Shown here: positions 1-60,270 of the stretch, piece after piece
Layout: every line of letters begins with the position of its first letter
Position numbering within the stretch: the first letter of the stretch is position 1
UHGV virus genome: UHGV-0335561
Reading direction: 5' to 3' (one strand)
DNA from: a virus
Length of the DNA: 60,270 bases
Program-made: the position numbers and the translations under genes
Notes under the pieces: generated by a model
Seen by the model: only the letters and a program-made list of their open reading frames with translations
The model's database searches: none
Told to the model about the DNA's origin: nothing

Positions 1-2070
<2,070 letters not shown>

Positions 2071-2090
<20 letters not shown>

Positions 2091-3390
2091 TCTCCCGCAT
2101 ATTGCCAGTATGGCCTTTAATGAGCCGCTGATGCTTGAACCCGCCTATGCGCGGGTTTTCTTTTGTGCGCTTGCAGGCCAGCTTGGGATCAGCCGCCTGA
2201 CGGATGCGGTATCCGGCGACAGCCTGACTGCCGGAGAGGCACCCGCGGCGCTGGCGTTATCCGTTGATGATGACGGACCACGACAGGCCCGCAGTTATCA
2301 GGTCATGAACGGCATCGCCGTGCTGCCGGTGTCCGGCACGCTGGTCAGTCGGACGCGAGCGCTGCAGCCGTATTCGGGGATGACCGGTTACAACGGCATT
2401 ATCGCCCGTCTGCAACAGGCTGCCAGCGACCCGATGGTGGACGGCATTCTGCTCGATATGGATACGCCAGGCGGGATGGTGGCAGGGGCATTTGACTGCG
2501 CTGACATCATCGCCCGTGTGCGTGACATAAAGCCGGTATGGGCGCTGGCCAACGACATGAACTGCAGTGCAGGTCAGTTGCTTGCCAGCGCCGCCTCCCG
2601 ACGTCTGGTCACGCAGACCGCCCGGACAGGCTCCATCGGCGTCATGATGGCTCACAGTAATTACGGTGCTGCGCTGGAGAAACAGGGCGTGGAAATCACG
2701 CTGATTTACAGCGGCAGCCATAAGGTGGATGGCAACCCCTACAGCCATCTACCGGATGATGTCCGGGAAACACTGCAGTCCCGGATGGATGCAACCCGCC
2801 GGATGTTTGCACAGAAGGTGTCGGCATATACCGGCCTGTCCGTGCAGGCTGTGCTGGATACCGAGGCTGCAGTGTACAGCGGTCAGGAGGCCATTGATGC
2901 CGGACTGGCTGATGAACTTGTTAACAGTACCGATGCGATCACCGTCATGCGTGATGCACTGGATGCACGTAAATCCCGTCTCTCAGGAGGGCGAATGACC
3001 AAAGAGACTCAATCAACAACTGTTTCAGCCACTGCTTCGCAGGCTGACGTTACTGGCGTGGTGCCAGCGACGGAGGGCGAGAACGCCAGCGCTGCGCAGC
3101 CGGACGTGAACGCGCAGATCACCGCAGCGGTTGCGGCAGAAAACAGTCGCATTATGGGGATCCTCAACTGTGAGGAAGCTCACGGACGCGAAGAACAGGC
3201 ACGCGTGCTGGCCGAAACCCCTGGTATGACCGTGGAAACGGCCCGCCGCATTCTGGCAGTTGCACCACAGAGTGCACAGGCGCGCAGTGACACTGCGCTG
3301 GATCGTCTGATGCAGGGGGCACCGGCACCGCTGGCTGCAGGTAACCTGGCATCTGATGCCGTTAACGATTTGCTGAACACACCAGTGTAA
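2071..3390 (+). CDS. C: capsid assembly protease / minor capsid protein C
   Basis: GTG start; VTAELRNLPHIASMAFNEPLMLEP..., lambda gpC. Confidence 0.93.
2785..3390 (+). CDS. nu3: scaffolding protein Nu3 (in-frame internal start within C)
   Basis: Internal ATG (MDATRRMFAQK...) in C frame, as in lambda. Confidence 0.8.
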   Translation: MDATRRMFAQKVSAYTGLSVQAVLDTEAAVYSGQEAIDAGLADELVNSTDAITVMRDALDARKSRLSGGRMTKETQSTTVSATASQADVTGVVPATEGENASAAQPDVNAQITAAVAAENSRIMGILNCEEAHGREEQARVLAETPGMTVETARRILAVAPQSAQARSDTALDRLMQGAPAPLAAGNLASDAVNDLLNTPV

Positions 3391-3399
3391 GGGATGTTT

Positions 3400-3732
3400 A
3401 TGACGAGCAAAGAAACCTTTACCCATTACCAGCCGCTGGGCAACAGTGACCCGGCTCATACCGCAACCGCGCCCGGCGGATTGAGTGCGAAAGCGCCTGC
3501 AATGACCCCGCTGATGCTGGACACCTCCAGCCGTAAGCTGGTTGCGTGGGATGGCACCACCGACGGTGCTGCCGTTGGCATTCTTGCGGTTGCTGCTGAC
3601 CAGACCAGCACCACGCTGACGTTCTACAAGTCCGGCACGTTCCGTTATGAGGATGTGCTCTGGCCGGAGGCTGCCAGCGACGAGACGAAAAAACGGACCG
3701 CGTTTGCCGGAACGGCAATCAGCATCGTTTAA
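3400..3732 (+). CDS. D: head decoration protein D
   Basis: [27 protein letters not shown]..., lambda gpD. Confidence 0.96.
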
Positions 3733-3787
3733 CTTTACCCTTCATCACTAAAGGCCGCCTGTGCGGCTTTTTTTACGGGATTTTTTT

Positions 3788-4813
3788 ATGTCGATGTACA
3801 CAACCGCCCAGCTGCTGGCGGCAAATGAGCAGAAATTTAAGTTTGATCCGCTGTTTCTGCGTCTCTTTTTCCGTGAGAGCTATCCCTTCACCACGGAGAA
3901 AGTCTATCTCTCACAAATTCCGGGACTGGTAAACATGGCGCTGTACGTTTCGCCGATTGTTTCCGGTGAGGTTATCCGTTCCCGTGGCGGCTCCACCTCT
4001 GAATTTACGCCGGGATATGTCAAGCCGAAGCATGAAGTGAATCCGCAGATGACCCTGCGTCGCCTGCCGGATGAAGATCCGCAGAATCTGGTGGACCCGG
4101 CTTACCGCCGCCGTCGCATCATCATGCAGAACATGCGTGACGAAGAGCTGGCCATTGCTCAGGTCGAAGAGATGCAGGCAGTTTCTGCCGTGCTTAAGGG
4201 CAAATACACCATGACCGGTGAAGCCTTCGATCCGGTTGAGGTGGATATGGGCCGCAGTGAGGAGAATAACATCACGCAGTCCGGCGGCACGGAGTGGAGC
4301 AAGCGTGACAAGTCCACGTATGACCCGACCGACGATATCGAAGCCTACGCGCTGAACGCCAGCGGTGTGGTGAATATCATCGTGTTCGATCCGAAAGGCT
4401 GGGCGCTGTTCCGTTCCTTCAAAGCCGTCAAGGAGAAGCTGGATACCCGTCGTGGTTCTAATTCCGAGCTGGAGACAGCGGTGAAAGACCTGGGTAAAGC
4501 GGTGTCCTATAAGGGGATGTATGGCGATGTGGCCATCGTCGTGTATTCCGGACAGTACGTGGAAAACGGCGTCAAAAAGAACTTCCTGCCGGACAACACG
4601 ATGGTGCTGGGGAACACTCAGGCACGCGGTCTGCGCACCTATGGCTGCATTCAGGATGCGGACGCACAGCTCGAAGGCATTAACGCCTCTGCCCGTTACC
4701 CGAAAAACTGGGTGACCACCGGCGATCCGGCGCGTGAGTTCACCATGATTCAGTCAGCACCGCTGATGCTGCTGGCTGACCCTGATGAGTTCGTGTCCGT
4801 ACAACTGGCGTAA
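3788..4813 (+). CDS. E: major capsid protein E
   Basis: MSMYTTAQLLAANEQKFKFDPLFLRLFFRESYPF..., lambda gpE. Confidence 0.97.
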   Translation: MSMYTTAQLLAANEQKFKFDPLFLRLFFRESYPFTTEKVYLSQIPGLVNMALYVSPIVSGEVIRSRGGSTSEFTPGYVKPKHEVNPQMTLRRLPDEDPQNLVDPAYRRRRIIMQNMRDEELAIAQVEEMQAVSAVLKGKYTMTGEAFDPVEVDMGRSEENNITQSGGTEWSKRDKSTYDPTDDIEAYALNASGVVNIIVFDPKGWALFRSFKAVKEKLDTRRGSNSELETAVKDLGKAVSYKGMYGDVAIVVYSGQYVENGVKKNFLPDNTMVLGNTQARGLRTYGCIQDADAQLEGINASARYPKNWVTTGDPAREFTMIQSAPLMLLADPDEFVSVQLA

Positions 4814-4854
4814 TCATGGCCCTTCGGGGCCATTGTTTCTCTGTGGAGGAGTCC

Positions 4855-5253
4855 ATGACGAAAGATGAACTGATTGCCCGTCTCCGCTCGCTGGGTGAAC
4901 AACTGAACCGTGATGTCAGCCTGACGGGGACGAAAGAAGAACTGGCGCTCCGTGTGGCAGAGCTGGAAGAGGAGCTTGATGACACGGATGAAACTGCCGG
5001 TCAGGACACCCCTCTCAGCCGGGAAAATGTGCTGACCGGACATGAAAATGAGGTGGGATCAGCGCAGCCGGATACCGTGATTCTGGATACGTCTGAACTG
5101 GTCACGGTCGTGGCACTGGTGACGCTGCATACTGATGCACTTCACGCCACGCGGGATGAACCTGTGGCATTTGTGCTTCCGGGAACGGCGTTCCGTGTCT
5201 CTGCCGGTGTGGCAGCCGAAATGACAGAACGTGGCCTGGCCAGAATGCAATAA
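4855..5253 (+). CDS. FI: DNA packaging protein FI
   Basis: MTKDELIARLRSLGEQLNRDVSLTGTKEE...; GGAGGAG RBS upstream. Confidence 0.95.
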   Translation: MTKDELIARLRSLGEQLNRDVSLTGTKEELALRVAELEEELDDTDETAGQDTPLSRENVLTGHENEVGSAQPDTVILDTSELVTVVALVTLHTDALHATRDEPVAFVLPGTAFRVSAGVAAEMTERGLARMQ

Positions 5254-5264
5254 CGGGAGGCGCT

Positions 5265-5618
5265 GTGGCTGATTTCGATAACCTGTTCGATGCTGCCATT
5301 GTCCGCGCCGATGAAACGATACGCGGGTACATGGGAACGTCAGCCACCATGACATCCGGTGAGCAGTCCGGCGCAGTAATACGTGGTGTTTTTGATGACC
5401 CTGAAAATATCAGCTATGCCGGACAGGGCGTGCGCGTTGAAGGCTCCAGCCCGTCCCTGTTTGTCCGGACTGATGATGTGCGGCAGCTGCGGCGCGGCGA
5501 CACGCTGACCATCGGTGAGGAAAACTTCTGGATAGACCGGATTTCGACGGATGATGGCGGAAGCTGTCATCTCTGGCTTGGGCGTGGCGTGCCGCCTGCC
5601 GTTAACCGTCGTCGCTGA
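5265..5618 (+). CDS. FII: head-tail connector FII
   Basis: MADFDNLFDAAIVRADETIRGYMGTSATMT..., lambda gpFII. Confidence 0.96.
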   Translation: MADFDNLFDAAIVRADETIRGYMGTSATMTSGEQSGAVIRGVFDDPENISYAGQGVRVEGSSPSLFVRTDDVRQLRRGDTLTIGEENFWIDRISTDDGGSCHLWLGRGVPPAVNRRR

Positions 5619-5629
5619 AGGGGGGATGT

Positions 5630-6208
5630 ATGGCCATAAAAGGTCTTGAGCAGGCCGTTGAAAACCTCAGCCGTATCAGCAGAACGGCGGTGCCCGGTGC
5701 CGCCGCAATGGCCATTAACCGCGTTGCTTCATCCGCGATATCGCAGTCGGCGTCACAGGTTGCCCGTGAGACAAAGGTACGCCGGAAACTGGTAAAGGAA
5801 AGGGCCAGGCTGAAAAGGGCCACGGTCAAAAATCCGCAGGCCAGAATCAAGGTTAACCGGGGGGATTTGCCCGTAATCAGGCTGGGTAACGCGCGGGTTG
5901 TCCTGTCCCGACGCAGGCGTCGTAAAAAGGGGCAGCGTTCATCCCTGAAAGGTGGCGACAGCGTGCTTGTGGTGGGAAACCGTCGTATTCCCGGCGCGTT
6001 TATTCAGCAACTGAAAAATGGCCGATGGCATGTCATGCAGCGTGTGGCCGGGAAAAACCGTTACCCCATTGATGTGGTGAAAATCCCGATGGCAGTGCCG
6101 CTGACCACGGCGTTTAAACAGAATATTGAGCGGATACGGCGTGAACGTCTTCCGAAAGAGCTGGGCTATGCGCTGCAGCATCAACTGAGGATGGTAATAA
6201 AGCGATGA
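5630..6208 (+). CDS. Z: tail completion protein Z
   Basis: 192 aa, lambda gpZ. Confidence 0.95.
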   Translation: MAIKGLEQAVENLSRISRTAVPGAAAMAINRVASSAISQSASQVARETKVRRKLVKERARLKRATVKNPQARIKVNRGDLPVIRLGNARVVLSRRRRRKKGQRSSLKGGDSVLVVGNRRIPGAFIQQLKNGRWHVMQRVAGKNRYPIDVVKIPMAVPLTTAFKQNIERIRRERLPKELGYALQHQLRMVIKR

Positions 6209-6600
6209 AACATACAGAACTCCGTGCAGCCGTACTGGATGCACTGGAAAAACATGACACCGGGGCGACGCTTTTTGATGGTCGCCCCGCTGTTTTTGAT
6301 GAGGAGGATTTTCCGGCAGTTGCCGTTTATCTCACCGGCGCTGAATACACGGGCGAAGAGCTGGACAGCGATACCTGGCAGGCGGAGCTGCATATTGAAG
6401 TTTTCCTGCCTGCTCAGGTGCCGGATTCAGAGCTGGATTCGTGGATGGAGTCCCGGATTTATCCGGTGATGAGCGATGTCCCGGCACTGTCAGATTTGAT
6501 CACCAGTATGGTGGCCAGTGGCTATGACTACCGGCGCGACGATGATGCGGGCCTGTGGAGTTCAGCCGATCTGACTTATGTCATTACCTATGAAATGTGA
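6205..6600 (+). CDS. U: tail terminator protein U
   Basis: 131 aa [26 protein letters not shown]..., lambda gpU. Confidence 0.95.
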
Positions 6601-6607
6601 GGACGAT

Positions 6608-7348
6608 ATGCCTGTACCAAATCCAGTAATGCCGGTGAAAGGGGCCGGGACCACCCTGTGGGTTTATAAGGGGAACGGTGACCCTTATGCGAACCCGCTT
6701 TCAGACGTTGACTGGTCGCGTCTGGCTAAAGTTAAAGACCTGACGCCCGGCGAACTGAGCGCTGAGTCCTATGACGACAGCTATCTCGATGATGAAGATG
6801 CGGACTGGACTGCGACCGGGCAGGGGCAGAAATCTGCCGGAGATACCAGCTTCACGCTGGCGTGGATGCCCGGAGAGCAGGGGCAGCAGGCGCTGCTGGC
6901 GTGGTTTAATGAAGGGGATACCCGTGCCTATAAAATCCGCTTCCCGAACGGCACGGTCGATGTGTTCCGCGGCTGGGTCAGCAGTATCGGTAAGGCGGTG
7001 ACGGCGAAGGAAGTGATCACCCGCACGGTGAAAGTCACCAACGTGGGACGTCCGTCGATGGCAGAAGATCGCAGCACGGTGACGGCGACAACCGGCATGA
7101 CGGTGACACCCGCCAGTGCTTCCGTAGTGAAAGGGCAGAGCACTACGCTGACCGTGGCATTCCAGCCGGAGGGCGCAACCGACAAGAGCTTCCGTGCGGT
7201 GTCTGCGGATAAAACAAAAGCCACCGTGTCGGTCAGCGGTATGACCATCACCGTGAACGGCGTTGCTGCAGGCAAGGTCAACATTCCGGTTGTATCCGGT
7301 AATGGTGAGTTTGCTGCGGTTGCAGAAATCACCGTCACCGCCAGTTAA
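6608..7348 (+). CDS. V: major tail protein V (with C-terminal Ig-like domain)
   Basis: [22 protein letters not shown]..., lambda gpV with a few substitutions. Confidence 0.96.
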
Positions 7349-7363
7349 TCCGGAGAGTCAGCG

Positions 7364-7786
7364 ATGTTCCTGAAAACCGAATCATTTGAATATAACGGCG
7401 TGACCGTCACGCTTTCTGAACTGTCAGCCCTGCAGCGTATTGAGCATCTTGCCCTGATGAAACGGCAGGCAGAACCGGCGGGATCCGACAGCAACCGGCA
7501 GGTTACTGTGGAAGACGTCATCAGAACCGGCGCGTTTCTGGTGGCGATGTCCCTGTGGCATAACCATCCGAAGAAGACGCAGATGCCGTCCATGAATGAA
7601 GCCGTTAAACAGATTGAGCAGGAAGTGCTTACCACCTGGCCCACAGAGGCAATTTCTCATGCTGAAAACGTGGTGTACCGGCTGTCCGGTATGTATGAGT
7701 TTGTGGTGAATAATGCCCCCGAACAGGCAGAGGACGCCGGGCCTGCAGAGCCTGTTTCTGCGGGAAAGTGTTCGACGGTGAGCTGA
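7364..7786 (+). CDS. G: tail assembly chaperone G
   Basis: 140 aa, lambda gpG. Confidence 0.95.
   Translation: MFLKTESFEYNGVTVTLSELSALQRIEHLALMKRQAEPAGSDSNRQVTVEDVIRTGAFLVAMSLWHNHPKKTQMPSMNEAVKQIEQEVLTTWPTEAISHAENVVYRLSGMYEFVVNNAPEQAEDAGPAEPVSAGKCSTVS
7762..7768 (+). promoter_or_regulatory. -1 programmed ribosomal frameshift slippery heptamer GGGAAAG (G to G-T)
   Basis: G GGA AAG in the G/T overlap, identical to the lambda site. Confidence 0.85.
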
Positions 7787-8202
7787 GTTTTGCCCTGAAA
7801 CTGGCGCGTGAGATGGGGCGACCCGACTGGCGTGCCATGCTTGCCGGGATGTCATCCACGGAGTATGCCGACTGGCACCGCTTTTACAGTACCCATTATT
7901 TTCATGATGTTCTGCTGGATATGCACTTTTCCGGGCTGACGTACACCGTGCTCAGCCTGTTTTTCAGCGATCCGGATATGCATCCGCTGGATTTCAGTCT
8001 GCTGAACCGGCGCGAGGCTGACGAAGAGCCTGAAGATGATGTGCTGATGCAGAAAGCGGCAGGGCTTGCCGGAGGTGTCCGCTTTGGCCCGGACGGGAAT
8101 GAAGTTATCCCCGCTTCCCCGGATGTGGCGGACATGACGGAGGATGACGTAATGCTGATGACAGTATCAGAAGGGATCGCAGGAGGAGTCCGGTATGGCT
8201 GA
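7768..8202 (+). CDS. T: tail assembly chaperone T segment (made as a G-T fusion by -1 frameshift)
   Basis: -1 frame relative to G; MFDGELSFALKLAREMGRPDWRAML..., lambda gpT. Confidence 0.9.
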   Translation: MFDGELSFALKLAREMGRPDWRAMLAGMSSTEYADWHRFYSTHYFHDVLLDMHFSGLTYTVLSLFFSDPDMHPLDFSLLNRREADEEPEDDVLMQKAAGLAGGVRFGPDGNEVIPASPDVADMTEDDVMLMTVSEGIAGGVRYG

Positions 8203-10756
8203 ACCGGTAGGCGATCTGGTCGTTGATTTGAGTCTGGATGCGGCCAGATTTGACGAGCAGATGGCCAGAGTCAGGCGTCATTTTTCCGGTACGGAAAGTG
8301 ATGCGAAAAAAACAGCGGCAGTCGTTGAACAGTCGCTGAGCCGACAGGCGCTGGCTGCACAGAAAGCGGGGATTTCCGTCGGGCAGTATAAAGCCGCCAT
8401 GCGTATGCTGCCTGCACAGTTCACCGACGTGGCCACGCAGCTTGCAGGCGGGCAAAGTCCGTGGCTGATCCTGCTGCAACAGGGGGGGCAGGTGAAGGAC
8501 TCCTTCGGCGGGATGATCCCCATGTTCAGGGGGCTTGCCGGTGCGATCACCCTGCCGATGGTGGGGGCCACCTCGCTGGCGGTGGCGACCGGTGCGCTGG
8601 CGTATGCCTGGTATCAGGGCAACTCAACCCTGTCCGATTTCAACAAAACGCTGGTCCTTTCCGGCAATCAGGCGGGTCTGACGGCAGATCGTATGCTGGT
8701 CCTGTCCAGAGCCGGGCAGGCGGCAGGGCTGACGTTTAACCAGACCAGCGAGTCACTCAGCGCACTGGTTAAGGCGGGGGTAAGCGGTGAGGCTCAGATT
8801 GCGTCCATCAGCCAGAGTGTGGCGCGTTTCTCCTCTGCATCCGGCGTGGAGGTGGACAAGGTCGCTGAAGCCTTCGGGAAGCTGACCACAGACCCGACGT
8901 CGGGGCTGACGGCGATGGCACGCCAGTTCCATAACGTGACGGCGGAGCAGATTGCGTATGTTGCTCAGTTGCAGCGTTCCGGCGATGAAGCCGGGGCATT
9001 GCAGGCGGCGAACGAGGCCGCAACGAAAGGGTTTGATGACCAGACCCGCCGCCTGAAAGAGAACATGGGCACGCTGGAGACCTGGGCAGACAGGACTGCG
9101 CGGGCATTCAAATCCATGTGGGATGCGGTGCTGGATATTGGTCGTCCTGATACCGCGCAGGAGATGCTGATTAAGGCAGAGGCTGCGTTTAAGAAAGCAG
9201 ACGACATCTGGAATCTGCGCAAGGATGATTATTTTGTTAACGATGAAGCGCGGGCGCGTTACTGGGATGATCGTGAAAAGGCCCGTCTTGCGCTTGAAGC
9301 CGCCCGAAAGAAGGCTGAACAGCAGAGTCAACAGGACAAAAATGCGCAGCAGCAGAGCGATACCGAAGCGTCACGGCTGAAATATACCGAAGAGGCGCAG
9401 AAGGCTTACGAACGGCTGCAGACGCCGCTGGAGAAATATGCCGCCCGTCAGGAAGAACTGAATAAGGCCCTGAAAGACGGAAAAATCCTGCAGGCAGATT
9501 ACAACACGCTGATGGCGGCAGCGAAAAAGGACTATGAAACGACACTGAAAAAGCCGAAGCAGTCCGGCGTGAAGGTGTCTGCGGGCGATCGTCAGGAAGA
9601 CAGTGCTCATGCTGCCCTGCTGACGCTTCAGGCTGAACTCCGGACGCTGGAGAAGCATGCCGGAGCAAATGAGAAAATCAGCCAGCAGCGCCGGGATTTG
9701 TGGAAGGCGGAGAGTCAGTTCGCGGTACTGGAGGAGGCGGCGCAACGTCGCCAGCTGTCTGTACAGGAGAAATCCCTGCTGGCGCATAAAGATGAGACGC
9801 TGGAGTACAAACGCCAGCTGGCTGCACTTGGCGACAAGGTTACGTATCAGGAGCGCCTGAACGCGCTGGCGCAGCAGGCGGATAAATTCGCACAGCAGCA
9901 ACGGGCAAAACGGGCCGCCATTGATGCGAAAAGCCGGGGGCTGACTGACCGGCAGGCAGAACGGGAAGCCACGGAACAGCGCCTGAAGGAACAGTATGGC
10001 GATAATCCGCTGGCGCTGAATAACGTCATGTCAGAGCAGAAAAAGACCTGGGCGGCTGAAGACCAGCTTCGCGGGAACTGGATGGCAGGCCTGAAGTCCG
10101 GCTGGAGTGAGTGGGAAGAGAGCGCCACGGACAGTATGTCGCAGGTAAAAAGTGCAGCCACGCAGACCTTTGATGGTATTGCACAGAATATGGCGGCGAT
10201 GCTGACCGGCAGTGAGCAGAACTGGCGCAGCTTCACCCGTTCCGTGCTGTCCATGATGACAGAAATTCTGCTTAAGCAGGCAATGGTGGGGATTGTCGGG
10301 AGTATCGGCAGCGCCATTGGCGGGGCTGTTGGTGGCGGCGCATCCGCGTCAGGCGGTACAGCCATTCAGGCCGCTGCGGCGAAATTCCATTTTGCAACCG
10401 GAGGATTTACGGGAACCGGCGGCAAATATGAGCCAGCGGGGATTGTTCACCGTGGTGAGTTTGTCTTCACGAAGGAGGCAACCAGCCGGATTGGCGTGGG
10501 GAATCTTTACCGGCTGATGCGCGGCTATGCCACCGGCGGTTATGTCGGTACACCGGGCAGCATGGCAGACAGCCGGTCGCAGGCGTCCGGGACGTTTGAG
10601 CAGAATAACCATGTGGTGATTAACAACGACGGCACGAACGGGCAGATAGGTCCGGCTGCTCTGAAGGCGGTGTATGACATGGCCCGCAAGGGTGCCCGTG
10701 ATGAAATTCAGACACAGATGCGTGATGGTGGCCTGTTCTCCGGAGGTGGACGATGA
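8195..10756 (+). CDS. H: tail tape measure protein H
   Basis: 853 aa, lambda gpH. Confidence 0.97.
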   Translation: MAEPVGDLVVDLSLDAARFDEQMARVRRHFSGTESDAKKTAAVVEQSLSRQALAAQKAGISVGQYKAAMRMLPAQFTDVATQLAGGQSPWLILLQQGGQVKDSFGGMIPMFRGLAGAITLPMVGATSLAVATGALAYAWYQGNSTLSDFNKTLVLSGNQAGLTADRMLVLSRAGQAAGLTFNQTSESLSALVKAGVSGEAQIASISQSVARFSSASGVEVDKVAEAFGKLTTDPTSGLTAMARQFHNVTAEQIAYVAQLQRSGDEAGALQAANEAATKGFDDQTRRLKENMGTLETWADRTARAFKSMWDAVLDIGRPDTAQEMLIKAEAAFKKADDIWNLRKDDYFVNDEARARYWDDREKARLALEAARKKAEQQSQQDKNAQQQSDTEASRLKYTEEAQKAYERLQTPLEKYAARQEELNKALKDGKILQADYNTLMAAAKKDYETTLKKPKQSGVKVSAGDRQEDSAHAALLTLQAELRTLEKHAGANEKISQQRRDLWKAESQFAVLEEAAQRRQLSVQEKSLLAHKDETLEYKRQLAALGDKVTYQERLNALAQQADKFAQQQRAKRAAIDAKSRGLTDRQAEREATEQRLKEQYGDNPLALNNVMSEQKKTWAAEDQLRGNWMAGLKSGWSEWEESATDSMSQVKSAATQTFDGIAQNMAAMLTGSEQNWRSFTRSVLSMMTEILLKQAMVGIVGSIGSAIGGAVGGGASASGGTAIQAAAAKFHFATGGFTGTGGKYEPAGIVHRGEFVFTKEATSRIGVGNLYRLMRGYATGGYVGTPGSMADSRSQASGTFEQNNHVVINNDGTNGQIGPAALKAVYDMARKGARDEIQTQMRDGGLFSGGGR

Positions 10757-11082
10757 AGACCTTCCGCTGGAAAGTGAAACCCGGTATGGATGTGGCTTCG
10801 GTCCCTTCTGTAAGAAAGGTGCGCTTTGGTGATGGCTATTCTCAGCGAGCGCCTGCCGGGCTGAATGCCAACCTGAAAACGTACAGCGTGACGCTTTCTG
10901 TCCCCCGTGAGGAGGCCACGGTACTGGAGTCGTTTCTGGAAGAGCACGGGGGCTGGAAATCCTTTCTGTGGACGCCGCCTTATGAGTGGCAGCAGATAAA
11001 GGTGACCTGCGCAAAATGGTCGTCGCGGGTCAGTATGCTGCGTGTTGAGTTCAGCGCAGAGTTTGAACAGGTGGTGAACTGA
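10753..11082 (+). CDS. M: tail tip assembly protein M
   Basis: 109 aa, lambda gpM. Confidence 0.95.
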   Translation: MKTFRWKVKPGMDVASVPSVRKVRFGDGYSQRAPAGLNANLKTYSVTLSVPREEATVLESFLEEHGGWKSFLWTPPYEWQQIKVTCAKWSSRVSMLRVEFSAEFEQVVN

Positions 11083-11780
11083 TGCAGGATATCCGGCAGG
11101 AAACACTGAATGAATGCACCCGTGCGGAGCAGTCGGCCAGCGTGGTGCTCTGGGAAATCGACCTGACAGAGGTCGGTGGAGAACGTTATTTTTTCTGTAA
11201 TGAGCAGAACGAAAAAGGTGAGCCGGTCACCTGGCAGGGGCGACAGTATCAGCCGTATCCCATTCAGGGGAGCGGTTTTGAACTGAATGGCAAAGGCACC
11301 AGTACGCGCCCCACGCTGACGGTTTCTAACCTGTACGGTATGGTCACCGGGATGGCGGAAGATCTGCAGAGTCTGGTCGGCGGAACGGTGGTCCGGCGTA
11401 AGGTTTACGCCCGTTTTCTGGATGCGGTGAACTTCGTCAACGGAAACAGTTATGCCGATCCGGAGCAGGAGGTGATCAGCCGCTGGCGCATTGAGCAGTG
11501 CAGCGAACTGAGCGCGGTGAGTGCCTCCTTTGTACTGTCCACGCCGACGGAAACGGATGGCGCTGTTTTTCCGGGACGTATCATGCTGGCCAACACCTGC
11601 ACCTGGACCTATCGCGGTGACGAGTGCGGTTATAGCGGTCCGGCTGTCGCGGATGAATATGACCAGCCAACGTCCGATATCACGAAGGATAAATGCAGCA
11701 AATGCCTGAGCGGTTGTAAGTTCCGCAATAACGTCGGCAACTTTGGCGGCTTCCTTTCCATTAACAAACTTTCGCAGTAA
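11082..11780 (+). CDS. L: tail tip protein L
   Basis: 232 aa, lambda gpL; Cys-rich C-terminus. Confidence 0.95.
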   Translation: MQDIRQETLNECTRAEQSASVVLWEIDLTEVGGERYFFCNEQNEKGEPVTWQGRQYQPYPIQGSGFELNGKGTSTRPTLTVSNLYGMVTGMAEDLQSLVGGTVVRRKVYARFLDAVNFVNGNSYADPEQEVISRWRIEQCSELSAVSASFVLSTPTETDGAVFPGRIMLANTCTWTYRGDECGYSGPAVADEYDQPTSDITKDKCSKCLSGCKFRNNVGNFGGFLSINKLSQ

Positions 11781-11784
11781 TCCC

Positions 11785-12528
11785 ATGACACAGACAGAAT
11801 CAGCGATTCTGGCGCACGCCCGGCGATGTGCGCCAGCGGAGTCGTGTGGCTTCGTGGTGAGAACGCCGAAGGGGGAAAGATATTTTCCCTGCGTGAATAT
11901 CTCCGGTGAGCCGGAGGCGTATTTCCGGATGTCGCCGGAGGACTGGCTGCGGGCAGAGATGCAGGGTGAGATTGTGGCGCTGGTCCACAGCCACCCCGGT
12001 GGTCTGCCCTGGCTGAGTGAGGCTGACAGGCGGCTGCAGGTGCAGAGCGATTTGCCGTGGTGGCTGGTCTGCCGGGGTGAGATTCATAAATTCCGCTGTG
12101 TGCCGCATCTTACCGGGCGGTGCTTTGAGCACGGGGTGACGGACTGTTACACGCTGTTCCGGGATGCTTATCATCTGGCGGGGATTGAGATGCCGGATTT
12201 TCATCGCGGGGATGACTGGTGGCGTCACGGTCAGAATCTCTATCTGGATAATCTGGAGGCCACAGGGCTGTATCAGGTGCCGTTGTCATCAGCACAACCG
12301 GGCGATGTGCTGCTGTGCTGTTTTGGTTCATCGGTGCCGAATCATGCCGCCATTTACTGTGGTGATGGCGAGCTGCTGCACCATATTCCTGAACAACTGA
12401 GCAAACGAGAGAGGTATACCGACAAATGGCAGCGACGCACACACTCCCTCTGGCGTCACCGGGCATGGCGCGCATCTGCCTTTACGGGGATTTACAACGA
12501 TTTGGCCGCCGCATCGACCTTCGTGTGA
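11785..12528 (+). CDS. K: tail tip assembly protein K (JAB/MPN and NlpC/P60-like)
   Basis: MTQTESAILAHARRCAPAESCGF... HSHPGG motif, lambda gpK. Confidence 0.93.
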   Translation: MTQTESAILAHARRCAPAESCGFVVRTPKGERYFPCVNISGEPEAYFRMSPEDWLRAEMQGEIVALVHSHPGGLPWLSEADRRLQVQSDLPWWLVCRGEIHKFRCVPHLTGRCFEHGVTDCYTLFRDAYHLAGIEMPDFHRGDDWWRHGQNLYLDNLEATGLYQVPLSSAQPGDVLLCCFGSSVPNHAAIYCGDGELLHHIPEQLSKRERYTDKWQRRTHSLWRHRAWRASAFTGIYNDLAAASTFV

Positions 12529-13067
12529 AAACGGGGGCTGAAGCCATCCGGGCGCTGGCCACACAGCTCCCGGCGTTTCGTCAGAAACTGAGCGACGGCT
12601 GGTATCAGGTACGGATTGCCGGGCGTGATACAGGTGAAACGGAATTATCAGCCCGTCTTAATGAACCGCTGGCAAATGGTGCTGTGATCCATATCGTGCC
12701 GCGTCTGGCAGGAGCCAAAAGTGGCGGTGTGTTTCAGGCTGTGCTGGGGGCGGCTGTTATGGCGGTTGCTATATGGATGCCGGGGGTAGGAATTATGGCG
12801 AGTAATCTGCTGTTTTCTCTCGGTGCCAGTATGACGCTTGGCGGTGTTGCACAGATGCTGGCCCCTAAACCCAGAACCCCCCGCACACAGACAACGGATA
12901 ACGGCAAACAGAACACCTATTTTTCTTCACTGGATAATATGGTTGCCCAGGGCAATGTTCTGCCCGTTCTGTACGGTGAAATGCGCGTGGGATCACGTGT
13001 GGTATCTCAGGAGATCAGCACAGCAGATGAAGGTGATGGTGGTCAGGTTGTGGTGATTGGTCGCTGA
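12426..13067 (+). CDS. I: tail tip assembly protein I
   Basis: 213 aa; lambda gpI with a roughly 10-aa internal difference. Confidence 0.93.
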   Translation: MAATHTLPLASPGMARICLYGDLQRFGRRIDLRVKTGAEAIRALATQLPAFRQKLSDGWYQVRIAGRDTGETELSARLNEPLANGAVIHIVPRLAGAKSGGVFQAVLGAAVMAVAIWMPGVGIMASNLLFSLGASMTLGGVAQMLAPKPRTPRTQTTDNGKQNTYFSSLDNMVAQGNVLPVLYGEMRVGSRVVSQEISTADEGDGGQVVVIGR

Positions 13068-13127
13068 TGAAAAACGTTTTATGTGAAACCGCCTCCGGGC
13101 GGTTTTATCGTTTATGGAGCATGACGA

Positions 13128-15795
13128 ATGGGTAAAGGCAGCAGTAAGGGGCATACCCCGCGCGAAGCGAAGGACAACCTGAAGTCCACGCAGCTGCTGA
13201 GTGTGATCGATGCCATCAGCGAAGGGCCGGTTGAAGGTCCGGTGGATGGATTAAAAAGCGTGCTGCTGAACAGTACGCCGGTGCTGGACAGTGAGGGGAA
13301 TACCAATATATCCGGCGTCACGGTGGTGTTCCGGGCCGGTGAGCAGGAGCAGTCACCGCCGGAGGGATTTGAATCCTCCGGCTCCGAGACGGTGCTGGGT
13401 ACGGAAGTGAAATATGACACGCCGATCACCCGGACCATCACGTCGGCAAACATCGACCGTCTGCGCTTTACCTTCGGTGTACAGGCACTGGTGGAAACCA
13501 CCTCAAAGGGAGACAGGAATCCGTCGGAAGTTCGCCTGCTGGTTCAGATACAGCGTAACGGTGGCTGGGTGACGGAAAAAGACATCACCATTAAGGGCAA
13601 AACCACCTCGCAGTATCTGGCCTCGGTGGTGGTGGATAACCTGCCGCCGCGCCCGTTTAATATCCGGATGCGCAGGATGACGCCGGACAGCACCACAGAC
13701 CAGCTGCTGAACAAAACGCTCTGGTCGTCATACACCGAAATCATCGATGTGAAACAGTGCTACCCGAACACGGCACTGGTTGGCGTGCAGGTGGACTCGG
13801 AGCAGTTCGGCAGCCAGCAGGTGAGCCGTAATTATCATCTTCGCGGGCGCATTCTGCAGGTGCCGTCGAACTATAACCCGCAGACGCGGCAATACAGCGG
13901 TATCTGGGACGGAACGTTAAAACCGGCATACAGCAACAACATGGCCTGGTGTCTGTGGGATATGCTGACCCATCCGCGCTACGGCATGGGGAAACGTCTT
14001 GGTGCGGCGGATGTGGATAAATGGGCGCTGTATGTCATCGGCCAGTACTGCGACCAGTCGGTGCCGGACGGCTTTGGCGGCACGGAGCCGCGCATTACCT
14101 GTAATGCGTACCTGACCACACAGCGCAAGGCGTGGGATGTGCTCAGTGATTTCTGCTCGGCGATGCGCTGTATGCCGGTATGGAACGGGCAGACGCTGAC
14201 GTTCGTGCAGGACCGACCATCAGATAAGGTGTGGACCTATAACCGCAGTAATGTGGTGATGCCGGATGATGGCGCGCCGTTCCGCTACAGCTTCAGCGCC
14301 CTGAAGGACCGCCATAATGCCGTTGAGGTGAACTGGATTGACCCGGATAACGGCTGGGAGACGGCGACAGAGCTCGTGGAGGATACGCAGGCCATTGCCC
14401 GTTACGGCCGTAACGTCACGAAGATGGATGCCTTTGGCTGTACCAGCCGGGGGCAGGCACACCGCGCCGGGCTGTGGCTGATTAAAACGGAGCTGCTGGA
14501 AACGCAGACCGTGGACTTCAGCGTGGGTGCTGAAGGGCTTCGCCATGTACCGGGGGATGTCATTGAAATCTGCGATGATGACTATGCCGGTATCAGCACC
14601 GGTGGTCGTGTGCTGGCGGTGAACAGCCAGACCCGGACGCTGACGCTCGACCGTGAAATCACGCTGCCATCCTCCGGTACCACGCTGATAAGCCTGGTTG
14701 ACGGAAGTGGCAATCCGGTCAGCGTGGAGGTTCAGTCCGTCACCGACGGCGTGAAGGTGAAAGTGAGCCGTGTTCCTGACGGTGTTGCTGAATACAGCGT
14801 ATGGGGGCTGAAGCTGCCGACGCTGCGCCAGCGACTGTTCCGCTGCGTGAGTATCCGTGAAAACGACGACGGCACGTATGCCATCACCGCCGTGCAGCAT
14901 GTGCCGGAAAAAGAGACCATCGTGGATAACGGGGCGCACTTTGACGGCGAACAGAGTGGCACGGTGAATGGTGTCACGCCGCCCGCGGTGCAGCACCTGA
15001 CCGCAGAAGTCACCGCAGACAGCGGGGAATATCAGGTGCTGGCGCGATGGGACACACCGAAGGTGGTGAAGGGGGTGAGCTTTATGCTTCGCCTGACCGT
15101 GGCAGCGGATGACGGCAGTGAGCGGCTGGTCAGCACGGCCAGGACGACGGAAACCACATACCGCTTCAGGCAACTGGCGCTGGGGAACTACAGGCTGACA
15201 GTCCGGGCGGTAAATGCGTGGGGGCAGCAGGGGGATCCGGCGTCGGTATCGTTCCGGATTGCCGCACCGGCAGCGCCATCGCGGATTGAGCTGACGCCGG
15301 GCTATTTTCAGATAACCGCAACGCCACATCTTGCCGTTTATGACCCGACGGTACAGTTTGAGTTCTGGTTCTCGGAAAAGCGGATTGCGGATATCAGGCA
15401 GGTTGAAACCGCAGCCCGCTATCTTGGCTCGGCGCTGTACTGGATAGCTGCCAGTATCAATATCAAACCGGGCCATGATTATTATTTTTATATCCGCAGT
15501 GTGAATACTGTTGGCAAATCGGCATTCGTGGAGGCTGTCGGTCGGGCGAGCGATGATGCGGAAGGTTACCTGGATTTTTTCAAAGGAGAAATCGGGAAAA
15601 CACATCTGGCCCAGGAGCTGTGGACGCAGATTGATAACGGTCAGCTTGCGCCGGACCTGGCTGAAATCAGGACGTCCATTACGAATGTCAGCAATGAAAT
15701 CACGCAGACCGTCAATAAAAAACTGGAAAATCAGAGTGCGGCAATCCAGCAGATACAGAAAGTTCAGGTTGATACAAATAATAACCTGAACAGCG
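13128..15795 (+). pseudogene. J: tail tip/host-specificity protein J, truncated (C-terminal receptor-binding part missing)
   Basis: Lambda gpJ-like to about residue 890 (...[15 protein letters not shown]), then the frame runs into the reverse complement of the second J; the track ORF 13128-16154 is read-through. Confidence 0.88.
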
Positions 15796-17978
15796 GTTAT
15801 CTGAAAATAGCCCGGCGTCAGCTCAATCCGCGACGGTGCTGCCGGTGCGGCAATCCGGAAGGTGGTGGTGGCAGGTTCACCCTGCTGGCCATAGCTGTTT
15901 ATCGCCCGCACCGTCAGGGTGTATTCCCCGAGCGGCAGGCCGCTGAAACGGTGCTCCGTGTCTGCGGTGATGGCGGTGGTCACCAGTCTGGCATCCGTTC
16001 CCTTACCACTGGTCAGGCGCAGACTGAAGCGCACACCCTTCACCACCCGCGGCGTGTCCCATTTCGCCTGCGCCAGATACTGGCCGTCAGCTGCGCTCAC
16101 CTCCACCGTCAGGTGCTGCACTGCCGGTGGGATGACGCTGTTCAGGGAACCTGACTGCGGCTCAAAGCGGGCACCGTTATCCACGATGGCTTCTTTTTCC
16201 GGTACGTGCTGCACCGCCGTGATGGCAAAGGTGCCGTCCGTGTTTTCCCGGATGGAGACACAGCGGAACAGGCGACGGCGCAGTGACGGCAGGGAGAGTC
16301 CCCACACCCCGTATGTCTCCACACCATCAGGCAGGGTACTGACCTGTATCCGGTCCGGCGCGGGGTGTGCGGTGATGTCCACACTCACCGGCTTACCGCT
16401 GCCGTTAATCAGGTTCACCGCCGATGTACCTGTCTCCGGCAGGGTAACCTCACGGTCCAGCGTCAGGGTGCGGGTGGCAGCATCAATGGACAGGACACGT
16501 CCGCCGGTCAGGGTCCCGGCATAGTCATTATCACAGATTTCAATAATGTCACCGGGTGTGTGCCGCAGCCCCTGAGACCCGAGCGTGAAATCCACCGTCT
16601 GCGTTTCCAGCAGTTCGGTCTTTATCACCCACAGTCCGGCACGGTGGGCCTGACCGCGGCTGGTACAGCCGAACGCGTCCATCTTCAGCAGGTTGCGTCC
16701 GTAGCGCAGTATGGCTTCCGGGTCTTCCACCAGTTCCGTGGAGGTCTGCCAGCCGTTCTGCGGGTCGGTGTAATTCACCTCCACCGCCGTGTGCCGGTCC
16801 TTCAGGGCACTGAAGCTGTAGCGGAATCCCACGCCGTTATCATCCACCACCACATCGCTGTTGGTGTACGGCCACACCACATCCGACGGGCGGTCCTGAA
16901 CGAACGTCAGCGTCTGACCGTTCCATACCGGCATACAGCGCATCGCAGAGCAGAAATCACTGAGAACGTCCCACGCCTTACGCTGTTGTGCCAGGTACGC
17001 ATTAAAGGTCATCCGCGGCTCGGTCCCCCCGAAACCATCCGGGACCGTCTGGTCGCAGTACTGCCCGATGGCATACAGCGCCCACTTGTCCACATCCGCC
17101 GCCCCCAGACGTTTTCCCATGCCGTAGCGCGGGTGAGTCAGCATGTCCCACAGACACCAGGCCGGGTTGTTGCTGTATGCCGGTTTCAGACTGCCGTCCC
17201 AGATACCACTATACGTGCGTTTTTCCGGGTCATAGTTTGACGGCACCTGGATGATGCGACCGCGGATATGGTAGTTCACCGTCATCTGCTGGCCGCCGAA
17301 CTGCTCCGCATCCACCTGCAGCCCCACAATGGCCGTGTTCGGGTAGCACTGTTTCACATCGATGATTTCGGTGTATGACGACCACAGCGTCTTATTCTGC
17401 AGCTGGTCCGTGGTGCTGTCCGCCGTCTCCCTGACCATCCGGATGTTAAAGGGCCGGGGAGGCAGATTATCCAGAATCACCGAGGCCAGGAACTGTGAGG
17501 TGGTCTTGCCGTTAATGGTGACGTCCTTTTCTGTCACCCAGTTACCGTTACGCTGTAACTGAATCAGCAGGCGGACGGATGCCGGGTTACGGTCACCCTT
17601 TGAGGTGGTCTCCACCAGTGACTGCACCCCGAAGGTAACCCGCAGGCGGTCAATGTTCGCGGACGTAATGGTGCGCGTCACCGGTTTTGCCTTCGTCACT
17701 TCCACGCCCAGTCCGGTTTCAGCTCCGGAGGACTCAAAGCCTTCCGGTGGTGTCTGCTCCTGCTCCCCGGCGCGCCAGACCGCCGTCACACCGTGTATCA
17801 CGGGATTGCCGTCCGTGTCCGTCAGTGGGGTTTTGTTCACCAGAATACTCTGCAGTCCCTTCACCGGACCTTCTATCGGTCCCTCACCAATCGCATCAAT
17901 CACGCTCATCATCTGCGTGGATTTGAGATTATCCTTCGCCTCACGAGGCGTGTGTGCCTTACCGCCACCTTTTCCCAT
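15796..17978 (-). pseudogene. J: second tail tip/host-specificity protein J, truncated after about residue 728
   Basis: [26 protein letters not shown]..., roughly 75-80% identical to the first J by eye; ends at ...[13 protein letters not shown], then reverse complement of the first J. Confidence 0.88.
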
Positions 17979-18183
17979 ACAGCCTTCCCCTGAATAAATT
18001 AACCGCCACTTGCCATTCCGTACAGAAGTCGGATATCCTTCGCCCGAAAAGCATGAAACACATTTCTGCCATGCTAAAGAGAAACCCCGGTATCAGCAGA
18101 TACCGGGGTTTTCTTTCATGCCCACCGATAATCCTGTTGGTTAAAACCGGTAATGGCATAAAAATTCTGAATATCTTCACATT

Positions 18184-18211
18184 TTCACACACTGACTGTG
18201 GCGCTTATAAT
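18184..18211 (+). promoter_or_regulatory. sigma70-like promoter (TTCACA, 16-bp spacer, TATAAT) in the I-J intergenic insert
   Basis: Perfect -10 TATAAT with a 5/6 -35; points toward a downstream hairpin plus T-tract. Confidence 0.4.
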
Positions 18212-18214
18212 TTC

Positions 18215-18316
18215 GCTGCGTTAGTGTTTTTTTGCCCGAGTAACAAAAACAACTCCTTAACATTGATCTTCATTTGTCTGTCCCCGCAGCTCCGCGATCA
18301 CTGCGGGATTTTTTTA
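18215..18316 (+). ncRNA. candidate small RNA (promoter-to-terminator unit of about 100 nt), antisense to the late operon
   Basis: Bounded by the promoter above and a GC hairpin (CCCGCAG...CTGCGGG) followed by a run of T; no convincing ORF. Confidence 0.3.
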
Positions 18317-18320
18317 TGTT

Positions 18321-19001
18321 TTATCCCTGTCGCCCGATAACCACGACCGTTCCGCCCCCGCCTTCATCACGGGTGCTGATGTCCTGGGATATACGGCGGG
18401 AGCCAACCAGCATTTCCCCGTAAGGCACCGGCATCGGGTTCCCCTGGGCAATCATGTTATCCAGCGAGGAAAAGTACGTGTTCTGTCTGCCGTTATCCGT
18501 TGCGCGGTAATCCGGTGTTTTTGCCTTCGGGGCCAGCATCTGGGCCACACCGCCCAGAATCATGCTGGCTCCAAGTGAAAACAGCATCGTGGTGGCAGAA
18601 AAACCACCGGCTGCCAGGGCTGAACCCCATAACGCCATTGATGCCCCGGCAGTGAAGAAAGAGCCCACGATGGCTGCCGCCCCCAGCACAATCTGCAGTC
18701 CACCCTTTCCGGCCCCGGCCAGTCGCGGCACAATATGGATGACCGTTCCCTCACCCAGCTGTTCGTGAAGACGGGCGTACACCGCCTCCGGTGCCGTGTC
18801 ATAACCGGCAATACGTATCTGGTACCAGCCTTCGTTCATCTGACGGCGAAAGCCCGGCACCTGTAACGACAGCGCCCGGATGGCTTCCGCTGCCGTGTTC
18901 ACATACAGGCTGAGGCGGCGGCCAAATCGTTGTAAATCCCCGTGAAGGCAGATGCGTGCCAGTGGCGGTGACGCCAGACAGAATGCGTTCGTCGTTGCCA
19001 T
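18321..19001 (-). CDS. I: tail tip assembly protein I
   Basis: 226 aa ...ARICLHGDLQRFGRR..., lambda gpI homolog. Confidence 0.9.
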   Translation of the reverse strand: MATTNAFCLASPPLARICLHGDLQRFGRRLSLYVNTAAEAIRALSLQVPGFRRQMNEGWYQIRIAGYDTAPEAVYARLHEQLGEGTVIHIVPRLAGAGKGGLQIVLGAAAIVGSFFTAGASMALWGSALAAGGFSATTMLFSLGASMILGGVAQMLAPKAKTPDYRATDNGRQNTYFSSLDNMIAQGNPMPVPYGEMLVGSRRISQDISTRDEGGGGTVVVIGRQG

Positions 19002-19642
19002 TTTTCGGAATACCTCTCCCGTTTACTCAGTTGTTCAGGCAGATGGTGAAGCAGCTCACCGTTGCCGCAGTAAATGGCGGCATGGTTCGGTACCGAAGCA
19101 CCAAAGCAGCACAGCAGAATATCGCCCGCCTGTGCAGAGGACAGGGGCACCCGGTAAAAGCCGGTGACCGCCATATTGTCCAGGTAAAGGTTCTGACCGT
19201 TGCGCCACCAGTCATCCTCGCGATGAAAATCCGGCATTTCAGTCCCCGCCAGATGATAAGCATCCCGGAACAGCGTGTAACAGTCCGTCACCCCGTGCTC
19301 AAAGCGCCGTCCTGTCAGATGTGGCACACAGCGGAATTTGTGAATGTCACCCCGGCAGACCAGCCACCAGGGCAGTGCGCTTTTTATCTGCAGCCGCCGG
19401 TCAGCCTCGCTCAGCCAGGGCAGCCCACCGGGATGACTGTGGACCAGTGCCACAATCTCCCCCTGCATCTCTGCCCGCAGCCAGTCTTCCGGTGCGATAC
19501 GAAAATACGCCTCCGGCTCTGCAGAAATATTCACACAAGGGATATACCACTCCCCCTCCGACGTGCTTATCACGAAGCCGCACGACTCCGCAGGCGCACA
19601 CCGCCGGGCATGCGCCAGAATCGCTGATTCAGTCTGTGTCAT
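18899..19642 (-). CDS. K: tail tip assembly protein K
   Basis: MTQTESAILAHARRCAPAESCGFVISTSEG... HSHPGG; start set at the internal Met after the L stop. Confidence 0.9.
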   Translation of the reverse strand: MTQTESAILAHARRCAPAESCGFVISTSEGEWYIPCVNISAEPEAYFRIAPEDWLRAEMQGEIVALVHSHPGGLPWLSEADRRLQIKSALPWWLVCRGDIHKFRCVPHLTGRRFEHGVTDCYTLFRDAYHLAGTEMPDFHREDDWWRNGQNLYLDNMAVTGFYRVPLSSAQAGDILLCCFGASVPNHAAIYCGNGELLHHLPEQLSKRERYSEKWQRRTHSVWRHRHWHASAFTGIYNDLAAASACM

Positions 19643-19652
19643 AAACCGGGAT

Positions 19653-20351
19653 TTACTGCGAAAGTTTATTAATGGAAAGGAAACCGCCAAAATTGCCGAC
19701 ATTCCTGCGCAGTTCACACCCGCGCATGCACTTGCTGCATCTGTCCTTACGGATATCCGTGGTGGGGTTGTCGAACTCATCCGCCACCGCAGGACCGTTA
19801 TACCCGCATTCATCTCCCCGGTAATCCCACATACAGGTGTTCGCCAGCATGATGCGACCGGGAAACAGCGCCCCATCCGTCTCGGTCGGTGTAGCCAGCA
19901 CAAACGAGGCCGTCATGGCTGTCAGCTGCGACATCTGCTCCACCACCCAGCGGTCACTCAGCTCCTGCTCCGGGTCCGCCTCCGGATTGCCCGCAACGAA
20001 ATTCACCGCATCCAGAAAACGGGCATACACCCGGCGGCGGACCACCGTGGCCCCCACCAGACTCTGCAGGTCTTCCGCCATCCCGGTGACCAGACCGAAC
20101 AGATTGGACACCGTCAGCGACGGTCTGGCACTGCTGCCCTTCCCGCTCATCTCAAAACCGCTGCCGTCAATCGGGTATGCCTGATATTGCCGCCCCTGCC
20201 AGGTGACCGGCTCCCCTTTTTCATTCAGCTCATTACAGAAAAAATACCGCTCACCGCCCTGTACCGTCAGGTCGATTTCCCAGAGTACCACCCGCGGTGA
20301 CTGCTCTGACTTAACCGACTCGTTCAGACTTTCTTCGCGAATATCCTGCAT
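19653..20351 (-). CDS. L: tail tip protein L
   Basis: 232 aa MQDIREESLNESVKSEQSPRVVLWEIDLTVQGGERYFF... Confidence 0.93.
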   Translation of the reverse strand: MQDIREESLNESVKSEQSPRVVLWEIDLTVQGGERYFFCNELNEKGEPVTWQGRQYQAYPIDGSGFEMSGKGSSARPSLTVSNLFGLVTGMAEDLQSLVGATVVRRRVYARFLDAVNFVAGNPEADPEQELSDRWVVEQMSQLTAMTASFVLATPTETDGALFPGRIMLANTCMWDYRGDECGYNGPAVADEFDNPTTDIRKDRCSKCMRGCELRRNVGNFGGFLSINKLSQ

Positions 20352-20692
20352 CAGTTCACCACCTGCTCAATCGTACAACTGAAATCACTGTGCCTGGCGT
20401 TATCTGTGACGCTCCACTCCCGGCACACCACCCTCACCGTCAGGTTATGTTTCGGCGGTCGCCACAAAAAGGCACGGTAACCACCATGCCACGATAAAAA
20501 TTCATCCAGCCAGCGCCGGGTTGGTTCATCCGTCACCCGGAACACCGCCTGAAACGTCTTCAGTCTGGCATTAAGTCCCGTCGGTCGGCGCTGTTCATAA
20601 CCGTCACCAAACCGAACCCTCACCACCGACGGTTTCTCACTCACCTGCATCCCTTCACGCGGGACCAGATGCAGCGTTTTTATCTCAGCCAC
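20351..20692 (-). CDS. M: tail tip assembly protein M
   Basis: 113 aa, lambda gpM-like. Confidence 0.9.
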   Translation of the reverse strand: MAEIKTLHLVPREGMQVSEKPSVVRVRFGDGYEQRRPTGLNARLKTFQAVFRVTDEPTRRWLDEFLSWHGGYRAFLWRPPKHNLTVRVVCREWSVTDNARHSDFSCTIEQVVN

Positions 20693-23600
20693 TCAGCATT
20701 CCTCCGTCACGTCGCATGGACAGCATCACCGCCTGCACCCGCTGGTCAATCAGCTGCACAAGACTGCCTGCCGCCTCCGCCCCTATCTGTCCGTTAGCCC
20801 CGTCATTCTGAATGGCGATGTGGTAGACCGGGGAATACACCAGACCGGCACTGCCGTTCATACTGCCCACCGCGCGTACGCCCAGCGAGCCATCCGCCGC
20901 CCGGGTCAGGGGCATAATGGCTTCAGGTCCGGCTTCCCCCATCAGCCCGGCCCCTTTTGCAAACGCAAAGTACGTGGGCGTGTCCACAATGCTGTTGCTG
21001 TACGCACTCAGGTTTGCCGAGGTATACACGCCGCCTTTTGCATTGGCCACCGCACCGCCCAGCCAGTCACCAATGCTGCCAATAAATCCTCCCGCACCGG
21101 ACATACCGTTTGCCGCCGTCTTAATTCCGTTGACAATCGCAGCATTCATAAGAACTTTTGAGATTTCCTGCAGTACGGATGAGGCCCAGTTGCGCCATTC
21201 CACTTTGTTTCCGTTCAGCATCTCCGTGATGTTATTCACCATCCCTGAGATACCCTCCGTCGCAAGCTGTGCTGCCTGTGAGGCGTAATCGGATGCATTG
21301 TCCACCCAGTTACTGAGCCCCTCCTGCAAGCCTTTCTGCCAGTCCGCACGCTGCGCATCCGATTCGGCATAAAAGGCTGCCTGGTCCTTAAGGCGTTCGC
21401 TCAGATACTGCGCGTTCTGTGCCCGTGCCTGTCTGTAAAAATCCTCACTGATATCCCCGGTCTGATACTGAGACTGAAGGTCCGCATCCTTCTGGCGGAA
21501 GCTGTCACGGATCTGCTGCAACTCCCGCATGCGTTCCCTGGCTCGTTCTCCCTGCCCGTATCCCAGCAGTTCGGCTTCATTTGATGCACGCGCAGCCACA
21601 TTATCATTCTTCAGGGTCTCTTCCCGGGATCGCAACTGTTCCCGGATTTTTTGCTGGTCAATCAGGGCCGCGTTACGCAGCAGTTCCTGCTTCTGCATCT
21701 CCGTCAGGGTTTTCAGTTCGCCCTGCGCAGTCTGGTACTTCAGCTTCGCCAGCTCTGTATTCTGACCCGCCAGTGCCAGTTGCTCTTTCTGCTGCTTCAG
21801 TAGCCGGGAAAAACTGTCTTCCGCTTTTTCCGTCTCTGATTTTCCACCCCGGGATTTAGGTTTGTTCGCCTCGTTATTACGCCAGGCTTCCAGAGCATTA
21901 CTGATATAACGCTGTCTCGCCTCCTGATACGAATCCCCCACAAAACCAAGGTCATCCGCCGCATACCCCAGCCGGGCACGCTCTTTTTCCTCCCCCTTCA
22001 GTCGGGACAGGGCCAGCTCACGTTCTGTTTTTGTCAGGGCGCTCTGCTGTTTATCATCCAGGGTGGCCTGCGGCAGCCGTAACGGTACATTCACCAGTCC
22101 CTGACGCTGCTGAAGCAGTTCATTCCCCAGCCCCAGCAGACGGTTGAATTCCGTATGCTGACCGTTCATAACCAGCATGGACTGGTACACCTTATTCTGC
22201 TCTGCCGCCTGCTGACGAATTAACGCCACACGACGGTCTTCCAGCCCGGCAAGCACATCCTGAATGGACTGCGCTTTTTCCTGCATCTGTGCCAGACGGG
22301 ACTGCTCAACGGCAAGCTGCTCTGTTGCCTGAGAAAGCCCTTCCGTCACGGTCTTCACCGATGTCAGATGGTTTATCATGAATCCGTCACCGGTTGTCCA
22401 GCCAGGGTTAGCCAGAACATACTGATATCCAGCGATTTTTTCCTGCAGGGATTTCACCCGGCTGGCCTGTTCATCAATCAGCCGGTTCTGCTCTGCCAGC
22501 GCCGCCCGTGTTCGTCCTTCATTATCTGAGGCTTCAGGCAAAGACATTGACGGCGTTTTATGCGCGATTTCATCTATCGTCAGTGCATACTGGCGCGCTG
22601 ACTCCCTGGCCTGCTCCTGATTCTGGTACAGCGTATACCATGCTGCTGCCCCCAGCATCACCAGTCCGGGTACGCCACCAACCAGTCCCAACGCACCAGT
22701 CATCAGACGTGAGCCCACCGCCGTTGTACTGTTCAGCTCATTCTGGGCTGCGGTTCTGGCAGCAATATTTCTGTTCAGGCGTTCCTGTGTGGCCGCCAGA
22801 CGGGCTTCTGCAGCAATCTGCATCTCCGTCCCGCGGGCTGCCGCCACAGCCTGCTGTGCACGGTACACGGCTGCCCTTGCCCGCGCCGTGGCAATCTGCG
22901 TCCCCCTGAGCTGTGCTTCCGCCAGTGCCACTTCATTACGTGCTGCCGTCACAAGTCCTGCCGTGGCAGACACCGCTCCGGAGGCCATATTGCCAAAGTA
23001 CCGGGCAACCCCGACGGCAACCAGCGCCCCCGCGGCTGTTGCCACATTATCAATATTACCGGCAACACCGTTCAGCACGCCGGAGAGCGTTTTCGTCGCT
23101 CCGCTGGCTTCATTCGCGCCACCCACCCAGGCCATAAAGGCGTTTTCCACCTTTGTGATCCCGTCAGAGACCGTTTCCGGCATGGCGGCATATTCATCAC
23201 GCAATACCCCCAGCTGGCTGATTAACGCAGGAACGACTTTATCCGCCGTCAGTTTGCCGTCGTCCGCCATCGCCTTAAGGTCTTTACGGGCCACGCCCAT
23301 ACCCGCAGCCAGTGCACGTACGATCCGGTCTCCGCTTTCATTGACCGAATTAAATTCCTCACCGCGTAACACACCCTGTGCCAGCGCCTGGCTGAACTGG
23401 GTGATCACCGAGCCCGCCTCTGCCGTACTGGCACCGGAGATTTTCAGCCCCGTGGAAATGGCCTCCGTCACCTTCAGCACATCATCAGCACTGTAACCAT
23501 ATTCACGCATTGAGGCTGCCGAGCGGGCAAACAGGGCCGCATTATCTGAAAATGCCGTGCCCGTCCGCTGGCTGATATCCATCAGCACTTTCTGTGATGA

Positions 23601-23927
23601 CGAAAATTCATCGGATGACTGCGACGCCTGTTTCAGTCGGGCATTCACGGAACTCCATTCATCGGCCAGAGAAATCAGGTGTCCGGTGGCAAAGGCACCT
23701 GCAAATGCCCCCGCCGTTCCGGCAGCTGAAGCGCGGATTTCCGTCAACTGGCTGTTCAGCTCAGCCAGGGCGCGTCGCTGCACCCGGGCGACTGCGGCAG
23801 CCTGACGCCCGCCATTCTGCAGGGTCCGGTAATATTCACTGCCCATGCGGGAAGCCCGCTGGATCTCCGACTGGAATGACTGCGAATTTGCCGAAATTTT
23901 GATAATCAGTTCACGTAACGTCGCCAT
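20685..23927 (-). CDS. H: tail tape measure protein
   Basis: 1080 aa, coiled-coil-rich with glycine-rich C-terminus; position before M. Confidence 0.92.
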   Translation of the reverse strand: MATLRELIIKISANSQSFQSEIQRASRMGSEYYRTLQNGGRQAAAVARVQRRALAELNSQLTEIRASAAGTAGAFAGAFATGHLISLADEWSSVNARLKQASQSSDEFSSSQKVLMDISQRTGTAFSDNAALFARSAASMREYGYSADDVLKVTEAISTGLKISGASTAEAGSVITQFSQALAQGVLRGEEFNSVNESGDRIVRALAAGMGVARKDLKAMADDGKLTADKVVPALISQLGVLRDEYAAMPETVSDGITKVENAFMAWVGGANEASGATKTLSGVLNGVAGNIDNVATAAGALVAVGVARYFGNMASGAVSATAGLVTAARNEVALAEAQLRGTQIATARARAAVYRAQQAVAAARGTEMQIAAEARLAATQERLNRNIAARTAAQNELNSTTAVGSRLMTGALGLVGGVPGLVMLGAAAWYTLYQNQEQARESARQYALTIDEIAHKTPSMSLPEASDNEGRTRAALAEQNRLIDEQASRVKSLQEKIAGYQYVLANPGWTTGDGFMINHLTSVKTVTEGLSQATEQLAVEQSRLAQMQEKAQSIQDVLAGLEDRRVALIRQQAAEQNKVYQSMLVMNGQHTEFNRLLGLGNELLQQRQGLVNVPLRLPQATLDDKQQSALTKTERELALSRLKGEEKERARLGYAADDLGFVGDSYQEARQRYISNALEAWRNNEANKPKSRGGKSETEKAEDSFSRLLKQQKEQLALAGQNTELAKLKYQTAQGELKTLTEMQKQELLRNAALIDQQKIREQLRSREETLKNDNVAARASNEAELLGYGQGERARERMRELQQIRDSFRQKDADLQSQYQTGDISEDFYRQARAQNAQYLSERLKDQAAFYAESDAQRADWQKGLQEGLSNWVDNASDYASQAAQLATEGISGMVNNITEMLNGNKVEWRNWASSVLQEISKVLMNAAIVNGIKTAANGMSGAGGFIGSIGDWLGGAVANAKGGVYTSANLSAYSNSIVDTPTYFAFAKGAGLMGEAGPEAIMPLTRAADGSLGVRAVGSMNGSAGLVYSPVYHIAIQNDGANGQIGAEAAGSLVQLIDQRVQAVMLSMRRDGGMLSG

Positions 23928-23974
23928 TCACCTTTCTCCGGGCGTAAAAAAACCGCCTCAGCGGTTCTCATCAT

Positions 23975-24256
23975 TCATGACTGTGCTGCGAAGCTCAGCG
24001 CGTCTTCCAGCGCCGCAAACGGATCCACCTCCGGCTTATCCTCATCCTCGCCCCAGCAGAGCATGGCGTCCTTCAGTGCAACATTCATCCCCTGTGCCCC
24101 AAAAACCGCTTTCACGATCTGTGCATTACGGATATCCCCGCGCTCATCACCCAGCGGGGATACCCTGTCGAACTCCATCCACATCATCGCCTCGCTCACA
24201 CTCAGGCTGTGCCGCAGTTCGGATAAGGTGCGCCCCAGACGGAGCGCAAGTCGCAT
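23975..24256 (-). CDS. tail assembly chaperone T-like extension (probable G-T frameshift product)
   Basis: -1 frame relative to the upstream chaperone; AAAAAAG heptamer at that gene's last codons. Confidence 0.7.
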   Translation of the reverse strand: MRLALRLGRTLSELRHSLSVSEAMMWMEFDRVSPLGDERGDIRNAQIVKAVFGAQGMNVALKDAMLCWGEDEDKPEVDPFAALEDALSFAAQS

Positions 24257-24279
24257 CAGAAAGCGAATTTCCGGGCGGG

Positions 24280-24654
24280 CTACTTTTTTCTGGCCGACTC
24301 TGCATCAGCGATCAGTTCCAGTGCCTGACGCAGCAACCGGGCATGTACCGGACCATAGACGGCCAGCACCTGCTCACGGTCGTCCGGAGCGAACACCCGC
24401 TGCAGATCCGTATCACACAGGACATCGCAGAACAGCGTCACATCCGCTTCTAGGTTACGGCGGGTTTTCGCCACCACCGACAGGGTATCGTCATCCTCTC
24501 CATCACCATTGAGCACTTCCTGCCACAGATACCAGGCCTCTGCCGAAGGCTCCCGCAGCACCACGCTGACATTACCCCATTCCGGCACCTTCACCGTTTT
24601 ATGACGAAACCCTGACAGTCTGGCCAGCGCCAGCGTTTTCAGATCCTTTTTCAT
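24280..24654 (-). CDS. tail assembly chaperone (G-like)
   Basis: MKKDLKTLALARLSGFRHKTVKVPEWG...; between major tail and tape measure genes. Confidence 0.8.
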   Translation of the reverse strand: MKKDLKTLALARLSGFRHKTVKVPEWGNVSVVLREPSAEAWYLWQEVLNGDGEDDDTLSVVAKTRRNLEADVTLFCDVLCDTDLQRVFAPDDREQVLAVYGPVHARLLRQALELIADAESARKK

Positions 24655-24668
24655 GATGACCCATCCCC

Positions 24669-25385
24669 TTATCCGGCGGCTGCGCTCACTGTCACGGTGC
24701 ATTCAACAGACGTCACACTCTGTGCTTTCTCTGCCGAATCGGTCACCACGCAGGTATATTTCCCCGCATCAGCGGACTGCGCACCTGGCTTACTGAAGGT
24801 GTCTGTCGTCTGCCCGTCAACCGGCTGACCATCCTTCTTCCAGGCGTATTTATACGGCGGCGTTCCCCCGTTGGCACTGACTGACATTGTCAGCAGCGCA
24901 CCTGTATTCACGGTAAGTGTTTTATCCAGATTTTTCACAAACGCCAGCGGTACCACAAAGGACACCGGTTTGCCTTTCATACGCAGTGAAAACGTTGCTG
25001 CCACCACGCCGTTGGTACCGGATGACCAGGTGTGCTGACGCACTTCCGCCAGGAACTTAAAGCCCTTACCGGACGGAAACAGCACCTTAAACGCATACAA
25101 CGCGTCATTGTCATAGGCATCACGCAGGGCGTTCTGGGCCTGATTCAGATAAAAATTACCCGACATGGAAATCTCAGACGACGCCCCCAGACCGTTGATG
25201 TTCTCCTGCTCGGTGGAGCAGAGCGTGGTCACATCAATATCCTGTTTCTGACCAGCGGTGAACTGGACTTCCTTGATGGTGCAGTCCAGGCGCAGATATT
25301 CCGCCTTATCCATAGTTTCAGCAGTCGCCGGGGCAGATGAAATCATCACCTGCGTCAGCTGTGAGCGTTCATACAAAGCAGACAT
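24669..25385 (-). CDS. major tail protein with C-terminal Ig-like (Big_2-type) domain
   Basis: 238 aa; C-terminal ...KYAWKKDGQPVDGQTTDTFSKPGAQSADAGKYTCVVTD... Ig-like fold signature. Confidence 0.85.
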   Translation of the reverse strand: MSALYERSQLTQVMISSAPATAETMDKAEYLRLDCTIKEVQFTAGQKQDIDVTTLCSTEQENINGLGASSEISMSGNFYLNQAQNALRDAYDNDALYAFKVLFPSGKGFKFLAEVRQHTWSSGTNGVVAATFSLRMKGKPVSFVVPLAFVKNLDKTLTVNTGALLTMSVSANGGTPPYKYAWKKDGQPVDGQTTDTFSKPGAQSADAGKYTCVVTDSAEKAQSVTSVECTVTVSAAAG

Positions 25386-25451
25386 TCTGCCTCCTGATAA
25401 TAAAAAACCCGCACGCGGCGGGGTATGGGTTTTGTAGAAAAAAAGAAAAAG

Positions 25452-25796
25452 TCACACCGTGACCTGAAACTCCAGGGTTGCACGGTAACAGCGGTTTTCC
25501 GGAATATAGTCCTGCATTTCACTGACGGATCCCGGGGCCAGCAGCATTATGGCTTCACGGGCGTCCTGACGTATCTGACGCGCCTGCGTCACAGTCCCGG
25601 CATAAACGTCTATCTGCACCGACACTGAGGACTCCGCCTGCCCGCCCATCACGTCCGCAGACACCGATGAAATCAGGCTGAAAACCACCCACGGAAGCGC
25701 CACCGACGGCCTGCCATCCAGCAGGGGGACCACATACGGGTACACCTGCCCGCCGGCAAGATGCGCCAGATGAGGATACAAATCCGCCTCCGTCAT
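25452..25796 (-). CDS. tail terminator / tail completion protein (putative)
   Basis: 114 aa between the HK97 gp10-like gene and the major tail gene; start overlaps upstream stop. Confidence 0.6.
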   Translation of the reverse strand: MTEADLYPHLAHLAGGQVYPYVVPLLDGRPSVALPWVVFSLISSVSADVMGGQAESSVSVQIDVYAGTVTQARQIRQDAREAIMLLAPGSVSEMQDYIPENRCYRATLEFQVTV

Positions 25797-26239
25797 CGTC
25801 TCAGTACCTCATCAATGGCCCGGTTCATCCGCGCAATCGCCACCTGAGCTGCCTGTTCACTGCGCACATCAAACGCCGGGCGCACAAACGGGTGCGGTGG
25901 CATATTCACGGTCCCCATTTCCACAAACCGCCAGTAGAAAGCATTGCGCGGGTTATCCGCCTTCATGGTGTTATCGCTGTTACCGGTGTCCGGATTAACA
26001 CCACGGATATGGACACCGGATTCCATCCCGCCATCGCGGGAGCGCCGGGAAAGGACCACCACATTGCGGCGCAGTTTTCCCCTGCGTACCGGTGCCCGTG
26101 ACACCACTTCTTCTTTCAGCACATTCGCACCCGCACGGGTTGCCTCACGCAGCACCCGGTTATTTTCCGCACCACTCAGAAGCTGCAAATCGCGGCTGAT
26201 GTCCTCCAGCCCCGAAAAATCCAGCAGGGTTTCGATCAT
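25793..26239 (-). CDS. HK97 gp10-family tail component
   Basis: 148 aa; position and family resemblance. Confidence 0.65.
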   Translation of the reverse strand: MIETLLDFSGLEDISRDLQLLSGAENNRVLREATRAGANVLKEEVVSRAPVRRGKLRRNVVVLSRRSRDGGMESGVHIRGVNPDTGNSDNTMKADNPRNAFYWRFVEMGTVNMPPHPFVRPAFDVRSEQAAQVAIARMNRAIDEVLRR

Positions 26240-26586
26240 TTTTCCCCTCCCAGCCGACAGAGAATTTCCAGACGCCCGCCGGTCGCATCCGGCACGGGCA
26301 GCCCGACAACGTTCAGGATCCGGTCACGCCATGGACCACTCAGCACATGAAGTCGTGACGCTGCCGTGATTTCCCGACCGGACTGACCGCGCACCCAGAT
26401 GCGGATTTCCGCCTGCGCCATTTCCGCACCGGACTGCATCCGCTCCCGGCTGCTCCTGCCTCGGATATCCGCATGAATTTTCCCGCATGACACCCATTCT
26501 TCCGTCATTTCTCCGGCAGCGTTACGGGTTAACACCGGGTTCAGAACACTTATCATCTGTGTCAGACGACCTGCAGATATTGCCAT
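26236..26586 (-). CDS. head-tail adaptor / head closure protein
   Basis: 116 aa; overlapping-stop coupling in the head-tail joining block. Confidence 0.65.
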   Translation of the reverse strand: MAISAGRLTQMISVLNPVLTRNAAGEMTEEWVSCGKIHADIRGRSSRERMQSGAEMAQAEIRIWVRGQSGREITAASRLHVLSGPWRDRILNVVGLPVPDATGGRLEILCRLGGEK

Positions 26587-26595
26587 TCCCCCTCC

Positions 26596-26922
26596 TCATA
26601 ACACCGTCGGACAACGCAAATCGTAAATCAGCACGGAAACAGAAAACGGCAGCTCCCCCTGAAGCAGTTCTTCCCGCTCCGCAAGATCCGGATTCCGGTA
26701 CAGCATCCCGGTCAGTCGCATGGCAGCCCCCTTCATCCGGGTTAATGCCTCGCCCGGGATCAGTTCACCGTCCTCACGGATCACTTTATCCCGGCTGCCC
26801 TGAATGTAGGCCAGCAGCACGGCGGTAGCCTGACGAACCTTGTCCATCAGCATGTCATCATCCGCGTCATGGTCGACACGCAGATGTGCCTTGATCTCTT
26901 CCAGTGTCAGTAATGCCGTCAT
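26596..26922 (-). CDS. gp6-like head-tail connector protein
   Basis: 108 aa MTALLTLEEIKAHLRVDHDADDDMLMDK...; start overlaps portal stop. Confidence 0.7.
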   Translation of the reverse strand: MTALLTLEEIKAHLRVDHDADDDMLMDKVRQATAVLLAYIQGSRDKVIREDGELIPGEALTRMKGAAMRLTGMLYRNPDLAEREELLQGELPFSVSVLIYDLRCPTVL

Positions 26923-29180
26923 TTTCCGCCTCCTGCATCCCGCCCACGTTTTGCAGCCAGGGTCCAGGCTGATGAATGAGCTTCTCCGGGTTTATCTTCG
27001 GTCATACTGTTGCAGTGCCACAGCGAGCCCCCCCACGTCACCGTATCGCCGGGGTGGTAGGTTTCACCGGCTCTGAACACACCGCGGTAGAGCATCACCG
27101 GCAGGGAAAATGTTTTTTCCGTACGCTGGCCACTGCTCTGCCGGACCACCACAGAGAACAACCGCTCACCCGTCATGCTGACGTCAATATCCGCCACCCC
27201 GTCAACCAGGCATTCCCATCCCCGCATCCCGTGCGTTTTTTCATACGCCCGCCAGAGTCCGCCCTGGTGTGTGGCATACGTGCCCCGGGGAAAGGATTTT
27301 TGATCGTCAATGGCGGGGAGTATTTCCAGAGCCGTGGCATCACGCCCGTCCTGCGGAGCCGGCAGGGCACTCACCGCATCCAGAACCGCCTTCTGCAGAA
27401 CATCCGGATCGTAGTCACGACCATCACGCGGAACATGAATATGGCTTACCGCCTCCTTCACCATCTGTTCAAGCATCGGACGCACATCATCCGGGGTGAG
27501 ACTTTTACCGTCCGCCGGCTGCGGAATATTTGCGACCGCATCATTCACCGCCTGCTGCAGTACATCCGGATCATAATCACGACCATCACGCGGTACCGGA
27601 ATGGCCCCCACAGCGTCATCCACCATCGCCTGCAGAACCGGACGCACCTCATCCACCGTCACATGCTTCTGTAATACCGCCGACAGGGAAGTCAGTTTCT
27701 CTTCAAACGCTTGTGCCTGCGAGGCCATCTTCCCCTCAAATGTGCGCTGTAAATCCGCCAGCACTGTGGAGAATTCTTCTCCCAGTGCACGAATAATGGA
27801 CAGTTCCCGTTCCGTCATTTTCTCAGTATCCCCCCTGAACATCGCTTTCACCGCATCATGCTCTGTTTCACTGATTGCCTTATTACCGTCAGATGCGCCG
27901 TCAGGCAGCTGTGATGAAACTGTTTTCCCGGCAGACGCGAACGGATCCTCACGGGCATCACGACGGGACAGCGCCTCCAGACTGTAGTTCTGCTGCTGAA
28001 GATACAGTGCATCACCGCCGGCCAGGGGCGGCAGGTTCTCCCGTTTACGGGCCTCATTGGGCGTGAGAAGCGTATTTTTCACCGCATCCCCCAGCGTTTT
28101 CATGCGCCGCTCACTGTCCATTCTCAGCAGCGTGGTGACATCAAATTCTGTACTCTCGTTTTCCCCCGTTTCCAGCGCCTCATCCAGTAACAGTTCAATG
28201 GACTCAATCAGCGTCTGCAGGCACTGGGAATAATACTGCTGCTCCAGCGCCTCCACGTTGTCACTGGAAGGCGGTTGTCCCACGCCAATCTTGTAGGCCG
28301 GGACACGGAACACCGAACAGACAATTTCAGCGGTCATCTTCAGTTGTTCCACCGTCTGCGCATCCACAGGTGAAAACGTCGTGGGGTTGTATTTTGCCCC
28401 GTTGCTCAGAATGGCCGTTTTCCCCGCATTTTCGCCTGTATACCCGCTGTCCCAGTTGCTCTTCAGTTTTTTCGCATTTTCTTCCGTAATACTGCCGGGG
28501 ATCTCAATCACCCCGGACGGCCTGCCGCCATTTCTGAAAAAAGACGTCGAATTTTCCTGAATATGATGCCCCTGCGTGGCCGCCAGCCCGGCGGCATACA
28601 CCGGCGGCAATCCTATAAGCGGATGAAAAAAACAGTTAAACCGGTCGTGGATCACTTCCCGGGCAGGCACCGTCACCGCCTCCGTGATCCCGCAGTTCCG
28701 GTCCGGCGTGATGCGGTAGAACACCTCGCCGTCATCCGCCACCAGAGGTTCAACCCGGCTCCAGTCCAGAATACGCAGTTCTTTGATCTGCCCCCGGGCA
28801 TTACGGATTTTCAGCACCACCGTATTGCCATGACGCAGTTTGGCGTTCAGCCACAGTTCAAAAAACTGGATGCGGTTCTGCTGGGCGTTGGGACGACGAC
28901 AGAGGCGGGCAATATCCCCCCGGCGCGTTTCCCTGCGTATCCCATGCGCATCCGTCTGCATAAGACGCAGCCGCATTTTGGCGATATCCTGGGATATCAG
29001 CGAAATACATGCAAACACCGCATGAAAGGAGAGGACGGCTTCAGGATCGGCTTTCACGCCCTGCTGCCAGGCGCCGGAAAAGGGCTCAGCCACCGCCTGA
29101 AACAGGCTGGTCCAGCCCGCCTCTCTTACGTCACGTCCTGATTTCTGGTTTTTTCGGGTTCGCCGTAAAAGGTTCCACAT
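26919..29180 (-). CDS. portal protein (HK97 family) with long repeat-containing C-terminal extension
   Basis: 753 aa; N-terminal 450 aa portal-like; C-terminus has repeated VPRDGRDYDPDVLQ.AV.DAV units. Confidence 0.85.
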   Translation of the reverse strand: MWNLLRRTRKNQKSGRDVREAGWTSLFQAVAEPFSGAWQQGVKADPEAVLSFHAVFACISLISQDIAKMRLRLMQTDAHGIRRETRRGDIARLCRRPNAQQNRIQFFELWLNAKLRHGNTVVLKIRNARGQIKELRILDWSRVEPLVADDGEVFYRITPDRNCGITEAVTVPAREVIHDRFNCFFHPLIGLPPVYAAGLAATQGHHIQENSTSFFRNGGRPSGVIEIPGSITEENAKKLKSNWDSGYTGENAGKTAILSNGAKYNPTTFSPVDAQTVEQLKMTAEIVCSVFRVPAYKIGVGQPPSSDNVEALEQQYYSQCLQTLIESIELLLDEALETGENESTEFDVTTLLRMDSERRMKTLGDAVKNTLLTPNEARKRENLPPLAGGDALYLQQQNYSLEALSRRDAREDPFASAGKTVSSQLPDGASDGNKAISETEHDAVKAMFRGDTEKMTERELSIIRALGEEFSTVLADLQRTFEGKMASQAQAFEEKLTSLSAVLQKHVTVDEVRPVLQAMVDDAVGAIPVPRDGRDYDPDVLQQAVNDAVANIPQPADGKSLTPDDVRPMLEQMVKEAVSHIHVPRDGRDYDPDVLQKAVLDAVSALPAPQDGRDATALEILPAIDDQKSFPRGTYATHQGGLWRAYEKTHGMRGWECLVDGVADIDVSMTGERLFSVVVRQSSGQRTEKTFSLPVMLYRGVFRAGETYHPGDTVTWGGSLWHCNSMTEDKPGEAHSSAWTLAAKRGRDAGGGK
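27300..27720. repeat. imperfect tandem repeat of about 126 bp (2-3 copies) inside the portal gene 3' region
   Basis: Repeated nucleotide blocks ...catccggatc(g/a)ta(g/a)tcacgaccatcacgcgg...; protein repeats HVPRDGRDYDPDVLQ. Confidence 0.7.
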
Positions 29181-29391
29181 TCGCCATGCTCCGCATCACG
29201 TTTCTTTTTCTGACCTGCCGGACGTCGCACCGTGATGTACTCCGCCTTTCCCAGGCGAACCAGCACCTCCGCACACGGCTGTGCCACATCACGGATATCC
29301 CCGGCCCGGGCATCATGCGTGCCCTGCAGATATCGGATCTTTGCCATAACCTGTTACGGGAGGCGCACGCCTCCCGTCCTCCTTATCAGAC

Positions 29392-31329
29392 TCAGCCGCC
29401 GGACGCACTGCCGTAGTTCACTCCGGTGATCACCGCCACCGCCGCAGTACGGCGACGACGCCAGTTGATCCAGCGCTCCGCACGGATGGCCACGCTGCCT
29501 GTCTGGAACATGGAAACCAGCTCCACCGGGGACGGCGTGGTACTGTCGCCGGTCGGCTCAGACTGCATTTCCAGTGATGCCTCGCGGGACATATCCACTG
29601 CCACGCCGCCGTCATCCGCCAGATAAATATCCGGGGCATTCACCAGCACCAGCTGGTCACCCACGTACTGGGAGACAATCACCGGCAGCCCCTGGAAGGA
29701 GCCACCCAGCAGGGTCATGTCCGGGTATTCCTTCTGACCCAGCGCATTTTTACGCATGGACAGTGCCAGGGCATTGGTGCTGGACATCAGCCAGACCGCA
29801 CCGGTGGGCTGCAGGTTTGCTGCCACAAACTGTCCAAACGCAGCCTCTGCATCCGCATCCGGGTTACCGGTTGATGCCGTGCCCTTCACATCATGGGTGA
29901 TGGACGCCGGGGAGACATCTGCCACTGCGGCTTTTTTCGGGTCCACAAAGTCTGTATCCAGACGCGCCACCACCGCTTCCGCCAGCGCATTACGGACCAG
30001 TGCATCAGCAGCCGGACTGGAAAAACGGATCAATTCTTCCGTCAGTACCGCAATGGCCGACACCTTCGCATGACTGAAGGTGATGGATTCAAAATCAAAC
30101 TTCGTCAGGGGTTTTGCCTTACCCTCACCCACCCAGCCGGCAGCACCGCCGGACACCTGGGCGTGCACACGGATATTGAATGGCACCTGACGAAGTGCAG
30201 GGATCCCGCCCTGACCAAATCGCCCGATAATGGTCTGCGGACGCAGGTAATCAATAAAGTCCTGTGCGTATTCCTGATATTCAGACAGGCTGCCTGCCCA
30301 CTGCGGATCCGTGGTGGTCCCCGCGCCCACTGCCGATTTCAGGACATGATGCAGACGACTGTCATCCGGATACTGACGACGGGCCACTTCCAGGGCTTCA
30401 GATCGGACGCCTTTAGCCGCAGCCAGCGATTTGGCAAAGCGGGCGAAGCCAATCCCCTTATCCAGTTTCTGCTCCACACGGATCACCGGCGCAGAAGCCA
30501 CCGCGGCCACATTCCCGTTACCGGCCTGTTTCACCGGCTGCGCCGTGGCGGCCTTACCGGCTTCCAGTTCACGCAGGCGCTTCAGGTGCGCATCCACCTG
30601 ACGGATTTCCGCTGCGGTGTTGTCGTAATGCTCTTCCTCCTCCACATCCAGCGTGCGCCCTTCCTCTGCGGCTTTGGTCATGACCTCCTCAAGGGAGGCT
30701 GCCAGCGCTGCACGCTTGTTTTCAAAACTTTTAATCTGTTCGCCAATATTCATTATGGTCTTTTCCTTATGAAAAACGGTTGTTGACTGTGCCGCAGCGC
30801 CGGCAGAAGATGCGATTTTCACCACCGGTTTCCGGTTGCCGGACGCGGCAGAAAACGGGCGGTCGTAAGATTTAATGGTCCGGATGGTGCATTCCGCATT
30901 CGCGGGCACGGTGACGGCAGACACCTCCATCAGTTCCCAGCGCAGAAAATGCAGTCCGCCTCCGTCCAGAAAGGTGTATTCATGGGGACGGAAGCCCACG
31001 GACAGCCCCCTGACCAGCCCGGTCTTAATGGCCGCCCAGACCTCATCCAGCCGGGCAGCCAGTTGCGACGGCATATCCGGTACGGGCTTCACCAGTGTTG
31101 CCGTGATTTCCAGCCCTTCGCTGACCCGGCGCACCGTACACTGCCCCACCGGGCGGGAATGGTCATGCTGCCAGAGAAACGGGATCGCACTGCCAAACTC
31201 CGCGCCCTCCGGCTCCAGGATGTCACCATCCCGATCCGGAGAAGGCGTTGACGCAATCCCGGTGATCACCCGTTCATCCTCACTGAAGGATTTCACCGTC
31301 AGCAGGGAACAGGCCCGTTTAAGAGTCAC
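29392..31329 (-). CDS. prohead protease - major capsid protein fusion (HK97 family)
   Basis: 645 aa; N-terminal GIASTPSPDRDGDIL protease motif, coiled-coil delta region, then capsid domain. Confidence 0.85.
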   Translation of the reverse strand: MTLKRACSLLTVKSFSEDERVITGIASTPSPDRDGDILEPEGAEFGSAIPFLWQHDHSRPVGQCTVRRVSEGLEITATLVKPVPDMPSQLAARLDEVWAAIKTGLVRGLSVGFRPHEYTFLDGGGLHFLRWELMEVSAVTVPANAECTIRTIKSYDRPFSAASGNRKPVVKIASSAGAAAQSTTVFHKEKTIMNIGEQIKSFENKRAALAASLEEVMTKAAEEGRTLDVEEEEHYDNTAAEIRQVDAHLKRLRELEAGKAATAQPVKQAGNGNVAAVASAPVIRVEQKLDKGIGFARFAKSLAAAKGVRSEALEVARRQYPDDSRLHHVLKSAVGAGTTTDPQWAGSLSEYQEYAQDFIDYLRPQTIIGRFGQGGIPALRQVPFNIRVHAQVSGGAAGWVGEGKAKPLTKFDFESITFSHAKVSAIAVLTEELIRFSSPAADALVRNALAEAVVARLDTDFVDPKKAAVADVSPASITHDVKGTASTGNPDADAEAAFGQFVAANLQPTGAVWLMSSTNALALSMRKNALGQKEYPDMTLLGGSFQGLPVIVSQYVGDQLVLVNAPDIYLADDGGVAVDMSREASLEMQSEPTGDSTTPSPVELVSMFQTGSVAIRAERWINWRRRRTAAVAVITGVNYGSASGG

Positions 31330-31392
31330 ATCAGCCTCCTGAAAATAAAAAAACCGCCGGAGCGGTTCGTGATGGTTACAGTGTGAACAGGG

Positions 31393-33054
31393 TTATATGA
31401 AAAAAACCGCATATTCTTTCTTTTTCGGTTCCGGGTTAAGGGACATCAGGGAGACCGCATTGAACAGCGCCATCAGCGGGTCAATTTTTCCCCGTCCACT
31501 GGCCTGTTTGGTGATAAGAATGGCGTTACCTTTAGGCTCCACCCGGGCATTGCCGACACACCAGGCCATCAGGGGCTGGTCACCATGCACCAGCACCCCT
31601 TCAGCCAGTTTGCGCTCGGTGGTTTTAATGGCCCCGCCCAGTTTCCAGCCCTGGCTTATCCCCACCACAATTCCGTCGGGGATCCCGGCTTCCGCCAGTG
31701 AATCCAGAATCTGCCCCACCCCTGACGGGTCAATACCGATATGGTCCAGTAACTCAGCCTCATGAATGCGACGCACATATTCCGCCACTTCCGCCGTGTC
31801 ATCCCCGACACGCCGGACAATGGTCATATCTCCACAGGCAACAAGATCCTGAAACCGGGACGCCTCGCTCTTCCGTCGGACCACCGCGGTTTCATGCGCC
31901 CAGGCATGGCCCCAGCCCAGCCATTCGCGGGTCTCCCGGTCACGCCCAATCACATACATCCCCAGCAGATCATCCAGCCCTCCGCCGTCAATCCCCACCG
32001 TCACCACATCAGCACGACGCAGGATATCGTCCAGGCTGATACAACGGCCCTGCTCTTCCCAGAAATCAGCCCCCGCCCAGCGGTCAGAGCGCAGGGCAAG
32101 ACCAATTTCCACATTGGCGTGTTTTGACATGAACCCCCGGAATGTCTCTTCACCGGCTTCCCGGGCTTTACGGTACTCCCGGTACAGAAAGGCCTCATCC
32201 ACTGAATAGCCGAGATTCGGATTGACCATGGCGAGGTTTTCCATCAGCAGGTTAGTCCCGCTTTCCACCATTTCAGGAGGGTGTTCAAATATCACCGGCA
32301 GAAAGTGCGGATCATGAATTTTGCCGTCGCGCACATCCCGGGCGTACTGCAGTTTCTGTCTGAACACCCCGGCGGGCGGTTCATTCGACTGGGTGGTCGT
32401 ATACACCACAAACCCTTCCGGGCGGGAGGCAAGGCCGCCTATGGCTTCACGTAACATGTCCTCCGCCTTGCACTGCTTGCCAAACAGCCACAACTCATCA
32501 ATCAGCGTACCCACGGACTTGATACCGGACACCGTATTCGGATCGGCTGCCACCACCTTCAGGGTGGTGTCCGTCACTCGGTGGGTGATGGTCCGGATAT
32601 GGGTCTGTACCTGGCAGAGGTCATCCAGATCATCGTCACGTCGTACCATATCCCGGGCAGGGTTGAAGGCGTTGGCCGCCACCTCCACAGTCGGGGCCAG
32701 AATCGTGTAACCCGCCGCCTGCCGCCAGTTCAGTAACAGTGCAGTCATCATGATCCCCGCGGCCAGCGTGGACTTCGAGTTTTTCTTGGGGATAAGGATA
32801 AAAACTTCCTTGATATGGCGTACACCGGTCTGCGCATCGTAGGAGCCAAACAGGGCCGCCACCAGGTCAAACACCCACGGTGCACAGGACTCCCCGAACG
32901 TAGGGCTACCAGGTGCATCCACAATCCGCAGTTGTTTAAAAATCGCCAGGGCATGTGCGGCCTCGTCCGGATAAATCGGATCCGGAATAATCGACAGCCC
33001 CTTTTTCAGGCGCTCTGCCCAGTCCGGGCAGGCTGTGCTCCATACAGGTATCAT
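31393..33054 (-). CDS. terminase large subunit
   Basis: 553 aa; Walker A-like PKKNSKST; follows TerS with 4-bp overlap. Confidence 0.9.
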   Translation of the reverse strand: MIPVWSTACPDWAERLKKGLSIIPDPIYPDEAAHALAIFKQLRIVDAPGSPTFGESCAPWVFDLVAALFGSYDAQTGVRHIKEVFILIPKKNSKSTLAAGIMMTALLLNWRQAAGYTILAPTVEVAANAFNPARDMVRRDDDLDDLCQVQTHIRTITHRVTDTTLKVVAADPNTVSGIKSVGTLIDELWLFGKQCKAEDMLREAIGGLASRPEGFVVYTTTQSNEPPAGVFRQKLQYARDVRDGKIHDPHFLPVIFEHPPEMVESGTNLLMENLAMVNPNLGYSVDEAFLYREYRKAREAGEETFRGFMSKHANVEIGLALRSDRWAGADFWEEQGRCISLDDILRRADVVTVGIDGGGLDDLLGMYVIGRDRETREWLGWGHAWAHETAVVRRKSEASRFQDLVACGDMTIVRRVGDDTAEVAEYVRRIHEAELLDHIGIDPSGVGQILDSLAEAGIPDGIVVGISQGWKLGGAIKTTERKLAEGVLVHGDQPLMAWCVGNARVEPKGNAILITKQASGRGKIDPLMALFNAVSLMSLNPEPKKKEYAVFFI

Positions 33055-33614
33055 CCGTTGCCCTCATTATCGTTATTCACCACCAGTCGGGGGGGCGGTG
33101 GCACCGCAAAACGGTTAGCCGCTTTTTTCGCGGCATCACCTTTTGCCGATTTTTTCCCGGTATCCCCTTTTTTATGGTGCGTGAACTGCGCCAGACGCCA
33201 GGCCGCATCCAGTGCCAGTTTCGGATCAATGCAGAGGTTTTCCACCAGGATCCGCCCCATGGCTTTCACCGGATCGGGAAGACCATCCTCCATATATTCA
33301 ATACCAGGAGACATCACCGCGGACGGTGGCATCTCCAGATTGTTTTCGTCCGGCTGTGGTATTGCAGCCGCCTCACGGCGACGGGGTTTATCCTCCTGCT
33401 CTGATTTTTTCTGCCGGTAAACAGGAACCTCATCCACCTCCACCGTCTCGCATTGTTTACGGGCTATAAACGCAAGCACCTCAGGATCTTTTGCCAGCTG
33501 CGAGCCTTTAACCCTGGCGGTCTTCGCCGAATAACCGGCGGCAATGGCTGACGCTGTTTTGTTTTTCCCGGACATGAGCGCCAGCGCAAATTTTCGTTTT
33601 TGCGTTGTCAGCAC
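33051..33614 (-). CDS. terminase small subunit
   Basis: 187 aa with N-terminal HTH-like region (ASAIAAGYSAKTARVKGSQL). Confidence 0.8.
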   Translation of the reverse strand: MLTTQKRKFALALMSGKNKTASAIAAGYSAKTARVKGSQLAKDPEVLAFIARKQCETVEVDEVPVYRQKKSEQEDKPRRREAAAIPQPDENNLEMPPSAVMSPGIEYMEDGLPDPVKAMGRILVENLCIDPKLALDAAWRLAQFTHHKKGDTGKKSAKGDAAKKAANRFAVPPPPRLVVNNDNEGNG

Positions 33615-33679
33615 AGCCTCCTCCCGGGTCCAGAACGCACTCAGCCGGGTATGGTTCAGCCCATTTTTCCCGGCGTCTC

Positions 33680-33820
33680 ATGCCGCAAATGTTAACTGCT
33701 GCCTGGTTAACATTTGCTGAAAAAGCCTGTTAACATTTTTTCCGCACAACAAACTGAATAATAAAGATAAAAACCGCAAAAATGCCCGGGCAGCCAGTTA
33801 ACATGTTAACTGCCCTGAAA
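33680..33820. repeat. cluster of GTTAAC(AT)-containing direct and inverted repeats upstream of TerS (putative cos/terminase-binding region)
   Basis: caaatGTTAACtgctgcctgGTTAACatttg, cctGTTAACat, cagttaacatGTTAACtg. Confidence 0.5.
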
Positions 33821-33904
33821 CGGGAATTTTTTCTCTGCGTGAGAGGGGGCGCGGTGTCCAAAGCGATCGTTTTTTACGCCGGATGATACCCCCCCCGGGT
33901 TGGG

Positions 33905-34270
33905 TTACAGTCCGATGATGTCGTCCTCTCTGCCACTACCTCCGGACACCTCCGGCAGCGTCGGGTCCGGCATACCACTCGCCGCTTCACGAGCAGACTT
34001 TTGTCGATGGCATTCGGCACAGAGCGTCCAAAGATTCGTCTCCTCATTACCACCACCGAACTGAAGTGCAATTCGGTGATCGAGTTCACTGTCACAGAGG
34101 TCAACCACACGACCACAGATACAGCACTGCCCGGCGTCCCTCAGCCAGATATGACGCTTGAGGGAAACACGTGCACTGCCACTGACACGACGCTGCTCCC
34201 CCTTCAGAATATTCACCCGTCGGGTATTCAGTGTTTTGATTCTGCTCTGGAGTGTACGAAGCTCAGCCAT
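33905..34270 (-). CDS. HNH endonuclease (terminase-associated)
   Basis: 121 aa; CxxC...H...N...CxxCH HNH motif (CCICGR...LDHRIAL...CAECHRQK). Confidence 0.88.
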   Translation of the reverse strand: MAELRTLQSRIKTLNTRRVNILKGEQRRVSGSARVSLKRHIWLRDAGQCCICGRVVDLCDSELDHRIALQFGGGNEETNLWTLCAECHRQKSAREAASGMPDPTLPEVSGGSGREDDIIGL

Positions 34271-34311
34271 GTAAAATCCCCGTCATATGGCAATCAGTAA
34301 AGGAAATAAAT

Positions 34312-34512
34312 ATGTCATCGAAAAACCGGACCCGCAGAACCACAACCCGCAATATCCGTTTCCCCAATCACATAATTGAACAGATCAACATCGCCCTTGA
34401 GCATAAAGGGTCCGGTAACTTTTCAGCGTGGGTTATTGAAGCCTGCAGGAGAAGGCTGGCAACAGATGCAACGCATCTGCGCCCGGCCAGCATGACAAAT
34501 AACGAGAAATGA
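34312..34512 (+). CDS. YlcI-like small prophage protein (DUF3950-like)
   Basis: MSSKNRTRRTTTRNIRFPNHIIEQINIALEHKGSGNFSAWVIEACRRRL...; AAGGAAAT RBS. Confidence 0.65.
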   Translation: MSSKNRTRRTTTRNIRFPNHIIEQINIALEHKGSGNFSAWVIEACRRRLATDATHLRPASMTNNEK

Positions 34513-34710
34513 ACGTTCGGTTTCTTCCACCATCGCACCGGACAGGCGACTATGAGGGGACAACGCCGCGCTCCGTTAACGCGGTAAACCCCGGTGTGTA
34601 TCGTTTTTGATTATCCCCGCACACTCGCGCAGAGGAGTCTCCCTGTCGGGCTGCGGTCTCTGTTAATGCAGGAATACGGCGACAATACCGCGCATGGATA
34701 ATAAGGTCGC

Positions 34711-34926
34711 TCAACACACTGGCTGTAATACCATGCGGCATTTAGCGGCATTCATCGTACACTCCACGGTTAGCTCTTCATTCGTGGCATTCACCTGAAA
34801 GGTCCGGGAGTGTAATTGCGTACATTTACCACTGAACGAACCTTCAACAAGAACACGACCACGCTGCAAAATACGGAACGGAATTGTTCCCTGAAAAGGT
34901 TCTACGGTTACCCGTAATTTCTTCAT
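34711..34926 (-). CDS. hypothetical Cys-containing 71-aa protein
   Basis: Start overlaps Rz stop (ATGA); no family recognised. Confidence 0.45.
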
Positions 34927-35417
34927 GTATCCTCCGGATAATAAAAAGCCAGCTTAGTGCACTGAGTGCGGATATATTCCTGCGCCCCTTCCAGCTGCTT
35001 CTGCATTGTCATCAACCGTTCTCTGAGGATGAAATAATCCCGTTCAGCGGTGTCTGCCAGTCGGGGGCCGGTTGCATTATCCACGCTGGAGGTGCCGGTG
35101 GCTTCACGCACGGTACCGGGGCAGGTGGCGTTGACCCGCAGGCGCTTACGACCAGCGGCAACATCAGCGCGCAGAGTTTCATTTTCAGCTCTCGCATCGG
35201 CTAATTCCTTCGTGTATCTGGCATCAAGCGCAGCGACATCTCGCTGGCGCTGCTGCATGTCAGTAATAGTGGCATTCGCCAGTTTCAGCTCACTGACTTT
35301 TTTATCGCGCTGCGCTTTGTAGGTGATGGCGTTATCGCGGTAATGATTCAGCCCCAGACTAAGCACACCACAGGCTACCAGCATGACAATAATCACCACA
35401 CACAGAACACGGTTCAT
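34923..35417 (-). CDS. Rz: i-spanin Rz
   Basis: N-terminal TM ([16 protein letters not shown]), coiled-coil periplasmic domain; contains embedded Rz1. Confidence 0.85.
35012..35182 (-). CDS. Rz1: o-spanin Rz1 (lipoprotein), embedded in Rz in the +1 frame
   Basis: [34 protein letters not shown]; lipobox and Pro-rich. Confidence 0.85.
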
Positions 35418-35628
35418 ATCACCACCAACGGATTGCCCAGACCAGAACAGCAATGGCCACAATACGAATGGCAAATGCCATTGCCCGAATAAGTTCAGCA
35501 CTCATCTTTTTAAAGTTCACGATTTCAGCGCAATGACCAGTTTTGCCAGCCCATACAGCATCGGAGACACAGCAATACCAACAGCCACCCACTTAATAGC
35601 AAAAGCCAGCGCTCTGCTGATGTCATCA

Positions 35629-35760
35629 GTCACTGTCACCCCAGCAGCCCCGACGAAGACAACATCACCCAGGCGAGGGACAGAAAAAGAGCAACCAGCA
35701 TTAGTGAAAATGAAATACCGACAATCACACACAGGACCTTTGCCGGCGTTATGAGTTTGT
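35629..35760 (-). CDS. small hydrophobic membrane peptide (43 aa) between endolysin and Rz
   Basis: MSDKLITPAKVLCVIVGISFSLMLVALFLSLAWVMLSSSGLLG; AAGGGG RBS; a second membrane-like ORF continues in another frame. Confidence 0.45.
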
Positions 35761-35939
35761 CTGACATAGCTACCCCTTAATTGCCACAATTAACTGGGAT
35801 ACTACCCATAAAAAAGGGATGCTCCAGACCAGCAAAAATTTCCAGTTTGGTAATTGACTAATCATGAGTCGCAACTCCCTAATCAGTTTGCTAAAATCAA
35901 TCAAGGCAGCCTCCCATAGCTTACTGCCATAAAAACAAA

Positions 35940-35980
35940 ACCCCGCTTGCTGCCAACAAACGGGGTTTTTACTTTTATTC
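35940..35980. terminator. bidirectional rho-independent terminator downstream of the SAR endolysin
   Basis: aaaaccccgtttgttggcagcaagcggggtttt with flanking A/T runs. Confidence 0.7.
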
Positions 35981-36059
35981 ACTTAGGTTTTGCCAGTTCA
36001 CAGGACTTCGTGTTATCCGCCCGCGTTGGCCAACCTCATTTTTCAGCAAAATATTCTGC

Positions 36060-36593
36060 TTATCTGTCGATTCCCCAGCACGCCAGCGCGCTCTCCTGGT
36101 CACGACGGAATACCTGACCGTAACAGTTATTTGAGCGAATACGGCAGTCTCTGCCACCGTCCTTAATCCACCAGCGAATCGCTTCGCATGCTCCCCTGCG
36201 ATCACCTGCATTAATTCGTCTGTAAAACGTCGACGGGAAACACTTACCGGGACCAATGTTGTACGGACAGAATGACGCGATCCCCGCTTTCTGGGGTTCG
36301 GTCAATGGCACTTTGATGTTTTTCTCCACCCATGCCAGCGCCTTATCACGCTCAATGGCGTTAACCCGGTCGCATTTTTCCTTCGACAACTTCATGCCCG
36401 GAACGACAGGTTTGCCATCCACCAGGATGGCACCGCGGCAGATGGTCCAGATACCCGCGCCATCACGGTATGCCGTGGTGTGGTTACCTTCCTTTTCATC
36501 CAGAAACTGGTCGAGAATGTCAGGCGCAGGCGCACCAGCGGCAATCAGCGCCAGAACGGCAGCCGACAGGCCGTATCTGATTTTTGCGTTCAT
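36060..36593 (-). CDS. R: SAR endolysin (phage 21 / P1 Lyz-type lysozyme)
   Basis: 177 aa; N-terminal signal-anchor-release region (LSAAVLALIAAGAPAP), lysozyme catalytic region. Confidence 0.88.
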   Translation of the reverse strand: MNAKIRYGLSAAVLALIAAGAPAPDILDQFLDEKEGNHTTAYRDGAGIWTICRGAILVDGKPVVPGMKLSKEKCDRVNAIERDKALAWVEKNIKVPLTEPQKAGIASFCPYNIGPGKCFPSTFYRRINAGDRRGACEAIRWWIKDGGRDCRIRSNNCYGQVFRRDQESALACWGIDR

Positions 36594-36698
36594 GGATATT
36601 TATCAGGATTTATCGGTTTCTGAGCCCTGGATATGTTTATCAGTTCCAGCCTGTTGCCTCAGGCTGCTAACAGGTCAATACAATCATGAGGATTATTT

Positions 36699-36971
36699 AT
36701 GGACAATAACACCATTTCTCTACAGGAGTTGCTCGACAGCATTTCCAGGCTTCGGGAAGACGTGAATACCCTTACCGTCGCCTTCTCATATCTGGCATTC
36801 TCAATTCCAAGGGAACAGATGCAATCAACGCTGGCATCAATCCAGTTTGAATCATGCAATCCCAAATGGTCTCAGGAACAACAAGACTCTTTCAGGCGGC
36901 TTGCTGTATTACTGGATGAAAAATATGCTGGTAAAATTACCATTTCGGCGGACTCTTCAGAGAACCCGTAA
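36699..36971 (+). CDS. hypothetical 90-aa protein, opposite orientation to the lysis operon
   Basis: GAGGA RBS 7 nt upstream of ATG; 3' end overlaps the convergent 114-aa gene. Confidence 0.45.
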   Translation: MDNNTISLQELLDSISRLREDVNTLTVAFSYLAFSIPREQMQSTLASIQFESCNPKWSQEQQDSFRRLAVLLDEKYAGKITISADSSENP

Positions 36972-37281
36972 TTATTCCCGGTAGTTTTCCTCTGTAGGTT
37001 ATCAACACATCCTGCGCCTCTAAAATTACGGGGCGCTTTTCCGGCGACTGCTCATCCCCTTCACATAACCCGGCAGCAACATCCAGGAAGACCTGTCTGA
37101 TGCTCCTTCTGGCTGCTGCCTCATAAAACTCCAGCGCGGCACCTTCAACACGGTCCAGCGAGATGTCCAGGTCAAAAATTTCACCGTCAAAGCGTTTTTT
37201 GTCCCGTAACGCTAAAGTTACCGTAACTTTATTCTCAAAATTGCGGATCCCTTTCACAATCAGTTCATAGTTTTGAGTCAT
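36937..37281 (-). CDS. YdfR-like (DUF1327-like) prophage protein between holin and endolysin
   Basis: 114 aa MTQNYELIVKGIRNFENKVTVTLALRDKKRFDGEIFDLDISLDRVEGAALEFYEAAARR...; same slot as ydfR in Qin by recollection. Confidence 0.6.
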   Translation of the reverse strand: MTQNYELIVKGIRNFENKVTVTLALRDKKRFDGEIFDLDISLDRVEGAALEFYEAAARRSIRQVFLDVAAGLCEGDEQSPEKRPVILEAQDVLITYRGKLPGIITGSLKSPPKW

Positions 37282-37285
37282 TGAA

Positions 37286-37501
37286 TTACTCTCCCCGTGC
37301 CGCCTTACGACGGTCCTCTCTGATTTTGAAATACAGGTTAGTCAGATATGTCAGCAGCCCAAACAGCAGACTCCCCAGCACGCCTATTGCCGCCCACTGA
37401 GACGGGGAAACCCTGTCCAGCAACTGCAGGAACCAGTAGCCCGTTCCCACCGCTGACGTGGTGTATGACACACCTGTTGTGATTTTTTCCATCTGGTACA
37501 T
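37286..37501 (-). CDS. S: pinholin (phage 21 S21-like class II holin, dual-start)
   Basis: [71 protein letters not shown]. Confidence 0.88.
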
Positions 37502-37651
37502 ACCCCGTCTCCCGTTATCCGGAAGCTGACAACAATAAAAAAAGCCACCAGTTAAGTACTGATGGCTCTGATAACTCATGCAGGCATCTCAGACGACCCA
37601 CTGACACTACCGGTGAGTTTAACGATACCTTCCATTTGACTGGCTCACTTT

Positions 37652-39532
37652 TTATGATGATGCCGGTGCATTTATCTCCAGCACCAGACTTTCTATCTCA
37701 ACGCCATACGTTGCATTTTTGGTAATATCCGTCAGCGTCAGCGCATTCAGCCCCAGTGTCAGACTGTCTTTTATGACCTGGAATGCCGGGCCAGCCACTC
37801 CATTCAGTTTCGGAGTAACCGTGGCACTGCCGGCGGTGAACACCAGCTCCAGCGTCTGCCAGTCGTTACTGTAATTCCCGAACTCGCCCAACTTTGTGTT
37901 TCCTGCTTTCTTGTGATGCATCAGATTCAGTTTGCCGTCTGTGGTCTGGGTGAAGAACGACATCAGGAACGGGTTACCAGTCCCGGTCATCGCCACGACG
38001 TCAGGTAACGCTACATCGGTATACAGATAAATTCCCAGACCGAACTGATTGTTGGTCAGTGCGCCTGACAGTCGAAACTTACAGCTCAGTCTGCCACCCC
38101 GTGTCAGCAGGGAGACTGCGTCATCCACCGGGCGCGTCAGGGACCAGGCTTTATTGCTCTGCTTGGTGATCTTAAATACACCATCTGACAACTGAATTCC
38201 GCCATTCTTAATGCTCCAGCCCTGCGCAGCAGCATCTCCGGCTGTCGGCAACAGGGAGATTGTGCGTACGGATGCATCTTCAGACGGCCCCGATGGCGTG
38301 TCGCCGCCGGGCGAGGGTTTGATTTCCGGTGCCTTACCACTGATGAAGGCTAAGGTGCGACCGGCTACGTTCAGAATAGCAGTTGCCATACGATCGGGAA
38401 TAATGCCACGACGCGCCCATGAGCTGAAATGCGTCTGGCGATTTGATGATACCCAGTTTTTGTTCGTTCGGGATGCCGAACCGTAATATCCCTCACTTGC
38501 AGCATCCGGATCTTCCGTTGGTGCGTTGGTGGAGGTATTGTTGCCACTACCATCGGTCAGGAACGGCACAAAGAAAACGTTGTCGCTCTCCCTGTTTTTG
38601 TACGCCCCGTAAATGGTGTCGTACTGCGTGCCGTAGGTGTTTTTCCAGTAATACGTCGTGTCACCACAAATCCATGGCACACTTGCCGCTCTGCCTCCAT
38701 GACACTGCGTGTTAAACTCGGTAATGTCCGCACGAAACTGTTTCAGCATGGCCGTAAACAGCGGAGGTTGCTGTGAGTACGTAGCGGCGCTCATGTCAAA
38801 TTCGCCCTGCATCCAGCATACGGCCAGCAGCATGTTTTTTGGGTTTTTCTGCAATGCGGCCTTCGTGCGCAAAATCAGGTCCTGATATAAAGGTTTACCC
38901 ACACCCCAGCGAGCCGAATCCTGACTGGCTCCTGTGGACTCGCTGAATGTCCCCTCCGCGCCCTGGGTGAATGCCGAACCACCACGACAGCATGGAACCA
39001 GTAAAATCCCGGCATTCTGTGGAATGTAAGGCAACAGGCGTTTGGCAATATGCAAGCCCTGTCCGACACAGCCATACTGCCCTTTGCTCAGGTCTGCATT
39101 CGGGTGATTCAGTGCGCTCATATCCTGAACATCATGCAGGCAGTGGTCTGCCGGAATGATGTCGTTAAATGCGCATGCTTTACCACCGGGAGTCACTGTG
39201 TTGCGACGGGCCAGTTGCTTAATGCGTGGGTGGGGCGCATCGTAAGAATCCGGCAGCGGCATTCCCTCACCATATGACATGGCATTGGATTGACCAGCAA
39301 GTACCACCACGTAATACCACTCCGGCACGCTGCCGTGCTGGGGGGAATCAGGTGAGATGTCTGTAGTGCCATCGGCCACCATTGCCTGCATTAGATACCA
39401 CGGGGTGCCGGGTTCGTAGGCAACCCGCGTCTCCCCCTGAAGATGCCACCCTTTCGCAAGATGTTCATTCACCTTTTGAGTCAGTTCAGCCTGTGTCATG
39501 GCTGTAATCAGTGCAAAGTTCTTACTGGTCAT
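37652..39532 (-). CDS. nanS: prophage 9-O-acetyl-N-acetylneuraminate esterase NanS-p (DUF1737 N-domain plus SGNH/SASA esterase)
   Basis: 626 aa; N-terminal MTSKNFALITAMTQAELTQKVNEHLAKGW, GQSN esterase motif (VVLAGQSNAMSYGEG). Confidence 0.8.
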   Translation of the reverse strand: MTSKNFALITAMTQAELTQKVNEHLAKGWHLQGETRVAYEPGTPWYLMQAMVADGTTDISPDSPQHGSVPEWYYVVVLAGQSNAMSYGEGMPLPDSYDAPHPRIKQLARRNTVTPGGKACAFNDIIPADHCLHDVQDMSALNHPNADLSKGQYGCVGQGLHIAKRLLPYIPQNAGILLVPCCRGGSAFTQGAEGTFSESTGASQDSARWGVGKPLYQDLILRTKAALQKNPKNMLLAVCWMQGEFDMSAATYSQQPPLFTAMLKQFRADITEFNTQCHGGRAASVPWICGDTTYYWKNTYGTQYDTIYGAYKNRESDNVFFVPFLTDGSGNNTSTNAPTEDPDAASEGYYGSASRTNKNWVSSNRQTHFSSWARRGIIPDRMATAILNVAGRTLAFISGKAPEIKPSPGGDTPSGPSEDASVRTISLLPTAGDAAAQGWSIKNGGIQLSDGVFKITKQSNKAWSLTRPVDDAVSLLTRGGRLSCKFRLSGALTNNQFGLGIYLYTDVALPDVVAMTGTGNPFLMSFFTQTTDGKLNLMHHKKAGNTKLGEFGNYSNDWQTLELVFTAGSATVTPKLNGVAGPAFQVIKDSLTLGLNALTLTDITKNATYGVEIESLVLEINAPASS

Positions 39533-39810
39533 TGTGTTACTCCCGTCTGGTGTGTCAGTTCGGCTATTCTCTTATCCAGTTCAGCAATGGCCCGTTTATC
39601 CGCGTTACAGGTTTCCAGTGCATCCAGAAGGCGGTCGCCCCATATTCCGAGGTTTCCCCATGTGGGTGGGTCAGGGAAGGGGGGAGGCGTTACCGGCATG
39701 GTCAGCGTCTGCGGTATAAGCCGGACTGACGGCGCTGGCCCTGGCGCGTTCTGCGTGCCTGCGCAACCTGTCAGTAAAACGAGCGTCAGGCAAAGCGTGG
39801 GCGCATTCAT
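39529..39810 (-). CDS. o-spanin (LysC-like outer-membrane lipoprotein)
   Basis: MNAPTLCLTLVLLTGCAGTQNAPGPAPS... lipobox, Pro-rich; overlaps the i-spanin 3' end. Confidence 0.75.
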   Translation of the reverse strand: MNAPTLCLTLVLLTGCAGTQNAPGPAPSVRLIPQTLTMPVTPPPFPDPPTWGNLGIWGDRLLDALETCNADKRAIAELDKRIAELTHQTGVTQ

Positions 39811-40066
39811 CTTTTGCAATATCGTTGCGTAGCTGTTCACGTCTTACCTCTCCGTCCTGATTGCGTTGCTGATTTTCCGCGCGGAGCTGAGCCAGCACCT
39901 GCTGCATATCCTGTACCCCGGCGCTGATGATATTCAGTGTGTCGACGGTACTTTTCAGGGTGCTGGCCTGCGCTTCGTTTCTGGCGTTCTCCCGGCCCAG
40001 CGACCACGACAGACGCATGGATGTAATCAGAAGGAAAGCGACGCCAAGCGTGGGCCAGAGCTTCAT
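39671..40066 (-). CDS. i-spanin (LysB-like)
   Basis: MKLWPTLGVAFLLITSMRLSW... N-terminal TM and coiled coil; start overlaps endolysin stop. Confidence 0.75.
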   Translation of the reverse strand: MKLWPTLGVAFLLITSMRLSWSLGRENARNEAQASTLKSTVDTLNIISAGVQDMQQVLAQLRAENQQRNQDGEVRREQLRNDIAKDECAHALPDARFTDRLRRHAERARASAVSPAYTADADHAGNASPLP

Positions 40067-40455
40067 GCCGGATAGGCTCCGTGTGGTAACTGAAAATGCG
40101 GTCCGTCTTTCAGGGTCTTCCAGTCGCCGCCCCATTCCACCGGAATATTCAGTTCCTGGCTGGCCTGTCTGAATGCTGCTGCGATTTTTTCGTACAGCGG
40201 CCATTCCCATGACACCTGGTTGCCGACATAAGCCACAACATCCACGGCATGCCCTGTGAGATGGCGACTGTTCATGGTCTGGCTCTTGCCTGTGGTCACG
40301 AGCTGCTTCTGACGATAACGACTGCGCAATCCTTCGGTGATACCAAAATCCACTTCCGAGATTTCCAGCGCCCGTCGGGTCACTTTCACCAGATCAGGAT
40401 TTACACCCTGCAAATTCTTTTCGCTCCGGCTGCTGAATTTAAATGTGTTGCTCAT
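40063..40455 (-). CDS. endolysin, peptidase M15-type (L-alanyl-D-glutamate peptidase-like)
   Basis: 130 aa; HLTGHAVDV zinc-binding motif. Confidence 0.8.
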   Translation of the reverse strand: MSNTFKFSSRSEKNLQGVNPDLVKVTRRALEISEVDFGITEGLRSRYRQKQLVTTGKSQTMNSRHLTGHAVDVVAYVGNQVSWEWPLYEKIAAAFRQASQELNIPVEWGGDWKTLKDGPHFQLPHGAYPA

Positions 40456-40775
40456 TCGTTCCTCTCCTTCACCCTGCGATCAAATATTGCAATAACCTTG
40501 TCGCGTGCTTTCTCTGCGCCCATAAAACCGATTGAGGCACCAAAAAACGTCACTGCATCCTCAGGGATCCCGAAGAAGCGCAGCGACCCGGCCACGGCCA
40601 TGGCAAGAACGCCGCACGCCAGCGATCCCGTTACGGTCTGAACCAGTGTTCGTCCGTCATAAAGACTCATCAGCGCGGAAATGCTGACCGCCGCGCCTAC
40701 TGCATACACCGTTGGCAGGTGGTCAAAGAGCCACGCAATAACCTGCTCTGTGATCCCTGTTTGAATGGTGCTCAC
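40452..40775 (-). CDS. holin (GTG start after X stop)
   Basis: 2-3 predicted TM helices; GGGGGAG RBS; track ORF 40452-40994 is an upstream in-frame extension overlapping X. Confidence 0.65.
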   Translation of the reverse strand: MSTIQTGITEQVIAWLFDHLPTVYAVGAAVSISALMSLYDGRTLVQTVTGSLACGVLAMAVAGSLRFFGIPEDAVTFFGASIGFMGAEKARDKVIAIFDRRVKERNE

Positions 40776-40777
40776 TG

Positions 40778-40978
40778 CTACTCCCCCCACAACTGAATCA
40801 TTTCTCGTTTCTTCTTCTCCGGCTCCGGCATCTCCACTTCCTGCCCGGCGTCCAGAAATACCTGCTGACAGAGTCCGGGGTTGGCATCCAGCACCTTTTC
40901 GGTGACGCCCTGTGTCGTGCCGTAGTACCGGAAACAGAGCGAATCCACGGTGTCGCCTTCCAGTGCCTTCACTTTCAT
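40778..40978 (-). CDS. X: tail protein X (P2 gpX family, LysM-like)
   Basis: MKVKALEGDTVDSLCFRYYGTTQGVTEKVLDANPGL... Confidence 0.8.
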   Translation of the reverse strand: MKVKALEGDTVDSLCFRYYGTTQGVTEKVLDANPGLCQQVFLDAGQEVEMPEPEKKKREMIQLWGE

Positions 40979-41481
40979 CAGCACAGCTCCGCAAACATTC
41001 GCGGTCGTCCCAGAATGTCAGAGATGGCCCAGCTCACATCGCGCCACAAATCCGATGTCTGTATATCCAGTGCGTCCGCCCGGCGGTCGCCCTTGTCCGT
41101 TGTGTCCGCATCGCGGTAACGCTCCAGAATCAGGGCGCGTGTGGCGGTATAAACAGCATTGCGCCAGTGCCAGAGATTGACGCTTTCTCCGTTAATTACA
41201 GGGGCCGGAACATCGGCCAGCGTCTGATAGCCAGCCGCCTGTTGTTCCTGCTGCCATGCTTCCAGCTCGCGGGTAACGTGTGCTATGGCCCCGGTGGCGG
41301 TATGCAGCAGGCGGGAGGTGGTCACGCGGCCCGGCAGTCGTACCGCCAGACGCAGCTCGCGCAGCACAATATCCGGCCAGAATGCACCCGCTGAAATACG
41401 GGTATCGCCATCATCGGTGTCGGTGATGTCGTCCTCTGCGGGGCCGGGGTTAGTTCTGGCAACCATACTCATGGGGTTCAC
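40978..41481 (-). CDS. L: head completion/stabilisation protein (P2 gpL family)
   Basis: 167 aa; position between M and X. Confidence 0.75.
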   Translation of the reverse strand: MNPMSMVARTNPGPAEDDITDTDDGDTRISAGAFWPDIVLRELRLAVRLPGRVTTSRLLHTATGAIAHVTRELEAWQQEQQAAGYQTLADVPAPVINGESVNLWHWRNAVYTATRALILERYRDADTTDKGDRRADALDIQTSDLWRDVSWAISDILGRPRMFAELC

Positions 41482-41573
41482 TCCTGAAAAAATCGGGCGG
41501 TGGGTGCGCGGTGTAAACGGTCACGGAGTCAAACCGGAACACCGCGCACGCCGCCCGCTGACGGGGTCAGTCG

Positions 41574-42374
41574 TTAACCGCGCTTTGCCTTCTGCGTCGC
41601 GGTGGTTTTTCGTGTTGCAGGCTTCCGCGTTGTCTTTTTACTTTTGCTGCTTTCGTCCTGCGCCTGCTGTGCGCTGGCGTCTTCTGGTTCGGCTGCGGAA
41701 TCGGCTTTTTTCAGGGCGCGGGAAAGGGTTGCAATCTCGCGTTTCACACCTGCGTTCGGGTTCAGGTGCATCGCTTCGCGCAGCAGCTTCAGTGATGAGG
41801 CCATGTTGTCTGCATCGGTCAGGCCACGACGGGCAAAGGCACACGCCTTGCATAATTTGGCGCGCACTTCGTCCGGCATGTCCTGGTTGGCGATAATTTC
41901 CCAAAGTGTGTCCAGTGGTTCGATAAAGGCGGATAAATCCGCGTCGGCATCCGTCCCAGCCTGCGTCAGTACCGGGTTGCAGATTTCTTCGGTCAGTACC
42001 GTGGCAGCAGTACGGCCAAAGTTATCCGGCATGATGAGGTTGTGACGGACCACATATGCACCAATACGCAGCGCCAGCGGAAGATCGCCGCAGTCAATCG
42101 CCCACACCATCAGCGTGGCAATTACTTCGTCCTGTTGCCCGCCGTCAGCCTCCAGCGTTCCCTCAATCCAGCCGGAAAAGTCCGGCAACAACTCTTTTTT
42201 GATGGCGGCTTTCGCGCTTCTGGCCTGTATGGCCTTTAGCCTGGCCTGTGCCAGACGCAGACGATACAGCACCTCTTCATGCGCGGTACACGCGGCGTGG
42301 TCCACACCTTCATTCGCCCGGCCTGCGCGCTGTGCCATCACGTTCTGCCAGTGTTGTTGTGCAGGAGTAATCAT
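41574..42374 (-). CDS. M: terminase endonuclease (small) subunit (P2 gpM family)
   Basis: 266 aa; basic C-terminal tail. Confidence 0.8.
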   Translation of the reverse strand: MITPAQQHWQNVMAQRAGRANEGVDHAACTAHEEVLYRLRLAQARLKAIQARSAKAAIKKELLPDFSGWIEGTLEADGGQQDEVIATLMVWAIDCGDLPLALRIGAYVVRHNLIMPDNFGRTAATVLTEEICNPVLTQAGTDADADLSAFIEPLDTLWEIIANQDMPDEVRAKLCKACAFARRGLTDADNMASSLKLLREAMHLNPNAGVKREIATLSRALKKADSAAEPEDASAQQAQDESSKSKKTTRKPATRKTTATQKAKRG

Positions 42375-42419
42375 TTTTTCTCTCCGTTACAGGCGGGCAT
42401 GATGCCCGCCGTGAGTTGA

Positions 42420-43472
42420 TTAGCTGTCGGCGAACTTCAGGCCAGTGACCATCGCGCACTTGCCATAGTCTTCAACGACATAAGCGTCATTGATGGACTG
42501 GTAGGTGGCGATGCGGTTGTATTCCGGCTCGTCTTTCATCAGGCGACGCATTGAACCTTTCTGCCAGTAAATCGACAGGTTGTTGAACGAGGTGATAAGC
42601 ATCGTTGCATCCGGGAAGAACGGCGCAAGGAACACGCCCAGCCCGCCAATGGTGCGCGATGACAGGATGAGCTGCCCGGCAAGTAATTCCGCATTGGGAT
42701 TCTGGCCGCTGATGCTGTTCAGCACGGGCAGACGCAGCGAGTTAAACAGGTTGCGCCCCATAATCACCGCGAGGTCGTCAGCTTCCTTGTGCCATTCATC
42801 CAGCAGGGATGAGCGCGCATCCTGTACCAGAGCATCGGCATTCGCATACTTACCCGCGTGCGCCACAGTGTTGTCCATGTTGCGGGAGGTCAGCGTCACG
42901 TCATTCATTACGCGCTCGCTGGCATCGGTTCTGATGTGCTCCAGCCAGCCCACGTTAACGTCCTGAAGCAGCTTGTTGGTGTGAAAATCAGACTCGTAGG
43001 CGTGGGATGTGCCGTTAAAGCCAATCATGATGCGATCAAGCGCTACCTGCCGGGCGATCTGTGTACTGATACGGGACTGAAAATCGCTGTGGGCCGCCCA
43101 GGTATCAAGCTGTGGGTACGAAATAAAGGTATCGTAGTTCACCTGTTCGCACTGGTACTGACGAGACTTCATATCGATCACGTTATTCGGGTTACGGCGT
43201 TTGATGCCGTCATAACTGCTATTCGTGCGCGCAATTGGCCCGGTGGTGTCCAGGAGGATTTTTTCGCCTTTCTGGTCGGTCACGCCGATCACGTTAATTC
43301 TTTTCGTAAATTCGGTACTTTCCTTTGAGGCGTTTTCAAAACGCTGCTGCACCGCGGGTTCCACGGTAAATCGCGATACCAGTGCAGATACCGGGATATT
43401 GTTAAGCGACGCCTGCTGCGCCATATAGCAACCCAGCTTGTTGCGGGTAATATCTGACATCACCAGATTCAT
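42420..43472 (-). CDS. N: major capsid protein (P2 gpN family)
   Basis: 350 aa; P2 gpN-like; exact start uncertain. Confidence 0.85.
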   Translation of the reverse strand: MNLVMSDITRNKLGCYMAQQASLNNIPVSALVSRFTVEPAVQQRFENASKESTEFTKRINVIGVTDQKGEKILLDTTGPIARTNSSYDGIKRRNPNNVIDMKSRQYQCEQVNYDTFISYPQLDTWAAHSDFQSRISTQIARQVALDRIMIGFNGTSHAYESDFHTNKLLQDVNVGWLEHIRTDASERVMNDVTLTSRNMDNTVAHAGKYANADALVQDARSSLLDEWHKEADDLAVIMGRNLFNSLRLPVLNSISGQNPNAELLAGQLILSSRTIGGLGVFLAPFFPDATMLITSFNNLSIYWQKGSMRRLMKDEPEYNRIATYQSINDAYVVEDYGKCAMVTGLKFADS

Positions 43473-43495
43473 AAAAAATTTGCTCCTTTGTCTTA

Positions 43496-44365
43496 TCAGA
43501 AGTCAGCCAGCTGGTCGGAGGCTGCGCCCGTTGCGGTGAAGCGGTTCTGCGGATCGCCGTCCTGCGTGCGCAGTTTTTCCTTCAATGCTGTCAGCTCTGT
43601 GGTCAGTGACGTGATTTTCTGGCGGTCCTGCTGATGGCGGGTTTCCAGCACATTAAAACGGTCGATAATGTCGGCCTGTGACGTTGCAACGCCTTCCACC
43701 GCTTCCTGAATTCGGGAGAAACTGGCGTCATCCGCTTTGCGGCCACGACCAATAATCCCCATTACGCGGTTAAACCACTGGGTGCCTTCTTCCTGGCGTT
43801 GTTCTGCCATTTCGATGATTTCAGACTCGATGGCTTCGGAGATAAGCGGTGCTTCACCCTGGATACTGTTGAACGTCATCACCGCCTGACGTTGCTGTGC
43901 CGTGAATTTCAGGCGCTCAGTGCCCAGGCTTGCCGGGGTGTCGGTCATCGCCAGCCCGACCAGATAGGCGCGCCCGTTAACGGAGAACTGCGGGTGCAGT
44001 TCGATACTGGAATAGATTTTCTTGCCGTCAGCGACAAGCTGCTTCATGCGCTCGGTCGGTTCGATTTCTGCATACAGCGCAGTACGTCCGGCCAGCGGAC
44101 CTTCCGTAATGTCTTCCGTACTCAGTGCGGTGACATCGCCCATTGCGGAAAATTCGCTTGACGGACATGGCGAGAGATAGTGCTCAACGTTCACGCGGGC
44201 AGCGTAAACATCCGGGTTGAAGTTCTCGGCGGCTTCACGCAGATGCACCGGACTGATTTCACGGCCATCAACAGTTGATCCGGAGACAGCCACGCGAAAC
44301 TTTTTGCGGGATGTCTTTTTTTCATTAGCCATAGTTTTTGCCCCTCTGACTGGTTCTTCAGTCAT
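43496..44365 (-). CDS. O: capsid scaffolding protein (P2 gpO family)
   Basis: 289 aa; divergent from P. Confidence 0.82.
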   Translation of the reverse strand: MTEEPVRGAKTMANEKKTSRKKFRVAVSGSTVDGREISPVHLREAAENFNPDVYAARVNVEHYLSPCPSSEFSAMGDVTALSTEDITEGPLAGRTALYAEIEPTERMKQLVADGKKIYSSIELHPQFSVNGRAYLVGLAMTDTPASLGTERLKFTAQQRQAVMTFNSIQGEAPLISEAIESEIIEMAEQRQEEGTQWFNRVMGIIGRGRKADDASFSRIQEAVEGVATSQADIIDRFNVLETRHQQDRQKITSLTTELTALKEKLRTQDGDPQNRFTATGAASDQLADF

Positions 44366-44486
44366 GATGGCAAAGCGTAACAGGCTGATACAAAGGGCTT
44401 TTGTTGTAAGAAAACAGTCAGAACAGAGGGTTAAGGAGAACAGTTTCGCGCGCGGGTAATCTTCCTGTAATTACTCAGGGGGAGCA

Positions 44487-46238
44487 ATGATTCAGGACGC
44501 TTTTGTGCGCCAGCGTGCGCGGCAACTTTACTGGCAGGGTTATCCGCCCGCAGAAATATCACGTCTGATGGGAATAAACCCGAACACGATTTATGCGTGG
44601 AAAAAACGTGACCAGTGGGATGAAACGCCACCCGTGCAGCGTGTCACGCAGTCCATCGATGCGCGCCTCATCCAGCTTACTGAAAAACAGAATAAAACAG
44701 GCGGTGACTTTAAGGAAATAGACCTGCTGACCCGGCAGCTTAAAAAGCTGCATGATGGCCAGCCGGATGTGATGGCCGCAGGAAAGAAAGGCCGGGCGAA
44801 AAAACTCAAAAATCATTTCACGCCGGAACAGATTGCCGCACTGCGGGAAAAAATCATCAGCAGGCTGGAGTGGCATCAGCGGGGCTGGTTTGACTCCCTG
44901 ACCCTTTGCAGGGAAGCCGGGATACGTAACAGGATGATCCTGAAATCCCGACAGATTGGGGCGACCTGGTATTTTGCACAGGAAGCACTGCTGATGGCGC
45001 TGCGTGACGATGTGGCGCAACCTTACCAGCGTAACCAGATTTTTTTGTCTGCGTCGCGTCGTCAGGCGTTCCAGTTTAAAAGCATTATTCAGAAGGCCGC
45101 GGCTGAAGTTGATGTGGAGCTGAAAGGGGGCGATAAAATCATCCTCTCCAACGGCGCAGAGCTGCATTTTCTCGGCACTTCTGCTGCGTCGGCACAGTCC
45201 TATACGGGCAATTTTTATTTTGATGAATTTTTCTGGGTCAGTCGCTTTGCTGAACTGCGCAAGGTGGCTGGCGCTATGGCAACCCTCAGCGGACTGCGGC
45301 GCACCTACTTCTCCACGCCATCCACCGAAACGCACGAGGCATACGCCTACTGGAACGGCGACCGCTGGAACGAGAAAAAGGCCTCGCATAAACGCCAGCG
45401 TTTTTCTGTGGACTGGAAAACGCTGCATAATGGGCTTATCTGCCCTGACCGGACGTGGCGGCAAATTGTCACGCTGGAAGATGTGGTTAATCACGGCTGG
45501 AAACACACCGATATCGACGAAATTCGTGATGAAAACACCGAAGACGAGTTCCTCAATCTCTATATGTGTGAGTTTGTCCGCGAAGGGGAATCGGCATTTA
45601 ACCTGAATATCCTGATTGGCTGCGGTGTTGACGGATACGACGACTGGAAAGACTGGAAACCTTTTGCTCCCCGCCCGATGGGGAATCGTCCGGTATGGAT
45701 TGGGTATGACGCAAACGGCAGTAGTGGCAACGGCGACAGCGGCGCTGTGTCCGTGGTGGTTCCTCCGGCTGTTCCTGGCGGCCGTTTTCGAACGGTGGAG
45801 ACGCGACGCGTTCAGGGGCTGGAGTTTGAAGAACAGGCCAGAGTCATTGAAGAGTTCACGTGTCGCTACAACGTGGAACACATCGGCATTGATGTGACGG
45901 GCGGGAACGGGGAGGCTGTTTATCAGATAGTGAAGCGGTTTTTCCCTGCTGCTATTCCGTACACCTTCACGCTGTCATCAAAACGGTCGCTGGTACTGAA
46001 AATGCTGCAAATAATGCGTGCCGGGCGGTGGGAATACGATCGCGCCGAACGCGAGCTGGTCGCGGCCTTTAACGCCGTGCGTAAGGTGAAAACACCGGGC
46101 GGCTTTATCACTTACGAAACGGACCGCGCGAGGGGGATCAGCCACGGCGACCTTGCGTGGGCAACCATGCTTGCTGTCATTAACGAACCAATTGGCGGCG
46201 AAGGAGAAAACGAGCGTTTCATGGTTATGGAGTTCTGA
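44487..46238 (+). CDS. P: terminase ATPase (large) subunit (P2 gpP family)
   Basis: 583 aa; Walker A-like KSRQIGAT. Confidence 0.88.
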   Translation: MIQDAFVRQRARQLYWQGYPPAEISRLMGINPNTIYAWKKRDQWDETPPVQRVTQSIDARLIQLTEKQNKTGGDFKEIDLLTRQLKKLHDGQPDVMAAGKKGRAKKLKNHFTPEQIAALREKIISRLEWHQRGWFDSLTLCREAGIRNRMILKSRQIGATWYFAQEALLMALRDDVAQPYQRNQIFLSASRRQAFQFKSIIQKAAAEVDVELKGGDKIILSNGAELHFLGTSAASAQSYTGNFYFDEFFWVSRFAELRKVAGAMATLSGLRRTYFSTPSTETHEAYAYWNGDRWNEKKASHKRQRFSVDWKTLHNGLICPDRTWRQIVTLEDVVNHGWKHTDIDEIRDENTEDEFLNLYMCEFVREGESAFNLNILIGCGVDGYDDWKDWKPFAPRPMGNRPVWIGYDANGSSGNGDSGAVSVVVPPAVPGGRFRTVETRRVQGLEFEEQARVIEEFTCRYNVEHIGIDVTGGNGEAVYQIVKRFFPAAIPYTFTLSSKRSLVLKMLQIMRAGRWEYDRAERELVAAFNAVRKVKTPGGFITYETDRARGISHGDLAWATMLAVINEPIGGEGENERFMVMEF

Positions 46239-47284
46239 TGAGCAGAAAAAATAAAAAAGTGCGCATGAGTTCACGCATTGATCTCGCTGATGCGCTCAGG
46301 AAAGAATCATCGCTCAGTGCATTCACATTTGATGGTCCTTATCGCCTGACCGGGCATGACCTGCTGGACAATATGTACTGTGCTGATAACGGGCGGTGGT
46401 ATGAAACCCCGGTGGACTGGTACGGTCTGGCAAGAGCAGCCCGGCAAACGTCCTGGCATCAGTCTGCGCTTTACTTTAAGCGCAATGTATTACTCGGTTG
46501 CTACATCCCGCACCCGCTGCTTTCCCGGCAGGATTTCTCGGCGCTGGCGCTGGACTGGTTTGTGTTCGGTAACGCATTCCTTGAGCTTCGAAGCAATATG
46601 CTCGGCGAACCGCTTAAATTACGGCACGCCCTGGCGAAATACATGCGACGCGGAAGCGATCTTGAATCATGGTGGTATGTGCAGGATGGCAAGGACGCGT
46701 TTCAGTTTCGTCCTGGCAAAGTGTGCCACCTGATGAATCCGGATATTAACCAGGAAATCTACGGCATGCCGGAATATCTTGGCGCATTACTCTCGGCCAG
46801 CCTTTCTCATTCGGCGGACATGTTCAGAAAACTGTACTACGACAACGGATCCCACGCCGGGTGCATCATCTACATCGGTGCAGCGCAGGTAAACCGCGAA
46901 AGCATGGACTCCCTGAAAGAAACGCTACAGGGGGCACGTGGTGGTGGTGCGTTTAAAAACGTGCTCATTCATGCGCCCAACGGGGGCAAAGAGGGGGTGC
47001 AAATTTTGCCGTTCCAGCAGATCACCGCAAAAGATGAATTCATGAATGTTAAGGCGGCATCCCGTGATGATGTGCTGGCTGCGCACCGCGTTCCGCCGCA
47101 ACTGATGGGGGCGATGCCGGGCGAAAAAAGTGCGTTTGGCGATGTGGAGAAGGCAGCGCGGGTTTACGCAATTAACGAGCTGATGCCCGTTATGGAGGCT
47201 ATGAAGCACATCAATGACTGGCTTGGCGAAGAGGTGATCCGTTTTAACTCTTATGCTCTTCTTGATGAAAAAACAGCCCCGTGA
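46238..47284 (+). CDS. Q: portal protein (P2 gpQ family)
   Basis: 348 aa; start overlaps P stop. Confidence 0.85.
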   Translation: MSRKNKKVRMSSRIDLADALRKESSLSAFTFDGPYRLTGHDLLDNMYCADNGRWYETPVDWYGLARAARQTSWHQSALYFKRNVLLGCYIPHPLLSRQDFSALALDWFVFGNAFLELRSNMLGEPLKLRHALAKYMRRGSDLESWWYVQDGKDAFQFRPGKVCHLMNPDINQEIYGMPEYLGALLSASLSHSADMFRKLYYDNGSHAGCIIYIGAAQVNRESMDSLKETLQGARGGGAFKNVLIHAPNGGKEGVQILPFQQITAKDEFMNVKAASRDDVLAAHRVPPQLMGAMPGEKSAFGDVEKAARVYAINELMPVMEAMKHINDWLGEEVIRFNSYALLDEKTAP

Positions 47285-47300
47285 TGGGGCTGTCCTTTTT
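47268..47300. terminator. bidirectional terminator between convergent Q and the 174-aa gene
   Basis: acagccccgtgatggggctgt hairpin with T run after and A run before. Confidence 0.65.
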
Positions 47301-47823
47301 ACCAGAGTTGAACCATTTTCTGGGTGCCGTCAGGCTTGAGATTATCAATTTCAGAGAGAACGTAATATTGAATGGCTTCACAAACGGTGGTGTAGGGTGA
47401 ATTACCTTCTTTAAGTGGCACGATATTATTATTAACGCGAACCTGTATTTCATCGTTATACATTGCGATCGAAACAGGAGTGTGCACGAACGCGACTTCG
47501 CCAGGTGTGTCGTCAACCACCGTTTCAATACTAAAAGTCAGTTTTCGCTCATCATTGCTGCCCCGTGCTTTGGGGGTAGCGGCAGGGATCTGGGATAAAG
47601 GCATTCTGCGAAATCCTTCGGCTGCTTCCAGTCCGCATGAAACGTAATGCTGGCGATTACCGTCGCTATCTGTCCAGGTCTGTGATGGCAGCTCCAGCGA
47701 GATTTCATAAGCATCAACAATGCCCTGGGCAAGGCGTACAAGCGGGGTCAGATCTTCATTGCGGCGAAAGCTCTCCTTTACCTGCTCCCGTTTTTCTCTT
47801 AACTGCTTGTAATTAATGACCAT
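47299..47823 (-). CDS. hypothetical 174-aa protein at the cos-proximal edge of the cargo locus
   Basis: GGAGG RBS 7 nt upstream of ATG (MVINYKQLREKREQVKESF...); own terminator; no TM; no family recognised. Confidence 0.6.
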   Translation of the reverse strand: MVINYKQLREKREQVKESFRRNEDLTPLVRLAQGIVDAYEISLELPSQTWTDSDGNRQHYVSCGLEAAEGFRRMPLSQIPAATPKARGSNDERKLTFSIETVVDDTPGEVAFVHTPVSIAMYNDEIQVRVNNNIVPLKEGNSPYTTVCEAIQYYVLSEIDNLKPDGTQKMVQLW

Positions 47824-48368
47824 AAGACAGCCTCCATTGATTTCTTTGCTCGTATTTTGCACTTATGAAGTATGGTCGGCAAGGTGCCGTATCGCTGACG
47901 CGCTTCGCTTGTCTGCTGCTTCGCCGGGGCATAAAAAATTTATGCCCCGGCTCTCCAGCTCCTGTATCAATCAGATAATTTCACGACGCCTTCCAGTTTA
48001 TCGCCACCATCGACGGTCAGACTCTTACGCAATTCCACCGCGTTGACTGCATGTTCTCGCTGCCTCAGTGCGATTTTGACGGCCTTACCTTTCACCCCAT
48101 CAAATCAAAAGCCCTCACGCCTTTTTCATGCTCAGCGTGAGAAATATGGCCATTCTGTTGTGTCTCTGCGACATCGTTCAGGGAATGCTATTTACCCCCT
48201 GAAACGCGGGCTGTTCCCCCGTCACCTGCGCGCAGAAAAAGCGCGTTTTTTTGTGCACGCACGGATCCTTGACGGATCCAGCCGCCATGCGGGCCGGAAG
48301 GGTAAAAAGTCGTTCAAAAAAATTGTGCAAATTTGTGCACTTTTGTGCAGGTAAGCATGCCTATATAT

Positions 48369-48397
48369 TTGACCGTGGCTTGCCTTTGATGTAGTTT
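48369..48397 (+). promoter_or_regulatory. putative sigma70 promoter (TTGACC, 17 bp, TAGTTT) preceded by three TTGTGCA repeats at 10-bp spacing
   Basis: aattgtgcaaatttgtgcacttttgtgcag upstream of the -35/-10 pair. Confidence 0.35.
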
Positions 48398-48449
48398 ATA
48401 CGTCACAAAAACCACAAAACGTGGTTATGATTTCTATGAGGGGGTTGAT

Positions 48450-48485
48450 ATGAAAAAAATGTATGATGAATTTGATGGTTTCTAA
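48450..48485 (+). other. leader mini-ORF (11 codons, MKKMYDEFDGF) with strong RBS, just upstream of a terminator
   Basis: GAGGGGG RBS 5 nt upstream of ATG; stop about 20 nt before the hairpin. Confidence 0.35.
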
Positions 48486-48503
48486 GCTACGTTGACCTCT
48501 AAT

Positions 48504-48534
48504 GAGGCGGGGATTTGCTCCCCGCCTTTTTTAT
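48504..48534 (+). terminator. rho-independent terminator/attenuator 13 bp upstream of the first cassette gene
   Basis: gaggcgggga-tttgc-tccccgcc followed by tttttt. Confidence 0.7.
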
Positions 48535-48546
48535 GGATGAAATAGG

Positions 48547-49044
48547 ATGAACCCAATAACACTACAAATCATCAGCAATGCTATTGTTCTGCTTGGCGTT
48601 TTGGTTGCCATTGGAACCATTATCTACAATGTGCGTACCGCAAAAAAAACTCAAACGGCCAACTTTCTTTTTGAGAGTCGGCAAGATATGCAATATATAG
48701 AGTCATTGCATACCCTGAAACAAGTGCATCGTTCAGGCAAATCATTTCGTTCTTATGTTTTTCCTTGTGATGGTTGCATAATAACAGATGAAGAAATGGC
48801 CGAGCGTCGAAAATTTCAATATATTTTAAATTTTTACGAGCGAGTTGCTGTAAGTATTCGTGAAGGTATTTATGATGAAAAAATGATAAAAAGAACATCT
48901 TACACAACAGTTGTAGAGACATATGATATTGCCGAGCCATTAATTAAAGCAATCAGAGAAAGCATTAATTCGGATACTACATATCAAGAATTCGAATGGT
49001 TAGTAAGAAGATGGAAAGCTAATCCTTTACGGAAAAACAAATAA
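48547..49044 (+). CDS. hypothetical membrane-anchored protein (single N-terminal TM plus about 135-aa soluble domain), AT-rich
   Basis: 165 aa MNPITLQIISNAIVLLGVLVAIGTIIYNV...; visibly lower GC than flanks. Confidence 0.7.
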   Translation: MNPITLQIISNAIVLLGVLVAIGTIIYNVRTAKKTQTANFLFESRQDMQYIESLHTLKQVHRSGKSFRSYVFPCDGCIITDEEMAERRKFQYILNFYERVAVSIREGIYDEKMIKRTSYTTVVETYDIAEPLIKAIRESINSDTTYQEFEWLVRRWKANPLRKNK

Positions 49045-49083
49045 TGTTTTACCCTTTAATTTACAAGTAACACAGGGGGAAGT

Positions 49084-49926
49084 GTGACACAGAATCCGTT
49101 TTCATTTTATGACTTTTTGGGCTATCTAATTCCAGGTGGGTTATTCCTGTTTATCCTTTTTTTGTTTTCTATTGAAATTAACCCTGTTTATATAGAAGGT
49201 ATTCTTAACCATATCCTGAAATATAAAGAAATAATAAGTGTATTTATATATGTGGTATTAATCGTTCTATCATATATTTCAGGTCACTTCATATCTATTC
49301 TATCATCCTGTTTAATTGAAAAATACATGAACAGTAAACTTGGGTATCCTTCAATTTATCTGTTTTCTAAAAGAAGCTCCCTGAAAATAAAACGACATAA
49401 TACTAAGTTCAGTATAGTTAATTTTATTCGTGGAGTTTTTTTATTTCCTGTATCAGCTTTTGATAAAGCAGAACATCATAAAACCACACTGCATTCTATA
49501 CTTATTAAAGTCTTTTGGCCGCAAATACGAGATGGTTATATAAATGTTTTTTCTGTATCTACGCTATATCGACGTAAGGGCTTGAGGGGCGATCTTTTTC
49601 GCCTTGCTTATCATTATGTGTATGAACATTCTAAAAATCATCAGGTGAAAATGCAAAACTATGTTGCTTTGTATGGTTTTTGTAGAAACATTACATTTGT
49701 TTTTCTCGCTTCAGTCTGGTTGCTTATGTTCCTGCTCCTTCTATCCTTTTTAATAGATATAAATATCAGACTGTTACCTTTTTGTTTTCTTCTCTTGTTT
49801 TGTATTGCTGCATCCCGAGTATTTTATTATGGTTTTGTTAAGTATTATCGCCGCTATTCTCTTGAGGTTTTAATGGCATTTGCGGTACTTCAGCACGATA
49901 AAAAAACTTCGGCAATTTCATCATGA
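49084..49926 (+). CDS. hypothetical polytopic membrane protein (4-5 predicted TM helices), AT-rich
   Basis: 280 aa; hydrophobic segments at about 10-30, 50-72, 196-222, 224-250; purine-rich RBS region. Confidence 0.7.
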   Translation: MTQNPFSFYDFLGYLIPGGLFLFILFLFSIEINPVYIEGILNHILKYKEIISVFIYVVLIVLSYISGHFISILSSCLIEKYMNSKLGYPSIYLFSKRSSLKIKRHNTKFSIVNFIRGVFLFPVSAFDKAEHHKTTLHSILIKVFWPQIRDGYINVFSVSTLYRRKGLRGDLFRLAYHYVYEHSKNHQVKMQNYVALYGFCRNITFVFLASVWLLMFLLLLSFLIDINIRLLPFCFLLLFCIAASRVFYYGFVKYYRRYSLEVLMAFAVLQHDKKTSAISS

Positions 49927-49942
49927 TTTGAAACATTGGCAC

Positions 49943-49970
49943 CCTGTTAGCAAGGGTGCCAGAATGATGT
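49943..49970. terminator. hairpin between the convergent membrane cassette and parR
   Basis: ggcaccct-gttagca-agggtgcc. Confidence 0.55.
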
Positions 49971-50009
49971 GTTGGTCTGTATTTTATTAGTTCACATACA
50001 ATTATCAGA

Positions 50010-50324
50010 TTATTCTGGGAATAAGGTCTGAATATTCTTTTTTATTTTATAAAAATTGCATTCAACTCCGCTAGGCTGATTATCCTGGTATGTTTCCTTG
50101 ATGCTAACGGTATTGAAGGGGAGGTTGTCCTCTGGCCATTCGGCCATCCAGTAGGCAAATGCTGGGTTGCGCTTTATGAGCGCTAGCCCAGCCAGAAAGG
50201 CCGCGCGTTGCGCGCGGCTGCGTTCGGAGGCTGGCAGGCTATCGAGGTAATTGCACGCCTCCTGTTCACTCTTGACGGCGGCGGGCTTCAGATAGAAACT
50301 TATCCGTCTGGTTGGTGTCGTCAT
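50010..50324 (-). CDS. parR: ParR-like centromere-binding protein (type II partition, ribbon-helix-helix)
   Basis: 104 aa; RRISFYLKPAAVKSEQEACNYLDSLPASERSRAQRAAFLAGLALIKRNP resembles plasmid R1 ParR as I recall it; AAGGAG RBS. Confidence 0.75.
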   Translation of the reverse strand: MTTPTRRISFYLKPAAVKSEQEACNYLDSLPASERSRAQRAAFLAGLALIKRNPAFAYWMAEWPEDNLPFNTVSIKETYQDNQPSGVECNFYKIKKNIQTLFPE

Positions 50325-50328
50325 TGGT

Positions 50329-51288
50329 TTACTCCTTGTCCATTGCGTACAGCCCATTAACCAGAGCAAACTGTGGCACCCCGTCCGCGATGAAAGTCGC
50401 ATTAACTCCGCAGACTTCGCGGATAGCGGGTGCCACAATCTCCGCCCCTCCACCGACAACCATCACCCGCCCGTAACCCGAAAAAACCGCCAGCGCGCGG
50501 ATCACGCGTTGTTTCAGTGTTTCTTCCTTTTCACGAATAACCGCCATCAGGCTGGCGTAATGCGCGTCATTGTGGATGTGCTGGCGCAGCCAGGCTTCAT
50601 CATGGCGATGTTCGATAATGGTATTGGCGATGTGGTGACTGGTGCGCATACCGTTAGTGGCCATCACCGACAGTACGGCATCGGCCATCAGGGAAACGCC
50701 TACGTGTGGATCGCAAAACACCTGGCTGATACCTGCCAGTTGCCCTTGAACCTTTGCCACATCCAGCGTGGTTCCGCCTAAATCCACAATCAGCAGGGAT
50801 TCAAACGGACTCATGTCAGCCAGTGCTTTAAAGCCAGCCGGAATGGATTCAGGCATAACCCGCACGTTACGGATAGTGAATGCTTCGCCGTTCTGGTATT
50901 CCACCGGGCGCATAACGTTCGCTTTTTTGCGGTTGATGTTGGCCATGTCCGGCTGTGCGTTTGTGTCGAAATACTCGCTCAGTGGCAGGGTGACAACCAC
51001 ATCCACCTCCTGTGGCGTGATGCCTGATTTGACCAGCGCGTGATGAATGGCGATTACATTCACATCGCTGTACTGGTATTGCGTGTCGGTCGTCTGGACA
51101 AAGCGATCGCTAACCGGATCAAAACCATAGCGCACGCCATCAAGCATGTAGTTCGCGGGCTGCATGCCACCGAACGGCGCAGACCATTCCGACTTGAAGC
51201 TGTTCGGGCTGATGGCGTTGCGGCGTTCGCCATTCTCAGTCCATGCCAGCTTGATGTTGGTGGAGCCGTCGTCGATACAAATTTTCAT
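50329..51288 (-). CDS. parM: ParM/StbA-family actin-like segregation ATPase
   Basis: 319 aa; MKICIDDGSTNIKLAW...ISPNSFK.EW...YSDVNVIAIHHAL... motifs of R1 ParM. Confidence 0.85.
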   Translation of the reverse strand: MKICIDDGSTNIKLAWTENGERRNAISPNSFKSEWSAPFGGMQPANYMLDGVRYGFDPVSDRFVQTTDTQYQYSDVNVIAIHHALVKSGITPQEVDVVVTLPLSEYFDTNAQPDMANINRKKANVMRPVEYQNGEAFTIRNVRVMPESIPAGFKALADMSPFESLLIVDLGGTTLDVAKVQGQLAGISQVFCDPHVGVSLMADAVLSVMATNGMRTSHHIANTIIEHRHDEAWLRQHIHNDAHYASLMAVIREKEETLKQRVIRALAVFSGYGRVMVVGGGAEIVAPAIREVCGVNATFIADGVPQFALVNGLYAMDKE

Positions 51289-51304
51289 GTCGCTTTTCCT
51301 TATG

Positions 51305-51440
51305 TTGATTAATTAATCGTTTACGGGATTCTGAAATCCCGTTTTTGCCTGTTTTGTGCGCGCTTCATATATCGCTGCGCGTTTTTTGCTCATTTACGGG
51401 ATTCGTAAGTCCCGTTTCTGTCTGTTTTTTGTTTCCACTG
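51305..51440. repeat. two direct repeats of about 45 bp, each with an internal palindrome (ACGGGATT...AATCCCGT), upstream of parM; putative parC-like centromere/operator
   Basis: cgtttacgggattctgaaatcccgtttttgcctgtttt and tcatttacgggattcgtaagtcccgtttctgtctgtttt; the second copy overlaps the last codons of A. Confidence 0.55.
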
Positions 51441-54187
51441 GTCAGGCCACCCCGCAGCAGGTCTGCTTTGCGGCTGGCGCGTTCAGTGGTTTCACTGATT
51501 CTCTGTGCGTGCTCTGCGTCGCGGATGGCGCGCAGCATGTCAGAAAGCACGGTAACGGGTGTTTTCATGGTGTTCTGGCCCTGCTGAAGTGTGGATGCCA
51601 GGCGTGCGGCGGCTTCAGGGTCTGATGCCCCCAGCTGTGCCAGATAGCTGGCGACCGGGTTATGGCGGATCTCCGTGCTGCTTACGCCATGATTACGGCT
51701 CAGGCGCTGCCAGAGCTGCGTGATTCGGCTGTCCGGGCGGGTATCCGGTTTGCGTACAATTTCAAATCCCTGCGGTGCAATGATGCTGCCGTCAACGTAC
51801 AGACTGCCGCCCCGTAACAGGTGCTGCATCTGTTGTTCACCGATATGCAGGCCGAGAGATTCAGCAGACTCCCGCCATTCTTTAGCGAGTAATTCGTGGT
51901 TATCAGGCAAAGGCCGCTGCTGTTTGCGGCTCTGTGTCCAGCTCTGCATTTCATCGCTGCTGTTTTTTGCCTGTTTGTCACGAAGCGAACGCATCAGCGC
52001 CCGGCGTTCGTGTCGTTTCAGTGAGCGCATCCATTCGTTCACTTCAACGCCGTCAGGGAGCTGCGGCCACGGTGCTGGCCGTTCTTCCGGCTGTTCTGTC
52101 CCGTTGTTGTCCGTTTCCTGTACACGGGGACAGTTATTGCCACGAGTCCAAGGGGCGGCAGGGCCGCCCTGAAGGTCAAAACCATTTTCGCGGGCGCTGT
52201 CTTCCGCTTCCGGTTTACGTCTTACCAGCTTCCAGTTATCCGGATGCGTGCACACACGGGAGGATTCCCCGATGAGTGGTGACCAGATCCCGTAAATCTG
52301 TACGCTCTGTTCGCCGTAATCGTTCAGCTCATCTGCGAGGTCGTAGGCGGTGCGAATCAGGTAGTCCTTGCGTGGAACAAGCACGCCACCCTGTTTTTCA
52401 ATGTAGGTGGCAAAACACCCGGCATCGGCGGCAGCGAGTACCGCATCCATTGCATCATCTTTCAGCCGTTGCGGGCCTTCCGGATTGCGTGCCATCTGGC
52501 TGGCAAGGCGGCGCAGTTCACGCCACACCTGACGGGAGGGGATGCCAAAGAACTGGAACTGACGGACCCGGTGAAGGCGCGCCCAGCCGATGGCGCGCTC
52601 CACGCTCTCGGCCATTGATTTTCCGGTTTCGTGGTCCACGCGTGGCTTGCCCGTTTTCGGGTCGATGCCATCCACGGCGCGGCTGTCCAGGTTCTTTCCG
52701 ATGTAGGTGGCGATGTAGCTGGTTGGCGTGCCTTTTGAGCCGTCGACATACTCCACCTTAAAGCGCGGAGTAATATCATTGCCCAGCTCGTGGCGGTCTT
52801 CCTGAATGGCAATATCGCGGGTATGGGACACAATGGTGTCGATTTCTTCCGGATGTGCAAAGACCATCATATGCCAGTGCACGGTGCCGTCATGATGAGG
52901 CTCCACCGTGCGGATGCCATACCAGCGCAGGCCGTCGCGGTTCAGTTTTTTGCGGACCGCCGCAAAAAACGTGTTAACCAGGTAATCGCTGGAGTCGCGC
53001 ATTGTGGCCCCGTTCCATTTGGGATTCGGATGACCGTTCTCCGTTGTGGCGTGGTATTTTGACGGGCAGGTGACAGTCAGAAACACCGCTTTGTCGCCAC
53101 GGGCTTCGGCCAGAAGTTCCAGTCCCTTCATGGTGGCCATCATTTCTGCCTTACGGTGAACCGGGTTACTTACTCCCGCGTAATACACTGTCTCGAGATC
53201 AATCGTGAACCCGTCTTCATTTTCCAGCATGAAACTTTTCAGGAAATCGCGTGTTTTCTCGCGCTGTGCGCGAAACTCGCTTAACGCGTCCTGGCTCAGA
53301 TAGGGTGATGTTTTTCTGGAAACCAGACAGGCGGCGCGGAGTTGTTCTTCTCTCCACTCGCAACGTAACAGCCACAGTTTGCGTTTCCACCATTCCGCAC
53401 AGGTCAGGCGAAGGATTGCGCCCGGCAGCAGCTCCGTGTCCGGTTCGTTCCTCCGGTCTTTGTCTGTTGTCAGTGCGTCATAATGTGGAGGCATGGCGTG
53501 CAGGTGTAACGCCATGCGGGCCAGCATCTGATACGCCTTCAGGGTTACATCCATGGTCAGCTCGCCATCGGTCGCGCCAAAGCCATCGCAGAGTTTTTCG
53601 AAGGTGCTGCTGAACATCGCCGCCGTCATGGTGGCCAGCGTCTGTATCTGGTGTTTGTTGAGCTGCGGCAGGTAAAGCAAATCGTCCAGGCGTTCGCGTC
53701 CGGCAAGGGAGCGATAACCCGGTGTCAGCCAGCGTCCGTCAGTGCTATCCAGACGTTCGAATATTTTGCGCAGGGTTCCGCGTGCATAGCGTTCCGCCTG
53801 CCAGCTCTTTTTGCCTTTCCGGCGATCGGCTTCCTGTTTTTTGCGCAGGAAGGAGAGGTGGCGAATAAGCGGATCGCGCAGATAGGACGGCAGCAGGCGC
53901 AGCGAGGCCATGGCTTCATCCACCGCGCCACGTGCCTGTTTTCTGGCGTCTCCTGCCAGTGTGATGGTTTTGTCCTGTTTTTCCTGTGCGTCCAGGCTTT
54001 TATTAATCAGGTTGCCCAGCGGCGTGGCTGAGAACGCCGCATCAGCCATTTCCTGGCGGCGCTCGTTCTCTGCCCGGTAGGCATCCAGCCAGGAGGAAAG
54101 CGCGGATTCAGGAGCGGGGATCCCCGTTCCTTCACGCCCCACTGCGTGGCGCGGTTGTTGCCAGTCCCTGAGGTACTCTGCCGTCAT
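51365..54187 (-). CDS. A: replication initiation endonuclease (P2 gpA-family rolling-circle initiator)
   Basis: 940 aa; P2/186 A-like domains; position in the early operon. Confidence 0.85.
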   Translation of the reverse strand: MTAEYLRDWQQPRHAVGREGTGIPAPESALSSWLDAYRAENERRQEMADAAFSATPLGNLINKSLDAQEKQDKTITLAGDARKQARGAVDEAMASLRLLPSYLRDPLIRHLSFLRKKQEADRRKGKKSWQAERYARGTLRKIFERLDSTDGRWLTPGYRSLAGRERLDDLLYLPQLNKHQIQTLATMTAAMFSSTFEKLCDGFGATDGELTMDVTLKAYQMLARMALHLHAMPPHYDALTTDKDRRNEPDTELLPGAILRLTCAEWWKRKLWLLRCEWREEQLRAACLVSRKTSPYLSQDALSEFRAQREKTRDFLKSFMLENEDGFTIDLETVYYAGVSNPVHRKAEMMATMKGLELLAEARGDKAVFLTVTCPSKYHATTENGHPNPKWNGATMRDSSDYLVNTFFAAVRKKLNRDGLRWYGIRTVEPHHDGTVHWHMMVFAHPEEIDTIVSHTRDIAIQEDRHELGNDITPRFKVEYVDGSKGTPTSYIATYIGKNLDSRAVDGIDPKTGKPRVDHETGKSMAESVERAIGWARLHRVRQFQFFGIPSRQVWRELRRLASQMARNPEGPQRLKDDAMDAVLAAADAGCFATYIEKQGGVLVPRKDYLIRTAYDLADELNDYGEQSVQIYGIWSPLIGESSRVCTHPDNWKLVRRKPEAEDSARENGFDLQGGPAAPWTRGNNCPRVQETDNNGTEQPEERPAPWPQLPDGVEVNEWMRSLKRHERRALMRSLRDKQAKNSSDEMQSWTQSRKQQRPLPDNHELLAKEWRESAESLGLHIGEQQMQHLLRGGSLYVDGSIIAPQGFEIVRKPDTRPDSRITQLWQRLSRNHGVSSTEIRHNPVASYLAQLGASDPEAAARLASTLQQGQNTMKTPVTVLSDMLRAIRDAEHAQRISETTERASRKADLLRGGLTSGNKKQTETGLTNPVNEQKTRSDI

Positions 54188-54193
54188 AGTGAT

Positions 54194-54559
54194 TTACTTC
54201 GTCATGCCATTCAGGGTGTCGCGGCAGACTGTAGCCAGCCGCTGAATTTCCAGCACGGTGTCTTCTGTGTCGGCATGGCGATGTGTGATGCGGATGCTGT
54301 CGGCAATCACATCGACGATTGCAGAGGATGGGCGCTGGTAAATGCCAATAACGGACGGGGTGCCACCTTCAATGCGGTAAAGCCTGTAATTTCCCTCGTG
54401 GCTGTCAATCATGTAGCGACCATCAATAACAATCTTTCCGTCAGCGAGCTGCGGTACAGGCAGGGATTTCAGGTACATGTCATAACGATCACGCACGCGA
54501 GCGGCAAGATCACGTTCTGTATTGAGCAGGTATTCAAGAAAGTCGTTGGCGAGAATCAT
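54194..54559 (-). CDS. hypothetical early-operon protein (121 aa)
   Basis: Immediately upstream of A, same strand. Confidence 0.55.
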   Translation of the reverse strand: MILANDFLEYLLNTERDLAARVRDRYDMYLKSLPVPQLADGKIVIDGRYMIDSHEGNYRLYRIEGGTPSVIGIYQRPSSAIVDVIADSIRITHRHADTEDTVLEIQRLATVCRDTLNGMTK

Positions 54560-54631
54560 TGCGGCAATCCTCTTGTTACAGATGTGCGAAGGCCTCCCGC
54601 CGCAAGGTGCAGGAAAGGCCCGGAACAGGAA

Positions 54632-54862
54632 TTAATGGAGTTTGTTTTGCTGCTGGATGAGCTGTTGAAGCTCGTGCAGATCATCCGCCAGATAGCTGAA
54701 AACAGAGGCGGAATAAATGTTTGATAGTGCGTGGCTGCGCTCATGCAGCATATTGATGTGCATGATTTGCGCGACGCGTGATGCGCGGGAAAGTCTGCGG
54801 TTGATTTCAGTCTGGATGTGACGACGCTCCGCGATAGCGCGGTGCTGTTTGCGGTTTGCCAT
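54632..54862 (-). CDS. hypothetical early-operon protein (76 aa)
   Basis: Same-strand small ORF with basic N-terminus. Confidence 0.45.
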   Translation of the reverse strand: MANRKQHRAIAERRHIQTEINRRLSRASRVAQIMHINMLHERSHALSNIYSASVFSYLADDLHELQQLIQQQNKLH

Positions 54863-55184
54863 GGTGTGGCCCCTTGTGTAGTAAGTTGTGAAAACTCACC
54901 ATCCAGAGCTGCGAAACTGTGGGTGGCGAGACGTACGAGGTTCGCAGTACCGGCTACACAAGAACCCGGCCCGACCGAAGTCGGCCCCGTACGCCCCGCC
55001 ATAATTCTGACGCGAAAAAAACGTGGCAATACAGTACGCACAAAAAAACCGCTGGCGCGGTTGTGCGCTTGTGTAGTCAGCAGGCTGCGAAACCCGGCAC
55101 CCGTTTTATGAGGTGCAGCGGAAATGTAACCTGACTGATTGCGGCATGGCAAGCGGTTTTTTTGTGTGTGCATGCTCTGGTTTC

Positions 55185-55484
55185 TTACTGGTTCAGAAAA
55201 AAATCAAAAACCTTGTCAATACGTTGCAGCAGCTCTTGCTGTATTGCTTCCGGCGTTTCCGGTTCGCCTGGCACCTCCAATGTCGCGCAGAAATCAGCGA
55301 TTTCATGATGGAGCGTCAGGCGAATGGCAGGAGCCGTGGTTCTGGCGTGCTCCAGCTCATCCAGCAATGCCAGCGCAGCAGACGGCGAGAGCATTGCGCG
55401 AAATGCCAGTAATTTTTGAGGTGTTGCCATTCGTTGCAGGGCAAATGCCAGTTCGCGTAGCTTCTGGTGGTTGATGGTGCTCAT
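55185..55484 (-). CDS. hypothetical early-operon protein (99 aa)
   Basis: Start overlaps upstream stop. Confidence 0.5.
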   Translation of the reverse strand: MSTINHQKLRELAFALQRMATPQKLLAFRAMLSPSAALALLDELEHARTTAPAIRLTLHHEIADFCATLEVPGEPETPEAIQQELLQRIDKVFDFFLNQ

Positions 55485-55747
55485 GTTCTGGCTTCCTTCA
55501 GTAGCTGGTTAAACATGTGAGTAAGTGGATTGCTACACCCGAACGGCATCGGGTTTACGTGGTAAGAAGCCTGGCCTCCAGTTTTGCGAGCGCGACCACC
55601 TGTGCTGCGGTTTGTTCTGATGACTAAGCCGCCGCGCCAAAGTTGGCGTAACTCAGCATTAATGGCTGTGGTTGGAGTATTCAGTGCTGCGGCGATCTCT
55701 CCGCCGCTACACCCCGGATGAGTAGCGATGTAGTCCAGAATGGTCAT
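55481..55747 (-). CDS. putative winged-helix DNA-binding protein (88 aa)
   Basis: MTILDYIATHPGCSGGEIAAALNTPTTAINAELRQLWRGGLV... Confidence 0.55.
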   Translation of the reverse strand: MTILDYIATHPGCSGGEIAAALNTPTTAINAELRQLWRGGLVIRTNRSTGGRARKTGGQASYHVNPMPFGCSNPLTHMFNQLLKEART

Positions 55748-55947
55748 CTGCGTGGCTCCTGTACCTGTCGGATAAGGTTTACCCGCGCCACATTAGTGGC
55801 GCAGAAGTAAGTGCCGTCAGTGAGGTAGATGTGGTGTGCATCCTTTTCCGAACGATGTTTGTCGATAGTGGTAATCAGGCGTTCGTCGACCTCGTATTCG
55901 CGCCCTCTGGAGGTAAAGCGAACGACGGGAAAATGCTTAATTGCCAT
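55744..55947 (-). CDS. hypothetical early-operon protein (67 aa)
   Basis: 4-bp overlap coupling with neighbours. Confidence 0.45.
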   Translation of the reverse strand: MAIKHFPVVRFTSRGREYEVDERLITTIDKHRSEKDAHHIYLTDGTYFCATNVARVNLIRQVQEPRR

Positions 55948-55970
55948 TGCGCCCCCTTTGTCCAGTAACT

Positions 55971-56381
55971 CTATGCGTTAAATACGGTGCACTGTGCGTC
56001 ATCAATGAATGCGACTTGAGAGCGCTCTATCAGGCGGAGATTTGTCAGAATTTCTGATTCCCTTATGGGGTGAGGAGTGATCAGGTATTTATCCTGTAAC
56101 CCGGCGATAATGGTGTATCGCTGTAGCTCCGAGCCAATTGTGTAAATAAGGCGTCCGGTGTTAGACAAATCCAGTCCGGTGACTGGTTGTGTTCTGAGAA
56201 CCGCCAGTTCAGCATCCTGTTTTGCGATAATTTCGGCTGCTTCTGCCGTGACTCTTGCGACTATCAGTGTGTGGGTTGCGACGTCCATATGATTATTTGC
56301 TATGGCTTTTTTCGCTACTTCGTTTTCTGTCTTTGAAATTTCTTTCAGTGCTCTGATGATACCTTCTTCTTTTGCGTGCAT
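55971..56381 (-). CDS. hypothetical early-operon protein (136 aa)
   Basis: Same-strand ORF in the early operon. Confidence 0.5.
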   Translation of the reverse strand: MHAKEEGIIRALKEISKTENEVAKKAIANNHMDVATHTLIVARVTAEAAEIIAKQDAELAVLRTQPVTGLDLSNTGRLIYTIGSELQRYTIIAGLQDKYLITPHPIRESEILTNLRLIERSQVAFIDDAQCTVFNA

Positions 56382-56479
56382 TTTTGTATCTCCGTTATTT
56401 GCGTGTGCGAATACCTCCGTTAATACGGATGGTTTTCACGTTTTCTTATTTAATTTGATGTTTTATTTGTATCGTTATT

Positions 56480-56578
56480 CACCAGTGAAAAAACGTTCAA
56501 TCTTTTTTACTGAATGAATAATTCGCACAATGCCAATTGCGCAGACCACTGAAATAATCAGAACAATCCATGACATAA
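56480..56578 (-). CDS. small hydrophobic peptide (32 aa), possible membrane-active peptide
   Basis: MSWIVLIISVVCAIGIVRIIHSVKKIERFFTGE directly after the upstream gene stop; not in the ORF track (under 60 aa). Confidence 0.35.
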
Positions 56579-56584
56579 ATATAC

Positions 56585-56827
56585 TCATGCGATATTCCCC
56601 AGCTTATACGGTTCAATATGTTCCCCGCATTCTGCGGCACAGATCAGCTCGGAAAGTTCGTTAAGTGCATCCAGATCATCAGCGTAAAAAGCCACGTCAT
56701 ACAGACTCCGGATTGCCCTGGTCAATGAGTCACGGGCTGCACGTTCAGCATGAGCGCCTGATGCACTTAAGCGAAAATAAAAACGCTCAAGTGCTTTGTT
56801 AATGAGAGTTTTATATTCTTTGCCCAT
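56585..56827 (-). CDS. hypothetical early-operon protein (80 aa)
   Basis: Internal Met start MGKEYKTLINKALERF... Confidence 0.45.
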   Translation of the reverse strand: MGKEYKTLINKALERFYFRLSASGAHAERAARDSLTRAIRSLYDVAFYADDLDALNELSELICAAECGEHIEPYKLGNIA

Positions 56828-56838
56828 CGCAACGCCCT

Positions 56839-57117
56839 TTAATCTGCTTTCTGAATTTCTGCTTCTGAATCCATACAAATAATTTCGATATAGGGTTCAT
56901 CGCCATTAGTCTTACGTGCTTTTTCCGCTTCGCTAATGATTTCGTGTACAGTCTGGTACGGAAGTTCTACGGTCAGGCGCGTGCCGTTCAGATAAACGTA
57001 AGTAGCTGCATTTTTTTCGGATGGAACAACTCCGTCAATGGCTGATGCGCGTAATAACAGTTCACCGCGAAAATCAATAAAACGGATAAATACACCTTGT
57101 GCATGCTCTTTGGTCAT
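56839..57117 (-). CDS. hypothetical early-operon protein (92 aa)
   Basis: MTKEHAQGVFIRFIDFRGELLL... Confidence 0.45.
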   Translation of the reverse strand: MTKEHAQGVFIRFIDFRGELLLRASAIDGVVPSEKNAATYVYLNGTRLTVELPYQTVHEIISEAEKARKTNGDEPYIEIICMDSEAEIQKAD

Positions 57118-57127
57118 AAAGCACCTG

Positions 57128-57478
57128 TTATAAATCAGCCTGTTTAATAAAACTTTGCCCGTGAAGCAGACGATCAACCGTGCGAAGTGCTTCGTATAAT
57201 GTGAAATCCTGCCCGAACTGATTGTCGCCGTTGCTCAGTGCAAAAATGCGGTTTCCGGTAAATGGGTTGCGCTGGCATCTGTGAACCACGATTCCTGCTT
57301 TTTCAATCAGCCAAGTGTGTTCACCAATTTGTTTTACTGGGTAGCCATCCGGCGTTGCGTGTGTTTCGCTCAGGCTGTAGCGAGAGTTGCTACGTGATGC
57401 ACTGGTAGCGAAACGGTTAGCATGGCGTTCCGCACCGTTGCGGAAGCGCTGCTGTGAAGAATTGCGCTGTAGTTTCAT
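57128..57478 (-). CDS. hypothetical early-operon protein (116 aa)
   Basis: Same-strand ORF. Confidence 0.45.
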   Translation of the reverse strand: MKLQRNSSQQRFRNGAERHANRFATSASRSNSRYSLSETHATPDGYPVKQIGEHTWLIEKAGIVVHRCQRNPFTGNRIFALSNGDNQFGQDFTLYEALRTVDRLLHGQSFIKQADL

Positions 57479-57615
57479 ATTAAAACTCTGTACCTTCGGT
57501 AAGGTGTACTCGTGTCACCTTGTATTGATTTGTGGTATTTTTTTTGTGTGTCTAGGACTTGGACTGGCCGGTTCAGGTCCTGGCTTATGTTTAATTAAAT
57601 TGTTAAGAGGTTTTC

Positions 57616-57807
57616 ATGTCAGAAGATAAAAAAGTTGTTAATTTGTTGAGTGAACTTAGTGCTGCTCTGGATAACATTAACCCTCCCAGGGTAAAAACGA
57701 CGGGTGATAAAGACGCATTAAACACAGAGATTCATATATTACTGGCGTTAGTAACTGACAAAATTCAGCGTAAATACCCACCTGTCACACAACTGGTTGA
57801 TTTTTAA
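57616..57807 (+). CDS. hypothetical 63-aa protein, opposite orientation within the early region
   Basis: AAGAGG RBS 7 nt upstream of ATG; convergent with the 140-aa gene. Confidence 0.5.
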   Translation: MSEDKKVVNLLSELSAALDNINPPRVKTTGDKDALNTEIHILLALVTDKIQRKYPPVTQLVDF

Positions 57808-57813
57808 TTTGAT

Positions 57814-58236
57814 TTATGCCGGGCTGCTCCCGGCATCTTCTAGCTGCCATAATGTCTCGTCACCTGATAGAGCAAAACGAAATGAGTGAAGTATATCCCC
57901 CCGAGAGAAGCTCACGGCTACAGCTGCGGGAAAGTCAAATATAATCCCACCTTCATTTTTAAAACGATTACGCAATTGATAGGCTATCGGTTTGATTTGT
58001 GCAGGAAGAGTATCTATATCTCTTCCATTGACAACAGAATCTTTGTTTTCAAGTACTGATTTAGCGATTAGATATAGATGCCAGTAACTGGTTACAATTG
58101 TTACTCCTGTGATGTGTCGTAAATTAATTGCAATTCGTCCGTTATTATGTTTTTCCGCAAGGTATTTCAGGTTATCAATTAATGCTTGGTCATTTTTTGA
58201 AATAGTTATTGTGAAATCTGACGTGTTTGTTTTCAT
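57814..58236 (-). CDS. hypothetical 140-aa protein, relatively AT-rich
   Basis: Internal Met start just after the upstream stop; track ORF 57814-58479 extends into the upstream gene. Confidence 0.5.
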   Translation of the reverse strand: MKTNTSDFTITISKNDQALIDNLKYLAEKHNNGRIAINLRHITGVTIVTSYWHLYLIAKSVLENKDSVVNGRDIDTLPAQIKPIAYQLRNRFKNEGGIIFDFPAAVAVSFSRGDILHSFRFALSGDETLWQLEDAGSSPA

Positions 58237-58240
58237 ACGA

Positions 58241-58762
58241 TTAGTTGCCTCTGTTGTTTCTGAGTTGGTCCAGTTTTGAGCTTCTGCCTGTATAAACTCG
58301 CTTACCGTTAATGGTCTGGCAGTCTTCTTTATTAGCTGGAGAGAACTTCCTTTTCTGGCGGTCATACGTCCAGTAACTTTTCCAGTTGTGCCATTCTGGG
58401 GGCTCGTGCTCTGGTAGCTCATCAGCCAACTTGTCCCACTCTTTGGCGTTAAACCACCATACTCCGTCTGAGTTTTCATCTTCCGGGTTTGTGCGCGTCT
58501 TGTGTCCCGGCATTTGACCGCGATGAATGGCTACGCGCAGTGCAGATTTTGTTAGCCCAATATATGCCGCGCCTTTTTCCAGAGAGCAAAGCCCGGCGAT
58601 CGGACCATCCAGCCGCAAAGTCGCTCCTTTTTTGTAGGAACGCTTTTTCTTGTTTTCTTCGTGCTCGTCGTCGTTGGCGGCATCAATGGATCCGCTGAGT
58701 GCGTCACTTTCCTGAAGTGGTTGGTGGTCAGATAACTCTTTATCGGCAATGAAGTCCCGCAT
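58241..58762 (-). CDS. first early-operon gene: AlpA/Cox/Apl-like HTH regulator (putative excisionase/early regulator) with acidic N-terminus
   Basis: 173 aa; LRLDGPIAGLCSLEKGAAYIGLTKSALRVAIHRGQMPGHK HTH; divergent from the repressor gene. Confidence 0.6.
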   Translation of the reverse strand: MRDFIADKELSDHQPLQESDALSGSIDAANDDEHEENKKKRSYKKGATLRLDGPIAGLCSLEKGAAYIGLTKSALRVAIHRGQMPGHKTRTNPEDENSDGVWWFNAKEWDKLADELPEHEPPEWHNWKSYWTYDRQKRKFSPANKEDCQTINGKRVYTGRSSKLDQLRNNRGN

Positions 58763-58822
58763 TTGTTATCCTCTTGCGTTGGTGCGCTTGTCGCGCCTTG
58801 TGATGGTTTGTTTTGGCTTGTA

Positions 58823-58880
58823 AAGATAACCAAAAGGTTATCTTTGTGCGAGAGGTTAATACTCAAATGGTTATCTTGTC
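58823..58880. promoter_or_regulatory. operator region between divergent repressor and early operon: perfect palindrome AAAGATAACC-aaaa-GGTTATCTTT plus a third GGTTATCTT half-site
   Basis: Seen directly in the sequence between the two divergent start codons. Confidence 0.6.
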
Positions 58881-59208
58881 AATAGACTACGCAAAAAAGT
58901 TACGTCAGATACGTAAGGCGGAAGGGTTAACACAAAAGCAGTTTGCGGATATTACTGGGTTGTCTTTGGCAACCATAAGGAATTACGAATCGGGGCAAAA
59001 GAACGCTAGAGCAAAAATCGTTGAGGCGGTTCTGCAAGTCGATCGCTTTGAAAAATACATGCTGTGGCTAATAAAAGATAAGACGCTACCTGTCGCCGGG
59101 CAGATTGCTCCGGCTCTCTCTCTTGATGGATCTATTCAGTCGGAGGGCGATCAGGTTTCAATCGGTATTACCCAAAAATCACCCCGATCAGGCCGCAATG
59201 TTGGCTGA
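58867..59208 (+). CDS. immunity repressor (HTH-XRE family, P2 C / 186 cI-like)
   Basis: LSIDYAKKLRQIRKAEGLTQKQFADITGLSLATIRNYESGQ HTH; upstream of int, same strand. Confidence 0.8.
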   Translation: MVILSIDYAKKLRQIRKAEGLTQKQFADITGLSLATIRNYESGQKNARAKIVEAVLQVDRFEKYMLWLIKDKTLPVAGQIAPALSLDGSIQSEGDQVSIGITQKSPRSGRNVG

Positions 59209-59277
59209 CTCTACACATTGAGCGAATTACATATCGCAAGGAGTGTTTAGTTAATTTATCCGTTGGAGGGGCTAATC

Positions 59278-60270
59278 ATGTCGATTAAGCAACTCAAAGA
59301 CGGACGTTATCAGGTCGATGTCAGACCGCAGGGGGCGGAAGGAAAGCGGATTCGAAAAATCTTTGCCCTGAAATCAAAGGCTCAGGAGTTTGAGAAGTAT
59401 GTGTTACAGAACTTTCATGACAAGCCATGGCAGGCTAAGCCAGCTGATCAGCGGCGATTATCAGAGCTGCTTGATGCGTGGTGGATGCTTGATGGGCGTA
59501 ATCAGGCTTACGGGGATAGCTACAGGGTTAGGCTAGGGAAGGTTGTTCGTGAAATGGGAGATCCTCGCGCCAGTCAGATGACGCGAAAATTTATGCTTGA
59601 ATATCGGTCAGAGAAATTACAGGCCGGATTAATGCCGTCCAGTATTAATCGTGACTTATGCGTACTGTCTACCATGTTCACGGTGCTGATTGAAGCTGAG
59701 GTCTTTCACAACGCGAACCCTGTACGCGGTATACGAAAACTGAAAGTTCAGAACACAGAGATGGCCTTTCTTTCTGATGATGAGATTGAACGGCTTCTTG
59801 AGCGACTGGAGGGTGATGTGCGTCGTGTTGCCATTCTGTGTCTTTCTACTGGTGCCCGATGGAGTGAAGCATCGGAACTACGTGGAGAGCATATCGTTGG
59901 CAACCGGGTGACGTTCTTTAACACCAAAAACGGAAAATCCCGTTCGGTTCCTGTGGCGGATTCGGTCGTGCCTCTGATTAAAACCCGTCGAACGGGGTTA
60001 TTGTATCAGGTTGATTATCTGAAGTTCCGGGAGATTCTTCAGGAGGTGAAACCGGATTTGCCGAAGGGGCAGGCTACGCATGTCATGCGTCATACATTTG
60101 CCACACACTTTATGATGAATGGCGGAAATATTGTTACGTTGCAACGAATCCTGGGGCACGCAACGATTCAGCAAACAATGACGTACGCTCATTTTTCGCC
60201 GGACTTTTTACTGGACGCGATCAACTTTAATCCGCTGGCTGAAAGTGTCCATAAACTGTCCATCGATTAG
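59278..60270 (+). CDS. int: tyrosine integrase (P2-type)
   Basis: 330 aa; R...HxxR...Y catalytic signature (ATHVMRHTFATHF...TMTYAHF); GGAGGGG RBS; stop at window end. Confidence 0.9.
   Translation: MSIKQLKDGRYQVDVRPQGAEGKRIRKIFALKSKAQEFEKYVLQNFHDKPWQAKPADQRRLSELLDAWWMLDGRNQAYGDSYRVRLGKVVREMGDPRASQMTRKFMLEYRSEKLQAGLMPSSINRDLCVLSTMFTVLIEAEVFHNANPVRGIRKLKVQNTEMAFLSDDEIERLLERLEGDVRRVAILCLSTGARWSEASELRGEHIVGNRVTFFNTKNGKSRSVPVADSVVPLIKTRRTGLLYQVDYLKFREILQEVKPDLPKGQATHVMRHTFATHFMMNGGNIVTLQRILGHATIQQTMTYAHFSPDFLLDAINFNPLAESVHKLSID

What the first reader, a model, noticed from the sequence alone, without database searches (positions are those of the whole stretch)
57479..58240. Convergent small-gene pair (63 aa on +, 140 aa on -) embedded in the P2-like early operon
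A + strand 63-aa gene with a strong RBS faces a relatively AT-rich 140-aa minus-strand gene, interrupting an otherwise co-directional early operon just downstream of the Cox/Apl-like regulator. Opposed small genes at this position are typical of moron cargo such as toxin-antitoxin, superinfection exclusion or anti-defence genes.
Basis: seen in the sequence. Interest (0 to 1): 0.45.

Follow-up and report, generated by a model that had tools for sequence, protein, structure and literature searches.

The report
Accessory gene cassette beside prophage cox
Two small orphan genes lie tail-to-tail in a swap-prone slot just after the cox regulator of a P2-like E. coli prophage; they are real, optional cargo of unknown function, so this is an ordinary kind of phage "moron" at a little-described position.

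Summary
A 63-aa gene (B, 57616-57807, +) with a strong ribosome-binding site converges on a 140-aa gene (A, 57814-58236, -). Both are AT-rich (37-38.5% GC; cox 50%, window 54.8%) and both are annotated in GenBank. One correction: only B opposes the early operon. A runs with it and starts 4 nt after the cox stop.

The window is a P88-like (Xuanwuvirus, P2-like) prophage at dmsA, of the ST131/UTI89 type. The interval between the cox 3' end (~58259) and the DUF4761 start (57485) is a cassette-exchange hot spot. It is empty in P88, and other relatives carry unrelated genes there.

A and B each define a small orphan family found only in E. coli and Salmonella P2-like prophages. There are four diverged A/B subtypes, and A always comes directly after cox. 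A also occurs with three unrelated partners instead of B. B was never seen without A.

No Pfam, PHROG, PADLOC, NCBIfam, PDB, Rfam or fold match gives a function.

Best reading: optional cargo, not core genes. A is made with Cox from the early promoter. B is a separately transcribed, terminator-bounded moron that is probably expressed in the lysogen. A toxin-antitoxin or CII-like role is not supported. Interest is moderate to low.

The parts
57486..58258 (.). Variable cargo slot between the DUF4761 start and the last codons of cox. It holds the whole A/B cassette.
   Evidence: DNA homology to relatives with other cargo (L007, L008) or none (P88) stops at 57485 on the left and resumes at 58259 on the right. 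GC is 38.4%.
57616..57807 (+). Gene B: 63-aa, two-helix, slightly acidic protein (pI 5.6). It is the only gene here that opposes the early operon.
   Evidence: ORF and RBS. Annotated CDS. Four diverged subtypes share invariant M1, D4, L11, P23, P24, I39, L42, K53, Y54 and P55. Shuffle z-scores 4.9-21.5. No family hit.
57605..57610 (+). Shine-Dalgarno sequence AAGAGG of gene B, 5 nt before the ATG.
   Evidence: Read directly from the sequence.
57814..58236 (-). Gene A: 140-aa alpha/beta protein (pI 6.9). It is co-directional with cox and starts 4 nt after the cox stop.
   Evidence: ORF. Annotated CDS. Homologues P0014 (34% identity, Salmonella), P0016-P0018, L051, L059 and L036. The AlphaFold model is only pLDDT 55. 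No family or fold hit.
57816..57836 (+). Hairpin ATGCCGGG-CTGCT-CCCGGCAT just after B, overlapping the stop and last six codons of A. It is terminator-like on + (tail CUUCU) and is followed by an A-rich run on -.
   Evidence: Folding of both strands. The homologous B' in L009 has a similar hairpin followed by TTTTTCTTTT. The + strand gene in L008 also ends in a hairpin scored as a terminator.
57552..57583 (+). 14-pair hairpin in the spacer upstream of B, either a putative 5' leader structure or a + strand terminator-like element. The left edge of the 687-bp natural deletion (57557) falls inside it.
   Evidence: Terminator-like scan. Fold z = -2.9. Deletion boundary.
57533..57541 (+). Candidate extended -10 element TGgTATTTT for B (inferred). 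It could instead be the T-tract of the hairpin at 57500-57522.
   Evidence: A TGGT(A/G)TT-type T-rich motif after a hairpin recurs in the left flank of every cargo type. The consensus scan found no canonical sigma-70 promoter.
58241..58762 (-). cox (173 aa), first gene of the early operon. It is context, not part of the cassette. The cassette travels with it.
   Evidence: Pfam Phage_Cox and phrog_23196. In UTI89, cox, A and B are 98.4-99.5% identical to the window, while the C repressor gene is 74.6%.
57128..57478 (-). DUF4761 gene, the first conserved early gene after the slot. It is context.
   Evidence: Pfam DUF4761 E=2e-68. It directly follows cox in P88 with a 37-bp gap.

Best explanation
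The pair is optional cargo in a recombination hot spot immediately 3' of cox in P88-like/P2-like prophages. It is not part of the core early programme.

Gene A is read from the Pe early transcript straight after Cox, with 4 nt between stop and start. It is therefore made at the onset of infection or induction and is silent when the C repressor shuts Pe.

Gene B is a separate unit on the opposite strand. It has its own strong RBS, a start signal somewhere in the 137-bp spacer (best candidate an extended -10 at 57533-57541), and a hairpin at 57816-57836. That hairpin can stop + strand transcription but has no U-tract on the - strand, so Pe transcripts can still reach DUF4761 and the replication genes. 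B can thus be made in the lysogen.

Shown here: the anatomy, the optional and mobile nature of the cassette, protein-level conservation of both genes, and the linkage to cox.

Inferred: the promoter, the timing of expression, and the role. The most likely role is conflict or host modulation, such as superinfection exclusion, defence or anti-defence. On current evidence A and B act as two autonomous accessory genes that share a slot, rather than as an obligate pair.
For: Optional and mobile:
- P88 has cox followed by DUF4761 after a 37-bp gap.
- The slot boundaries lie at 57485 and 58259.
- Relatives with related cox/C (88-94% identity) carry an ECs1072-family gene (L007) or an unrelated 117/155-aa convergent pair (L008). 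Loci with the window-type 173-aa Cox carry only a 68-aa membrane protein (L048, L050).
- L004 has 99.6-100% identical cox, C and int, with 57557-58243 absent.
- GC is 38% against 50-55%.

Real genes:
- Both are intact in 21 loci.
- Four diverged A/B subtypes lie behind four different cox/C types in E. coli and Salmonella, always directly after cox.
- Homology z-scores are 4.9-23.5.

B as a separate unit:
- It has a strong RBS.
- The hairpin after it is strand-specific here, and the + strand genes of L009 and L008 end in similar hairpins.
- In L032, B' is replaced exactly from RBS to hairpin by another cassette while A' stays.

A as an autonomous gene:
- Closely related A cores (L051, L059, L036) pair with B, with a 78-aa protein, or with an ECs1072-family protein.

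Literature:
- P2-like phages have recognised moron and defence hot spots, and a minor one lies between int and the primase (PMC3573123, PMC13586616).
Against: - No promoter for B reaches consensus in the scan, so expression in the lysogen is inferred, not shown.
- The U-tail of the hairpin after B is weak here (CUUCU).
- No database match of any kind supports a conflict-related role.
- The congruent divergence of A and B over four subtypes, and the absence of any B without A, could mean the two do depend on each other.
- The IMG/VR sample was limited to the best 80 of 242 loci and is redundant.
Confidence: 0.55

Rival explanations
1. A and B are a functionally coupled effector/antidote pair with opposite timing. 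B, made in the lysogen, blocks some phage or host process, for example growth of incoming P2-like phages or satellites. A, the first protein made after Cox from Pe, neutralises B so that the prophage's own lytic cycle can proceed.
For: - Four diverged A/B subtypes are co-inherited behind four different cox/C types, with congruent relationships: window groups with Salmonella, and L009 groups with L051.
- B was never found without A, whereas A was found without B at least three times (L032, L059, L036). That asymmetry is what an antidote (A) and an effector (B) would give.
- In Salmonella, A and B together form one 765-bp unit bracketed by a 36-nt direct repeat.
- The two genes sit on opposite transcriptional programmes.
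Against: - Closely related A cores sit next to three unrelated partners, and the A tails differ only where they overlap the partner's 3' end. This argues that A does not recognise B specifically.
- Physical linkage alone explains the co-divergence.
- The geometry of the sub-slot (promoter flank on one side, hairpin on the other) alone explains why B is the part that gets swapped.
- No interaction evidence exists.
- The sample of independent events is small.
Confidence: 0.2
2. The module is part of the lysis-lysogeny circuit, analogous to cII/pE of phage 186. A, in the cII position after the Cox/Apl gene, would activate a + strand promoter upstream of B. Its transcript would run antisense through A and cox into C and int to establish lysogeny.
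For: - A occupies the position that cII holds in 186-type switches (PMC3448106).
- B points towards C and int.
- The hairpin after B has only a weak U-tail in the window.
- In Salmonella, the A and B stop codons overlap with no obvious terminator between them.
- The cassette co-segregates with cox rather than with C.
Against: - The cassette is missing from prophages with the same cox, C and int (L004; also L048 and L050, which have the same Cox type), and from P88.
- No HTH or other DNA-binding family is detected in A.
- B is itself a conserved protein, not just a leader.
- B' in L009 is followed by a good terminator.
- The same left flank drives unrelated genes in L007, L008, L051 and L059.
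- No C-operator repeat (GGTTATCTT type) occurs near B.
Confidence: 0.07
3. It is a toxin-antitoxin (addiction or abortive-infection) pair, with one protein the toxin and the other the antitoxin.
For: - Two small adjacent orphan genes in a prophage, AT-rich and mobile.
Against: - The genes are convergent and not co-transcribed, unlike type II TA operons.
- No TA or defence profile matches either protein.
- A persists after B is replaced by unrelated genes.
- A natural deletion removes both together, so it does not show whether either can survive alone.
- A would be transcribed from a repressed promoter in the lysogen.
Confidence: 0.05
4. B is a non-translated, fortuitous ORF. The + strand features are only RNA or DNA structures, such as terminators or insulators, within a spacer of the early operon.
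For: - No consensus promoter was found.
- Close variants show too few substitutions to measure selection: 5 polymorphic sites, 2 synonymous and 3 not.
- The spacer is rich in hairpins.
Against: - There is a strong RBS at ideal spacing.
- An ORF of 60-64 codons is kept in four subtypes whose DNA no longer aligns, with ten invariant residues including the PP loop and the KYP motif.
- Shuffle z-scores reach 21.5.
- The ORF is intact in all loci.
Confidence: 0.05

Closest known systems
Morons and accessory hot spots of P2-like phages: position 1 between gene A and Q (old, tin), position 2 in the tail region (Z/fun, neaT); defence hot spots of Rousset et al. 2022; the 2026 NAR survey
   Same: Optional, AT-rich, rapidly exchanged small genes lie at a fixed position between conserved phage genes. 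At least one is oriented against its neighbours and has its own terminator. [quoted passage not shown]
   Different: This slot is inside the early operon, immediately after cox. It is not one of the two classical positions. It is nested: one gene is fed by Pe, a second faces it, and the second is exchangeable on its own. None of its cargo matches a known defence system. The classical A-Q position in this same window holds other cargo: DUF4760, a 280-aa unknown and a ParM-like protein.
Lambdoid 'moron' unit (promoter - gene - terminator; Hendrix and colleagues)
   Same: Gene B has its own RBS and a downstream strand-specific hairpin. Its composition is deviant and it shows presence/absence polymorphism.
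   Different: The promoter is not identified. The upstream flank is conserved across different cargo and looks as much like a terminator as a promoter. B is embedded antisense in an operon rather than lying between operons.
Phage 186 apl-cII-pE establishment module
   Same: A gene directly follows the Cox/Apl gene, and an opposing transcription unit points towards the repressor and integrase genes.
   Different: No sequence similarity or HTH is detected. The module is dispensable in nature, a terminator hairpin follows B, and the opposing unit encodes a conserved protein.
ECs1072-family phage-associated protein (NCBIfam NF033230) and phrog_9021/phrog_10410 proteins
   Same: They occupy the same slot in sister prophages. 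They sit on the same strands as B and A, behind the same left flank.
   Different: They are unrelated in sequence to A and B (z of about 0.2). Their function is also unknown.

Membership tests
Prophage moron / accessory cassette | Presence/absence or replacement among otherwise closely related phages | tested here: met
   The slot is empty in P88 and L004. L007, L008, L032, L048, L059 and L036 carry other cargo between the same flanks.
Prophage moron / accessory cassette | Base composition deviating from neighbouring phage genes | tested here: met
   The slot is 38.4% GC, against cox 50.0%, DUF4761 49.3% and the window 54.8%.
Prophage moron / accessory cassette | Own promoter, active in the lysogen | tested here: inconclusive
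   The scan finds no consensus sigma-70 site. The only candidates are an extended -10 TGgTATTTT at 57533-57541 and a weak TTCAGG-17-TTAAAT. Expression data are not available with these tools.
Prophage moron / accessory cassette | Own transcription terminator | tested here: inconclusive
   An 8-bp GC-rich hairpin lies at 57816-57836, right after B, but its tail is only CUUCU. The homologous B' and the unrelated L008 gene have clearer terminators.
Type II toxin-antitoxin system | Two co-transcribed genes in one operon with matches to toxin and antitoxin families | tested here: not met
   The genes are convergent. Pfam, NCBIfam and PADLOC give no TA matches for any subtype.
Type II toxin-antitoxin system | Obligate co-occurrence of both partners | tested here: not met
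   A' is kept while B' is replaced (L032). A-like cores occur with unrelated partners (L059, L036).
186-type CII / pE establishment module | HTH transcriptional activator encoded after apl/cox | tested here: not met
   No HTH or DNA-binding family is found in A or its homologues. The structure model is too weak to exclude a cryptic fold.
186-type CII / pE establishment module | Required part of the switch, present wherever that switch type occurs | tested here: not met
   L004 has the same cox, C and int without the pair, and L048 and L050 have the same Cox type without it.
Known anti-phage defence systems (PADLOC-DB 2.0) | Profile match of at least one component | tested here: not met
   No hits for A, B or their homologues. 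There were only weak, irrelevant hits for neighbouring or other proteins.
P2-type early operon context (Cox family neighbour) | Cox-family protein as first early gene, facing an HTH C repressor and integrase | tested here: met
   Phage_Cox scores 31.2 bits against a cut-off of 27.5. The C gene matches HTH_3 at E=3.8e-11. The integrase and the P88-like synteny are as expected.

The most novel reading that the evidence does not exclude
A and B define a previously undescribed two-component phage-conflict module with split timing. B would be a small lysogen-expressed helical protein that blocks incoming P2-like phages or P4-like satellites, or locks the prophage. A would be a Cox-coupled early protein that lifts the block for the resident phage. 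More broadly, the cox-adjacent slot would be a nested exchange site whose resident flank drives interchangeable lysogen-expressed cargo.
Probability: 0.15. Interest if true: 0.6.

Novelty: new member of a known kind. Interest (0 to 1): 0.33.

Why it matters
This prophage sits in about 5% of complete E. coli genomes (272 of 5426), mostly the pandemic ST131 lineage and UTI89-like strains. Its cargo is therefore carried by clinically important bacteria. The work defines two small orphan protein families and a third, cox-adjacent cargo position in P2-like phages with a nested, bidirectional layout. If the cargo proves to act in phage-phage, phage-satellite or phage-host conflict, the slot would be a compact place to mine for new small effectors. 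If not, it remains ordinary dark-matter cargo.

Tried and rejected
Family and profile searches
- Pfam, PHROGs, PADLOC and NCBIfam on A, B, all their homologues and all alternative cargo gave nothing useful.
- The only hits for A were sub-threshold: DUF1408/phrog_5450, E of about 0.02-0.04, 15 bits against a cut-off of 27.
- The only named alternative cargo are an ECs1072-family protein and PHROG families of unknown function.

Homology searches
- The word-indexed search of 5.8 billion proteins found only near-identical copies for A and for B.
- Exhaustive phmmer over 1.84 billion representatives found one true relative, P0014. P0015 is a repeat-protein false lead.
- A profile search added P0016-P0019.
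- The GTDB genome scan found nothing.
- Viral and metagenome scans returned only near-identical copies.
- tblastn against phages found 3 identical records.

Structure
- AlphaFold of A gave pLDDT 42 from the single sequence and 55 with a 6-sequence alignment.
- PDB profile searches were negative.

RNA and regulatory signals
- Rfam gave no hit.
- The Ogr-type TGT-N12-ACA late-promoter motif is absent near the slot.
- No C-operator-like repeats occur near B.

Selection
- The selection test on close alleles had too few sites.

Ideas dropped
- 'Every cargo type is a convergent pair': L048 and L050 carry only a co-directional 68-aa membrane protein.
- 'A recognises B through its C-terminus': the tails differ because they overlap the partner's 3' end.

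Literature
- No paper mentions these proteins or DUF4761.

Full report
**1. What is in the sequence**

The end of the window carries the regulatory region of a P2-like prophage.
- An integrase (59263-60270, +) and an HTH C-type repressor (58867-59208, +) face an early operon on the - strand.
- The early operon begins with a Cox-family gene (58241-58762). It continues through DUF4761 (57128-57478), DUF4754 and other small genes to the replication endonuclease (51365-54187).
- The DNA is 100% identical to three deposited E. coli phage or prophage records, and over the conserved early genes about 92% identical to phage P88 (Xuanwuvirus).
- The prophage is integrated next to dmsA.

- B: 57616-57807 (+), 63 aa, with AAGAGG 5 nt upstream of the ATG.
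- A: 57814-58236 (-), 140 aa.
- Their stop codons are 6 nt apart.
- GenBank and RefSeq annotate both as hypothetical proteins.
- They are AT-rich: 37.0% and 38.5% GC, against 50% for cox and 54.8% for the window.

One correction is needed. A is on the same strand as the early operon and starts 4 nt after the cox stop codon. Only B is opposed.

**2. The pair sits in a cargo slot**

Phage P88 has cox followed by DUF4761 after 37 bp. Homology between the window and relatives with other cargo breaks at 57485 and resumes at 58259. Among sister prophages, some with 88-95% identical flanks, that interval holds one of the following:
- nothing;
- a 68-aa membrane protein, phrog_14475 (L048, L050, L053);
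- an ECs1072-family gene on the + strand, plus a 91-aa ORF whose start overlaps the cox stop (ATGA) (L007);
- an unrelated convergent pair of 117 and 155 aa, phrog_10410 and phrog_9021 (L008);
- relatives of A and B (see section 3).

One genome, L004, has 99.6-100% identical cox, C and int but lacks exactly 57557-58243. This also removes the cox stop codon and adds 12 residues to Cox. It is most simply read as a deletion.

The window-type cassette is present in 272 of 5426 complete E. coli genomes, always once and always chromosomal. Most are ST131-like. In UTI89, cox, A and B are 98.4-99.5% identical to the window, but the C gene is only 74.6% identical. The cassette therefore travels with cox and not with the repressor.

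**3. Both genes belong to small orphan families**

Searches of 5.8 billion and 1.84 billion proteins found only near-identical copies plus a handful of distant relatives, all from E. coli or Salmonella. Reading the contexts and running local HMMs over all fetched loci gave four diverged A/B subtypes:

| Subtype | A length (aa) | B length (aa) |
|---|---|---|
| Window | 140 | 63 |
| Salmonella, L011 | 138 | 62 |
| L009 / L010 / L013 | 131-133 | 64 |
| L051 | 137 | 60 |

- Each subtype lies behind a different Cox/C type. A is always directly after cox and B is always convergent.
- The homologies are significant against shuffles: z = 21-23 for window against Salmonella, and 4.9-7.3 for the most distant pairs. 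Comparison of A with an unrelated slot protein gives z of about 0.2.
- B keeps ten invariant residues, including a PP loop between two predicted helices and a C-terminal KYP motif. This argues strongly that it is translated.
- In the Salmonella phage, the 765-bp A+B unit is bracketed by a 36-nt direct repeat covering the RBS and first codons of A and of the next gene. This suggests gain or loss by recombination.

**4. Are A and B a functional pair?**

For coupling:
- They diverge congruently: window groups with Salmonella, and L009 groups with L051.
- B was never seen without A.

Against coupling:
- In L032, B' is replaced exactly from its RBS to its hairpin by a different 107/172-aa cassette, while A' stays 98.8% identical at the DNA level.
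- A cores closely related to that of L051 sit beside a 78-aa protein (L059) or an ECs1072-family protein (L036).
- Their C-terminal tails differ only where they overlap the 3' end of the partner.
- In L007 the A domain is gone while the ECs1072 partner remains.

I conclude that A is most likely an autonomous, Cox-linked early accessory gene, and that B is the commonest occupant of a swappable sub-slot. A specific A-B relationship is a minority possibility, at about 0.2.

**5. Transcription signals**

- A GC-rich hairpin (57816-57836) follows B and overlaps the last codons of A.
- On the + strand the hairpin is followed by CUUCU. On the - strand it is followed by an A-rich run. It can therefore hinder + strand transcripts but not Pe transcripts heading for DUF4761 and the replication genes.
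- The homologous B' has a similar hairpin with a clear T-tract, and the unrelated + strand gene of L008 ends in a scored terminator.
- Upstream of B, the 137-bp spacer holds two hairpins (57500-57522 and 57552-57583) and a T-rich motif, TGgTATTTT (57533-57541).
- A similar hairpin followed by a T-rich TGGT(A/G)TT motif occurs in the left flank of every cargo type. It may be an extended -10 promoter or a + strand terminator/insulator, and I cannot tell which.
- No consensus sigma-70 promoter, Ogr-type late-promoter motif, C-operator repeat or Rfam family was found.
- Expression of B in the lysogen is therefore inferred from its orientation and anatomy. It has not been shown.

**6. Function**

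Nothing in Pfam, PHROGs, PADLOC, NCBIfam or the PDB matches A, B or their relatives. The AlphaFold model of A reached only pLDDT 55, and its fold searches returned noise.

By position and behaviour, the cassette resembles the moron and defence cargo known at other positions of P2-like phages (PMC3573123, PMC9122126, PMC13586616). [quoted passage not shown]

- A toxin-antitoxin reading fails on gene arrangement, family matches and obligate co-occurrence.
- A 186-style cII/pE reading fails on dispensability, on the lack of an HTH, and on the terminator after B (for the comparison).

**7. Verdict**

The 'moron cargo' interpretation is supported in kind but not in specific function. This is a new member of a known kind: two uncharacterised orphan families at a little-described, nested cargo position next to cox. 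It is of moderate to low interest unless experiments reveal a conflict function.

Noticed in passing
L004 2537-3094 (NZ_CM136152.1), equivalent to window 57557-58243: A single E. coli genome carries the same prophage with an exact 687-bp absence of A, B and the cox stop codon. Its Cox is 185 aa with a 12-residue extension (LDTQKIPQINTR). This is a natural knockout of the cassette.
   Followed up: yes
window 58867-59208 versus L005 3886-4227 (UTI89): The C repressor gene of the UTI89 prophage is only 74.6% identical to the window's. The adjacent cox, A and B are 98.4-99.5% identical and int is 96.9%. This is an immunity-gene swap with a breakpoint in the cox-C intergenic region.
   Followed up: partly
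L011 3986-4021 and 4751-4786 (Salmonella enterica contig AADIMW010000011.1): A 36-nt direct repeat (92% identity) covers the RBS and first seven codons of the A homologue and of the next early gene, and brackets the 765-bp A+B unit. The variant P0017 starts with the downstream gene's version (MKLTIED). This suggests recombination within the repeat.
   Followed up: partly
window 57500-57583; L007 1670-1750; L008 1355-1435; L009 1785-1835: The left flank of the slot always holds a GC-rich hairpin followed by a T-rich TGGT(A/G)TT motif, whatever gene follows. The same ~130-bp flank precedes five different + strand genes. It could be a promoter/leader or a + strand terminator/insulator.
   Followed up: partly
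L007 2205-2480 (-), L036 2049-2657 (+ in locus orientation): L007 has an unannotated 91-aa ORF whose start overlaps the cox stop (ATGA). It is homologous to the C-terminal extension of the 202-aa A-like protein of L036. It looks like the remnant left after loss of the A domain, and it overlaps the 3' end of the ECs1072-family gene by 50 nt.
   Followed up: partly
window 47285-51364: The classical P2 cargo position between the replication gene and the portal gene holds a DUF4760 protein (48547-49044, +), a 280-aa protein with no family (49084-49926, +) and a full-length ParM/StbA actin-like segregation protein (50329-51288, -). The last is unusual cargo for an integrated P2-like prophage.
   Followed up: partly
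window 54632-55173 (-): The early region carries a gene annotated in PV468777.1 as 'derepression protein', and next to it a remnant annotated as 'similar to ash family protein'. Both names are associated with satellite phage P4 rather than with P2-type helpers.
   Followed up: no
window 57814-58479 (-): The mechanical ORF list extends A to 221 aa from an upstream ATG that overlaps cox in another frame. Annotation, homologues and the position of the conserved N-terminus all support the 140-aa start at 58236.
   Followed up: yes
L048 / L050 / L053 (IMG/VR), directly after cox: A 68-aa membrane protein (phrog_14475, MTSNI...LTG..ERF) is an alternative, co-directional occupant of the same slot behind at least two Cox types. 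The Salmonella locus L011 also has small hydrophobic ORFs between cox and the A homologue.
   Followed up: partly
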